Part shown: positions 1-6,293 of the stretch, in pieces
Layout: each line of letters starts with the position of its first letter
Position numbering within the stretch: position 1 is the first letter of the stretch
IMG/VR virus record: IMGVR_UViG_2671180921_000022
Coordinates: 1 to 6,293 of that record
Strand: one strand, 5' to 3'
Length of the DNA stretch: 6,293 nucleotides
Origin: a virus
Lineage: Duplodnaviria > Heunggongvirae > Uroviricota > Caudoviricetes
Program-made: the position numbers and the translations under genes
The notes under the pieces: generated by a model
What the model saw: the letters and a program-made list of their open reading frames with translations, nothing else
The model's database searches: none
Told to the model about the DNA's origin: nothing

Positions 1-696
1 TCACTTCGGGTAAGGCTGAATCCTGGATAGCTTGGTGTTTAGGCGCTTTTTTGCACGCTTATTCAGGAATCTGATGTAGCGATACTGATTAAATTTGTGT
101 ACCACGGCCCGCTCCTTATTAGCCCGCAAATACTCGCCTCGTTGCCCTCCGCGCTTAATCGCGTTCATCGCTATCTCGTGATACCACTCGCCGTCCAGCT
201 CGTAGAACGTGCTTTCATGGCTACCAATAAAATCAAAATTCGACGCCTGATATACCACGCCAGCACGTCCGCAGCGTTCGTCTGCAAAAGACTGAACCCA
301 CTCAACTGACGGATACAGTAACCTGATAACTTTCAGCGCGTAGCTGATAGCCCGTGATTCAGAATTGCGGGGCATGTCGTCGTGTAGCCACATGCGGTTC
401 AGTTCCATGTAACCCCGGTTATCTGTTTCAAGCACGACACGACGCCCTGAGTTGGGATTAAGGGCATATCCCCACTGAAGAACGCCAACCAGATCACGTC
501 CGCTGAATACGCCCAGATGCAGGTAGGAGTTATTCACAAAACGGCGGGAATAATGCTTTGTCTGAATGATTGTGCGGGCCAGCCAGCAGGATATGGTTTC
601 AACGCGCAACTCCTTTGAACCATAGCCGACAATCCGGCCTTCATACTCAATAACGCAGGGTTTTGTCAGAATGCGTGATTTCTTCTCTTTTCCCAC
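1..696 (-). CDS. mom: Mom-like DNA modification protein (Mu Mom family); 231 aa if started at GTG 696..694, stop TGA at 3..1
   Basis: Long minus-strand ORF directly downstream of, and overlapping by 50 nt, a clear com homologue. The track ORF (1..738) opens with TTG; the first in-frame ATG is at 726 with no Shine-Dalgarno. GTG at 696..694 has GGAG 7 nt upstream and gives 231 aa, which is the length I recall for Mu Mom. Protein identity beyond synteny and size is from memory. Confidence 0.75.
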
Positions 697-832
697 AATA
701 CAGCTCCGTGGGATGCTCTTTGGCATTCGATATGACAATGTAACGTTTACAGCGAGGGCATTTAATTTCTATATGCTTAAAACCTCCTTTAAACAGTAAC
801 TTATTGCAGTTCTTACAGCGAACAGAGTCCAT
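647..832 (-). CDS. com: Com zinc-finger translational activator of mom (61 aa)
   Basis: ATG at 832..830 preceded by AGGGAG. Product [61 protein letters not shown] has CxxC-x15-CxxC and is near-identical in pattern to remembered Mu Com (..[22 protein letters not shown]..). The track ORF start at 865 is a GTG with no RBS and is less likely. Confidence 0.85.
691..713 (-). promoter_or_regulatory. Translation-inhibition hairpin sequestering the mom start codon and Shine-Dalgarno
   Basis: Minus-strand RNA 713..691 is UCCCAC-GGAGCUGUAUU-GUGGGA: a 6-bp stem (713-708 pairs with 696-691) and an 11-nt loop. GGAG is in the loop and the GUG start forms the 5' end of the 3' arm. This matches the Com-relieved occlusion mechanism known for Mu mom. 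Confidence 0.5.
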
Positions 833-905
833 GATTCTCCCTGTGTAATAACCAGATACGACCACCCGGAGGGCTGGGGATATTTAACCACACATGATGT
901 AAAAC

Positions 906-933
906 GACGATCGATATGATGGTATCGATCGTC
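906..933. promoter_or_regulatory. Perfect 11-bp inverted repeat with 6-bp spacer carrying two Dam (GATC) sites; candidate methylation-sensitive operator for the com-mom promoter
   Basis: GACGATCGATA (906-916), spacer tgatgg, TATCGATCGTC (923-933); the arms are exact reverse complements. GATC at 909-912 and 927-930. The element lies 74-101 bp upstream of the com ATG in the only sizeable non-coding gap of the window (833-973). Confidence 0.5.
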
Positions 934-973
934 ATAATCTATACAAAACGCTTAATTATTAACCTTTTTTGAG

Positions 974-1444
974 TCAGCTTTCTGCGGCACTCTGAGAAAG
1001 AGGCTCTGCTATCAGGGACAGCAGTCTCTCTGTCTGTTTTCTGTTTTCGAGGGTAATTGCGCAATCCCGTTTCACCTCCTCTGCATATAATCTGACACTT
1101 TCCGCACTTTTTTGTATCTGCATTGCAATCTCTTCGAACTTTTTAAGAGATTCAGGGCGCAAATCTGCATCTGTCACCGACAAAAAATCGTTAAGCGAAC
1201 CGTCCTGTGAATCTTCATAAACGCGAATGATGCCGATTTCTGAAAGGCGCTGTGCGCTCTGTGTCAGGCGAACACTGTACACGCCCGGCAGAACGGGGAA
1301 GTCGTACTCCCCGCTCTGTGTAGTGACGTGGCTGAAAACACCTTTCAGAATCCCTGCACGGTTGTGCAGGGAGGTCAGCGTGATGGTTGTGCCGCCCAGC
1401 GGTTCTCCTGTGGGCGTTTTAATCACACCTTTAAGCTGCGGCAT
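974..1444 (-). CDS. Orphan side-tail-fibre N-terminal domain protein (lambda Stf N-terminal domain-like, about 156 aa), lacking shaft and receptor-binding parts
   Basis: The product aligns by eye to the remembered lambda Stf N-terminus: LKGVIKTPTGEP vs ISGVLKDGTGKP, GVYSVRL vs GQYSVIL, IRVYEDSQDGSLNDFL vs ITVYEDSQPGTLNDFL, DLRPESLKKFEE vs DARPEVLRRLE. The ATG at 1444 has GGAG 7 nt upstream and aligns with the lambda Stf start; track ATGs at 1486 and 1471 are alternatives. The ORF overlaps the tfa stop by 14 nt. Confidence 0.7.
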   Translation of the reverse strand: MPQLKGVIKTPTGEPLGGTTITLTSLHNRAGILKGVFSHVTTQSGEYDFPVLPGVYSVRLTQSAQRLSEIGIIRVYEDSQDGSLNDFLSVTDADLRPESLKKFEEIAMQIQKSAESVRLYAEEVKRDCAITLENRKQTERLLSLIAEPLSQSAAES

Positions 1445-1961
1445 CGGGATGCTCCGGCCAGCTGATGGCATTAAGGGAGGCTTCATCAGTAACGGCGCTT
1501 AAATCCAGCGCTTTTACCGCTTTGATATACGCCATCCACTGCGCAAGACGAGCTTTGTCGTCATCACTGATGACGCCCAGCTCCAGCTCGGCTTTCCAGT
1601 CGGAGGTGATGTCCTTTGCTTCAGTCAGCAGATGCTGGCGTTGTTTTTCTGCCAGTTGCGAATAATCAACAGGAACCGGCAGCACTTCGCCGTCTTTGTA
1701 ATACCAACTGGCTTCAATGCCAAAGCCTTCCGGCAGTTCATCAACTTCCACAATGGTGAAGCCTGCCGGATAAAGACGGGACACGTCTTCTGCCATTGAA
1801 TAAATCACGCCGCTTTCAGGGTGAATGCACAATTTGTATCTCTTCGTGAATTTGTCCATGGATTCATAAAAATCCTGTCCGTCTTCACTGCGGAAATACT
1901 GAATGCCTTCACCATAAGGCATATCTTCAGGGTAGTAACGCGTAACATTTCTGAGTTCCAT
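1431..1961 (-). CDS. Tail fibre assembly chaperone (Tfa; Mu U / P2 gpG family), about 176 aa
   Basis: Product has the characteristic Tfa C-terminal region (..LGVISDDDKARLAQWMAYIKAV..SWPEHP). ATG at 1961 is preceded by AAGGAG (minus-strand TTAAGGAGAAAATAATG). It lies immediately downstream of the fibre gene. The track start at 1997 overlaps the fibre ORF and has no RBS. Confidence 0.85.
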   Translation of the reverse strand: MELRNVTRYYPEDMPYGEGIQYFRSEDGQDFYESMDKFTKRYKLCIHPESGVIYSMAEDVSRLYPAGFTIVEVDELPEGFGIEASWYYKDGEVLPVPVDYSQLAEKQRQHLLTEAKDITSDWKAELELGVISDDDKARLAQWMAYIKAVKALDLSAVTDEASLNAISWPEHPDAAA

Positions 1962-1975
1962 TATTTTCTCCTTAA

Positions 1976-2785
1976 TTAACCTGATACGGTGCGCCATGAA
2001 CCATTGATATAAATCTGCGCGGATTTGTAATACACACCACCGATGTTATCCGCCGAACTTCTTCCCGTATCCTGGACATAAATGCCTGATAACTGACAGC
2101 CTGAAGGCGCGCGAAACGTCCAGGTGATTTCGTTACCGCCCGGGTTGTAAAACACCTCATTGGTGTACTGAAAATCACGCACAGCGCCGGAATCGGTGGT
2201 GCTGATGGTGATATCACTGGTGCCATCAAACAGCACATTGTTAATCCTGCGTGCATTCTGAAGGCGGGTTGCCGTTCCGGCGTTGCCGCTGATGTTGCTG
2301 ATGGTGATATCCGAAGACAGGGCCAAACCGTTGACCCTGCGGGTATTCGGTACAGCACTATTGGCTTTATTTACCGTGTCACCTAATGAAAGTGCGTTGA
2401 TAATTTCACTGGCCGTGGTTTTTCCAAGAATACCGCGCACAAAAGCACTGAGCGGCGTTAACGCCATTGTGTCTTCGCTGGTAAAATACGGGAACGTGTT
2501 ATTCTCACCGGTTAATCCGGCAATGGCACCGGCTGAACCACTGTTCATAATAAACAGCTTTTTCAGGGCTGCCATTATCTGACCGGTATCTGCTTTATCC
2601 GGCGTTATTCCGGCTTCTTCGAGAATTTTCAGCAATTCAGACTGAATGATATTAAACCAGTCCGGCCCCGGATAGGTGGGCGGAATACCGTTCCCGCCTT
2701 CGGTGAAATAAAGCGTTGTCTGGCTTGATACTGGCGCAACAGGCGGCATCACCGGCACGCCGGTATTATTATCAACATGATACAT
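1976..2785 (-). CDS. Short tail fibre protein (269 aa): tail-collar-like N-terminus, P2 gpH-like C-terminus
   Basis: ATG at 2785. N-terminal ..YPGPDWFNIIQSELL.. resembles the conserved baseplate-attachment region of Mu S / P2 H fibres. The central ..FPYFTSEDTMALTPLSAFVRGILGK.. and the terminal ..YINGSWRTVSG resemble remembered P2 gpH (..FPYFTGNDVASLATLTKVGRDILAK.., ..YINGTWYNVAQV). Stop TAA at 1978..1976, followed by the tfa RBS. Confidence 0.8.
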   Translation of the reverse strand: MYHVDNNTGVPVMPPVAPVSSQTTLYFTEGGNGIPPTYPGPDWFNIIQSELLKILEEAGITPDKADTGQIMAALKKLFIMNSGSAGAIAGLTGENNTFPYFTSEDTMALTPLSAFVRGILGKTTASEIINALSLGDTVNKANSAVPNTRRVNGLALSSDITISNISGNAGTATRLQNARRINNVLFDGTSDITISTTDSGAVRDFQYTNEVFYNPGGNEITWTFRAPSGCQLSGIYVQDTGRSSADNIGGVYYKSAQIYINGSWRTVSG

Positions 2786-2827
2786 ATCTGATTATTTCTC
2801 CTGATATTGTGTATACAGAGATATTTA

Positions 2828-3871
2828 TTATTCAGTGGCGCTCCGTGCCTGATTAAGCAACTCCGCTGAGAAGGTCAGCTCCCCCCTTGCGAAAGGCGTT
2901 TCTCCGCCCGGTTCCGCCATAAAACTCTGTGAGACTGTGGTCCAGCTGTTTGTGTCGTATTGTGCGCCATCCTCTGTAATCATTGCGCCTTCATGGCTTC
3001 CGTTTTTCACTTTCCAGGCCAGACAGTTATTGGGTGCGTCTGCGCTGCGGTAAGTAACAGAAGCCATTACAGCAATGACATTGTTGTTACTGTTGTCCAC
3101 CGCACCAAACGTAACCTGTGCAGCCTCCGTGGAGGGTGAGAGCATCAGGTATCCGGCATCACTGTCAGATGTGTTCAGCCCCGTCACAATATCTTTGTCC
3201 AGCGAGTTTCTGGCACTCCCGCCGGAGAACGCCGTTACCGGACTGTAGCCAACCTCAACACTCCCCAGCAGTGATGGTGAGGCATCATAGTTATCACCAT
3301 ACGGCAGCGTCGCCAGGTACATATCACCCAGCATCACAGTACCGGATACACCTGACGTGAAAATACGTCCGGTATCGCCAATCCCCACCGTAACCTGGTC
3401 CACGTCATTAAAGTAAACGCGTCCGACTAACGAGCGGTTACAGTACAGGCTGGCTGACGCCCGATTACTTTCACTTAGCGCCACAAAAATCTCAAAATAG
3501 TAACTGGCTGCCTCATCAGGATACGGTGTGGTGAATGATTTACCGCCGACACGGATATACGAAGATGAATTTTTCCCCCCTTCACTTAATGTCAGACGAA
3601 AACCCATCTGTACGGCAGAGCCGCTTAAATCAGGAAGCGGAATATAAAGATAAAGAGGTCCCTGCGGCTGAAAAATCAGCCCTGTTCTTTCTGTTGTATT
3701 AACAACCTGTGTGCCACGACGAACGGATACGACAGAAGAGTTGTACATGTCACTGATAAGTGTGACGCCGTTTTCGTTCAGTGCGGAAAGAATGTTTGCC
3801 GGAGAGGGGGTCTCACACAATTCCTCATCCGCCGGAATTTGTCGGAAGCTTTCGAGTTTTATGATATTCAA
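2828..3871 (-). CDS. Hypothetical protein in the tail-fibre locus (347 aa from TTG 3871; 362 aa from TTG 3916); possible accessory receptor-binding or fibre-associated protein
   Basis: Uninterrupted minus-strand ORF with no in-frame ATG near its 5' end. TTG at 3871 is preceded by AAGGAG at 7-nt spacing, whereas TTG at 3916 overlaps the gp48-like gene and has no RBS. Ends in tandem stops TAA TAA (2830..2825). Ser/Gly/Thr/Asn/Tyr-rich like phage fibre or receptor-binding domains, but I recognise no specific family. Confidence 0.6.
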   Translation of the reverse strand: MNIIKLESFRQIPADEELCETPSPANILSALNENGVTLISDMYNSSVVSVRRGTQVVNTTERTGLIFQPQGPLYLYIPLPDLSGSAVQMGFRLTLSEGGKNSSSYIRVGGKSFTTPYPDEAASYYFEIFVALSESNRASASLYCNRSLVGRVYFNDVDQVTVGIGDTGRIFTSGVSGTVMLGDMYLATLPYGDNYDASPSLLGSVEVGYSPVTAFSGGSARNSLDKDIVTGLNTSDSDAGYLMLSPSTEAAQVTFGAVDNSNNNVIAVMASVTYRSADAPNNCLAWKVKNGSHEGAMITEDGAQYDTNSWTTVSQSFMAEPGGETPFARGELTFSAELLNQARSATE

Positions 3872-3893
3872 AGTTACTCTCCTTTTATTTTTG

Positions 3894-4817
3894 CTATTCG
3901 GATATGACCACAGCAAAATGCAGTCCCGGATGATTAATCATTAACGGTTCACTGGTTCTGTTGACTGTCTGTAATTGCATACTGTTAACCGGTACGGGGG
4001 AGCCTGTTCTGTATCCCACCTGCATCTGCGCACTGGTAATTGTCATGGGTTCAGTTGTTGGTTGACCTGAATGCAATTGTGCCCTGCTGAGCATCAGCGG
4101 TTCACCTGCCAGTGCCGGAACAACCGCAAAATGCATTCCAGCACAGTTAATCGCTACTGGATCCGCAGCTTTGTATCCGGCCTGAACCCAGGTACGGTTA
4201 ATGGACAGTGGTGGACCGGAAAGAGATTCATCATCACCATCTGTGTAAAAAAACTCATACCCTGTTCCGCCCATGCGGTAATTTTTCAGGAGACATTCCA
4301 GTTCGCGGGTCCGTTCGCTGATTAATGGCGTCATGACGTCATCAATACAGGTAAACCGACCGGCATCGTTGTCCGGGACTTCCACTTTCAGCAGCCAGCG
4401 ATACCGCGCCGGATGCAGCGGATACATGCAGTCGCGCAGGCAGTGGTGCGGCAGAACGGCCGTCACCTTTATGGTGAAGCCCAGCGCCGCAGCAGCAGCT
4501 TCAATCTGCCAGGTTGCCAGCCCGCCCTTGCGGCGGTATTTCTCAACCACAGCACGGCGACGGGCTTCCGTTGTGGTGGCGGCAATTCCGCATTCCGGCA
4601 GCGCCAGATACTGCTCCCACTCCGGCAGCAACTGGAGCGTGGTTTCCGGGCGCATCTCCACATGCAGACGCGAGGCGTCGTATTCAACGCGGGTTAAACG
4701 CTCTGCAAGCGCCCTTAAAAAACGGTTTAAATCTGCATCGTTATCACGCGGCCATGCCTTACCCCGTGGCATGACCTGTTGCAGTGCGGTCAGCCATTCC
4801 GTCACGCTGTGAGCCAT
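3894..4817 (-). CDS. Mu gp48 / P2 gpI-like baseplate-tail protein (DUF2313/YmfQ-like N-terminal about 190 aa) with an extra C-terminal repeat region of about 115 aa
   Basis: ATG at 4817. N-terminus MAHSVTEWLTALQQVMPRGKAWPRD... is typical of gpI/gp48-family proteins. Position is right after the baseplate-J-like gene, with a 16-nt overlap. The C-terminal region carries about five degenerate 15-aa repeats. Confidence 0.8.
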   Translation of the reverse strand: MAHSVTEWLTALQQVMPRGKAWPRDNDADLNRFLRALAERLTRVEYDASRLHVEMRPETTLQLLPEWEQYLALPECGIAATTTEARRRAVVEKYRRKGGLATWQIEAAAAALGFTIKVTAVLPHHCLRDCMYPLHPARYRWLLKVEVPDNDAGRFTCIDDVMTPLISERTRELECLLKNYRMGGTGYEFFYTDGDDESLSGPPLSINRTWVQAGYKAADPVAINCAGMHFAVVPALAGEPLMLSRAQLHSGQPTTEPMTITSAQMQVGYRTGSPVPVNSMQLQTVNRTSEPLMINHPGLHFAVVISE

Positions 4818-5878
4818 GTCACCACCCCGATGGTGATAAGCTCATCCACATCACTGGTGGTGTCTTCCCCGATGTTGAGGAAGTAATCCGTGATACCGGA
4901 CGTCATACCGATGGCCGTGCGCAGCGAGGACACCGGCAGCATCTGACCGGGGGCCAGCGTTTTCTGTAATGCGGTCAGGTTTGCCCGGACGGCGTTCCTG
5001 TTCGCCTGGCTGTCCGGTGTCAGACGGATGGACAGGTCGACCTTCTTCAGCCTGACCTGTACCGGCCAGACCTCGATGCCGCCCGGTTTGCCCACCATCA
5101 CCCCGGTGGCCGGGTGTTTGTGGCAGAACAGATACTGCTCCATTGTCTTCAGGTCGTCCCGTGTGGGGATAATGTCTTCACGGTCATCATAAAGCCATGC
5201 CAGCCCGACCGTGCCGGGGCCGTGCCACGCATCCCACGCCCACGCGCGGCTGACACCCGGCACTTCACGCGCCCAGATGACGTAATCATGCAGTGCACCG
5301 CCCACCGGGGGATTGCGGCGCACATACAGCAGACGGTCCAGCAGCTCTGCGATGGATTCGATGTCTGCGCCACCGGTGATGCCACTTTCAGTCACCGCGC
5401 CTGTGCTGCCCGTTCCGGGTAGCGGGGATAACAGAGTGAGCACGGCACCGGCAGCAAGATTGCCCGCCACACCGGCTTCTTCAGCCTGCACGATGACAGT
5501 GACCTCGCCGTCCTGTACCTCGCCGGATGTGAGTACCTGATACACCTGATTCGTGTCGGACTGCATCCGGGTTTCTGCCGGGATGGGGGACTGACTGGTG
5601 AAGGTCACCGGTCCGCTGGCAAAGGTGGCCTGCTTGCGGATAATCCCTTCATACGTTGCTGTTTTGATAATGGTTTCATCATCAGACGCGGTGGACGGAA
5701 TAATCTGGTCTTTAATCCAGCTCTGATGGTCGTATAAATCCCGGACCTGACTGCTGAATGACACGTTCAGCGCCTGCTCAACACTGACAGGCGGCAGCTT
5801 TTGCAGGCCGAGTTCATACGCAATATCTTTTTCGCCGTCGGCAATCAGTTTGCCCAGCGTGGGGATTTCATACGGCAT
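4802..5878 (-). CDS. Baseplate J-like protein (Mu gp47 / P2 gpJ family), 358 aa
   Basis: Long ORF between gp46-like and gpI-like genes; the size matches Mu gp47. ATG at 5878 has GGGAGG about 9 nt upstream and overlaps the gp46-like stop (TGA 5870..5868). The track start at 5911 is a TTG deeper into the upstream gene. Confidence 0.8.
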   Translation of the reverse strand: MPYEIPTLGKLIADGEKDIAYELGLQKLPPVSVEQALNVSFSSQVRDLYDHQSWIKDQIIPSTASDDETIIKTATYEGIIRKQATFASGPVTFTSQSPIPAETRMQSDTNQVYQVLTSGEVQDGEVTVIVQAEEAGVAGNLAAGAVLTLLSPLPGTGSTGAVTESGITGGADIESIAELLDRLLYVRRNPPVGGALHDYVIWAREVPGVSRAWAWDAWHGPGTVGLAWLYDDREDIIPTRDDLKTMEQYLFCHKHPATGVMVGKPGGIEVWPVQVRLKKVDLSIRLTPDSQANRNAVRANLTALQKTLAPGQMLPVSSLRTAIGMTSGITDYFLNIGEDTTSDVDELITIGVVTWLTA

Positions 5879-6293
5879 TAATGGTGGCCTCCCATCGGCG
5901 GGTGATTTCAATTGTGAGCGTGGTTTTGTCCGGGCGGGTTAACACCACCTGAAAGGCAATACGGTCAGGGACGATGATGCTGGCCGTGACGGTGGCGTTA
6001 CGGGCGTAACCGGCCCGCAGCAGCGGTTGCATGGACAGCCGCGCGTAATCTTCCACACGCAGGCGGACATCTTCCGTCAGCTTTTCACGCTCAAGCAGCC
6101 ACAGGCGGGAACCCCACGAAAAATCACTGTACGTGTCGCCCGGCCAGCCGCGCGGGTCGCCGGAACCATCAGGGATGACATCATCGTCATCAGCACGGGC
6201 ATCGGTGAAAAGGCAGATAAGAACCTGAGTGACCAGCCCCTCATCCAGCGAGAGGCCGTTATGGGTGACGGTGATGTCACCCCGTGAGAGCAT
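5868..6293 (-). CDS. Mu gp46-like baseplate protein (GP46 family), 141 aa; the start codon is the last triplet of the window, so the true 5' end cannot be confirmed
   Basis: Product contains ..DDDDVIPDGSGDPRGWPGDTYSD..GSRLWLLEREK.., matching the motif pattern I recall for the phage GP46 family (acidic stretch, GWWGD, GSRLWLL.REK). ATG at 6293..6291 gives a length typical for the family, but no upstream context is visible. Confidence 0.7.
   Translation of the reverse strand: MLSRGDITVTHNGLSLDEGLVTQVLICLFTDARADDDDVIPDGSGDPRGWPGDTYSDFSWGSRLWLLEREKLTEDVRLRVEDYARLSMQPLLRAGYARNATVTASIIVPDRIAFQVVLTRPDKTTLTIEITRRWEATINAV

Follow-up and report, generated by a model that had tools for sequence, protein, structure and literature searches.

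A probable GUG start codon within a putative translation inhibition hairpin, next to a putative Com-binding hairpin, at the com-mom junction of a Mu-like prophage

In phage Mu, the mom gene is preceded and overlapped by com, and a translation inhibition structure (TIS) at the com-mom junction was published in the models of Hattman (1991, 1999) and of Wulczyn & Kahmann (1991), to the extent that PMC6483171 summarises them. According to the same summary, binding of the Com protein is thought to destabilise the TIS. Purified Mu Com binds the hairpin RNA in vitro, its target as defined by SELEX is CC(N)2-3GAG in a hairpin loop, melting of the TIS was not seen by SHAPE with truncated Com, and GUG is used as the start codon of Mu mom (PMC6483171). 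An analogy with HIV-1 Tat-TAR was drawn by Hattman and by PMC6483171. As with Com, a small protein recognises a short bulged hairpin with a 6-nt loop and a CC(N)GAG-like sequence and activates expression; Tat-TAR, on the other hand, belongs to a eukaryotic virus and works at the level of transcription elongation, shows no homology to the Com system and involves no sequestration of a start codon.

Here we analysed a stretch of 6,293 nucleotides from the viral record IMGVR_UViG_2671180921_000022, referred to as the window. The com-mom operon of a Mu-like prophage is encoded on its minus strand. Over the first 1 kb, identity to the com-mom region of Mu, D108 and SfMu is about 88%; over its whole length, the window shares about 90% identity with Mu-like prophages located beside yehQ in E. 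coli RefSeq genomes, which share with it the same neighbourhood of baseplate and tail-fibre genes followed by com-mom. At the level of the 130-nt junction, the window is identical to two E. coli loci (L005 and L006), and this junction is present in 16 of the compared sequences, the window included. Gene order and the com/mom overlap are the same as in Mu; however, the promoter region bears no sequence relationship to that of Mu and, as a further difference, com is not preceded by gin or a G segment. The mechanism has already been described for phage Mu and the locus is an ortholog of this textbook switch, so its novelty is low and its main value lies in the correction of the annotation. The positions given in the original prediction were correct, with the qualification that its numbers are plus-strand coordinates of features that lie on the minus strand (Table 1).

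Table 1. Features of the com-mom region of the window, given in plus-strand coordinates
Feature	Coordinates	Strand	Description
mom CDS	1..696	-	Proposed start GUG 696-694, stop 3-1; 232 codons, 231 aa
mom GUG start codon (proposed)	694..696	-	TIS 3′ arm, first three bases
mom Shine-Dalgarno GGAG	704..707	-	7-nt gap to GUG; loop bases 1-4
Upstream in-frame ATG	724..726	-	Start in RefSeq/PGAP annotation (241 aa); most likely not the start
Translation inhibition structure (TIS)	691..713	-	6-bp stem UCCCAC/GUGGGA, 11-nt loop
Com-binding hairpin (predicted)	712..728	-	G728, bulged A727, AUGC 726-723, loop CAAAGA 722-717, GCAU 716-713, C712
com CDS	647..832	-	ATG 832 to TGA 649-647; 61 aa; overlap with mom 50 nt
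com Shine-Dalgarno GGGAG	837..841	-	4 nt before ATG 832; RBS annotated at the equivalent place in Mu
Inverted repeat GACGATCGATA	906..933	.	11 nt, perfect, GATC in each arm; upstream of com; from the repeat finder

An open mom frame extends from TTG 738 to the stop codon at 3-1 and includes both ATG 726 and GUG 696. The deduced protein matches the Pfam family PF25680 (Mom) with 253.5 bits over the full profile (positions 1-202 of 202) and, judged by its sequence, belongs to the GNAT-fold tRNA(Gly)-dependent adenine modification enzyme family. The 231-aa product is the same as the Mu Mom chain in PDB entry 8BV8 ("Methylcarbamoylase mom") except at a few positions. When the ATG form is used for the alignment, 8BV8 covers its residues 11-241 (E = 2e-154), which is exactly the product expected from the GUG. 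Com, on the other hand, is a four-Cys zinc ribbon (C6, C9, C25 and C28) that matches PF10122 (Zn_ribbon_Com) with 30.5 bits, above the cutoff of 22.9; it has 61 aa against 62 in Mu and shows many substitutions, and an identical 186-nt com CDS is present in RefSeq in E. coli prophages. No match was found in NCBIfam for Mom or Com. Both RNA hairpins (728-712 and 713-691) fall within the com coding sequence, in agreement with the earlier placement of the inhibitory hairpin inside the 3′ part of com (832-647).

The inhibitory hairpin was recovered by the repeat finder as two arms of 6 nt (691-696 and 708-713) with 100% complementarity and 11 nt between them. Read as RNA, U713-CCCAC708 pairs with G696-UGGGA691 around the loop GGAGCUGUAUU (707-697), and RNAfold assigns the hairpin -9.3 kcal/mol; two G-U pairs, formed with the first two G of GGAG, can lengthen the stem. 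According to the prediction, the stem sequesters the start codon, with an unpaired probability of 0.01 for GUG, while the Shine-Dalgarno sequence lies in the loop and is predicted to be only partly occluded, with about half of GGAG exposed. Thus, the 6-bp stem and 11-nt loop at 691-713, with the GUG in the stem, were found as originally predicted; the embedding of the Shine-Dalgarno sequence has to be narrowed to a place in the loop and partial occlusion. An alternative pairing of GAAUGC (728-723) with GCAUUC downstream of the TIS, seen in a 101-nt fold of the window, was rejected as chance, being absent from the Mu fold and not kept in two close relatives (L007 and L009).

Taken alone, the TIS hairpin barely differs from chance, and an origin beyond chance is not established by it. 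The folding z-score of a 33-nt segment is -1.81, with 10 of 200 dinucleotide shuffles folding at least as well, and perfect 6-bp hairpins with loops of 3-20 nt occur at 7.8 per kb in the window. Folds of 101 nt are also unremarkable (z = -0.39 for the window and -1.14 for Mu). The significance of the TIS comes from conservation and homology rather than from single-sequence statistics. For the comparison, 176 loci with relatives of Mom (from genomes, viral contigs and metagenomes) were collected together with the window and gave 86 unique junctions, with Mom identities of 50-100%.

An alignment with the com-mom junction of Mu had been proposed as a check, and a four-way alignment showed the window to be identical to Mu in the TIS arms and in the GGAG-7nt-GUG arrangement. 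The loop is 11 nt in both, with 4 of the 11 nt differing (GGAGCUGUAUU in the window vs GGAGAAACAUU in Mu). The core CCCAC/GUGGG is invariant across the 42 unique Mu-type junctions except for a C-to-U change in one of them (L029), which still pairs as G-U, and the outermost pair alternates between U-A and C-G. Loop lengths are 11, 14, 17 or 20 nt and the loop sequences are widely divergent. One relative (L007) has 6 extra loop nucleotides 5′ of the Shine-Dalgarno sequence; it keeps GGAG-7nt-GUG and its stem folds to 10 bp.

It could be argued that the TIS has no function as RNA, the arms being conserved as codons of Com (His-Pro-Thr and Cys-Gly) and of the Mom N-terminus, with a complementarity that arose by chance. 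Such a reading is consistent with the modest z-score of -1.81 and the frequency of 6-bp hairpins in the window (7.8 per kb), and also with the five core pairs, which never covary, and the 3′ arm, which is doubly coding. Since the core arms are invariant and the 3′ arm codes twice, most TIS pairs are uninformative on structure, either way. However, in one lineage (L117) com reads both arms in another frame (Ser-His-Gly for the 5′ arm and Lys-Trp) and the arms are nevertheless kept, and the com codon that covers the GU of GUG has the form NGU throughout, while the Com residue changes with lineage among Cys, Ser, Gly and Arg. Together, these two observations mean that protein coding alone does not explain the arms. 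The outer pair covaries from U-A to C-G, the pairing survives the C-to-U change in L029, and the insertion in L007 extends the stem to 10 bp. In the distant clade, moreover, the Shine-Dalgarno sequence or the start codon is sequestered by entirely different helices in 14 of 21 lineages. The probing and genetics of Mu, as far as PMC6483171 summarises them, also argue against a chance complementarity, and we regard this reading as extremely unlikely.

Adjoining the TIS, and overlapping it by 2 nt (U713 and C712), a second hairpin is predicted in a 48-nt fold. Its stem G-A-AUGC/GCAU-C and 6-nt loop size are identical to those of Mu. The loop itself is CAAAGA in the window vs CUGCGA in Mu (3 of 6 nt differ), both sequences conforming to CC(N)3GAG, which in the window reads CC-AAA-GAG. 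A site for Com had been expected just upstream of the inhibitory structure, and the hairpin at 728-712 provides a good candidate, with its CC(N)3GAG motif and a score of 26.4 bits (match 729-710) against a covariance model built on 28 such hairpins.

Hairpins of this type were found within 100 nt upstream of mom in 55 of the 68 junctions that contain com, in comparison with 4.6% of dinucleotide shuffles, and the motif rate inside mom was 0.54 per kb. The flanks, which were outside the search criteria, are conserved as well, with GA on the 5′ side in 34 and C on the 3′ side in all of the 39 unique hairpins. The arms occur in 16 combinations across the 39 distinct hairpins, among them AUGC/GCAU, GUGC/GCAU, ACGC/GCGU, AGGC/GCCU, GGGC/GCCC, GAGC/GCUC and AAGC/GCUU. 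For the 28 hairpins with 6-nt loops, 99.3% of the cells are paired, 4 of the 5 pairs have changed on both sides, and the pair that contains the U of the "AUG" is UA in 12, GC in 9, CG in 5, AU in 1 and UG in 1. Their covariation score was 0.492 against 0.188 for shuffled hairpins, a value reached by none of 500 shuffles and lost in slid controls, which collapsed; the covariation of the inner four pairs is biased, as these were picked by a search that requires pairing. Arguments for a real motif come instead from the conserved flanks, the enrichment and the specificity of the covariance model, none of which was selected by the search. In 157.5 kb the model gave 47 matches, every one of them on the mom strand and almost all immediately 5′ of mom, and it gave no match in the loci that lack com. 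A scan of the whole window against Rfam, on both strands and with E up to 1, gave no match, and the Com hairpin and the TIS appear to be absent from Rfam 15.

ATG 726 forms part of the 5′ arm (AUGC) of the putative Com-binding hairpin, which brings the choice of start codon into the same comparison. As had been noted earlier, this ATG has no Shine-Dalgarno sequence, since no consensus match of at least 4 nt was found 3-12 nt upstream of it, while GTG 696 has GGAG (707-704) well spaced, with a gap of 7 nt. The length of 231 aa originally stated for Mu Mom is the one given in the curated Mu record, GenBank AF083977.1 (Mom from GTG 35907, RBS GGAG at 35896-35899), and agrees with the start of 8BV8 at residue 11 of the 241-aa form. 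In RefSeq NC_000929, D108, SfMu and the PGAP-annotated E. coli prophages, those beside yehQ included, Mom is on the other hand annotated from the ATG, with 241 aa, unlike the GUG model adopted here.

According to these annotations, Mom would start at ATG 726, which would make the GUG no more than a Val codon within the gene. As a start codon ATG is stronger, no stop interrupts the frame from 726 onwards, and the recombinant 241-aa protein is active and was taken as full length (PMC13219725). The ATG, however, is not only without a Shine-Dalgarno sequence but also lies in a paired arm that would be covered with Com bound, and it is not conserved. In relatives the arm is GUGC, ACGC, GCGC, GGGC, AGGC or others, so that it is usually not ATG, and the 3′ arm compensates. 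Furthermore, an in-frame stop codon follows the ATG-equivalent position in 11 lineages, and Mom of these lineages therefore cannot start in or before the hairpin. Three of them are close relatives that share the TIS and have a TAA (L007 and L009) or TGA (L051) between the positions of the ATG and the GUG; equivalent stops are present in eight more lineages (L134, L092, L096, L175, L158, L173, L170 and L172).

What is conserved is the distance from the hairpin to the start: in most lineages a start codon with a Shine-Dalgarno sequence follows the hairpin at a distance of 15-19 nt, which is 16 nt in the window. Of 30 Mu-type junctions, 27 have GUG at that site, while the distant junctions have ATG in 13, GTG in 7 and TTG in 1, and distant relatives thus combine a Shine-Dalgarno sequence with an ATG at the position equivalent to the GUG. 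The curated Mu record and PMC6483171 also use the GUG. The original preference for GUG over ATG was upheld by this comparison, by which the prophage is judged here: a start of mom at GUG 696 rather than at the upstream ATG is supported, and we give very little credence to a start at ATG 726.

Two further start codons were considered and rejected. TTG 738, which would give the longest ORF (245 aa), has no Shine-Dalgarno sequence, and Mu has an in-frame stop there. A TTG at codon 30 of mom is abutted by AAGGAG without spacing, and Mom lacking 20 residues (delta20) is impaired (PMC13219725). A coding test on the 10 codons between the ATG and the GUG was dropped, as their invariance cannot separate the constraints; com third positions coincide there with second positions of the putative mom frame, which makes constraint on RNA and on protein inseparable.

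The same structural paper of 2026 describes a "delta10" Mom that is active and well tolerated (PMC13219725). This form corresponds to the GUG product, and its activity means that the GUG product is functional; what was presented as a truncation is most likely the native protein. Mom residues are numbered on the 231-aa form as S114/R101 in PMC7261163 and on the 241-aa form as S124/R111 in PMC13219725, where 241 aa is treated as the full length of the active protein. The mis-set start of Mom has spread through automated annotation and shifts residue numbering between papers, and the gene model of the window is corrected here to a Mom of 231 aa from GUG 696 instead of 241 aa from ATG 726.

Perhaps both codons could be used, the GUG for a major 231-aa form and AUG 726, at times when the Com hairpin is not folded, for a minor 241-aa isoform. 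The frame between the two codons is open in the window and in Mu, and both forms of Mom are active in vitro or in vivo (PMC13219725). The arguments against the AUG apply here too, namely the missing Shine-Dalgarno sequence, the lack of conservation and the stops in close relatives, and two Mom species are not reported in PMC6483171, PMC13219725 or PMC7261163. We find a dual start no more credible than the ATG alone, with the same slight chance of being right, and retain the GUG as the start of mom.

The window thus presents, at the sequence level, the elements expected for com-mom control of the Mu type, i.e. a com ORF, a putative Com hairpin and a TIS. Very probably, the GUG start of mom lies in the TIS, with the Com-binding hairpin adjoining it, and Com switches mom on. 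For the binding of Com, the dependence on Com and the opening of the hairpin, we infer the behaviour of the window from the experiments on Mu. In the free mRNA, the GUG would be base-paired in the 6-bp TIS (713-691), so that ribosomes would initiate poorly. Com, the 61-aa zinc ribbon made from the overlapping upstream gene, would then bind the adjacent hairpin (728-712) and shift the start region to an open state. The translation of mom would in this way be turned on late in the lytic cycle and would proceed from GUG 696-694, by means of GGAG 707-704, to give the 231-aa Mom.

How the binding of Com might open the TIS was approached by forcing the Com hairpin in the thermodynamic model. The GUG was not exposed by this in the Mu-type clade, with a rise in only 3 of 30 junctions, and the 2-nt overlap between the hairpins therefore does not by itself explain the activation. 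Another way to open the TIS would be in cis, by the ribosomes that translate com (translational coupling), rather than by the Com protein. As com is translated through the whole TIS hairpin and terminates 50 nt beyond the GUG of mom, com ribosomes must unwind the structure. However, com terminates before the hairpin in two lineages (L167 and L146), so that unwinding in cis is not general. The Com hairpin is also conserved in the manner of a protein site: C...GA in the loop is invariant, an A is bulged and the stem covaries. In the Mu papers of 1987, mom is said to be activated by com supplied in trans. The in vitro binding of purified Com to this hairpin RNA (PMC6483171) points in the same direction. 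Opening in cis instead of by Com is very unlikely in our view, and we keep to Com as the activator; unwinding by com ribosomes may contribute.

The comparative data provide independent, non-experimental support for the Mu model of 1991, and they extend the Com hairpin well beyond Mu. In the wider set, the motif consists of a G, a bulged A, a covarying stem of 4 bp, a loop C(N)2-4GA and a closing C. In Com-Mom loci with Mom identities as low as about 50%, among them an alphaproteobacterial MAG, it precedes the mom start by 15-19 nt. In many of the distant lineages a second copy of the hairpin is found about 22 nt upstream. The minimum-energy fold of the free RNA does not contain the Com hairpin in 20 of the 21 distant lineages, and has instead a much more stable helix, which draws on the nucleotides of the hairpin and sequesters the Shine-Dalgarno sequence or the start codon. 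It is about an even chance, in our estimate, that the element of the window is a member of a wider family of RNA switches outside Rfam, whose ancestral form was mutually exclusive, perhaps co-transcriptional, and locked by Com, the adjacent form of the Mu type with its 2-nt overlap being derived. The Com hairpin, as a widespread covarying motif outside Rfam, may be worth a curated RNA family, and the tandem copies and mutually exclusive inhibitory helices of the distant lineages may merit a separate study. Aeromonas phage pAEv1818 and related loci, which have Mom with neither com nor the hairpin, were set aside as uninformative on the switch.

Upstream of com, the perfect inverted repeat with GATC in each arm (Table 1) is a candidate for a Dam-sensitive control region of the com-mom promoter, by analogy with Dam control at Pmom of Mu (PMC3378877).

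When the free RNA of the 21 distant com-mom lineages, those outside the Mu-type clade, was folded, the predicted structure lacked the Com hairpin in 20 of them. In the same lineages an alternative helix was predicted to be far more stable (median 13.7 kcal/mol), taking up nucleotides of the Com hairpin and pairing the Shine-Dalgarno sequence (SD) or the start codon. Forcing the Com hairpin in the predicted folds increased the accessibility of the SD or the start in 14/21 lineages. These folding models suggest a mutually exclusive, possibly kinetic, RNA switch in the distant lineages, a layout unlike the adjacent hairpins of Mu and of the window.

The number of hairpins also differs. The window has a single Com-type hairpin, whereas at many distant Com-Mom loci there is a tandem pair with a spacing of about 21–22 nt, such as GGGC-CACGA-GCCC and then AGGC-CUGCGA-GCCU. 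In two of the compared loci encoding Mom relatives, L167 and L146, com stops before the hairpin, and thus the Com-type motif is also conserved outside coding sequence; in L167, the TGA stop of com doubles as the conserved 5′ flank "GA" of the hairpin. The Com-binding hairpin and the translation inhibition structure (TIS) have been characterised since 1991 (Mu work summarised in PMC6483171). Scanning the whole window on both strands against Rfam 15, with E up to 1, gave no family matches, and both elements seem to be without a curated RNA family.

Features of the compared com-mom loci and of the window (window coordinates on the plus strand)
Feature	Position	Loci or remarks
Tandem Com-type hairpins	60–90 nt upstream of mom	L155, L160, L162, L163, L165, L166, L170, L173, L174, L176, L010, L057, L145
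Com-type hairpin 3′ of com end	241–259	L167
Com-type hairpin 3′ of com end	551–570	L146
Lineages listed for the predicted alternative helix		L176, L160/L174, L167, L155/L162, L163, L170, L171, L151, L092, L090
Perfect 11-nt inverted repeat GACGATCGATA	906–933 (arms 906–916 and 923–933)	Window; ~75–100 nt upstream of com
Truncated "tail fiber N-terminal domain" ORF	974–1486	Window; pseudogene in annotation of RefSeq relatives

Upstream of com, each arm of the inverted repeat in the window holds one GATC. This motif is strongly depleted over the 6293 nt (4 observed versus 24.5 ± 4.5 expected), and two of the four sites fall inside the repeat. The repeat is similar in kind to the Dam/OxyR-controlled region of Mu Pmom, although the two sequences are unrelated. 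Four other loci (L061, L066, L073 and L088), whose Mom proteins show 78–79% identity and whose mom starts with ATG, have neither com nor a Com hairpin; palindromic GATC-rich DNA lies immediately 5′ of the gene, in the 100 nt upstream of mom. These sequences suggest that such loci keep GATC-based control but either lost Com translational control or never gained it.

The Mom of RefSeq/PGAP, and of several GenBank records, is a 241-aa protein beginning at the ATG, whereas the Mu GenBank record AF083977.1 uses GTG (231 aa); the loci concerned are L002, L003, L004, L005 and L006, and in the window the two codons fall within 694–726. This discrepancy accounts for the offset of 10 in Mom residue numbers between PMC7261163 and PMC13219725. 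The "delta10 truncation" of the latter, the same form as in PDB 8BV8, is probably native Mom. In L049 (~1125–1150), the A-run after the GUG is one A longer, so that the mom body shares its frame with a TTG lying 1 nt 5′ of the GUG and no longer with the upstream ATG; either the start is truly shifted or the extra A is an error in assembling the homopolymer.

In Mu, gin and the invertible G segment lie directly upstream of com; unlike Mu, the window prophage has neither in this region (833–1486). Its tail-fibre assembly and tail-fibre genes are followed directly by the truncated ORF and then com.

Follow-up and report, generated by a model that had tools for sequence, protein, structure and literature searches.

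Organization of the com-mom locus

The window, i.e. the whole stretch of 6,293 nucleotides analyzed here (positions 1 to 6,293 of IMG/VR record IMGVR_UViG_2671180921_000022), has all of its sizeable open reading frames on the minus strand, and the last two of them are com and mom. The com gene (832..647, minus strand) starts with ATG at 832, ends with a stop codon at 649..647 and encodes a zinc ribbon protein of 61 amino acids with cysteines C6, C9, C25 and C28. The mom gene (696..1, minus strand) starts with GTG at 696 and encodes 231 amino acids up to a TGA stop at window bases 3..1; the TCA read at bases 1-3 is the reverse complement of this stop codon. Both genes lie on the same strand and overlap by 50 nt (696..647). 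Bacteriophage Mu (AF083977) has the same two genes (Mu_52, Com; Mu_53, Mom) in the same order and on the same strand, with an overlap of equal length and the same GTG start. The placement of the two genes, their overlap and the mom stop at the first triplet, as given in the first-pass annotation, agree exactly with the ORF list and the sequence.

According to both the ORF list and the sequence, the open mom frame spans 738..1 on the minus strand, and an alternative start in this frame, the ATG at 726, would extend the product to 241 amino acids. This longer form is used by gene callers and in the RefSeq annotation of the closest relative, a prophage of E. coli AF34, and the residue numbering in a 2026 paper on Mom follows it as well (PMC13219725). 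The GenBank record of Mu gives mom from GTG (231 amino acids) and places its ribosome-binding site, GGAG, 7 nt before this start. The Shine-Dalgarno sequence of com, GGGAG (837..841, minus strand), is located 4 nt 5' of the ATG and aligns with AGGAGG of Mu com.

Upstream of com, 141 nt of non-coding sequence (833..973, minus strand), within which the conserved cassette starts near 942, separate the gene from an ORF of 170 amino acids (974..1486, minus strand) that forms the left junction of the cassette. This ORF is a truncated, N-terminal tail-fibre fragment: it matches Pfam phage_tail_N (9e-25) and covers no more than the N-terminal ~130 positions of PHROG tail-fibre profiles with lengths of 296-1210 positions, and its counterpart in AF34 is a RefSeq pseudogene without C-terminus. 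None of the remaining tail and baseplate ORFs of the window is disrupted; a search of NCBIfam gave no matches for seven window proteins. The cassette had initially been described as not fused to the tail operon, which is correct for the reading frames; at the level of transcription, however, no terminator is predicted on the coding strand between 974 and 832, and read-through from the tail genes is possible.

Identity and integrity of Com and Mom

By every sequence test applied, the two genes are members of the Com and Mom families, and the unit they form is a Mu-type com-mom operon. Com shares 74% of its residues with Mu Com in an alignment over 61 amino acids with one single-residue gap, and its C6, C9, C25 and C28 align with C6, C9, C26 and C29 of the Mu protein, i.e. 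the four zinc cysteines are kept, in agreement with the identification proposed earlier from the sequence alone. The protein matches the Pfam family Zn_ribbon_Com (PF10122) with an E value of 2.5e-7 (30.5 bits; cutoff 22.9) and PHROG 13819 ('gpCom control of modification') with 4e-43 over positions 1-62 of 62; a comparison of Com with solved structures gave nothing significant. Exactly the same Com sequence is found on at least 1000 public contigs, and the protein is listed at NCBI as a "Com family" regulator.

Alignment with the Mu proteins, the check proposed in the first-pass annotation, is decisive for Com as well as for Mom, which is 97% identical to Mu Mom over 231 amino acids; a lack of significant similarity to the Mom family, named there as grounds for refutation, was thus not seen. 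Mom matches Pfam PF25680 over the full length of the profile (positions 1-202 of 202; 2e-75, 253.4 bits, cutoff 27.1), PHROG 1384 ('Mom-like DNA modification protein') with 4e-83 and the crystal structure of Mu Mom (PDB 8bv8) with an E value of 2e-154. The 241-amino-acid form is identical to WP_074430524.1, which is named 'protein mom' or 'Mom family adenine methylcarbamoylation protein' at NCBI. The com-mom pair is real, and it is already known and annotated in public databases.

Mutational work by Silva et al. showed that, in the numbering of the 241-amino-acid form, R111, S124, D149 and R151 are essential for Mom activity, that W48, H58, Y59, Y159 and W181 are strongly needed, and that deletion of a helix-turn-helix (HTH)-like insertion at about residues 175-209 abolishes activity (PMC13219725). 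All nine of these residues (W48, H58, Y59, R111, S124, D149, R151, Y159, W181) are present at the same positions in Mom of the window, and the HTH-like insertion aligns to 8bv8 without gaps and with two substitutions, at residues 186 and 198. Altogether, there are ten substitutions compared with the 241-amino-acid Mu form, none of them at a residue tested as important and most of them in the dispensable first 10 residues and in the C-terminal tail. With respect to the Mom family as represented by PF25680 and 8bv8, the window protein, a full-length profile match with identical active-site residues, shows no notable difference. In the 214 codons outside the overlap with com, dN between the mom genes of the window and of Mu is 0.014 and dS is 0.416 (dN/dS 0.034), which indicates that mom is under strong purifying selection.

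Translational control of mom

In Mu, Com is essential for the translation of mom (PMC3378877). In the window, the mom mRNA can form a translation-inhibition hairpin (692..712, minus strand), in which CCCAC (712..708) pairs with GUGGG (696..692), the loop contains the mom Shine-Dalgarno sequence GGAG (707..704) and the 3' arm includes the GUG start codon (696..694). This hairpin (CCCACGG/UUGUGGG) is present in both the minimum free energy (MFE) and the centroid folds, for the window and Mu alike. Directly upstream, at the position occupied by the Com-binding site in an alignment with Mu, there is a small hairpin (713..726, minus strand) with a stem of 4 bp, AUGC (726..723) and GCAU (716..713), and a loop of 6 nt; it contains the alternative AUG. 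The small hairpin is found in neither the MFE nor the centroid fold of the window, and three of its four pairs are formed in the fold of Mu. The mRNA segment GAAUGCC-AAA-GAGCAUCCCACGGAGCUGUAUUGUGGG (728..692) as a whole aligns with its Mu counterpart. According to the established mechanism in Mu, Com binds mom mRNA at the position of the 5' hairpin and opens the inhibitory hairpin (Wulczyn & Kahmann 1991; Hattman 1999).

Both helices can pair in each of 15 distinct sequence variants of this region. The changes seen in them are confined to replacements of A-U by G-U in the upstream stem in five variants and of C-G by U-G in one; loop positions 2-4 of the upstream hairpin vary freely, the loop of the inhibition hairpin ranges from 11 to 17 nt, and the candidate Com target GAAUGCC-NNN-GAGCAUCCCAC is invariant. 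At the locus L005, an insertion in the loop lengthens the inhibition stem to 10 bp according to manual pairing (not folded with a tool). Compensatory double changes occur in neither helix among the 15 variants, and shuffled sequences pair equally well. Since the variants were collected with a pattern that requires the arms, and since these arms encode protein in two frames as well, what supports the hairpins is qualitative conservation and not covariation. The folding energy of a region of 76 nt is no better than that of shuffled sequences (z = 0.30), and window positions 1-1100 do not match any Rfam family. A structure that sequesters the Shine-Dalgarno sequence and the start codon of mom in a hairpin is predicted by these models to be retained as in Mu.

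The region upstream of com

The comparison of regulatory regions is based on an alignment of 36 distinct sequences from upstream of com-mom, drawn from viral and genomic collections; a scan for Mom among genome representatives contributed only 4 loci, and more were obtained from the viral collection. Relatives of the same type as the window ('window-type', i.e. with two GATC sites) are 82-90% identical to it over 111 nt, from a TATAG motif (at ~942) to the com ATG, and 34-44% identical beyond the TATAG motif.

The 5' part of this region contains what might be a Dam/OxyR-type module (906..942, minus strand) of the form ATAG-N7-CGAT-N7-ATCA-N7-CGTC, with GATC sites at 930..927 and 912..909 that are 18 nt apart. 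We read it as a match to the OxyR tetrad consensus. The two GATC sites align with the first two of the three GATC sites of Mu Pmom at the same spacing; the third Mu site reads CATC in the window. The arrangement CGATCG-N12-CGATCG is present a single time in the window and in none of 200 shuffled sequences, and GATC is strongly depleted in the window (4 observed, two of which are the pair upstream of com; 24.5 +/- 4.5 expected), which shows that the pair is not due to chance. Pmom of Mu is controlled by OxyR and Dam, and Dam, OxyR, C and Fis all act at the Mu mom promoter region (PMC3378877).

The remaining part differs from Mu, where the three GATC sites are accompanied by the C-activator site TTATGCCCCAATAA, which overlaps the -35 region, by a T6 run and by the -10 hexamer TAAGAT. 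The window promoter region is 11 nt shorter; according to the alignment, the Mu C-binding site (TTAT-N6-ATAA) is absent upstream of com and replaced by TGTGGTTAAATATCC, and the T6 run is absent from this region as well. All window-type rows of the 36-row alignment share a conserved core (862..890, minus strand), whose function can only be conjectured and which comprises TGGTTAAAT (890..882, minus strand), ATATCCCC (883..876, minus strand) and a small palindrome GCCC-TCC-GGGT (874..864, minus strand). The first of these elements resembles an extended -10 and has the conserved form TGnTTAAAT, which could be an extended -10. The second is one mismatch away from ATAACCCC, which is found at a fixed position in the Mu late promoters PI and PP, the corresponding oligonucleotides for Plys and Pmom reading ATAATCCC and ATAACCAC, respectively (PMC4461284). 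In the window, ATATCCCC is located 17, not 20, nt from the best -10-like hexamer, TATCTG. A sigma-70 promoter scan gave no match on the coding strand; the sole match lies on the opposite strand at 911-938.

The first-pass annotation had described a dedicated regulatory region in front of the cassette. This description is borne out by the conservation of 111 nt next to unrelated flanks and by the two GATC sites homologous to those of Mu; it does not extend to the promoter itself, as the third GATC site, the C site and the T-run of Mu are absent and no promoter could be defined. A search for an activator site shared between com and other late promoters of the AF34 relative yielded two candidates, both of which were rejected: the 21-mer TGTGGTTAAATATCCCCAGCC is confined to the region in front of com, and the frequency of TTAAATAYCCCC, allowing 2 mismatches, does not exceed chance expectation.

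The right end of the prophage and its host phage

A look-up of the exact Mom protein led to an E. coli contig (DBKKNH010000021.1, GCA_052924615.1; locus L003), of which 16.7 kb were covered and whose positions 2434-8726 are 100% identical to the window. In this contig, the mom stop is followed by a GC-rich hairpin (GCAGCGG-TAAAT-GCCGCTG) and TTTT, homologous to the sequence after Mu mom, and then by three direct repeats of TATCTTGAAnnAnTT; a terminator scan flags the hairpin only on the strand opposite to mom. Homology to Mu ends ~45 nt past the mom stop, and E. coli tauC/tauB/tauA sequence, matched at 100% identity, begins 126 nt past the stop. The prophage, located at the start of tauC, thus ends on its right side with com and mom, and the placement of the pair behind the tail genes, at the right prophage end, is confirmed.

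Several features of this locus are shared with Mu: the translation-inhibition hairpin and the hairpin next to it, the spacing of the first two GATC sites, the hairpin after mom and the location of com-mom at the right end of a transposable prophage. Window positions 1-822 are 88-89% identical at the DNA level to Mu, SfMu, D108 and Mu-like Yersinia phages. However, Mu has gin and the invertible G segment upstream of com, where the window has the truncated tail-fibre gene instead; neither a gin gene (Pfam) nor long inverted repeats, and hence no gin-type invertible tail-fibre segment, were found in the window. In addition, the terminal repeats of the source prophage differ from Mu attR, and the gp47 and gp48 homologues of the host phage are only 38% and 32% identical to those of Mu. 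Judged by these sequences, the host phage is not Mu itself but a distant Mu-like prophage into which the cassette has been inserted mosaically.

The same gene order across the whole window, at 90% DNA identity, recurs in a prophage shared by E. coli AF34 and 22 further complete genomes of this species (e.g. NZ_OZ547096.1, mom WP_072126634.1). The AF34 relative is a full 33-kb Mu-like prophage that encodes a Mu-type repressor domain, a MuA-type transposase, the B ATPase, Kil, Gam, GemA and Mor. It carries the same truncated tail-fibre fragment, its com and mom genes are annotated as Com and Mom by RefSeq, and its com gene and upstream region are 99.5% identical to the window. Identity over window positions 1-4103 is only 88.6%. 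The two prophages differ at their right ends: that of AF34 is of the Mu type and located next to yehQ, whereas the source prophage of the window has TATCTTGAA-type repeats and lies in tauC. The AF34 prophage ends in a Mu-type attR (...CGTTTTTCGTGCGCCGCTTCA).

Proposed function and transcriptional control

Taken together, it is very probable that this region is a functional orthologue of the Mu com-mom operon at the right end of an E. coli Mu-like prophage. [quoted passage not shown] During late lytic growth, one transcript would span com and mom, and Com would be translated first, using its own GGGAG and ATG. On the naked mRNA, the mom GGAG and GUG would be locked in the CCCAC...GUGGG hairpin and mom would not be translated; binding of Com, by means of its four-cysteine zinc ribbon, to the small hairpin directly 5' would then open the inhibitory one and allow synthesis of Mom. 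As a dimer with a GNAT fold, Mom would transfer glycine from Gly-tRNA(Gly) to adenine N6 in the phage DNA, and the resulting 6-NcmdA would block many restriction endonucleases upon infection of a new host by the progeny. Transcription probably responds to Dam methylation, as it does in Mu, through the two GATC sites within the OxyR-like tetrad. RNA binding by Com, control by OxyR and Dam, the identity of the promoter and the actual modification of DNA are parts of this scheme that we infer by homology.

A different view of one part of this scheme deserves attention. The genes might be intact and yet lack an activator-dependent promoter of their own; transcription would then be due to read-through from the tail-fibre genes or to a constitutive or extended -10 promoter gated only by OxyR and Dam, with Com-dependent translation as the principal safeguard. 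The control of transcription is the only point on which this view departs from the scheme above, and we consider the alternative possible, if rather doubtful. The lack of a coding-strand terminator between the tail-fibre fragment and com is consistent with it, as is the loss of the Mu C box, the T-run and the third GATC site. The activators present in this group of phages also point in this direction. The AF34 prophage has a single Mor/C-family gene, whose product is 59% identical to Mu Mor and 32% identical to Mu C; tblastn detected no second copy, and a C gene is thus missing from this closest complete relative, whose right end differs from that of the window's prophage. The lysis and head-protease operons of AF34 are preceded by GAAGCCGGTAAATCCGGCTTTTTTT (GCCGGTAAATCCGGC-T7), a near copy of the Mor site of Mu Pm; no such site is present upstream of com, and the Mor-type dyad GCCGG-N5-CCGGC, which precedes both of these operons in the AF34 relative, is absent there. 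A cross-tabulation of viral contigs gave a similar picture: seven contigs with a Mu-type com upstream region carry the Mu C gene, and all seven cross-matchable contigs with a window-type region carry AF34-type Mor, 0 of 7 being found with the Mu C query, a search with a single protein that detects close relatives only. Which regulatory version a phage carries thus goes with its type of activator. On the other hand, the conservation of the 111 nt upstream of com despite unrelated flanks argues for a functional element that travels with the genes, and a single mismatch separates ATATCCCC from the ATAACCCC core of the Mu C-dependent promoters.

Far less probable is a loss of function, with com-mom persisting as a silent relic of a prophage in decay. 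Such decay would be in keeping with the truncation of the neighboring tail-fibre gene, and the source prophage was seen only in part. However, com and mom are full length with intact catalytic and zinc-binding residues, the low dN/dS of mom and the integrity of the remaining tail and baseplate ORFs are difficult to reconcile with loss of function, the closest relative is a complete Mu-like prophage, and an identical Com is widespread among public contigs. Least likely of all, Mom might differ from Mu Mom in its aminoacyl-tRNA donor, target base or sequence context, for which the ten substitutions could be invoked, in particular A186T and E198V (Mu numbering) in the HTH-like insertion proposed to contact DNA, but overall identity is 97%, every residue tested as important is unchanged, and most of the substitutions fall in the dispensable N-terminal 10 residues or in the C-terminal tail.

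The comparison with Mu gives two E. coli prophage genes their proper functional label, that of a counter-defence enzyme by which progeny phage DNA evades many restriction systems, held in check by a translational switch. Prophages equipped in this way can cross restriction barriers, which bears on host range and on the potential for horizontal transfer of E. coli strains. Nothing new is learned about Mom or Com themselves.

The cassette as a mobile module

The genes beyond the TATAG motif vary with the genome: the window has the truncated tail fibre and Mu has gin, and other relatives have a DUF4376 gene or different genes at this place. Together with the end of homology shortly after mom, the alignments delimit a com-mom cassette of ~1 kb that has sharp boundaries and is found in several different genomic contexts. 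Its G+C content of 47-50% compares with 59-65% for the baseplate genes.

Conceivably, a lineage of Mu-like phages that has Mor only and lacks C acquired com-mom as a self-contained mobile module of ~1 kb, whose promoter was subsequently rewired by loss of the C box, the T-run and the third GATC site and by gain of TGnTTAAAT and GCCC-N3-GGGC, and in which transcription responds to a trigger unlike the C/OxyR/Dam control of Mu; we regard this scenario as tentative. The locus is of modest comparative interest in this respect: com-mom is transferred as a whole between transposable phages that are only distantly related, and its regulatory region exists in at least two versions, each associated with a particular type of activator in the host phage, which makes it a natural experiment on the control of a toxic gene after horizontal transfer. 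Versions with two GATC sites are also present in two other, divergent lineages (L005 and L049). Finally, DNA identity to Mu is 67% in the first 35 codons of com, where synonymous sites are saturated, versus 92% in mom, which indicates that the cassette is itself mosaic inside.

Mosaic structure of the cassette and its junction

The com-mom cassette is itself a mosaic. When the com region (window 647-832) was compared with the corresponding part of the Mu locus (L001 762-950), codons 1-35 of com showed 67% DNA identity to Mu with synonymous sites saturated, whereas the identity rises to 87% in the 3' part of com and to 92% in mom. This difference suggests either a recombination point inside com or a far earlier divergence of the com/promoter half of the cassette. 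Beside the cassette, a 170-aa ORF (window 974-1486, minus strand) matches tail-fibre profiles of 296-1210 positions and corresponds to just the N-terminal ~130 residues of such a protein. The ORF has an overlap with the final part of the tail-fibre assembly gene, and its counterpart in an E. coli relative is annotated as a pseudogene. Its position is probably that of the scar left by the recombination that brought the cassette into this phage.

Translation of com and mom

The product of window 647-832 is labelled 'Com family DNA-binding transcriptional regulator' by NCBI, a name that is misleading because Mu Com is described in the experimental literature as an RNA-binding translational activator (PMC3378877). 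For mom, gene callers use an alternative ATG at window 724-726 (minus strand), which yields a 241-aa Mom. In the hairpin proposed as the Com site, this codon belongs to the 5' arm; it is not accompanied by a Shine-Dalgarno sequence, and several relatives have GUG at this position. The GTG at 696 is preceded by GGAG 7 nt upstream and is the more plausible mom start. Mu Mom is still active without its first 10 residues (PMC13219725).

The mom translation-inhibition hairpin was also compared in more distant com-mom cassettes, namely those of L005 (~2330-2390; a Scandinavium MAG), L049 and L051. Here, the loop is enlarged to 14-17 nt and the CCCAC/GUGGG arms are unaltered; in L005 the inserted bases pair and lengthen the stem to 10 bp (manual pairing).

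Depletion of GATC sites

The window shows a strong deficit of GATC, with 4 sites observed (positions 492, 909, 927 and 4160) versus 24.5 +/- 4.5 expected from shuffles, and GATC is the only one of the 16 palindromic tetramers in the window with a deficit on such a scale. Half of these four sites form the regulatory pair upstream of com, and in the L005 and L049 cassettes the GATC sites likewise number two only. The closest complete relative, the Mu-like prophage of E. coli AF34, is likewise poor in GATC (48 observed versus 128-148 expected), and its host flank has no such deficit (38 versus 25-39). That enterobacterial phages avoid Dam sites is already known (reported by McClelland in 1985).

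Prophage ends, activators and baseplate-side genes

At its right end, which lies immediately past coordinate 1 and so falls outside the window (positions 8727-8852 of the E. coli source-contig locus L003), the source prophage differs from Mu attR. This end contains three direct repeats TATCTTGAA(T/A)(A/G)A(A/C)TT and two copies of TGCGCGCTT as candidate binding sites for the transposase. The AF34 prophage, although 90% identical, terminates on the right in an almost exact copy of what we take to be the Mu R-end, and the two prophages therefore probably have different transposase/end specificities. In the AF34 prophage, the sequence GAAGCCGGTAAATCCGGC-T7, which is almost identical to the Mor site in Mu's middle promoter, is found before the lysis and head-protease operons (L004 15091-15120 and 22652-22681). 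Together with the presence of one Mor-like gene and a search of this prophage for a C gene that found none, this suggests a two-tier (Mor-only) cascade, unlike the Mor-then-C cascade of Mu.

Between gp48 and the tail fibre lies a 362-aa ORF (window 2828-3916, minus strand; called as 347 aa in the source contig) with no counterpart at the equivalent position in Mu. It has no match in Pfam or NCBIfam, its sole match being PHROG 8291 (1e-162), a family of unknown function. The homologue of the baseplate wedge protein gp48 (window 3894-4817, minus strand) comprises 307 aa compared with 180 aa in Mu. Its additional C-terminal ~110 aa contain an internal repeat with the motifs EPLM(L/I) and (M/L)HFAVV, whose copies are 71 aa apart and which is visible in the DNA as a 44-nt direct repeat of 70% identity (window 3907-3950 and 4120-4163).

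Follow-up and report, generated by a model that had tools for sequence, protein, structure and literature searches.

Mom is a toxic DNA-modification enzyme by which phage DNA escapes host restriction, and the control of mom in bacteriophage Mu is a textbook example of a phage gene gated by a methylase and a repressor of the host. The relevant part of the Mu mom promoter (Pmom), called region I and located upstream of the binding site of the C protein, was reportedly studied by Bolker and Kahmann in 1989, Sun and Hattman in 1996 and Hattman and Sun in 1997; the second of these reports, going by its title as cited, is said to show that OxyR represses without blocking the binding of the activator C. 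In Mu, Dam methylation of GATC sites upstream of mom prevents OxyR binding (PMC7549136, PMC3378877, PMC2909390), and Dam and OxyR jointly govern Pmom (PMC3378877). Methylation of GATC also abrogates OxyR binding at agn43 (PMC2909390). The consensus of an OxyR half-site is ATAGxTxxxAxCTAT (PMC2909390), and in opvAB the half-site centres are 32 bp apart, which is the canonical distance for reduced OxyR (PMC4856963). In studies of gtr and opvAB, the change of GATC to CATC has been used as an OxyR-neutral mutation that removes a Dam site (PMC2909390, PMC4856963).

The stretch of DNA analysed here (6,293 nt, hereafter the window) represents, on its minus strand, the right end of a Mu-like prophage. 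The gene order on this strand is baseplate genes, tail fibre, tail-fibre assembly protein (Caudo_TAP), a truncated tail-fibre ORF, com and mom. The last three are as follows.

974..1486, minus strand: tail-fibre N-terminal ORF, 170 aa (Pfam phage_tail_N, E=9e-25)
647..832, minus strand: com, ATG at 832, encoding the zinc-ribbon translational activator of mom (Pfam Zn_ribbon_Com, E=2.5e-7)
1..726, minus strand: mom, encoding the DNA adenine modification enzyme (Pfam Mom, E=1.8e-75)

The start of mom at 726 was taken from the annotation of an E. coli relative. The Com protein is 100% identical to WP_001372435.1 of E. coli prophages, and Mom shares 96% identity with Mu Mom. In RefSeq, Com is labelled a DNA-binding transcriptional regulator, while the literature describes it as a translational activator of the mom mRNA; recent RefSeq names for Mom read tRNA(Gly)-dependent adenine aminoacyltransferase. 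Over com, mom and their upstream sequence, the identity to prophages of 23 complete E. coli genomes is 99% or more; over the whole window it is about 90%. A search of the window against Rfam gave no RNA family match.

The ORF at 974-1486 forms the end of the tail operon. It sits after the tail-fibre assembly gene, abuts the com-mom module and holds only the N-terminal domain of the prophage tail fibre; the annotation of the E. coli relative lists it as an incomplete or truncated pseudogene. Between this remnant and com there is a gap of 141 nt (973-833). In Mu, the tail operon and mom are separated by gin, whereas in the window they are directly adjacent, with neither a gin gene nor a G segment between the tail-fibre ORF and com. 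The homology of the com-mom module begins at about 958-964, and beyond this boundary, which looks like a recombination joint, differing genes adjoin the module. A DUF4376 gene takes the place of the tail-fibre ORF in other prophages of the window's lineage, referred to below as type B. The elements described or proposed between the tail-fibre remnant and com are listed here.

906..933, no strand assigned: perfect inverted repeat GACGATCGATA-N6-TATCGATCGTC, from a repeat search, centre at 919/920
927..930, no strand assigned: GATC1, promoter-distal Dam site, occupying the CGAT quarter-site, the right-hand one of half-site A
909..912, no strand assigned: GATC2, promoter-proximal Dam site, occupying the ATCG quarter-site, the left-hand one of half-site B'
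897..942, minus strand: proposed 46-bp operator for reduced-form OxyR (ATAGATTATGACGAT, 16 nt, ATCGTCGTTTTACAT), from homology, symmetry and conservation
928..942, minus strand: putative half-site A, ATAGATTATGACGAT, 8/10 against the OxyR half-site consensus ATAGnTnnnAnCTAT
897..911, minus strand: putative half-site B', ATCGTCGTTTTACAT, a weak 5/10 match at background level, starting 31 nt after half-site A
896..899, minus strand: CATC at the place of the third GATC of Mu, not a Dam substrate
871..884, minus strand: putative late-activator (Mu C/Mor-type) box AATATCCCCAGCCC, from a repeated motif and likeness to Mu boxes
833..870, minus strand: predicted core promoter and short leader, with a Shine-Dalgarno sequence GGAG at 840-837

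The first-pass annotation had reported an exact 11-bp inverted repeat upstream of com-mom, with two symmetric GATC sites each nested in CGATCG and ATCGAT. The repeat search and a direct reading of the sequence confirmed this description. The arms GACGATCGATA (906-916) and TATCGATCGTC (923-933) are 11 nt long each, 100% complementary and 6 nt apart, and the GATC sites are at 909-912 and 927-930. The dyad lies 74 nt from the com ATG (832, minus strand), with Com and Mom identified by Pfam. Among the perfect short-loop inverted repeats of the window, this dyad is the longest. Judged as a repeat alone, it departs only modestly from chance: 13 of 300 dinucleotide-preserving shuffles of the 6.3-kb window (about 4%) also contained arms of 11 nt or more around a loop of no more than 20 nt. 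It is the context that makes the dyad non-random, because GATC is strongly avoided, yet two of the four sites of the window fall in the 141-nt gap upstream of com, 18 nt apart. The four sites compare with 24.5 expected from shuffles, or 31 from a Markov estimate. In a related E. coli prophage (L011, 6265-39500), 48 GATC sites were counted against 149 expected (O/E 0.32), with zero in the 7 kb before Pmom. The host DNA flanking this prophage has GATC at parity (33 vs 36), and the other 4-nt palindromes are less markedly depleted in the prophage than GATC.

Upstream of com, Mu (L001) reads ATAGaaaacgaCGATCgaatcaattaaatcGATCGgtaatacaGATCgattatgccccaATAACC and the window ATAGattatgaCGATCgataccatcatatcGATCGtcgttttaCATCatgtgtggttaaATATCC. 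When the two were aligned, 31 of the 46 operator positions were identical and the geometry was the same. In both, ATAG lies 12 nt before GATC1, GATC1 and GATC2 are 18 nt apart, and 29 nt separate GATC2 from an ATAA/ATAT-CC box; this last offset is found in nine further lineages as well. The location is also that of the Mu operator: immediately upstream of com-mom and co-oriented with it, with the preceding gene on one side and the late-activator box on the other. The dyad core CGATCGA-N10-TCGATCG is common to Mu and the window, and the window extends the symmetry to 11-nt arms. The single architectural difference concerns the third GATC of Mu, 13 nt after the second, which is CATC in the window. 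The alignment thus supports the earlier proposal, which assigned the dyad to the com-mom promoter as a regulatory element homologous to the Dam/OxyR region of Mu, and the comparison agrees with the three GATC sites that the first-pass annotation gave for Mu against two here. Its further statement that Mu is without such a dyad was not borne out, since Mu has the same core with the same 18-nt GATC spacing. The proposed operator presumably also matches the limits of the footprint in Mu.

Taken together, these features suggest that the dyad is probably the centre of a Dam-methylation-sensitive OxyR operator that gates the com-mom promoter and is orthologous to region I of Mu Pmom. The layout of this putative operator is ATAG-N7-CGAT, 16 nt, ATCG-N7-ACAT, with quarter-sites spaced by 11, 20 and 11 nt. 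Its centre, at 919.5, is exactly that of the dyad, and 16 of its 23 pairs of opposed positions are symmetric. The corresponding 46 bp form a pseudo-palindrome in every lineage, with 11-16 of 23 symmetric pairs against about 6 by chance. On this model, the dyad would exist because the tetramer site is symmetric and a GATC is carried by each of its inner quarter-sites, CGAT and ATCG.

The two proposed half-sites differ in their match to the consensus. Half-site A is the only 15-mer of the window that scores at least 8 (1 of 6278 positions), and it matches at 6 of the 7 positions not fixed by GATC (background P about 0.001). At +31, half-site B' reaches only 5/10; its positional equivalents are ATCGGTAATACAGAT in Mu (7/10) and ATCGTTTATATCGAT in agn43 (8/10). 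Compared with Mu, the window is thus better upstream (8/10 vs 7/10) and poorer downstream (5/10 vs 7/10). A combined pattern, in which one half-site scores at least 8 and a partner 31 or 32 nt away at least 5, matched 5 times over 40 kb of the related prophage region, compared with 1.8 times in simulated sequence, so that a motif match alone does not identify OxyR. The consensus scan was accordingly set aside as a stand-alone test for OxyR. Binding of OxyR to 942-897 is instead predicted from homology.

A register suited to oxidised OxyR was also considered. Four quarter-sites 11 nt apart (942-906) read ATAG/CGAT/ATCA/CGTC and end exactly at the edge of the dyad. The second half-site would then score only 4/10 and the dyad centre would go unexplained, and this register was kept as a possible alternative binding mode and not as the main model.

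By analogy mostly with Mu, the methylation sensitivity and the transcriptional effect of the operator may be pictured as follows. A tetramer of reduced OxyR would bind the 46-bp pseudo-palindrome at 942-897, with half-site starts 31 nt apart and the two GATC sites placed in the inner quarter-sites, symmetrically about the tetramer centre. In ordinary dam+ DNA both sites would be methylated, and the N6-methyl groups inside the quarter-sites would exclude OxyR, leaving the phage late activator free to switch on com-mom from its box, 29 nt further downstream than GATC2. With the GATC sites unmethylated, OxyR on 942-897 would keep the toxic mom operon off; as in Mu, it might also bind the hemimethylated DNA present after replication. 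Methylation would be sensed at two sites and not three, because the third is CATC. This CATC, invariant in 24 type-B sequences, would be a natural occurrence of the substitution introduced experimentally in gtr and opvAB.

For the late-activator box, a 14-nt sequence, AATAYCCCCRGCCC, was found in three exact copies in the L011 prophage (28135, 30479 and 38616), all on the late-transcription strand. One copy lies within the tail-assembly gene upstream of the tape-measure gene, another within the DNA-circularisation gene and the third at Pmom. The sequence probably marks the late promoters of the window's phage family. The C boxes of Mu P_I and P_P are ATAACCCCAG/GG (PMC4461284, Table 1), and the window box AATATCCCCAGCCC resembles them; it is nearer to these than to the TTAT-N6-ATAA dyad of Mu Pmom. 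The L011 prophage encodes one activator of the Mor/C family, and its annotation contains no dam gene.

The core promoter was more difficult to place. By the geometry of Mu (box + 28 nt), the -10 hexamer would be CTGGTT at about 855-850, a poor hexamer. Mapping of the -10 and the start by conservation was ambiguous, the candidates CTGGTT (box + 28), TATCTG (box + 25) and TATTAC (box + 33) being all imperfect and variable. The leader of the window is 11 nt shorter than that of Mu. Two other candidate elements were rejected. A GC-rich mini-dyad, GCCC-tcc-GGGT (874-864), was considered as the activator site, but its distance is unsuitable for any plausible -10 and the repeated element is AATAYCCCCRGCCC. 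The sequence AAGCCGGTAAATCCGGCTT was considered as a second type of late-promoter box; the related prophage has two copies but none at Pmom, and the sequence resembles a terminator hairpin. Its two copies in L011 (14420-14438 and 21981-21999) are identical hairpins followed by a T run, located before the lysis genes and the head protease gene, and each has a -10-like hexamer, CACTAT or CATACT, 24 nt after the hairpin centre. This hairpin could be a terminator, an activator site, or both.

On the plus strand, a sigma-70-like match, TCGATA-16-CATAAT (911-938), overlaps the dyad in the direction leading away from com; one such 9/12 hit was found where 0.4 are expected. In Mu, a divergent RNA polymerase site has been reported at Pmom in the absence of C, at a position that differs from the 911-938 match.

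To place the operator in its family, 88 com-mom loci were gathered from E. coli genomes, GTDB genomes, IMG/VR and metagenomes. In 49 of 50 distinct 170-nt sequences upstream of com, a pair of GATC sites was found 18 or 19 nt apart. The exception (L050) has its first GATC displaced, but retains an 8/10 OxyR half-site at offset 31 upstream of the second half-site. The position of GATC1 is kept in 15 of the 16 com-mom lineages examined. A third GATC at +13 is present in most lineages and absent in type B, L004, L053 and L079. The consensus over eight lineages, which share just 24-31 of the 46 operator positions with the window, is AT.G.......CGATCGAT....T...AT.GATCG.TT.....GAT.

Within type B (24 distinct sequences), variable columns make up 22% of the operator and 21% of the activator box, compared with 16% of the com coding sequence, 42% of the linker and 63% of the promoter and leader. 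The region further upstream has 79% variable columns, a value inflated by the homology break at about 958-964. Purifying selection on the operator is therefore visible, the operator being about as conserved as the com coding sequence. Both GATC sites, the CATC, the ATAG and the 9-nt arms CGATCGATA/TATCGATCG never vary in type B. The outer arm GA varies without compensation, and the first base of the spacer is free.

These comparisons bear on the possibility that the extended perfection of the dyad is without a separate function, two copies of a self-complementary CGATCG/ATCGAT block being bound to yield an inverted repeat and the rest being due to chance or recent ancestry. Since CGATCG is self-complementary, symmetry is guaranteed at 6 of the 11 arm positions, and the variation of the outermost positions among relatives and the 4% of shuffles with a bare repeat point the same way. 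Such an explanation covers the extra perfection only and not the element, in which the GATC pair, its spacing, the ATAG and the box distance are kept across lineages that have diverged to the extent given above (24-31/46). We regard it as highly improbable.

The dyad is exclusive to the com-mom module. Of 2.9 million IMG/VR contigs, 17 contained the exact 9+6+9 dyad, each of them a com-mom contig already found via Mom; no second exact copy of CGATCGATA is present in the prophage. As a negative control, the 140 nt upstream of a Pseudomonas phage com-mom homologue contained no GATC. Pseudomonas is not known to have Dam.

Several members of the family show local changes. In L010 (1500-1580, E. 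coli bR_120_Kylling), the operator is retained with its dyad and both GATC sites, and a deletion running from just downstream of the operator into mom has removed the activator box, com and the start of mom. In L008 and L022, an extra GATC located 4 nt before the ATG overlaps the start of com (gGATCatg), and in this sublineage AAC replaces GAC in the left arm of the dyad.

The 16-nt spacer is nearly invariant within type B, although reduced OxyR should not contact it, and its conservation exceeds what the reduced-OxyR model requires. This raises the question of whether the dyad instead serves a different dimeric regulator, of phage or host, as its operator, the Dam sites being incidental. The perfection of the 11-nt arms would fit such a regulator, as would the weak downstream OxyR half-site and the fact that, beyond the need of reduced OxyR, conservation in this lineage extends to the inner bases of the arms and to most spacer positions (CATCA). 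Against it, the dyad travels with com-mom amid differing neighbour genes while keeping the Mu geometry, and it has neither a second copy in the prophage nor another context in IMG/VR. The outer arm bases vary uncompensated (GGC in L007, AAC in L008 and L022). Moreover, the distance of 17 nt between the arm centres corresponds to about 1.6 helical turns; a simple dimer would meet the two arms on different faces of the DNA, an awkward geometry for one of the helix-turn-helix type. The different dimeric regulator suggested in the first-pass annotation finds no positive support, as the flanking ATAG, the 11/20/11 quarter-site spacing and the 29-nt box distance match Mu, agn43 and gtr, where the binder is OxyR. 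We consider such a regulator quite unlikely. Of the variant methylation-sensing operator proposed there, what stands, by homology, is a methylation-sensing operator of the Mu type; the notions of an un-Mu-like dyad and of another regulator do not.

Another possibility is a role of the hairpin at the RNA level, as a terminator or insulator that ends the tail-fibre operon and guards com-mom against late read-through; this role might be added to that of the operator. Folding of the 950-890 transcript gives a 13-bp stem at -20 kcal/mol (z = -3.1 vs shuffles), the tail operon ends about 40 nt upstream in the same direction with no gin between, and a short U run (GUUUUAC) follows the stem. However, a terminator scan raised no flag, as the 8 nt that follow the stem contain fewer than 5 T, and in most relatives the tail is GGTTTGC. 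In Mu and the other lineages the GATC pair is kept, yet the stem has only 7 bp, the loop has 10 nt and a T run is absent; conservation is seen in the pattern of GATC and quarter-sites and not in the pairing. An intrinsic (rho-independent) terminator was therefore rejected, the stem being present but the T run absent by the scan and not conserved, and we find it very unlikely that the element works through RNA.

The Dam/OxyR operator thus remains the preferred reading. The two-site symmetric operator may be a functionally distinct derivative and not just a drifted copy, because only the two inner quarter-sites can be methylated and the downstream half-site is degenerate. It might then use another OxyR register, respond differently to hemimethylation after replication, serve as a hairpin insulator against read-through, or bind a different methylation-sensitive protein. 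We consider such a derivative unlikely.

The agn43 (flu) site of E. coli K-12, ATAGaataaaaCGATCaatatctattttatcGATCGtttatatCGATC, has a nearly identical layout, ATAG-N7-CGATC, 17 nt, GATCG-N7-CGATC, with GATC spacings of 19 and 13 nt and half-sites ATAGaataaaaCGATC and ATCGtttatatCGATC separated by 17 nt. It differs from the window in having three GATC sites and in both half-sites scoring 8/10. It lies downstream of the transcription start and is a simple repressor site without a phage activator. The expression of Ag43 phase-varies, whereas for mom this is not known (PMC2909390).

In the gtr operons of Salmonella and P22 and in opvAB, the half-sites are ATCG-N7-CGAT or ATAG-N7-CTAT, about 32 bp apart, with GATC in the quarter-sites, as in the window. 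Those of P22 gtr are ATCGgtaacaaCGAT, ATAGataaaaaCTAT and ATCGcttgtatCGAT, with starts 32 nt apart. The gtr and opvAB regions have three or four half-sites, which give alternative tetramer positions and heritable ON and OFF states, and their GATC sites form pairs 13 nt apart within one half-site. In contrast, the window has one GATC per half-site and just one visible tetramer-sized site, upstream of a promoter that would depend on an activator.

The dyad operator therefore appears, from these sequence comparisons, to be a natural two-GATC relative of the known Mu switch and not a new type of operator or mechanism. The putative Dam/OxyR operator would move with com-mom as one module through many enterobacterial Mu-like prophages. 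The core that is invariant across lineages consists of two GATC sites placed symmetrically within the inner quarter-sites of a 46-bp OxyR-type pseudo-palindrome, and the third GATC seems dispensable in nature. The locus may serve as a natural experiment on the number of methyl groups needed to exclude OxyR, and it offers a compact two-site methylation switch for comparison with those of Mu, agn43 and gtr.

Follow-up and report, generated by a model that had tools for sequence, protein, structure and literature searches.

Between the tail-fibre chaperone gene tfa and the com-mom region of a Mu-like prophage lies an open reading frame of 156 codons, which raises the question of whether it is a working gene or what remains of a larger one. 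The window analysed here, meaning the whole stretch of 6,293 nucleotides (positions 1 to 6,293 of IMG/VR record IMGVR_UViG_2671180921_000022), corresponds to the right end of a Mu-like prophage of E. coli and carries all of its genes on the minus strand (Table 1). Its com-mom region is 88-89% identical to those of Mu, D108 and SfMu, with the similarity confined to positions 1-822, and no match to any cultured phage was found for the window beyond position 822. The host was assigned to E. coli because the 347-aa protein encoded in the window is 100% identical to a protein (P0032) from an E. coli assembly. The open reading frame, hereafter the stub, starts at ATG 1444-1442 and ends at TGA 976-974 with its frame intact. 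It overlaps tfa by 14 nt, such that its ATG lies within the last tfa codons and the tfa stop (TAA) falls at 1433-1431. The intact start, ribosome-binding site (GGAG, 1455-1452) and coupling to tfa are therefore as the original prediction, made from the letters alone, had described them. A longer start at the in-frame ATG 1486 (170 aa) is disfavored, as all homologues begin with MPQLKG.

Table 1. Features of the window, with the evidence on which each assignment is based
Feature	Position	Strand	Remarks
com (647-865) and mom (1-738)	1..865	-	PF10122 and PF25680; right end of Mu-like prophage
Intergenic region upstream of com	866..973	-	108 nt; sequence, and the window aligned with L001 and L008
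Segment unique to the stub allele	965..1129	-	Not alignable to L001; must hold the deletion junction (blastn)
Stub ORF (StfN; probable 5′ remnant of a second Stf-type fibre gene)	974..1444	-	156 aa; ORF list, PF08400
Predicted single long helix	980..1156	-	Residues 97-155, start of proximal coiled-coil shaft; AF2
Collar (anchor) domain	1172..1444	-	Residues 1-~91, six-stranded beta-sandwich; 9e7m match, Foldseek, AF2
tfa, primary-fibre chaperone	1431..1961	-	176 aa from ATG 1961; PF02413 E=1e-20, phrog_136 E=9e-56
Shine-Dalgarno GGAG	1452..1455	-	7 nt upstream of the stub ATG, within the tfa coding sequence
Primary tail fibre (Mu S / P2 H-like)	1976..2785	-	269 aa; phrog_1833 E=6e-103
Putative lectin-like accessory protein	2828..3871	-	347 aa from ATG; open to 3916 (362 aa); phrog_8291 E=1e-162
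gp48 C-terminal repeat extension	3894..4242	-	~110 aa; fused to baseplate wedge protein gp48 (gene 3894-4817)
Baseplate J/gp47	4802-5911	-	
gp46	5868-6293	-	

The stub product is a member of the lambda-Stf-type N-terminal collar-domain family, far beyond chance. The Pfam family PF08400 (phage_tail_N) matches it at E=9e-25 over profile positions 5-130 of 134, with 87.7 bits against a cut-off of 26.6. PHROG tail-fibre families match down to E=6.6e-43, always over the first ~120-130 positions of profiles that are 300-1200 positions long. Residues 4-91 of Ur-lambda gpStf (9e7m) are the closest solved structure by sequence (phmmer against the PDB, E=7e-11), and identity to lambda gpStfN is 37% over 90 aligned columns. 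The AF2 model (mean pLDDT 77) has all six of its strands within residues 3-75, followed by a short helix (84-87) and a long one (97-155), and Foldseek superposes it on 9e7m_Ta with a target-normalised TM of 0.84 and an rmsd of 1.9 Å. The next Foldseek matches are the neck collar spike of myophage XM1, Bxb1 tail-tip proteins and the neck fibre of cyanophage A-1(L). In lambda, twelve copies of gpStfN (residues 1-94) build a collar around the tail, from which flexible linkers of ~10 residues lead to trimeric coiled coils (PMC12617516). Because the model and sequence of the stub match this layout, we infer that the product comprises a collar domain and a linker, with ~55 residues that begin a shaft. 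Sequence searches thus find similarity to Stf N-terminal domains well above the family cut-off. The predicted composition, an Stf N-terminal domain followed by a short coiled-coil segment alone, is supported by the PF08400 and 9e7m matches and by the helix at 97-155.

Compared with a complete Stf-type fibre, the long coiled-coil shaft and the C-terminal tip are missing, as the frame ends at residue 156. No cognate chaperone, whether Tfa, DUF4376 or intramolecular, is present at or after the stub 3′ end, and the interval from the stub stop (974) to com (865) is taken up by the 108-nt intergenic region and contains no gene for a shaft, tip or chaperone, in agreement with the original prediction on this point. 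A scan for promoters and terminators found no coding-strand terminator from tfa to com and nothing further that was informative. The intergenic region does hold a GATC-rich palindrome, cgatcgatatgatggtatcgatcg, at ~905-935, which is kept in two loci with full-length fibre genes (L001 and L008); it is probably the counterpart of the Dam/OxyR control region known for Mu mom.

What usually occupies the space between tfa and com can be read from related prophages. When window positions 800-3000 were searched by megablast against 5426 complete E. coli genomes, the stub arrangement appeared at ~92% identity in 22 genomes, and about 90 more gave partial matches, of which nine loci were read (L001, L008, L015, L016, L017, L021, L022, L023 and L024). 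All nine of these sister prophages carry a full-length, MPQLKG-headed Stf-type fibre of 468-1037 aa in the tfa-to-com space, followed in six by a DUF4376 gene and then by com-mom. DUF4376 is a marker of a tail-fibre chaperone family (PMC7289586). One example is the fibre of STEC383 (WP_414840370.1, 639 aa, then a DUF4376 gene). These fibres share with the stub the slot, the 14-nt overlap with tfa (checked in L001), the com-mom boundary and 83-88% identity over the first ~100 residues. They differ from it in having a long coiled coil, a variable tip and mostly a DUF4376 gene, and their loci differ from the window in having a short, 194-aa gp48 without the lectin-like gene. The original prediction held that a fibre gene does not normally sit downstream of tfa, which is wrong for this clade. 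Its proposal that relatives be searched for a full-length stf at the same locus was borne out nine times over, which supports the reading of the stub as the scar of a second fibre gene. In one of these prophages (L023 1762-2975, E. coli SA53-3), an IS3-family element lies between the full-length Stf gene and com, with its insertion site at the module boundary where the stub allele ends.

The same position also holds shorter StfN proteins. L009 (7001-8723) encodes a 202-aa StfN adaptor (StfN202, P0024) followed by a 370-aa gene, and L011 (7001-9320), like L012 and L013, encodes a 217-aa StfN adaptor (P0025) followed by a 100-aa gene and a 454-aa gene of the GDSL/SGNH family, which together may form an esterase-type accessory unit. 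P0024 ends in three PLMIN-type repeats and P0025 in a globular end of ~50 aa, both docking modules. Because full-length fibres and adaptor arrangements alike occupy it, the tfa-com space can be regarded as a slot for a second, StfN-anchored receptor-binding unit. We found no described Mu-like phage with an StfN second fibre in the literature and no cultured phage with a close relative, the best identity in 50,697 phage records being 34%. Scanning GTDB with the N-domain gave no match, which probably reflects the limit of the search patterns and the use of one genome per species.

Alignment to full-length Stf proteins, which the original prediction had proposed for finding the truncation point, places it late in the stub. 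By blastp the stub follows the full-length proteins colinearly over their first ~146 residues, with 70-88% identity up to residue ~116, and the helix residues ~97-116 still match Stf alleles in the alignment. Over residues ~120-138 there is a weak likeness to one allele class only (YAEEVKRDCAITLENRKQT vs FAEKARQDATVTAENRKAT); the stub tail and P0063 share 9 of 19 residues (blastp, E=0.018). For the last ~17-25 residues, HMMER found no relatives among 1.8e9 representatives. At the DNA level (blastn), the full-length locus L001 matches window positions 1130-2786 and 1-964 and leaves positions 965-1129 unaligned. The left boundary of the com-mom module, at ~950-964, is common to the stub and to the full-length loci compared (L001 and L008). 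Since the alignment to L001 breaks there and the boundary is common, the deletion would span from about codon 140 of the fibre gene to the left boundary of com-mom. It likewise follows from the common boundary that com-mom was not acquired at the truncation, which contradicts the original suggestion that the fibre gene was cut when the com-mom cassette arrived.

The junction was located to window positions ~977-1027, and it is not fixed to the base because no full-length parent with the stub tail sequence was found. A 'distant' blastn search of the 5426 E. coli genomes returned no full-length parent, and neither did tblastn against phages, a pattern scan of GTDB representatives or HMMER against 1.8e9 representatives. 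Exact 20-25-mers of the stub tail in IMG/VR and JGI metagenomes retrieved more stub copies and three chance matches, and no parent. The stretch that would mark an undeleted parent, if found within a long ORF, is SVRLYAEEVKRDCAITLENRKQTE. A kinship between 'LSLIAEP' in the stub and 'LSLIEKTPP' in P0024 was considered and rejected as too short (4 residues).

The stub allele appears to be young and to have a single origin. Segment 940-1140 is 99.5-100% identical in 23 complete E. coli genomes and occurs in no other context (blastn), and the stub tail is identical in IMG/VR and metagenome contigs. Between the window and the stub loci L003 and L004, 0-1 of 195 positions differ in the stub tail, 0-1 of 108 in the intergenic region and 2-4 of 127 in com, as against 50-59 of 517 in tfa, 20-23 of 276 in the N-domain and 41-42 of 738 in mom. 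Divergence in the flanks of the stub locus accordingly amounts to 7-8% in the N-domain, 10-11% in tfa and 5.6% in mom. When L014, L025 and L026 are compared along with L003 and L004, window positions 866-1168 stand out as an island of low diversity, in which ~300 nt contain 0-1 differences although the sequences on either side diverge by 5-11%; its left edge lies at the same base (1169) in three of the five independent loci (L003, L004 and L025). Because the island centers on sequence for which other alleles have no homologue, it would be accounted for by one deletion allele of recent date, moved by recombination in the flanking homology, and we interpret the island as the footprint of such an allele. 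An alternative reading is that the island marks a functional element at the nucleotide level, upstream of the mom promoter. Stub-bearing prophages adjoin yehQ, mhpR/lacI, a NUDIX gene and a GH127 gene, and these differing chromosomal neighbors indicate independent lysogenisations after the deletion. As stub phages thus went on to lysogenise new hosts, the second fibre is dispensable.

Measures of selection on the stub have to be read in light of this history. Every one of the 23 complete genomes has an unbroken ORF, as do the metagenome copies of good quality. The frameshifted versions (P0007-P0009 and L031) lie at homopolymer runs or in a contig of 0.8x coverage and may be sequencing errors, for which reason they were not counted as evidence of decay. 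Decay by frameshift was also considered for two complete genomes with 200-nt rather than 201-nt matches and was rejected, since the indel falls in a run of A residues beyond the stop and leaves the ORF untouched. Values of dN/dS for the N-domain range from 0.11 to 0.41 among stub copies, a departure from neutrality, and from 0.07 to 0.27 among full-length alleles. The stub tail shows zero synonymous changes and 0-1 substitutions against a dS of 0.16-0.21 in the N-domain, from which it follows that the N-domain variation was imported by recombination from full-length alleles and that dN/dS says nothing on selection on the stub itself. Intactness is equally without weight, because 0-1 substitutions in the unique part make it the expected outcome under neutrality. 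In the five RefSeq copies that were read, PGAP annotates the stub as a partial pseudogene, 'incomplete, missing C-terminus'.

A second difference between stub loci and their sisters lies upstream, in the baseplate. PF10076 covers residues 11-191 of the 307 residues of the window gp48, and the extension that follows consists of about six PLxIN-type repeats of ~17-20 residues (xPLxINxxxLQ), which match the C-terminal repeats of StfN202/P0024 at E=1.6e-7 in several registers. The 347-aa protein encoded next is 50% identical to the product of the 370-aa gene that follows StfN202 in L009 (E=1e-111). Its AF2 model has a pLDDT of 90 and gives weak Foldseek matches to legume lectins and to receptor-binding domains of botulinum toxin (E~1e-5, TM 0.2-0.4), which makes a lectin-like fold suggestive only. 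Because L009 and the window share both the repeats and the partner gene, one cassette, docking repeats plus lectin-like protein, seems to be used on two anchors, StfN or gp48, and by sequence it looks like a portable combination of dock and receptor-binding protein.

The gp48 extension accompanies the stub in every locus examined that retains the baseplate genes. All four remnant loci that retain gp48 (the window, L002, L005 and L014) have an extension of ~110-150 residues followed by a gene of 347-352 aa, and each of the 11 loci that carry a complete Stf or an adaptor has a plain gp48 of 180-194 aa without the 347-352-aa gene after it. One or two evolutionary events underlie this association, and its 16 loci do not count as independent cases. 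L003, whose contig ends inside the upstream gene, has the 352-aa gene. The association may reflect redundancy or steric exclusion. The ETEC6-type prophage family, which has a Mu-like baseplate, combines the extended gp48 and ORF349 with only a 3′ fragment of a DUF4376 gene after tfa and no StfN, and represents an independent loss of the Stf unit in an extended-gp48 background. The extended gp48 of E. coli ETEC6 (L018 7045-8030; YmfQ family) is labelled an incomplete pseudogene by PGAP, but its frame stays open through the repeats; a family model that stops at the core domain is the probable cause of the label.

Taken together, the stub is best explained, with a probability of roughly 0.78, as the 5′ end of a second fibre gene of the lambda Stf type that survived an ordinary recent deletion. 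That sister prophages hold a full-length Stf in the tfa-com slot is the reason for regarding the stub as what remains of the fibre gene that normally sits there. In the sequence of events that we propose, the slot would normally hold an accessory receptor-binding unit anchored to the virion by the StfN collar domain, either as one long fibre with or without a DUF4376 gene or as a StfN adaptor of ~200 aa with separate downstream genes. One deletion in the lineage of the window would have removed the stretch from about codon 140 of the fibre gene to the left edge of com-mom. What survives would be the collar domain with its linker and ~55 residues of the proximal helix, and the gene would have inherited its start codon, ribosome-binding site and 14-nt overlap with tfa unchanged. 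As these parental signals are kept, transcription and translation of the stub probably continue along with those of the late tail genes, and since the stub has no shaft, tip, docking module or chaperone, its product should be unable to bind a receptor. The phages carrying it stayed viable, as their many different chromosomal sites show, and in all remnant loci examined that retain the baseplate genes the docking-repeat extension of gp48 and the lectin-like protein would serve as a replacement accessory unit. Most likely, then, the stub is a dispensable vestige comparable to the truncated stf of laboratory lambda, in whose virions Stf was not detected by mass spectrometry (PMC10721106).

The comparison with lambda has limits on either side. 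Lambda Stf shares with the stub an N-terminal beta-sandwich, a short linker, a helix that starts a coiled coil and a nearby chaperone gene of the tfa type. It runs on to 774 aa with a shaft, a hinge and a gp37-like tip, whereas the stub stops after ~55 helical residues; lambda is also a siphovirus, while the stub phage is a Mu-like myovirus. In lambda PaPa, as in the stub phages, the N-terminal anchor is kept, the phage is fully viable and the accessory fibre is dispensable. There, however, a frameshift leaves both gene halves and tfa in place, whereas the deletion considered here took the distal part and any chaperone and left a much shorter fragment. Related anchor folds occur in the collar spike of Vibrio phage XM1 (7kjk) and the gp5 neck fibre of cyanophage A-1(L) (8keg), with Foldseek E values of 9e-7 and 3e-3; these show the anchor in use on contractile-tailed phages, as parts of complete fibres that are distant in sequence from the stub.

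The pseudogene annotation could also mean that the stub is silent, either untranslated or with a product degraded at once. Fibres of the Stf class are generally understood to trimerise from the C-terminus with the help of a chaperone, so that a fragment without this end may not fold into a stable trimer. The missing trimerisation end of the stub and the failure to detect Stf in lambda PaPa virions (PMC10721106) both fit such a fate. Yet the Shine-Dalgarno sequence and the tfa overlap are identical to those of expressed full-length genes, the coding strand shows nothing like a terminator from tfa to the stub, and the collar domain, modelled as an autonomous beta-sandwich, should fold alone. We therefore consider a silent stub unlikely, though it is the least improbable of the rivals. 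Less probable than this is a functional protein made of the collar only, in which a helix trimer or a collar ring on the tail or neck would aid the virion through stability, spacing of fibres or blocking of anchor sites. The intact start, ribosome-binding site and coupling to tfa would suit it, as would a frame that is open in every copy of good quality, a complete fold with a confident match to the domain that forms the lambda collar (PMC12617516) and the spread of the allele into backgrounds whose fibre genes differ by 17-25%. The open frame, however, carries no weight in an allele too young to have decayed (0-1 substitutions in ~300 nt), and neither of two protein sets (5.8e9 and 1.8e9 sequences) contains an older or diverged stand-alone homologue of stub length. 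That the last ~20 residues are without relatives is what a junction product would give, and the lambda virions with a truncated stf, again, contained no detectable Stf (PMC10721106).

A more specific version of this idea, to which we give slightly less credence still, is that the stub product is a working part, assembled as a collar without fibres on the tail or neck of the Mu-like phage and kept after the accessory cassette moved from StfN to gp48. If true, the same cassette would fit two virion anchors and the empty anchor would have a structural role of its own. Most improbable of all is that the stub is a genuine short StfN adaptor of the L009 or L011 type, with its receptor-binding protein encoded elsewhere in the cluster, for example by ORF347/362. 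Adaptors of 202 and 217 aa do exist in the same slot, and the window encodes a member of the family to which the partner of one of them belongs. Like the stub, P0024 (L009) and P0025 (L011-13) are small StfN proteins with a collar domain and a short helix. Both, however, end in a docking module and have partner genes downstream, and the stub has neither: blastp aligns it to P0024 over residues 1-125 only and to P0025 over residues 1-138 only, which leaves out the repeats and the globular end, and com follows directly where a partner gene would be. The docking repeats of the window sit instead on gp48, directly upstream of the partner gene, so ORF347 already has an anchor. As for the original alternative of a functional decoy or adaptor, the sequence comparisons neither support it nor speak against it, beyond showing that genuine adaptors differ in their docking module and partner genes.

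Read as a deletion remnant, the stub is of little importance in itself, being a truncated fibre gene of a kind already known, flagged in RefSeq as a partial pseudogene and preceded by the case of laboratory lambda. Its context is of modest practical interest, since this uncultured E. coli Mu-like clade has a StfN slot in place of the invertible G segment of Mu. The G segment and Gin occupy the equivalent genome position, from primary fibre and chaperone to com-mom, and also serve host-range variation. Mu does so with an invertase and inverted alternative S′/U′ genes, whereas the clade of the window has neither and adds a second, co-expressed unit instead of alternating fibres; no site-specific invertase and no inverted alternative fibre or chaperone ORFs were found between tfa and com in the window. 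The contents of the slot are very variable and include long fibres, an adaptor with a lectin-like protein and an adaptor with a GDSL-family protein. Natural fusion points such as these, where repeats and a lectin-like protein of ~350 aa are joined to StfN or gp48, are sought by phage and tailocin engineers for retargeting host range.

Two further observations concern the surroundings of the stub. The primary fibre, whose homologues in relatives are annotated 'phage tail protein', is 83% identical in gene sequence between the window and L002, and the lectin-like gene is 75% identical, while the flanking genes are 94-100% identical, such that window positions 1976-3916 form a sharp block of hypervariability in host-range genes. 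In two different assemblies, a second, inverted copy of tfa-stub-com-mom abuts the left end (repressor, ner and transposase) of the same prophage (L004 5484-7456 and L005 5484-7456, both from CP028768.1, and L006 4219-6191), possibly as a result of a transposition-mediated rearrangement.

Follow-up and report, generated by a model that had tools for sequence, protein, structure and literature searches.

The tail fibre of phage Mu, gp49 (S), consists of 504 aa and is accompanied by the chaperone gp50 (U; PDB 5YVQ, 9KI1). In the cryo-EM structure of Mu, the trimeric N-terminus of S sits on gp48, anchored at the fibre-docking loop (residues 133-155; PMC11915804). Mu features, in addition, an invertible G segment, S'/U', gin, and gix. 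The tail fibre of phage P2, gpH, consists of 669 aa, carries the N-terminal domain PF12571, and is paired with gpG, a chaperone of the Tfa family. Cyanophage Pam3 bears on a simple Mu-like baseplate a short fibre (gp24/gp25; residues 31-280 modelled) together with a Tfa-like chaperone (PMC9608196). The short tail fibre of phage phiTE is a further point of comparison, its C-terminal part not being modelled experimentally (PMC11972413). Mu-like prophages of E. coli, Shigella, and Salmonella carry fibres of the family PHROG 1833, which have the first 134 aa in common and then vary in 32-aa repeats and tips; no experimental study of a member was found in the literature searched. The 269-aa fibre described here belongs to this family and differs from it in nothing essential.

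The stretch of DNA analysed (the window, 6,293 nt) carries every real gene on the minus strand, in the order gp46 (partial), gp47, gp48, a 347-aa ORF, the 269-aa fibre, Tfa, a 156-aa ORF, com, and mom (Table 1). It shares with Mu the order gp46-gp47-gp48, the PF02413 Tfa after the fibre, and com-mom at the end; the com-mom DNA is 88-89% identical to that of Mu, D108, and SfMu. From its probable true start, gp47 has 358 aa. A prophage of 86% DNA identity and the same layout is inserted in rlmB of E. coli TD225-C4. The 269-aa protein recurs at 100% identity in E. coli assemblies, within complete Mu-like tail clusters, and the chromosomal neighbours of the identical copies differ (L005 and L007 versus L006). 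Because the same fibre gene stands at differing chromosomal sites and the TD225-C4 copy lies in rlmB, the element must have transposed recently. The window is thus, as judged by gene content and homology, the right end of a Mu-like E. coli prophage that was mobile not long ago. Unlike in Mu, the window holds no gix-like site at up to three mismatches to Mu gix, no inverted repeats marking an invertible segment, and no gin invertase, S', or U' among its ORFs and Pfam matches. This difference concerns a trait of phage Mu itself, not of the S-type fibre family. A promoter and terminator scan of the coding strand gave nothing over background.

Table 1. Features of the 6,293-nt window, listed along the minus strand
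Feature	Position	Strand	Basis
gp46 wedge protein	5868..6293	-	PF07409, E 3e-32; 5' end beyond the window; 150 aa in L005
gp47 / Baseplate_J wedge protein	4802..5911	-	PF04865, E 5e-59; L005 gene call
gp48, baseplate wedge protein 3, YmfQ family, 307 aa	3894..4817	-	PF10076, E 8e-31
Insertion of 1,456 bp relative to the L008-type prophage: gp48 repeat extension and 347-aa gene	2787..4242	-	blastn
gp48 C-terminal extension, aa ~193-307, six ~17-aa repeats	3897..4241	-	(E/D)P(L/M/V)x(I/V)N(R)xx(L)Q(S)G....
347-aa protein, function not assigned	2828..3871	-	predicted two ConA-like beta-sandwich domains
Short Mu S-type tail fibre gene, 269 aa and stop	1976..2785	-	ORF, RBS, PHROG 1833, identical NCBI protein P0001
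Fibre aa 1-82, Mu gp49 (S)-type baseplate-docking N-terminal domain	2540..2785	-	PDB 5yvq/9ki1, Mu S BLASTP
Fibre aa 85-145, FPYF...LSLGDTVNKANSAV segment	2351..2533	-	like P2 gpH 330-398 and the Mu Sc/Sv junction
Fibre aa 146-196, one 32-aa repeat flanked by DITIS	2198..2350	-	SGNAGTATRLQ.ARRINNV.FDGTSDITIS; 96-nt direct repeat D3
Fibre aa 197-269, small C-terminal tip domain	1979..2197	-	phiTE 9cuy_c match; profile homology to Mu S, gpH
Tail fibre assembly protein (Tfa), Mu U / lambda Tfa family, 176 aa	1431..1961	-	PF02413, E 1e-20; PHROG 136; AAGGAG RBS, ATG at 1961
Second fibre gene, truncated, 156 aa: phage_tail_N domain and coiled-coil start	974..1444	-	PF08400, E 9e-25
com and mom, right end of Mu-like prophage	1..865	-	PF10122, PF25680

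The fibre gene features an ATG start with AGGAG 10 nt upstream, a TAA stop, and the Tfa gene directly downstream. Its product matches PHROG 1833 ("tail fiber protein") with E 5.8e-103 in two stretches, the best of which covers aa 128-269 and reaches the end of the 322-position profile; Pfam gives no match for it. Together with the Mu S-type N-terminus and the downstream Tfa, this bears out the initial annotation in calling the ORF a tail fibre. It is, as noted there, much shorter than Mu S and P2 gpH, and it lacks their long distal shaft. The motifs quoted there are likewise all present: YPGPDWFN at aa 38-45, Q.EL as QSEL at aa 48-51, FPYF at aa 98-101, and YINGSW at aa 259-264. The short length singled out there is not exceptional and is the standard size in a large prophage family. 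A protein search returned 697 homologues, those among the matches listed being mostly of 253-343 aa and from E. coli, Shigella, and Salmonella, in whose prophages relatives of 237-343 aa are common. Up to aa 134, the homologues are about 80% identical; beyond this point, they switch to a variety of other middles and tips. In L008-L011 and L017, the same kind of short fibre follows directly on a gp48 of 190-194 aa and is itself followed by Tfa. Family members with zero, one, and two copies of the 32-aa repeat have 237, 269, and 301 aa; by these comparisons, the short length is the norm for the prophage lineage and varies in 32-aa steps. Against the orthologue of E. coli TD225-C4, the fibre gene has a dN/dS of 0.20. 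The gene is intact, its product is ordinary for the family, and it is a mosaic of standard fibre modules. It is, as known here from genes, the functional homologue of Mu S (gp49) in a Mu-like prophage, and it most likely forms a homotrimer. An AF2 model of the monomer from a 26-sequence alignment (pLDDT 46, pTM 0.27) is too low in confidence for use, as expected of an obligate trimer.

The N-terminal module is of the Mu type. Fibre aa 1-124 align with Mu S by BLASTP at E 9e-25, and the likeness of the first ~80 residues to S is also found with phmmer, aa 1-82 matching PDB 5yvq/9ki1 ("Tail fiber protein S") at E 2e-20. The gp48 of the window is 32% identical to Mu gp48 over aa 1-196, the docking-loop stretch included, and by analogy with Mu the fibre N-terminus would dock on this loop. 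The N-terminus had been described as a collar of both Mu and P2 type; the P2 part of that description falls away, as does the term collar, since PF12571 has no Pfam match in the fibre—the same test does detect it in another protein, the repeat carrier of L019—and the N-termini of fibre and gpH show no similarity (E 1.5).

The second module, aa ~85-145, is the segment AIAGLTGENNTFPYF...EIINALSLGDTVNKANSAV and parallels gpH 330-398 and Mu FIQNLGLQETVNRARNAV. Fibre aa 96-166 match gpH 343-409 by BLASTP at E 1e-10, with 41% identity over 71 aa, and thus share the conserved FPYFTG...LGLQETVN stretch that stands ahead of the variable distal part in gpH-type fibres; in Mu S, residues 83-170 stand where the window fibre has this gpH-like segment. 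FPYF, which had been listed as a C-terminal signature, is a motif of the middle of gpH. The G-segment boundary is annotated at Mu FIQNLGLQETVNRARNAV, aligned with this module; the gpH-like stretch sits just before the Gin crossover position. The mosaic breakpoint of the family lies at aa ~134: The homologues diverge after this residue, which places the breakpoint within a few residues of the classical crossover position of fibre genes. That position is a recombination hot spot in the fibre genes of Mu, P1, and P2. The third module consists of one 32-aa repeat; several PHROG tail-fibre families match fibre aa 163-202.

The last module is a small tip domain, presumably the receptor- and Tfa-binding end. 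Pairwise, its YINGSW end is not significantly similar to either gpH (E 0.05) or Mu S (E 1.3). The likeness of the last ~70 residues to S and gpH appears at the profile level only: A profile of the last 74 residues from 26 family members, some of them nearer to S than the window fibre is, aligns by hhalign with Mu S 436-503 (97%, E 2e-11) and with gpH 605-667 (96%, E 3e-9). Directly, the tip is best matched by the C-terminal end of phiTE chain 9cuy_c ("Short tail fiber"; E 3e-13), and the module is common to many unrelated phage fibres: Rac-SA53 (83% identity), Pectobacterium phage POP15, phapecoctaviruses, and a jumbo phage. The last 58-69 residues of the phiTE, Rac-SA53, POP15, and phapecoctavirus fibres are 57-83% identical to the window fibre; these fibres are, however, much longer (554 aa in phiTE) and have other N-termini and shafts. 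Of the gpH-like tip that had been proposed, the profile-level relation to the S/gpH ends holds; the tips closest to it are not that of gpH but those of Rac-SA53, phiTE-like Pectobacterium phages, phapecoctaviruses, and others.

Taken by module, the pairwise alignments with Mu S and gpH that the initial annotation had called for are significant for the N-terminus and the gpH-like stretch and not for the YINGSW end. The term chimeric fits insofar as the fibre joins a Mu S N-terminus, a gpH-like junction, and an S/gpH-class end; a P2 N-terminus is not part of it. Mu S differs in its residues 185-435 (~250 residues), which are missing from the window fibre, and gpH is 400 residues longer, the likeness to the P2 system being confined to the mid-segment, the distantly related C-terminal domain, and the Tfa-family chaperone downstream. 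The Pam3 fibre is comparable in its setting and not in its domains, which are TNF-like and glycine-rich and unrelated to those of the window fibre; moreover, the Pam3 chaperone is absent from virions.

The 156-aa ORF after Tfa carries the phage_tail_N domain of Stf-like side tail fibres, and the long shaft and tip expected after PF08400 are absent. In relatives, a phage_tail_N fibre of 642-644 aa follows Tfa and is itself followed by a DUF4376 gene. Compared with L008, homology ends at window position 1130, after about 103 residues of the ORF, and returns at 964; window 965-1129 stands in for 2.2 kb of L008. An orthologue is marked as a pseudogene in RefSeq. A reading of the ORF as a complete short adaptor was rejected: It is without the repeats that end the 202-aa version of L017, and its homology to the full-length relatives breaks off abruptly.

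The noteworthy part of the locus lies on the other side of the fibre. By blastn, window 6293..4243 corresponds to L008 3937-5987 at 96% identity, and homology returns at window 2786 (L008 6000), a single base short of the start codon of the fibre. The insertion between these points is clean, reaching from gp48 codon ~192 to the fibre ATG; it separates by 1.46 kb two genes, gp48 and the fibre, which abut in relatives. It brings two elements: a repeat extension of gp48 and the 347-aa gene.

The gp48 extension consists of six repeats, two of which end with HFAVV. It is absent from Mu gp48 and from the 190-194-aa gp48 of close relatives, Pfam has no family for it, and searched by itself against the protein database it gave one match. 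A repeat HMM matches gp48 as the sole ORF of the window. The HMM, which is 15 residues long and includes sequences from some of the very loci it was run on, picks out 36 carriers in a set of 4,916 six-frame ORFs, one at each locus, with no match in Mu, P2, or relatives without the 347-aa gene. The best of the remaining matches is marginal (i-E 0.25); it falls, in the lambdoid loci L015 and L016, on a 64-aa ORF immediately before the 347-family gene. A shared adaptor between the gp48 extension and the C-terminus of a 257-aa phage_tail_N protein of L015 was rejected, as the two show no similarity.

The 347-aa gene starts most likely at TTG 3871 behind AAGGAG, in agreement with NCBI protein P0121 and the L005 gene calls; the neighbouring ORF had been given as 362 aa. 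Its product has no sequence match in Pfam or the PDB, nothing meaningful in NCBIfam, and no match among 50,697 phage records, and its family comprises 17 representative clusters among 1.84 billion proteins. The dN/dS of the gene is 0.21. The AF2 model (pLDDT 90, pTM 0.88) features two beta-sandwich domains with the jelly-roll fold of the ConA-like lectin/glucanase class. The top Foldseek matches in the PDB are lectins and toxin receptor-binding domains; the fold is generic and also takes in enzymes, namely PL7, GH16, and GH43-associated domains. In BFVD, full-length analogues (TM 0.65-0.68) occur in unrelated phages, one of them annotated as "virion structural protein". A scan of genome contigs with the family gave a single locus.

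The repeats and the 347 family occur together. At about 45 loci—many of them close relatives, which amount to about eight independent architectures—the repeats end whichever tail protein precedes the 347-family gene. The carrier is gp48 at many loci; gp48 with an Ig-like domain in L032-34; a short or long phage_tail_N fibre in L017, L013, L030, and L038; a fibre whose N-terminus is of the P2 type (PF12571) in L019 (E. albertii); and a collagen-containing fibre in L018, an element with a P22-type portal. L026 has the repeats on gp48, yet its 347-family gene comes after the fibre and Tfa genes. In the reverse direction, running the repeat alignment against IMG/VR yielded 25 loci; in 24 of them a 347-family gene begins just downstream, and the 25th is cut off by the contig end. 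Mu gp48 is present in one copy per wedge, whereas the other carriers are presumably trimeric fibres; a single docking mode is not obvious.

L008-L011 feature the same fibre without the 347-aa gene, and the repeats accompany the 347 family; from gene context, we infer that the partner of the 347-aa protein is probably the gp48 repeat tail and not the fibre, with the reservation that co-occurrence of adjacent genes may reflect co-inheritance and not physical binding. Where phage_tail_N proteins are the carriers, the repeats and the 347-family protein occupy the place of the distal fibre, and the examined prophages with the cassette on gp48 hold no intact long second fibre. A cassette that takes the place of the distal fibre, with no intact second fibre beside it, fits an alternative receptor-directed device, and the cassette may well be one. 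Going further, we put at even odds that the insertion is a portable two-part receptor-binding cassette: ~17-aa EPLVINRxxLQSG repeats added to the upstream tail protein and, from a gene of its own, a head with two lectin-like domains, which would dock on them, so that in this phage a wedge protein would carry a non-fibre adhesin replacing the long second fibre. In T2 and S16, the C-terminus of gp37 holds the separately encoded receptor-binding protein gp38, encoded just downstream, which offers an analogy for this logic. The cassette differs in fold (two ConA-like sandwiches versus the polyglycine sandwich of gp38), in its carrier, here a wedge protein with 17-aa repeats, and in that its binding is deduced. 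No description of the cassette was found in the literature searched, the scope of which lay outside subscription journals, and the combination of repeats and head is apparently undescribed.

Taken as a whole, the locus is best explained by a short Mu S-type fibre on gp48 and the 347-aa protein on the gp48 repeats, a reading to which we assign a probability of about 0.7. The first ~80 residues of the fibre would dock on the gp48 fibre-docking loop, and the gpH-like segment with one 32-aa repeat would form a very short shaft. The last ~70 residues would make up a small tip, folded by Tfa—which may stay bound—and the tip would contact the host surface. With the 1.46-kb cassette, gp48 gained its six ~17-aa repeats, joined in frame at the C-terminus. 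These most likely tether the lectin-like protein with its two domains to the wedge, where it would serve as a second device, for receptor binding or directed at glycans, in the place that a long Stf-like second fibre has in relatives.

It is very improbable that the 269-aa ORF is instead a decayed, nonworking remnant of a long S/gpH-type fibre that lost its shaft by deletion, in a prophage that is defective. The ~250 residues of Mu S missing from it, the truly truncated second fibre gene nearby, and the fact that the exact element is known solely as a prophage would suit such decay. The same architecture and length class, however, recurs in hundreds of protein clusters, and the dN/dS of 0.20 and an intact RBS, tip domain, and Tfa speak for a working gene. 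The identical gene at different insertion sites points, in addition, to recent transposition of a live element, and a short fibre with a Tfa-like chaperone works in a simple-baseplate myophage, as Pam3 gp24/gp25 demonstrates (PMC9608196).

Quite unlikely, too, is a fibre that serves as an adaptor stalk binding the 347-aa protein, or the phage_tail_N fibre of relatives, in a two-component or branched adhesin. The adjoining fibre and 347-aa genes, from which the initial annotation had drawn a possible two-component adhesin, lend this some appeal, as do the second fibre of relatives, which is without a known attachment site on the Mu-type baseplate, and branched or two-fibre systems on Mu-like baseplates such as that of Sf14 (PMC11821841). 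Gene context contradicts it: L008-L011 do with the fibre and without the 347-aa gene; in lambdoid, P2-like, and podophage-like elements, the tail proteins that accompany the 347 family are unrelated ones; and its strict companion is the repeat module, here on gp48. The fibre, moreover, has a complete tip domain and a Tfa of its own. For the 347-aa protein, an enzyme (such as a glycan lyase or hydrolase) or an assembly factor, working on the repeat-bearing protein or beside it, is a rather doubtful assignment; the repeats would then serve otherwise, perhaps as a flexible spacer or beta-solenoid. The generic nature of the ConA-like fold, shared with the enzyme classes named above, leaves room for it. 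The protein, however, matches no enzyme family in sequence, its full-length structural analogues are phage proteins that include the annotated virion structural protein, and lectins and toxin receptor-binding domains lead its PDB matches.

The fibre by itself adds little beyond one more example of modular mosaicism, the identical protein being already in NCBI. It does, at the same time, combine docking domain, junction, one repeat, and tip with Tfa in a natural scaffold of small size, and its family, with variants of zero, one, and two repeats and at least five tip types, could suit host-range engineering. More novelty lies in the cassette. Should its repeats prove to be a generic handle on which the two-domain protein docks, they would offer a simple tag-and-head system to retarget phages or tailocins, and they would explain how the head moves between the tails of myo-, sipho-, and podophages.

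Compared with L008, a close prophage relative that lacks the 347-aa gene, the window carries a 1,456-bp insertion that adds six repeats of approximately 17 aa (EPLxINRxxLQSG) to the end of the wedge protein gp48 in fusion. The same insertion brings in the gene of the 347-aa protein, for which modeling predicts two lectin-like domains. This arrangement recurs: at approximately 45 loci, which cover at least eight different architectures, the upstream carrier protein, i.e., the tail protein bearing the repeats at its C terminus, ends in the same repeats. The family of the 347-aa protein is very small: a set of 1.84 billion proteins contains 17 of its representative clusters, and none of 50,697 phage genome records yielded a match. 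Despite this small size, there are confident full-length structural analogues in phages of Achromobacter, Serratia, Providencia, and Cronobacter.

Features of the window and of two further loci with a gene of the 347-aa family
Feature	Locus	Position	Strand	Remarks
Clean insertion, 1,456 bp	window	2787-4242	minus	comparison with the 96%-identical relative L008
Direct repeat, 44 nt	window	3907-3950 and 4120-4163		within the gp48 extension; copies 70% identical, 213 nt apart
Second fiber gene (phage_tail_N)	window	965-1444		cut to 156 aa
Region with a 347-aa family gene, in an element with P22-type portal and SU10-type adaptor	L018	4740-7041		gene preceded by a carrier of 412 aa that contains collagen repeats
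Region with a 347-aa family gene, in a lambdoid prophage	L015	2181-7357		gene preceded by a shortened gpJ of 939 aa, a phage_tail_N protein of 257 aa, and an ORF of 64 aa

The 269-aa fiber belongs to a family that varies in both length and tip. Lengths of 237, 269, and 301 aa differ in steps of 32 aa, which reflect the copy number of one repeat; members of 331 to 343 aa feature an inserted block of approximately 60 residues instead. The N-terminal 134 residues are the same and are followed by at least five different tip types. In the second fiber, window 965-1129 replaces approximately 2.2 kb of the relatives, comprising the distal fiber and a DUF4376 gene. The GC content is 0.57 to 0.65 across the gp47/gp48 N-terminal region (4400-5800) and 0.42 to 0.53 across the fiber, cassette, and com region (600-4200)—a contrast in keeping with horizontal acquisition of the fiber-region modules. 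The genes com and mom (1-865) are Mu-like, with 88 to 89% nucleotide identity; gin, S′/U′, and a gix site are absent from the whole window. Since identical prophage ends adjoin different chromosomal genes in different Escherichia coli assemblies, recent transposition of the prophage is suggested.

The copies of the 44-nt direct repeat correspond to the two HFAVV-type repeats of the gp48 extension. In other carrier proteins, this terminal-type repeat occurs as a single copy at the very C terminus. The extension of gp48 may have originated by internal duplication, and it might hold two copies of its partner.

What the first reader, a model, noticed from the sequence alone, without database searches (positions are those of the whole stretch)
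2828..3916. Unrecognised 347-362 aa protein inserted between the gpI-like gene and the tail fibre gene
Mu-like and P2-like tail modules normally go straight from the gpI/gp48-like gene to the fibre gene. Here a separate ORF sits between them, with its own TTG start and AAGGAG RBS, tandem TAA TAA stops and a 42-bp gap before the true fibre gene. Its product is Ser/Gly/Thr/Asn-rich but matches no family I can name. It could be a second receptor-binding protein, a fibre-associated enzyme (glycan-binding or depolymerase-like) or a moron-type cargo gene riding the late operon. It is the least explained coding sequence in the window.
Basis: partly seen in the sequence, partly recalled or inferred. 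Interest (0 to 1): 0.65.

Follow-up and report, generated by a model that had tools for sequence, protein, structure and literature searches.

The report
Portable lectin-like phage tail accessory
The extra gene is real and encodes a roughly 350-residue protein with a sugar-binding-type fold that always occurs together with a 17-residue repeat module grafted onto different phage tail proteins, so it is most likely a plug-in second host-recognition device and not a stray cargo gene.

Summary
The ORF (2828-3871, minus strand, 347 aa from TTG) is exactly as described and is a real gene. It matches PHROG 8291 (unknown function) end to end, has dN/dS of about 0.2, and gives a confident AlphaFold model (pLDDT 90) of two beta-sandwich domains, the first a ConA-like lectin/glucanase jelly-roll. 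In 48 loci the ORF always occurs with a tandem 17-residue repeat (E-P-L-x-I-N-R-x-x-L-Q-S-G...) at the C-terminus of a tail protein that nearly always ends 1-32 nt upstream. That protein's N-terminal anchor varies: Mu gp48 (this window), lambdoid Stf/PfN, a P2-type fibre N-terminal domain, or a collagen-bearing fibre in a phage with a P22-type portal. The repeat occurs nowhere else in 517 kb scanned. The ORF is the most diverged gene between near-identical prophages (74% versus 94-99.8% nucleotide identity). It is a remote homologue of tail-end proteins of Chi-like siphoviruses (hhalign 94%, Foldseek TM about 0.65), two of which were found in virions by mass spectrometry. Best reading: a portable two-part accessory adhesin, here plugged onto the baseplate protein gp48. 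Binding, virion incorporation and stoichiometry are untested.

The parts
2828..3871 (-). The ORF in question: 347 aa from the TTG start, ending TAA TAA. Member of PHROG 8291. Two beta-sandwich domains (about residues 1-200 and 210-347).
   Evidence: coordinates, start, stops; PHROG 8291, E 1.7e-162; AF2 pLDDT 90.2; fold; dN/dS about 0.2
3879..3884 (-). Shine-Dalgarno AAGGAG, 7 nt upstream of the TTG start at 3871-3869
3872..3916 (-). Optional 15-codon upstream extension to an earlier TTG (the 362-aa version). It overlaps the end of the gp48-like gene and is probably not used, because family members align from MNII... onward.
3897..4214 (-). C-terminal extension of the gp48-like protein (residues 202-307): six tandem units with a period of about 17 residues, consensus E-P-L-x-I-N-R-x-x-L-Q-S-G-x-x-T-x. 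The hydrophobic 'terminal-type' unit (N-x-x-G-h-H-F-A-V-V) occurs twice, at residues 219-235 and 290-307. Proposed docking or shaft module for the ORF product.
   Evidence: repeat and linkage; rare graft on gp48; pLDDT 30-35 as a monomer; dN/dS 0.28
4215..4817 (-). gp48/YmfQ baseplate-wedge domain of the same protein (Pfam PF10076, residues 11-191): the anchor in this window
1976..2785 (-). Canonical tail fibre gene (269 aa, PHROG 1833 tail fiber), downstream in the same operon. Second most diverged gene compared with L001 (82.7%).
1431..1997 (-). Tail fibre assembly protein (Caudo_TAP, PF02413), the partner of the 269-aa fibre
974..1486 (-). Truncated Stf/PfN 'prophage tail fibre N-terminal' ORF (170 aa). 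Probably the remnant of a second, Stf-anchored copy of the cassette, as seen intact at this position in L045.

Best explanation
The ORF encodes the distal, separately translated subunit of a portable two-part tail accessory. Part 1 is a tandem 17-residue repeat module fused to the C-terminus of whichever tail protein serves as the anchor. In this window the anchor is the baseplate wedge protein gp48; elsewhere it is a lambdoid Stf/PfN fibre stub, a P2-type fibre N-terminal domain, or a collagen-containing fibre. Part 2 is this roughly 350-residue protein with two beta-sandwich (lectin/CBM-like) domains. I propose that it docks non-covalently onto the repeat module, probably at the hydrophobic terminal-type unit. 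It would then be displayed on the virion as an additional adhesin, most likely recognising a surface glycan such as LPS O-antigen or capsule, alongside the canonical fibre. Shown: the gene is real and under purifying selection; it is strictly linked genetically to the repeat; it has a lectin-type fold; it is remotely homologous to tail-end proteins detected in virions; and it shows host-range-like mosaic divergence. Inferred: physical docking to the repeats, virion incorporation of this particular family, and receptor or glycan binding.
Against: There is no direct evidence that this family is in virions or binds anything. No member occurs in any of 50,697 sequenced phage records; all known members are in prophages or viral contigs. 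Sequence variability is flat along the protein, with no hypervariable tip as in many receptor-binding proteins. The fold matches are generic (about 10% identity, about half the protein) and include enzymes as well as lectins. The homology to the Casjensviridae proteins is remote, and those proteins also have no known function. gp48-type proteins are single-copy per baseplate wedge according to established knowledge of contractile baseplates, so a trimeric shaft on gp48 is hard to picture. The paired-complex prediction could not be run. Some copies are decayed: a frameshift in L030 and a truncated second cassette in this window.
Confidence: 0.5

Rival explanations
1. It is an assembly chaperone for the repeat-bearing protein, functionally like Tfa or gp57A. 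It would be needed to fold or oligomerise the 17-residue repeats but would be absent from the finished virion.
For: It is nearly always encoded immediately downstream of the repeat-bearing gene, which is the classic position of fibre chaperones. It co-occurs strictly with the repeat. The repeat is not predicted to fold alone. The flat variability profile suits a protein whose partner is a conserved repeat.
Against: It has no similarity to Caudo_TAP or any other chaperone family. A 350-residue two-domain lectin-like fold is unlike known fibre chaperones, as far as I know. Its remote homologues AchV4 gp25 and gp26 are virion components. It is the most diverged gene of the locus while the repeat it would serve is better conserved (74% versus 86%), which is the opposite of what a dedicated folding partner would be expected to show. 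The precedent of T2-type gp38, which is both chaperone-positioned and an adhesin, shows that position alone does not discriminate.
Confidence: 0.15
2. It is a virion-borne enzyme, either a polysaccharide lyase or a glycoside hydrolase with a beta-jelly-roll catalytic domain. It would degrade capsule or O-antigen, not merely bind it.
Against: There is no Pfam match to any lyase or hydrolase family at E <= 0.01. The same fold is equally common in non-catalytic lectins and CBMs in the same hit lists. No recognisable PL7 (Q-x-H) or GH16 (E-x-D-x-x-E) motif was noticed by eye in the alignment; this was not checked systematically.
Confidence: 0.12
3. It is a moron or cargo gene with a non-structural role in the lysogen, such as exclusion or virulence, that merely rides next to tail fibre genes.
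For: In lambdoid prophages it is the last gene before the prophage end, where cargo often sits. It has a weak TTG start. All known copies are in prophages or viral contigs, and none is in a sequenced phage record.
Against: No promoter-like or terminator-like site on the coding strand flanks it, and it sits 22 nt after the previous gene's stop inside the late operon. No cargo gene would be expected to track a C-terminal repeat on four different structural anchors. No signal-peptide-like or transmembrane-like N-terminus is apparent by eye in the sequence. It is remotely homologous to tail-module proteins of Chi-like phages such as the lytic phage chi (PMC4342425).
Confidence: 0.05
4. It is a structural decoration or stabiliser of the tail tip or baseplate with no receptor-binding role. 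For example, it could cap or brace the repeat module.
For: It has the same linkage and virion-homologue evidence as the best explanation. The flat variability and purifying selection fit a purely architectural protein.
Against: It is the divergence peak between near-identical prophages, more diverged even than the fibre gene. A lectin/CBM-type fold is unusual for a mere brace. The module has been transplanted onto very different tails, which is easier to explain if it brings a selectable function such as adsorption.
Confidence: 0.15

Closest known systems
PHROG 2448 proteins of Chi-like siphoviruses (Casjensviridae): Achromobacter phage AchV4 gp25/gp26/gp27 and Salmonella phage chi gp72-75
   Same: They have similar size (320-409 aa) and the same two-beta-sandwich architecture (Foldseek TM 0.64-0.69). 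A profile-profile match gives 94% probability and E 1.4e-7. They share the N-terminal motif M-x-x-h-x-h-(D/E)-G-F-(D/R)-Q. They are encoded at the distal end of the tail module, right after a short 'tail fiber' gene. AchV4 gp25 and gp26 are virion proteins by LC-MS/MS.
   Different: Identity is only about 14%, and the N-terminal 116 residues are not aligned by hhalign. They occur as three or four tandem paralogs in siphoviruses such as the lytic phage chi, not as a single gene in prophages. The one upstream protein I read (AchV4 gp24) has no 17-residue PLxINR repeat. Their function is equally unknown.
Separately encoded fibre-tip adhesins and chaperones downstream of fibre genes (T2/T6-type gp38; lambda, Mu and P2 Tfa/U/G), from my own knowledge
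   Same: The gene order is the same: the gene immediately downstream of a fibre-like gene encodes a product that acts on, or stays bound to, the C-terminal end of that fibre protein.
   Different: There is no sequence or fold relationship: no Caudo_TAP hit, and the model shows two beta-sandwich domains. The partner here is a 17-residue repeat that can sit on a baseplate wedge protein, not on a fibre tip domain.
Accessory carbohydrate-binding baseplate proteins and CBM insertions of lactococcal siphophages (for example Tuc2009 BppA and 'evolved' Dit/Tal), from my own knowledge; reviews listed were not read
   Same: The concept is the same: an extra lectin/CBM-type module is added to the adsorption apparatus alongside the main receptor-binding protein.
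   Different: The hosts, tail types and attachment modes are unrelated, and no homology was detected. Here the module is portable across myovirus-, siphovirus- and podovirus-type tails through a repeat adaptor.
ConA-like lectin/glucanase superfamily (legume lectins, CBM4/22, PL7/PL14 lyases, GH16, sialidase lectin domains)
   Different: Identity is 5-18%, there is no Pfam membership, and ligand or catalytic residues are not identifiable. The match covers only about half the protein.
Adenovirus fibre shaft / reovirus sigma1 triple beta-spiral repeats (an analogy for the 17-residue repeat only, recalled from memory)
   Same: It is a short tandem repeat beginning x-P-L-x-h-x with alternating hydrophobic residues and a Gly/Pro turn. 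On Stf-type anchors it follows a trimeric N-terminal anchor, and a head-like protein is associated with its end.
   Different: The period is 17 residues, not about 15. No PDB sequence match was found at E <= 10. The AF2 monomer model is uninformative. The head is a separate polypeptide. The repeat also sits on gp48, which is not known to be trimeric.
gp7/TssG/gpI-class baseplate adaptors that hold receptor-binding trimers (T4 gp7-gp10, T6SS TssG-TssK), from my own knowledge
   Same: A single-copy wedge protein of the gp48/gpI class serves as the attachment point for peripheral binding proteins.
   Different: In those systems the attachment elements are loops or domains of the wedge protein itself. 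Here it is a transplanted repeat module also found on true fibres. No structural test was possible.

Membership tests
PHROG 8291 (phage protein family, unknown function) | Full-length match to the family profile HMM | tested here: met
   E 1.7e-162, 541 bits, residues 1-343 on profile positions 1-348 of 349
ConA-like lectin/glucanase fold | Beta-jelly-roll sandwich that superposes on known members | tested here: met
ConA-like lectin/glucanase fold | Carbohydrate binding or catalysis in the concave cleft | not testable with these tools
   No coordinates were available for cleft analysis. There is no Pfam lectin, CBM, lyase or GH hit at E <= 0.01.
Casjensviridae tail-distal proteins (PHROG 2448) | Detectable homology to AchV4 gp25-27 and chi gp72-75 | tested here: met
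   hhalign profile-profile gives 94% probability and E 1.4e-7 over 202 columns. Foldseek gives TM 0.64-0.69 and E about 1e-13. However, no direct hmmscan hit to phrog_2448 was found at E <= 0.01, and single-sequence comparisons were weak.
Casjensviridae tail-distal proteins (PHROG 2448) | Presence in the virion | not testable with these tools
   Shown only for AchV4 gp25 and gp26 by LC-MS/MS (PMC7996906). There are no data for any PHROG 8291 member.
Tail fibre assembly chaperones (Caudo_TAP / Tfa) | Match to PF02413 or to the PHROG tail-fibre-assembly families | tested here: not met
   There was no hit for the ORF, whereas the window's real Tfa (1431-1997) hits PF02413 at 1.1e-20 and phrog_136 at 9e-56.
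Tail fibre proteins proper | Fibre N-terminal anchor domain, fibre repeats, or a match to the PHROG tail-fiber families | tested here: not met
   There was no Pfam hit, and the only PHROG hit is 8291. The model is globular with two domains and has no elongated shaft.
Moron (autonomous cargo unit) | Own promoter and terminator flanking the gene; composition distinct from its neighbours | tested here: not met
   No promoter-like or terminator-like site on the minus strand lies near 2800-3950. GC content is like that of the adjacent fibre and Tfa genes. These are consensus scans only.
Triple beta-spiral shaft (applies to the 17-residue repeat, not the ORF) | Sequence or structural match to adenovirus or reovirus shaft repeats; trimeric assembly | tested here: inconclusive
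   No PDB sequence hit at E <= 10. The AF2 monomer model has pLDDT 30-35. Trimeric anchors are known for PfN (PMC3368898) but not for gp48.
Mu gp48 / YmfQ baseplate wedge protein (the upstream gene) | PF10076 domain, following gp46 and gp47 (Baseplate_J) in the gene order | tested here: met
   PF10076 at E 7.6e-31 over residues 11-191, with gp46 and Baseplate_J upstream. The 106-residue repeat tail is atypical: about 115 of 120 homologue clusters are 173-201 aa.

The most novel reading that the evidence does not exclude
The 17-residue repeat and the ORF product form a previously undescribed, general 'plug-and-socket' system for attaching a receptor-binding protein non-covalently to phage tails. 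The socket is a short repeat that recombination can graft onto any tail protein, whether trimeric fibres or a single-copy baseplate wedge protein. The plug is a lectin-like protein. With two terminal-type units in gp48-type extensions, each wedge might carry more than one copy. This would be a modular adaptor principle spanning myovirus-, siphovirus- and podovirus-type tails, and it would give the large Chi-like PHROG 2448 family its first functional handle.
Probability: 0.3. Interest if true: 0.75.

Novelty: new variant of a known kind. Interest (0 to 1): 0.55.

Why it matters
Host range in temperate enterobacterial phages is usually read from the annotated fibre and Tfa genes. This cassette carries no informative annotation in the records examined: the ORF is named 'hypothetical', and in at least one genome PGAP flags the repeat-bearing gp48 as a truncated pseudogene. 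So any host-range prediction or search for receptor-binding proteins that relies on such annotations would overlook it. If it is an adhesin, about 1% of complete E. coli genomes carry prophages with a second, exchangeable recognition device. In that case the repeat would be a natural adaptor that works on three tail morphotypes, which would be useful for engineering phages or tailocins with added specificities. It would also give a testable hypothesis for the three or four paralogous 'hypothetical' tail-end proteins conserved in Chi-like phages, and an example of a baseplate wedge protein (gp48) acquiring a fibre-like extension.

Tried and rejected
(1) tblastn of the ORF and of the repeat region against 50,697 phage records found nothing, so no sequenced phage record holds the cassette. 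(2) phmmer of the ORF against PDB sequences found nothing significant. (3) A homologous-protein search with an 86-residue repeat query gave no hits at E <= 0.001. This is a weak negative because the query is short and repetitive and the database is huge. It cost one capped search. (4) Two viral-contig scans seeded with repeat peptides only re-found contigs already held. Whether the repeat ever occurs without the ORF outside E. coli therefore remains untested. (6) The adenovirus-like beta-spiral idea for the repeat got no support from PDB sequence searches or from the monomer model. I keep it only as an analogy. (7) I looked for a constant-N-terminus, variable-C-terminus pattern or a hypervariable loop typical of receptor-binding proteins, and found none. 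(8) Translational fusion by readthrough or frameshift between the anchor and the ORF is rejected. The spacing is conserved in length (17-32 nt) but the relative frame differs between loci, and each ORF has its own RBS. (9) An apparent N-terminal truncation of the L006 member disappears if a GTG six codons upstream is used, so I drew no conclusion from it. (10) Single-sequence hhalign against AchV4 gp25, gp26 and gp27 was weak (E 0.006-0.25). Only the profile built from seven sequences gave a convincing match. (11) The literature on chi, YSD1 and the PIN phages gave no role for the homologous tail-end proteins.
Full report
CONTEXT. The window is the right end of a Mu-like prophage, with all genes on the minus strand. 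In order they are: gp46 (5868-6293), gp47/Baseplate_J (4802-5911), a gp48/YmfQ-like gene (3894-4817), the ORF in question (2828-3871), a 269-aa tail fibre (1976-2785), a Tfa chaperone (1431-1997), a truncated Stf-N-terminal ORF (974-1486), com (647-865) and mom (1-738). Only com and mom resemble Mu, SfMu and D108 at the DNA level, at about 88-89%. The whole window is about 90% identical to prophages in 23 complete E. coli genomes. A 100%-identical copy of the ORF product is on record from E. coli.

OBSERVATION. The TTG start at 3871 has an AAGGAG 7 nt upstream and lies 22 nt after the TAG of the gp48-like gene. An alternative upstream TTG at 3916 gives 362 aa. The gene ends with TAA TAA, and 42 nt separate it from the fibre ATG. 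The gene is real. It matches PHROG 8291 (unknown function) end to end at E 1.7e-162. It has 28 homologue clusters at 43-100% identity, almost all from E. coli and all named 'hypothetical'. An exhaustive profile search of 1.84 billion representatives found only 17 proteins. dN/dS is 0.17-0.23 in 8 of 9 homologue comparisons; for the ninth (L004) dS could not be estimated. It has no Pfam domain, no PDB sequence relative, and no match in 50,697 phage records.

THE PARTNER THAT WAS MISSED. The upstream 'gpI-like' gene is not ordinary. Its Pfam gp48 domain ends near residue 191, but the protein runs to 307 residues. Residues 202-307 are six tandem units of about 17 residues. I collected 48 loci holding a family member. 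In these loci the ORF that ends 1-32 nt upstream of the family member almost always finishes with 2-7 such units. Across loci the period is 17 in 70 of 87 spacings. The consensus is E-P-L-(T/V)-I-N-R-A-Q-L-Q-S-G-x-x-T-x, and there is a distinct hydrophobic last unit, P-L-h-h-N-x-x-G-L-x-F-A-V.

The N-terminal parts of these upstream proteins differ. They are Mu gp48 (PF10076; this window, L001, L009, L021, L043), lambdoid side-tail-fibre PfN (PF08400; L004, L006, L019, L027, L045-L047), a P2-type fibre N-terminus (PF12571; L008), and a collagen-like fibre in a phage with a P22-type portal and an SU10-type adaptor (L044). In L015/L016 the order is gp48-with-repeats, fibre, Tfa, family member, so the two co-occur even when not adjacent. 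In L002/L003 a 64-aa ORF with two degenerate units precedes the gene. A strict tandem pattern matched 90 times in 517 kb of six-frame translation, always within 2 kb of a family member and never elsewhere. In complete E. coli genomes the ORF occurs in 63 and the repeat DNA in 59, each with 57 at >=80% coverage, and they are adjacent where I compared coordinates.

THE EXTENSION IS A GRAFT. About 115 of 120 gp48/YmfQ homologue clusters are 173-201 aa long, and only four clusters carry the extension. One 194-aa protein is 95% identical to the window's gp48 domain. The extension is more than 80% conserved between gp48 domains that are only 41-45% identical. GC content drops from 57-65% to 45-53% at the junction between the gp48 domain and the repeats. 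In the related Mu-like prophage L045 the gp48 is normal (194 aa), and the family member sits after the fibre and Tfa genes, behind a 202-aa PfN stub with three repeats, just before com/mom. That is exactly where this window has a truncated 170-aa PfN ORF, so the window probably carries one live cassette on gp48 and one decayed cassette.

Against predicted viral structures the matches cover both domains (TM 0.64-0.69, E about 1e-13). They are phage proteins of 316-371 aa from Achromobacter AchV4, Serratia JS26, Providencia Kokobel1, Proteus Saba and Cronobacter JC01. The top hit corresponds by length and name to AchV4_0026, and AchV4 gp25, gp26 and gp27 all belong to PHROG 2448. That family is present in 166 phage records, mostly Chi-like Casjensviridae, typically as three paralogs at the distal end of the tail module after a short 'tail fiber' gene. 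A profile of seven such proteins matches the ORF family profile with 94% probability and E 1.4e-7 over 202 columns. AchV4 gp25 and gp26 were detected in virions by LC-MS/MS (PMC7996906). No function has been assigned to any of them.

EVOLUTIONARY SIGNATURE. Between the window and its nearest E. coli relative (L001), nucleotide identity is 97-99.8% for mom, com, the PfN remnant and Tfa, and 94-97% for gp46, gp47 and the gp48 domain. It is 82.7% for the fibre gene, 85.6% for the repeat extension and 74.3% for the ORF. The ORF is therefore the centre of the divergence trough, as expected for an exchangeable host-interaction gene. Even so, it evolves under purifying selection and has no hypervariable segment.

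MECHANISM PROPOSED. The repeat module is a portable socket or shaft, and the ORF product is the separately translated distal subunit that docks on it and is displayed on the tail as an extra adhesin, probably glycan-binding. PfN anchors are experimentally trimeric (PMC3368898), and the L044 anchor has a collagen-like run. The repeats are not predicted to fold as a monomer (pLDDT 30-35), which is consistent with a segment that needs partners. In this window the socket is on gp48, so the device would project directly from the baseplate next to the canonical fibre. The shown steps are the gene's reality, the linkage, the fold, the remote homology to virion proteins, and the mosaic divergence. The inferred steps are docking, virion incorporation and ligand binding.

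RIVALS. A pure assembly chaperone fits the gene order and the linkage. It does not fit the fold, the virion homologues, or the fact that the ORF diverges faster than the repeat. A depolymerase is possible because lyases and GH16 enzymes share the fold, but no catalytic family or motif was detected. A moron is unlikely: there are no flanking promoter-like or terminator-like sites on the coding strand, the gene is tightly packed in the late operon, and it is linked to structural anchors. A non-binding brace cannot be excluded.

OPEN PROBLEMS. The first is stoichiometry on gp48, which is one copy per wedge according to established knowledge of contractile baseplates, whereas the other anchors are trimers. 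Second, it is unknown whether the two terminal-type units in gp48-type extensions (residues 219-235 and 290-307) are two docking sites. Third, the ligand is unknown. My beta-spiral analogy for the repeat found no support in PDB sequence searches.

VERDICT. This is a catalogued family of unknown function. The new content is its obligate association with a transplantable 17-residue repeat adaptor on several tail anchors, including a baseplate wedge protein, and its remote link to the Chi-like tail-end proteins. I rate it a new variant of a known kind (an accessory, separately encoded tail adhesin), with interest 0.55.

Noticed in passing
window 974-1486 (minus strand): A 170-aa 'prophage tail fibre N-terminal' (PfN) ORF ends '...LIAEPLSQSAAES', which looks like a cut first repeat unit. 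In the related Mu-like prophage L045, an intact 202-aa PfN stub, three repeats and a family member occupy exactly this position before com/mom. The window therefore seems to hold a decayed second copy of the cassette.
   Followed up: partly
window 865-1431: There is no invertible G segment or gin invertase between the Tfa gene and com/mom, unlike phage Mu itself. Only com and mom match Mu, SfMu and D108 at the DNA level (88-89%).
   Followed up: no
L050 (NZ_CP068155.1) 6999-7958: PGAP annotates the extended gp48 as 'YmfQ family protein, incomplete; missing C-terminus' and leaves the repeat DNA unannotated, although the reading frame is continuous (319 aa). Other records in the same search also list no annotated feature under the repeat DNA; I checked only this one.
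   Followed up: yes
L030 7001-8051; L031-L034 contig ends: One viral contig has the family member split by a frameshift at the inter-domain linker (210 + 149 aa). Four other contigs end inside the gene near residue 190, which may be an assembly break or a prophage-boundary call.
   Followed up: partly
window about 4200-4400: GC content falls from 57-65% (gp46 to the gp48 core) to 45-53% (repeat extension, ORF, fibre, Tfa). The break coincides with the junction between the gp48 domain and the repeats.
   Followed up: partly
window 3897-4214 (gp48-like residues 219-235 and 290-307): The hydrophobic 'terminal-type' repeat unit (N-x-x-G-h-H-F-A-V-V) occurs twice in gp48-type extensions, once internally and once at the C-terminus. 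This may mean two docking sites or a duplicated module.
   Followed up: no
L044 4740-5978: The anchor protein upstream of the family member, in a phage with a P22-type portal and an SU10-type adaptor, contains a collagen-like G-x-y run followed by two repeat units. This extends the cassette to a podovirus-like tail module.
   Followed up: partly
L047 9592-11692: A three-gene cluster with CDtoxinA / Exo_endo_phos / CDtoxinA domains (resembling a cytolethal distending toxin operon) lies about 2.5 kb downstream of the family member at the end of a lambdoid prophage.
   Followed up: no
window, whole: Terminator-like hairpins are over-represented (13 found versus 5.5 +/- 2.3 in shuffles), but nearly all are on the non-coding plus strand, so they are probably not functional terminators.
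   Followed up: no
L049 (phage chi) 5980-10237; L048 (AchV4) 16050-19264: Chi-like phages carry three or four tandem paralogs of the related PHROG 2448 family at the very end of the tail module. Almost all are annotated 'hypothetical', and a few carry clearly wrong names such as 'histone-lysine N-methyltransferase' (Salmonella phage 35, Proteus phage DoubleBarrel).
   Followed up: partly

What the first reader, a model, noticed from the sequence alone, without database searches (positions are those of the whole stretch)
3894..4260. gpI/gp48-like baseplate protein has a repeat-containing C-terminal extension with a different base composition
The N-terminal ~190 aa looks like a normal gpI/gp48-family protein, but the ORF continues for ~115 more residues containing about five degenerate 15-aa repeats (PVAINCAGMHFAVV / EPLMLSRAQLHSG / EPMTITSAQMQVG / SPVPVNSMQLQTV / EPLMINHPGLHFAVV). 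Composition drops across the junction: a 60-nt sample in the N-domain (4441-4500) is 39/60 G+C, while a sample in the extension (3901-3960) is 26/60. This suggests a horizontally acquired add-on, perhaps a fibre-docking or beta-helical module fused to the baseplate protein.
Basis: seen in the sequence. Interest (0 to 1): 0.5.

Follow-up and report, generated by a model that had tools for sequence, protein, structure and literature searches.

The report
Baseplate protein with adhesin-docking repeat arm
A Mu-like E. coli prophage has picked up a mobile two-part cassette, a 17-residue-repeat "arm" fused onto its baseplate protein gp48 plus a lectin-like protein gene right behind it, which most likely bolts an extra sugar-binding adhesin onto the tail.

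Summary
The gp48/YmfQ gene (3894-4817, minus strand) carries about 115 extra C-terminal residues. They form six units of 17 aa, not five of 15 (autocorrelation z = 6.9 at lag 17). A 95%-identical short allele shows that window 2787-4242 is one in-frame 1456-nt insertion. It holds the repeat arm, a ribosome-binding site and a 347-aa gene (2828-3871, TTG start). A phage whose gp48 core has diverged to saturation carries the same cassette at 77-82% nt identity.

The GC drop (0.60 to 0.50) is real but starts at codon ~150, inside the core. The short allele has it too, so it does not mark the insertion.

The repeat arm also ends other anchor proteins: three further gp48 lineages, lambda-Stf-like stubs, a P2-gpH-like N-domain and a 133-aa protein. 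A homologue of the 347-aa protein was in every locus examined (adjacent in all but two; one carries only degenerate units). That protein models confidently (pLDDT 90) as a ConA-like lectin/glucanase beta-sandwich.

Best reading: the arm docks a separately encoded lectin-like adhesin, much as gp38 sits on T-even fibre tips. Binding itself is inferred, and the arm's fold is unresolved (pLDDT ~30). The pair is undescribed and rare (65 of 5426 complete E. coli genomes, no isolated phage). It is a new variant of a known kind.

The parts
4243..4817 (-). gp48/YmfQ baseplate wedge core (codons 1-192). It includes the region aligned to the Mu gp48 fibre-docking loop (about residues 149-172).
   Evidence: PF10076 covers residues 11-191, E = 7.6e-31. 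phrog_203 matches. 32% identity to Mu gp48. 95% nt identity to the short allele in L005 up to nt 4243. AF2 pLDDT ~80, with a low-confidence loop at 155-164. The Mu docking loop is described in PMC11915804.
3897..4242 (-). C-terminal repeat arm (codons 193-307): an acidic linker (DGDDESLSG) followed by six 17-aa units. Stop codon TAG at 3894-3896.
   Evidence: Lag-17 autocorrelation z = 6.9. Unit table. dN/dS 0.28-0.39 in this frame. No Pfam, PHROG, NCBIfam or PDB sequence match. AF2 pLDDT ~30.
4164..4214 (-). Unit 1, PPLSINRTWVQAGYKAA
4104..4163 (-). Unit 2, DPVAINCAGMHFAVVPALAG. This is an internal 'cap-type' unit (IN..G.HFAVV).
   Evidence: DNA direct repeat D1 (4120-4163) is 70% identical to 3907-3950.
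4053..4103 (-). Unit 3, EPLMLSRAQLHSGQPTT. Relatives carry one more unit (KPLTINRINFYAARPTA) before this one.
4002..4052 (-). Unit 4, EPMTITSAQMQVGYRTG
3951..4001 (-). Unit 5, SPVPVNSMQLQTVNRTS
3897..3950 (-). Unit 6, the terminal cap unit EPLMINHPGLHFAVVISE
   Evidence: The same kind of hydrophobic ending (…FAVV, …FAVL, …FAFV) closes most carriers; L015 and P0128 end differently.
3872..3893 (-). 22-nt intergenic spacer with Shine-Dalgarno AAGGAG (3879-3884), 7 nt before the TTG start
   Evidence: Sequence read directly. Related loci have the same layout and a TTG start. No promoter or minus-strand terminator was found.
2828..3871 (-). 347-aa lectin-like protein, the presumed partner of the arm. 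The true start is TTG at 3871; the 362-aa ORF that the ORF listing reports is a mechanical artefact.
2787..4242 (-). The whole inserted cassette: arm, spacer, lectin-like gene and a 41-nt spacer
   Evidence: Absent from L005, where flanks align at 95% (4243-6293) and 88% (1130-2786). It is the only part of the window that aligns to L002, at 2843-4186 with 77-82% identity.
1976..2785 (-). 269-aa tail fibre protein. It is context, not part of the cassette, because it directly follows the short gp48 in L005.
   Evidence: phrog_1833 'tail fiber protein', E = 5.8e-103. L005 gene order.

Best explanation
The extension is the carrier half of a mobile two-gene accessory-adhesin cassette. One insertion (window 2787-4242) fused an arm of 17-residue repeats in frame to the C-terminus of baseplate wedge protein gp48. 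The repeat consensus is E-P-L-x-I-N-R-A-Q-L-Q-S-G-x-x-T-x, and the arm is closed by a hydrophobic cap unit (…G-L-H-F-A-V-V). The same insertion brought a translationally linked gene for a 347-aa protein with a ConA-like lectin/glucanase fold.

Proposed mechanism: each of the six gp48 copies in the baseplate projects one arm. The arm binds, and probably folds upon, the lectin-like protein. The virion thereby gains six peripheral sugar-binding or sugar-cleaving adhesins. These add to the ordinary 269-aa fibre, which still docks on the gp48 core loop.

Shown here:
- the repeat architecture;
- the insertion boundaries;
- horizontal sharing of the cassette;
- purifying selection on the arm;
- co-occurrence of arm and partner across unrelated anchors;
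- the partner's fold.

Inferred:
- physical binding of arm to partner;
- presence of the partner in the virion;
- stoichiometry;
- a receptor-binding role.
For: 1. Insertion. The window aligns to the short-allele locus L005 at 95% (4243-6293) and 88% (1130-2786), with 2787-4242 absent from L005.
2. Mobility. Only the cassette aligns with L002 (77-82% nt). Between the window and L002, synonymous sites are saturated in the gp48 core (pS 0.74) but dS is only 0.40 in the arm.
3. The arm is translated and constrained: dN/dS 0.28-0.39.
4. An exhaustive profile search of 1.84 billion proteins found only 9 representatives. Besides gp48 lineages they are lambda-Stf-type stubs (PF08400 + PF03406), a P2-gpH-type N-domain (PF12571) and a 133-aa protein. 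In all of them the repeats sit at the extreme C-terminus.
5. Co-occurrence starting from arm carriers. A homologue of the 347-aa protein (44-73% identical) follows 12-30 nt after the carrier in L001, L002-4, L006, L007-9, L010, L011, L012 and L020.
6. Co-occurrence starting from distant partner homologues. An arm lies upstream in L015 and in L017, where the ORF was not called. In L013 the only candidate is a 64-aa ORF with two degenerate units.
7. Scans. Of 27 loci (26 IMG/VR, 1 GTDB), 25 have an arm-ending ORF 22-30 nt upstream. The other two have the arm 1.4 kb upstream with the gene order permuted.
8. In L015, L010 and L017 no distal fibre or chaperone gene follows. The stub would therefore have no receptor-binding part unless the lectin-like protein supplies it.
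10. In Mu, gp48 is the protein that anchors the fibre (PMC11915804), so a second attachment site on gp48 is structurally plausible.
11. The arm alone gives no confident fold (pLDDT ~30), which fits folding on a partner.
Against: - No direct evidence of binding.
- Stf-type and gpH-type carriers are trimers, whereas gp48 is one copy per wedge. One docking mode has to serve both, and this is unexplained.
- The partner is conserved along its whole length (44-73% identity across carriers), with no hypervariable tip. That is less variable than typical host-range adhesins.
- Divergence of the arms and of their partners is not obviously correlated. L006 has a diverged arm but a 70%-identical partner; L007 has a closer arm but a 59%-identical partner.
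- 68-120 residues is long for a mere docking peptide.
- The low pLDDT of the arm could simply reflect the shallow alignment (about 6 sequences).
- Many of the loci counted are near-identical, so the number of independent associations is about 8-10 carrier types, not 38.
Confidence: 0.55

Rival explanations
1. The repeat arm is itself the functional appendage, a short fibre or beta-spiral that contacts the cell. The downstream 347-aa protein would be its dedicated folding chaperone, like Tfa or gp57A, and need not be in the virion.
For: Fibre chaperones are typically encoded directly downstream of the C-terminal region they fold. The arm does not fold on its own in AF2. The partner is evenly conserved rather than tip-variable. 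The repeats sit at the C-termini of trimeric fibre stubs.
Against: The 347-aa protein shows no similarity to Caudo_TAP, GP38 or other chaperone families. It has a two-domain lectin/glucanase-type fold typical of binding or cleaving modules. Whole-length structural relatives include a protein annotated as a virion structural protein. A monomeric gp48 cannot form a trimeric fibre, since there is one gp48 per wedge (PMC11915804). The arm sequence is too conserved and too low in complexity to explain any receptor specificity.
Confidence: 0.17
2. The arm docks the ordinary tail fibre (the 269-aa protein) or lengthens its attachment, and the 347-aa protein is an unrelated passenger.
For: In the window, L001, L002, L006 and L007 a fibre gene and a chaperone gene follow the lectin-like gene.
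Against: The same 269-aa fibre (88% nt identity) sits directly after the short gp48 in L005, with neither arm nor partner. The arm and the partner occur together where no fibre follows, in L010, L015, L017 and L020. The arm co-occurs with the 347-aa family, not with any one fibre family.
Confidence: 0.08
3. The partner is an enzyme rather than a lectin: a jelly-roll polysaccharide lyase or glycanase acting as a capsule or O-antigen depolymerase, tethered to the baseplate by the arm. This is a variant of the best explanation.
Against: Non-catalytic CBMs and lectin domains give equally good hits. Identity is 6-12%, and no catalytic residues were mapped.
Confidence: 0.15
4. The extension is a non-functional read-through or fusion relic in a decaying prophage.
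For: The prophage shows decay nearby: the second fibre gene is truncated. PGAP annotates such genes as truncated pseudogenes. Deletion chimeras exist (P0117 and P0120).
Against: The ORF is intact in several lineages, with dN/dS 0.28-0.39. The arm is conserved on at least seven different anchors. The B7A 'pseudogene' is in fact an intact 319-aa ORF.
Confidence: 0.03

Closest known systems
Bacteriophage Mu gp48 (baseplate wedge protein 3; Pfam PF10076 / YmfQ family)
   Same: The N-terminal 196 residues are homologous (32% identity, E = 8e-30). The gene sits in the same place after gp46 and gp47. In Mu this protein anchors the trimeric fibre through a docking loop (PMC11915804), so it is an attachment platform.
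   Different: Mu gp48 is 180 aa and ends where the arm begins. About 97% of listed homologues are 173-210 aa. The 111-residue repeat arm and its partner gene have no counterpart in Mu.
Gp38 adhesins on T2/S16-type long tail fibre tips (Straboviridae)
   Same: It works alike in outline. A separately encoded, monomeric receptor-binding protein, with its gene close after the carrier gene, attaches non-covalently to the C-terminal end of a structural carrier. Gp38 is described as monomeric and modular in PMC12032242.
   Different: There is no sequence similarity: GP38 (PF05268) is not hit. The partner has a ConA-like fold rather than the gp38 polyglycine-sandwich. The carrier end is a 17-aa repeat arm rather than the gp37 tip. 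The carrier here can be a baseplate wedge protein.
Accessory carbohydrate-binding baseplate proteins of siphophages (for example Tuc2009 BppA on BppU)
   Same: An optional extra carbohydrate-binding module is added to the baseplate periphery next to the main receptor-binding protein. It is present in some relatives and absent in others (PMC4742702, title and abstract only).
   Different: The phage type (Gram-positive siphophage) and the proteins are different, and no repeat arm is involved. The resemblance is functional only.
Lambda Stf-type side tail fibre stubs (PF08400 phage_tail_N + PF03406 Phage_fiber_2)
   Same: These proteins carry the same 17-aa repeat arm at their C-termini and are followed by the same partner gene (P0125, P0126, L015, L017).
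   Different: The anchor domain is unrelated to gp48 and is trimeric. In the window the equivalent gene (974-1486) is only a truncated remnant without an arm.
Triple beta-spiral / beta-helix fibre shafts (adenovirus fibre, reovirus sigma1, phage fibre repeats PF03335 and PF03406)
   Same: Short (15-20 aa) repeats with alternating hydrophobic positions and a turn-forming Gly or Pro. This is recalled from general knowledge and was not tested.
   Different: No sequence match to any fibre-repeat family. No confident fold was obtained. gp48 is monomeric in the wedge, so an obligate trimeric shaft is unlikely in this context.

Membership tests
Mu gp48 / YmfQ baseplate wedge subunit (PF10076) | Significant match to the family profile | tested here: met
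   PF10076 at 107 bits against a cutoff of 37.4, residues 11-191. phrog_203, E = 6.8e-63. BLASTP to Mu gp48, E = 8e-30.
Mu gp48 / YmfQ baseplate wedge subunit (PF10076) | Gene directly downstream of the gp46 (GP46) and gp47 (Baseplate_J) genes in a contractile-tail operon | tested here: met
   Baseplate_J gene at 4802-5911 and the gp46-like gene at 5868-6293. L001 and L005 have the same order.
Mu gp48 / YmfQ baseplate wedge subunit (PF10076) | Single-domain protein of about 175-200 aa | tested here: not met
   The protein is 307 aa, and the profile ends at residue 191. Only 4 of about 116 listed homologues are longer than 300 aa. It is a member with an added module, not a canonical member.
Mu gp48 / YmfQ baseplate wedge subunit (PF10076) | Fibre-docking loop that binds the N-terminus of the trimeric fibre | not testable with these tools
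   The region aligned to Mu residues 133-155 is present (window ~149-172) and is a low-confidence loop in the model. Binding cannot be tested.
Known phage fibre repeat families (PF03335 Phage_fiber, PF03406 Phage_fiber_2, collar/fibre repeats) | Profile match of the repeat region | tested here: not met
   No Pfam, PHROG or NCBIfam hit on residues 196-307. There is no PDB sequence hit; the best E-value is 1.2.
Beta-helix / beta-spiral fibre shaft | Confidently predicted elongated beta-solenoid or spiral fold; trimeric state | tested here: inconclusive
   The AF2 monomer model gives pLDDT ~30 over residues 196-307, with scattered short strands.
Carrier-tip plus separately encoded adhesin systems (gp37/gp38-like logic) | The adhesin gene is tightly linked to the carrier's C-terminal module and always co-occurs with it | tested here: met
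   The arm and the 347-aa family were found together in every locus examined. They are adjacent in all but two loci, and in L013 only degenerate units are present.
Carrier-tip plus separately encoded adhesin systems (gp37/gp38-like logic) | Homology to GP38 (PF05268 / PF21721) | tested here: not met
   No Pfam hit for the 347-aa protein. The resemblance is therefore functional, not membership.
Carrier-tip plus separately encoded adhesin systems (gp37/gp38-like logic) | Physical complex of carrier end and adhesin in the virion | not testable with these tools
   This needs complex prediction, pull-down, virion proteomics or cryo-EM.
Concanavalin A-like lectin/glucanase fold (for the 347-aa partner) | Beta-sandwich jelly-roll superposable on family members | tested here: met
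Concanavalin A-like lectin/glucanase fold (for the 347-aa partner) | Conserved sugar-binding or catalytic residues | not tested
   Identity to the hits is 6-18%, and no site mapping was done.
Tail fibre assembly chaperones (PF02413 Caudo_TAP) | Profile match | tested here: not met
   The 347-aa protein has no hit. The separate gene at 1431-1997 is the Caudo_TAP member, E = 1.1e-20.

The most novel reading that the evidence does not exclude
The 17-residue repeat arm and its ConA-like partner are a previously unrecognised, self-contained 'plug-and-socket' system for hanging a monomeric sugar-binding (or sugar-cleaving) adhesin on phage tails. The system would be portable enough to work on a monomeric baseplate wedge protein, on trimeric side-fibre stubs of lambdoid phages, on P2-type fibre N-domains and on a tiny stand-alone anchor in a phage contig that also carries gp38-type adhesin genes. 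In the window it would give a Mu-like phage a second, fibre-independent receptor-binding system attached directly to gp48. Unit number (3-7) would tune reach, and the two cap-type units might allow two adhesins per arm.
Probability: 0.4. Interest if true: 0.65.

Novelty: new variant of a known kind. Interest (0 to 1): 0.52.

Why it matters
Host range in tailed phages is set by exchangeable receptor-binding parts, and knowing the connectors is what makes those parts engineerable. If the repeat arm is a docking socket for a lectin-like adhesin, it is a compact connector that nature has already moved between at least three unrelated kinds of tail anchor. One of those anchors is a baseplate wedge protein, where such fusions are not known to have been described.

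That would offer a way to add a second binding specificity to Mu-like phages, tailocins or lambdoid phages without touching their main fibres. It would also assign a role to an orphan family (phrog_8291).

There is a practical annotation lesson too. NCBI's pipeline marks intact extended gp48 genes as truncated pseudogenes and leaves the arm unannotated (E. coli B7A), so this module is systematically invisible in genome records.

Tried and rejected
- **Word-indexed search with the arm alone.** It returned only one partial protein because the index found 3 candidates. It was superseded by the exhaustive profile search.
- **AF2 of the full protein with a 41-sequence alignment.** The N-domain was acceptable, but the arm had pLDDT ~30, so no fold search was run on it.
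- **PDB sequence searches with profiles of the arm and of the partner.** Nothing meaningful turned up (E = 0.49 and 1.2).
- **tblastn of the arm and the partner against 50,697 phage records.** No match, so no isolated phage is available for comparison.
- **NCBIfam.** Nothing.
- **Tandem Repeats Finder on the DNA.** No array, because the units are too diverged at nucleotide level. Only units 2 and 6 pair, at 70%.
- **Rfam and promoter/terminator scans.** No RNA family, no promoter, and no minus-strand terminator in or around the cassette. An RNA or regulatory reading of the region is therefore rejected.
- **Composition as a marker of the insertion.** Rejected, because the break is at codon ~150 and is also present in the short allele.
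- **The 362-aa ORF that overlaps the gp48 stop.** Rejected as a mechanical ORF call. The real start is TTG at 3871 behind an AAGGAG.
- **P0129 (2139 aa, E = 8e-4).** Judged a chance match between unrelated repeats.
- **GTDB species-representative scan.** It gave a single locus (E. albertii), so it added little beyond showing a narrow distribution.
- **P0123 context look-up.** Not on record.
- **Literature searches.** No description of this arm or of phrog_8291 was found.
Full report
**Setting**

The window is the right end of a Mu-like prophage of E. coli, and all genes are on the minus strand.

| Gene | Coordinates | Note |
|---|---|---|
| gp46-like | 5868-6293 | cut by the window end |
| gp47 / Baseplate_J | 4802-5911 | |
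| gp48 / YmfQ | 3894-4817 | 307 aa |
| unannotated protein | 2828-3871 | 347 aa |
| tail fibre protein | 1976-2785 | 269 aa |
| tail fibre assembly protein | 1431-1997 | |
| phage_tail_N fibre gene | 974-1486 | truncated remnant |
| com | 647-865 | |
| mom | 1-738 | |

Only com and mom resemble Mu at DNA level (88-89%). A protein 100% identical to the 347-aa product is recorded from E. coli (P0130).

**Checking the observation**

*Length.* The ORF is 307 aa. Pfam PF10076 (Phage_Mu_Gp48) covers only residues 11-191. Mu gp48 itself is 180 aa, 32% identical, and its last residues (…YHDGDN) align with window residues 191-196 (…YTDGDD). Among the ~116 PF10076 homologues listed, all but four are 173-210 aa. 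The long ones are P0001 (324 aa) and P0090, P0105 and P0114 (319-321 aa).

*Repeats.* BLOSUM62 autocorrelation over residues 200-307 has a single sharp peak at lag 17 (z = 6.9). No lag in 2000 shuffles exceeded 5.2, and the N-domain control reaches 2.0. However, the period is 17 residues, not 15, and there is a sixth unit upstream. The units are:

1. PPLSINRTWVQAGYKAA
2. DPVAINCAGMHFAVVPALAG
3. EPLMLSRAQLHSGQPTT
4. EPMTITSAQMQVGYRTG
5. SPVPVNSMQLQTVNRTS
6. EPLMINHPGLHFAVVISE

. Relatives carry a seventh unit, KPLTINRINFYAARPTA, between units 2 and 3. At DNA level only units 2 and 6 still pair (70% over 44 nt). Both are of the 'cap' type (IN..G.HFAVV). Tandem Repeats Finder sees nothing.

GC is 0.59-0.61 from gp46 to gp48 codon 150. 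It is 0.48-0.51 from codon 151 all the way to mom. The extension is 0.50 and the 347-aa gene 0.51. The short 194-aa allele in L005 shows the same internal drop, 0.61 to 0.51. The break at codon ~150 coincides with the start of the stretch that aligns to the Mu gp48 fibre-docking loop (Mu residues 133-155; PMC11915804). There, identity to L005 also falls from 95% to 85%. The break therefore looks like the old boundary between the baseplate module and the host-range module, not the edge of the add-on.

**What the extension is part of**

A Logan contig (L005) carries a gp48 of 194 aa that is 95% identical in its N-domain (P0002). Its gene order is gp46, gp47, gp48, the 269-aa fibre, TFA, a 464-aa phage_tail_N fibre, DUF4376, com, mom.

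BLASTN of the window against L005 gives 95% identity for 4243-6293 and 88% for 1130-2786. Nothing in L005 corresponds to 2787-4242, apart from about 12 nt that hold its last codons and stop. So one 1456-nt block is inserted in frame at codon ~192. The block contains the repeat arm, a 22-nt spacer with AAGGAG, the 347-aa gene starting at TTG 3871, and a 41-nt spacer. The 362-aa ORF listed mechanically overstates the gene. Homologues start MNIIKLE at the corresponding TTG.

The same block is the only part of the window that aligns with L002. That locus is a different Mu-type tail cluster whose gp48 N-domain is only about 30% identical (window 2843-4186, 77-82% nt). Between the window and L002, synonymous sites are saturated in the core but dS is 0.40 in the arm. 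Between the window and L001 the order is reversed: core dS 0.22, arm 0.50, partner gene 0.91. The region is mosaic, and the cassette moves independently of the gp48 core. dN/dS in the arm is 0.28-0.39, against 0.08 in the core and 0.19-0.26 in the partner, so the arm is translated and under constraint. No promoter, minus-strand terminator or Rfam family lies in the region.

**Where else the arm occurs**

A profile of the arm was searched against 1.84 billion representative proteins. It found nine at E <= 0.001, and one of them (P0129) is an unrelated repeat protein. The rest are listed below.

| Protein(s) | Kind of carrier |
|---|---|
| P0124 (388 aa) | a third gp48 lineage, with a weak Ig-like (Big_13) match (E = 0.006, below Pfam's cutoff) before the arm |
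| P0125, P0126 | lambda-Stf-type stubs (PF08400 + PF03406, then arm) |
| P0123 | fibre fragment (PF03406, then arm) |
| P0127 | P2-gpH-type N-domain (PF12571, then arm) |
| P0128 | 133-aa protein that is little more than an arm |
| P0121, P0122 | two partial proteins |

The arm is always at the extreme C-terminus, with 3-7 units. The consensus is E-P-L-[VT]-I-N-R-A-Q-L-Q-S-G-x-x-T-x. Pro2 is invariant by the way units were picked. Leu3, Ile5, Asn6 and Leu10 dominate. The last unit usually ends in an aromatic/hydrophobic run such as FAVV, FAVL or FAFV. No Pfam, PHROG, NCBIfam or PDB sequence matches the arm.

**The constant companion**

*Starting from arm carriers.* In every context retrieved, the next gene encodes a homologue of the window's 347-aa protein.

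| Locus | Carrier | Identity of partner to the window's |
|---|---|---|
| L001 | gp48 | 73% |
| L002-4 | gp48 | 72% |
| L012 (E. coli B7A) | gp48 | not computed |
| L007-9 | gp48 lineage C | 59% |
| L006 | Stf stub | 70% |
| L010 | Stf stub | 51% |
| L011 | gpH-type | 62% |
| L020 | 133-aa anchor, on a phage contig with gp38-like genes | 44% |

The gap is 12-30 nt, and the partner's start codon is TTG in the window, L002, L006, L007, L010, L011 and L012.

*Starting from distant partner homologues.*
- L015 lies at the stf position of a lambdoid prophage (J, lom, stub). Its stub ends in four near-identical units and is followed by the partner, with no Tfa.
- L017 (Raoultella) has an uncalled stub ORF with five units right before the partner.
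- L013 has a 64-aa ORF with two degenerate units.

*Scans.* A scan of IMG/VR plus one GTDB hit added 27 loci. In 25 of them an arm-ending ORF stops 22-30 nt before the partner. In the other two (L028, L029) the arm-bearing gp48 lies 1.4 kb upstream and the order is gp48-arm, fibre, TFA, partner.

Many of these loci are near-identical. A fair count is 8-10 independent carrier types, all coupled to the partner. By contrast, the 269-aa fibre occurs without arm or partner in L005, and the arm and partner occur without any following fibre in L010, L015, L017 and L020.

**The partner**

With a 25-sequence alignment, AlphaFold2 gives pLDDT 90.3 and pTM 0.86 for an all-beta, two-domain protein.

- Foldseek agrees, hitting legume lectins and botulinum toxin HC domains.
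- Against BFVD there are whole-length matches (TM 0.56-0.68, 10-14% identity) to uncharacterised siphophage proteins. One is annotated 'virion structural protein'.
- By sequence it is phrog_8291, function unknown. It has no Pfam, NCBIfam or PDB hit.
- Neither it nor the arm matches any of 50,697 phage records.
- The cassette is in 65 of 5426 complete E. coli genomes, and 55 of these cover at least 80% of it. It appears in one GTDB species representative, E. albertii.

**Mechanism**

In Mu each wedge holds one gp46, two gp47 and one gp48, and the fibre's N-terminus is anchored on a loop of gp48 (PMC11915804). The window's gp48 keeps that core, so the 269-aa fibre probably docks as usual.

I infer that the added arm is a second attachment device that holds the lectin-like protein. 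The logic resembles that of the monomeric Gp38 adhesins at the tips of T2/S16-type long fibres (PMC12032242) and of accessory carbohydrate-binding baseplate proteins such as Tuc2009 BppA (PMC4742702). The argument has four parts:
- strict genetic coupling across unrelated anchors;
- stubs that would otherwise lack any receptor-binding part;
- a partner with a carbohydrate-recognition fold and virion-protein relatives;
- an arm that does not fold on its own (pLDDT ~30).

The weak points are real:
- No binding evidence exists.
- The same arm sits on trimeric stubs and on a monomeric wedge protein.
- The partner lacks a hypervariable tip.
- Arm and partner divergence do not obviously track each other.
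- The poor arm model may only reflect a shallow alignment.

The main rival is that the arm is the appendage and the partner is its chaperone. I give it 0.17, mainly because of the partner's fold and the monomeric state of gp48.

**Known or new**

The N-domain is an ordinary Mu gp48/YmfQ member. The arm matches no described family. The partner is an orphan PHROG. No paper found in three searches describes either. Modular, non-covalently attached receptor-binding proteins are a known kind. This particular connector, and its direct fusion to a baseplate wedge subunit, is a new variant.

Annotation pipelines miss it. In E. coli B7A the intact 319-aa gene is annotated as a YmfQ pseudogene 'missing C-terminus', and the arm is left unannotated.

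**Verdict**

- The 'acquired add-on' interpretation is supported.
- 'Docking' is plausible, but for a lectin-like adhesin rather than a fibre.
- 'Beta-helical' is unsupported.
- Interest is moderate. The finding is concrete, testable and useful for engineering, but it lies within the known logic of modular phage host-range determinants.

Noticed in passing
window 959-1129 and ORF 974-1486 (minus strand): The second fibre gene (phage_tail_N, 464 aa in L005) is reduced to a 170-aa remnant, and the DUF4376 gene behind it is missing. About 1.65 kb of L005 (12245-13896) is replaced by 171 nt. This prophage has therefore lost one fibre set while carrying the lectin cassette. L001 has the same remnant, annotated as a pseudogene.
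   Followed up: partly
window 4321-4368 (gp48 codons ~150-165): The GC/GC3 break (0.61 to 0.48) and a fall in identity to the short allele (95% to 85%) both begin where the sequence aligns with the Mu gp48 fibre-docking loop. An imperfect palindrome (4321-4346, ATTAATGGCGTCATGACGTCATCAAT) lies there. This may be the old recombination boundary of the host-range module.
   Followed up: partly
window 3869-3871; L002 10989, L006 1260, L007 7190, L010 1534, L011 2095, L012 8045: The lectin-like gene starts with TTG in seven of the contexts checked, always 6-9 nt after a purine-rich Shine-Dalgarno and 22-30 nt after the carrier's stop. This suggests deliberately low or coupled translation.
   Followed up: partly
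L012 8069-9028 (E. coli B7A, NZ_CP035812.1): NCBI PGAP annotates the intact 319-aa extended gp48 as a YmfQ pseudogene 'missing C-terminus' (585 nt) and leaves the ~375-nt repeat arm unannotated. This is a systematic annotation blind spot for the module.
   Followed up: yes
P0117 and P0120: These are deletion chimeras. P0117 joins a gp47 (Baseplate_J) fragment directly to the repeat arm. P0120 joins the first 58 residues of this gp48 to the C-terminal part of the tail fibre assembly protein. Both indicate frequent rearrangement in this region of decaying prophages.
   Followed up: no
L028 and L029 (IMG/VR), 1569-5044: A fourth gp48 lineage carries an arm (ending …LHFAVITEP) with the genes in a different order: gp48-arm, 267-aa fibre, TFA, then the lectin-like gene. 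Adjacency is therefore usual but not obligatory.
   Followed up: partly
L020 5001-6463 (Logan ERR10789655): A 133-aa stand-alone protein made of a 50-residue N-terminus plus four repeat units is followed by a 44%-identical partner. The contig also carries a Peptidase_S74 fibre and gp38-like adhesin genes. The pair is thus not confined to temperate Mu-like or lambdoid elements.
   Followed up: partly
window 647-865 and 1-738; compare L019 (Mu) 8093-8674: com and mom are 88-89% identical to Mu, but there is no gin invertase or invertible G segment between the fibre genes and com. Host-range switching by inversion is absent in this relative.
   Followed up: no
L013 4794-4988: In one lambdoid locus, the gene before a 43%-identical partner is a 64-aa ORF with only two degenerate repeat-like units (LPLVIKHAVVSVGHENV and LPVLTGRTWLTYLIQN). 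The Stf stub upstream ends in a different domain. This may be a split or decayed form of the arm.
   Followed up: no
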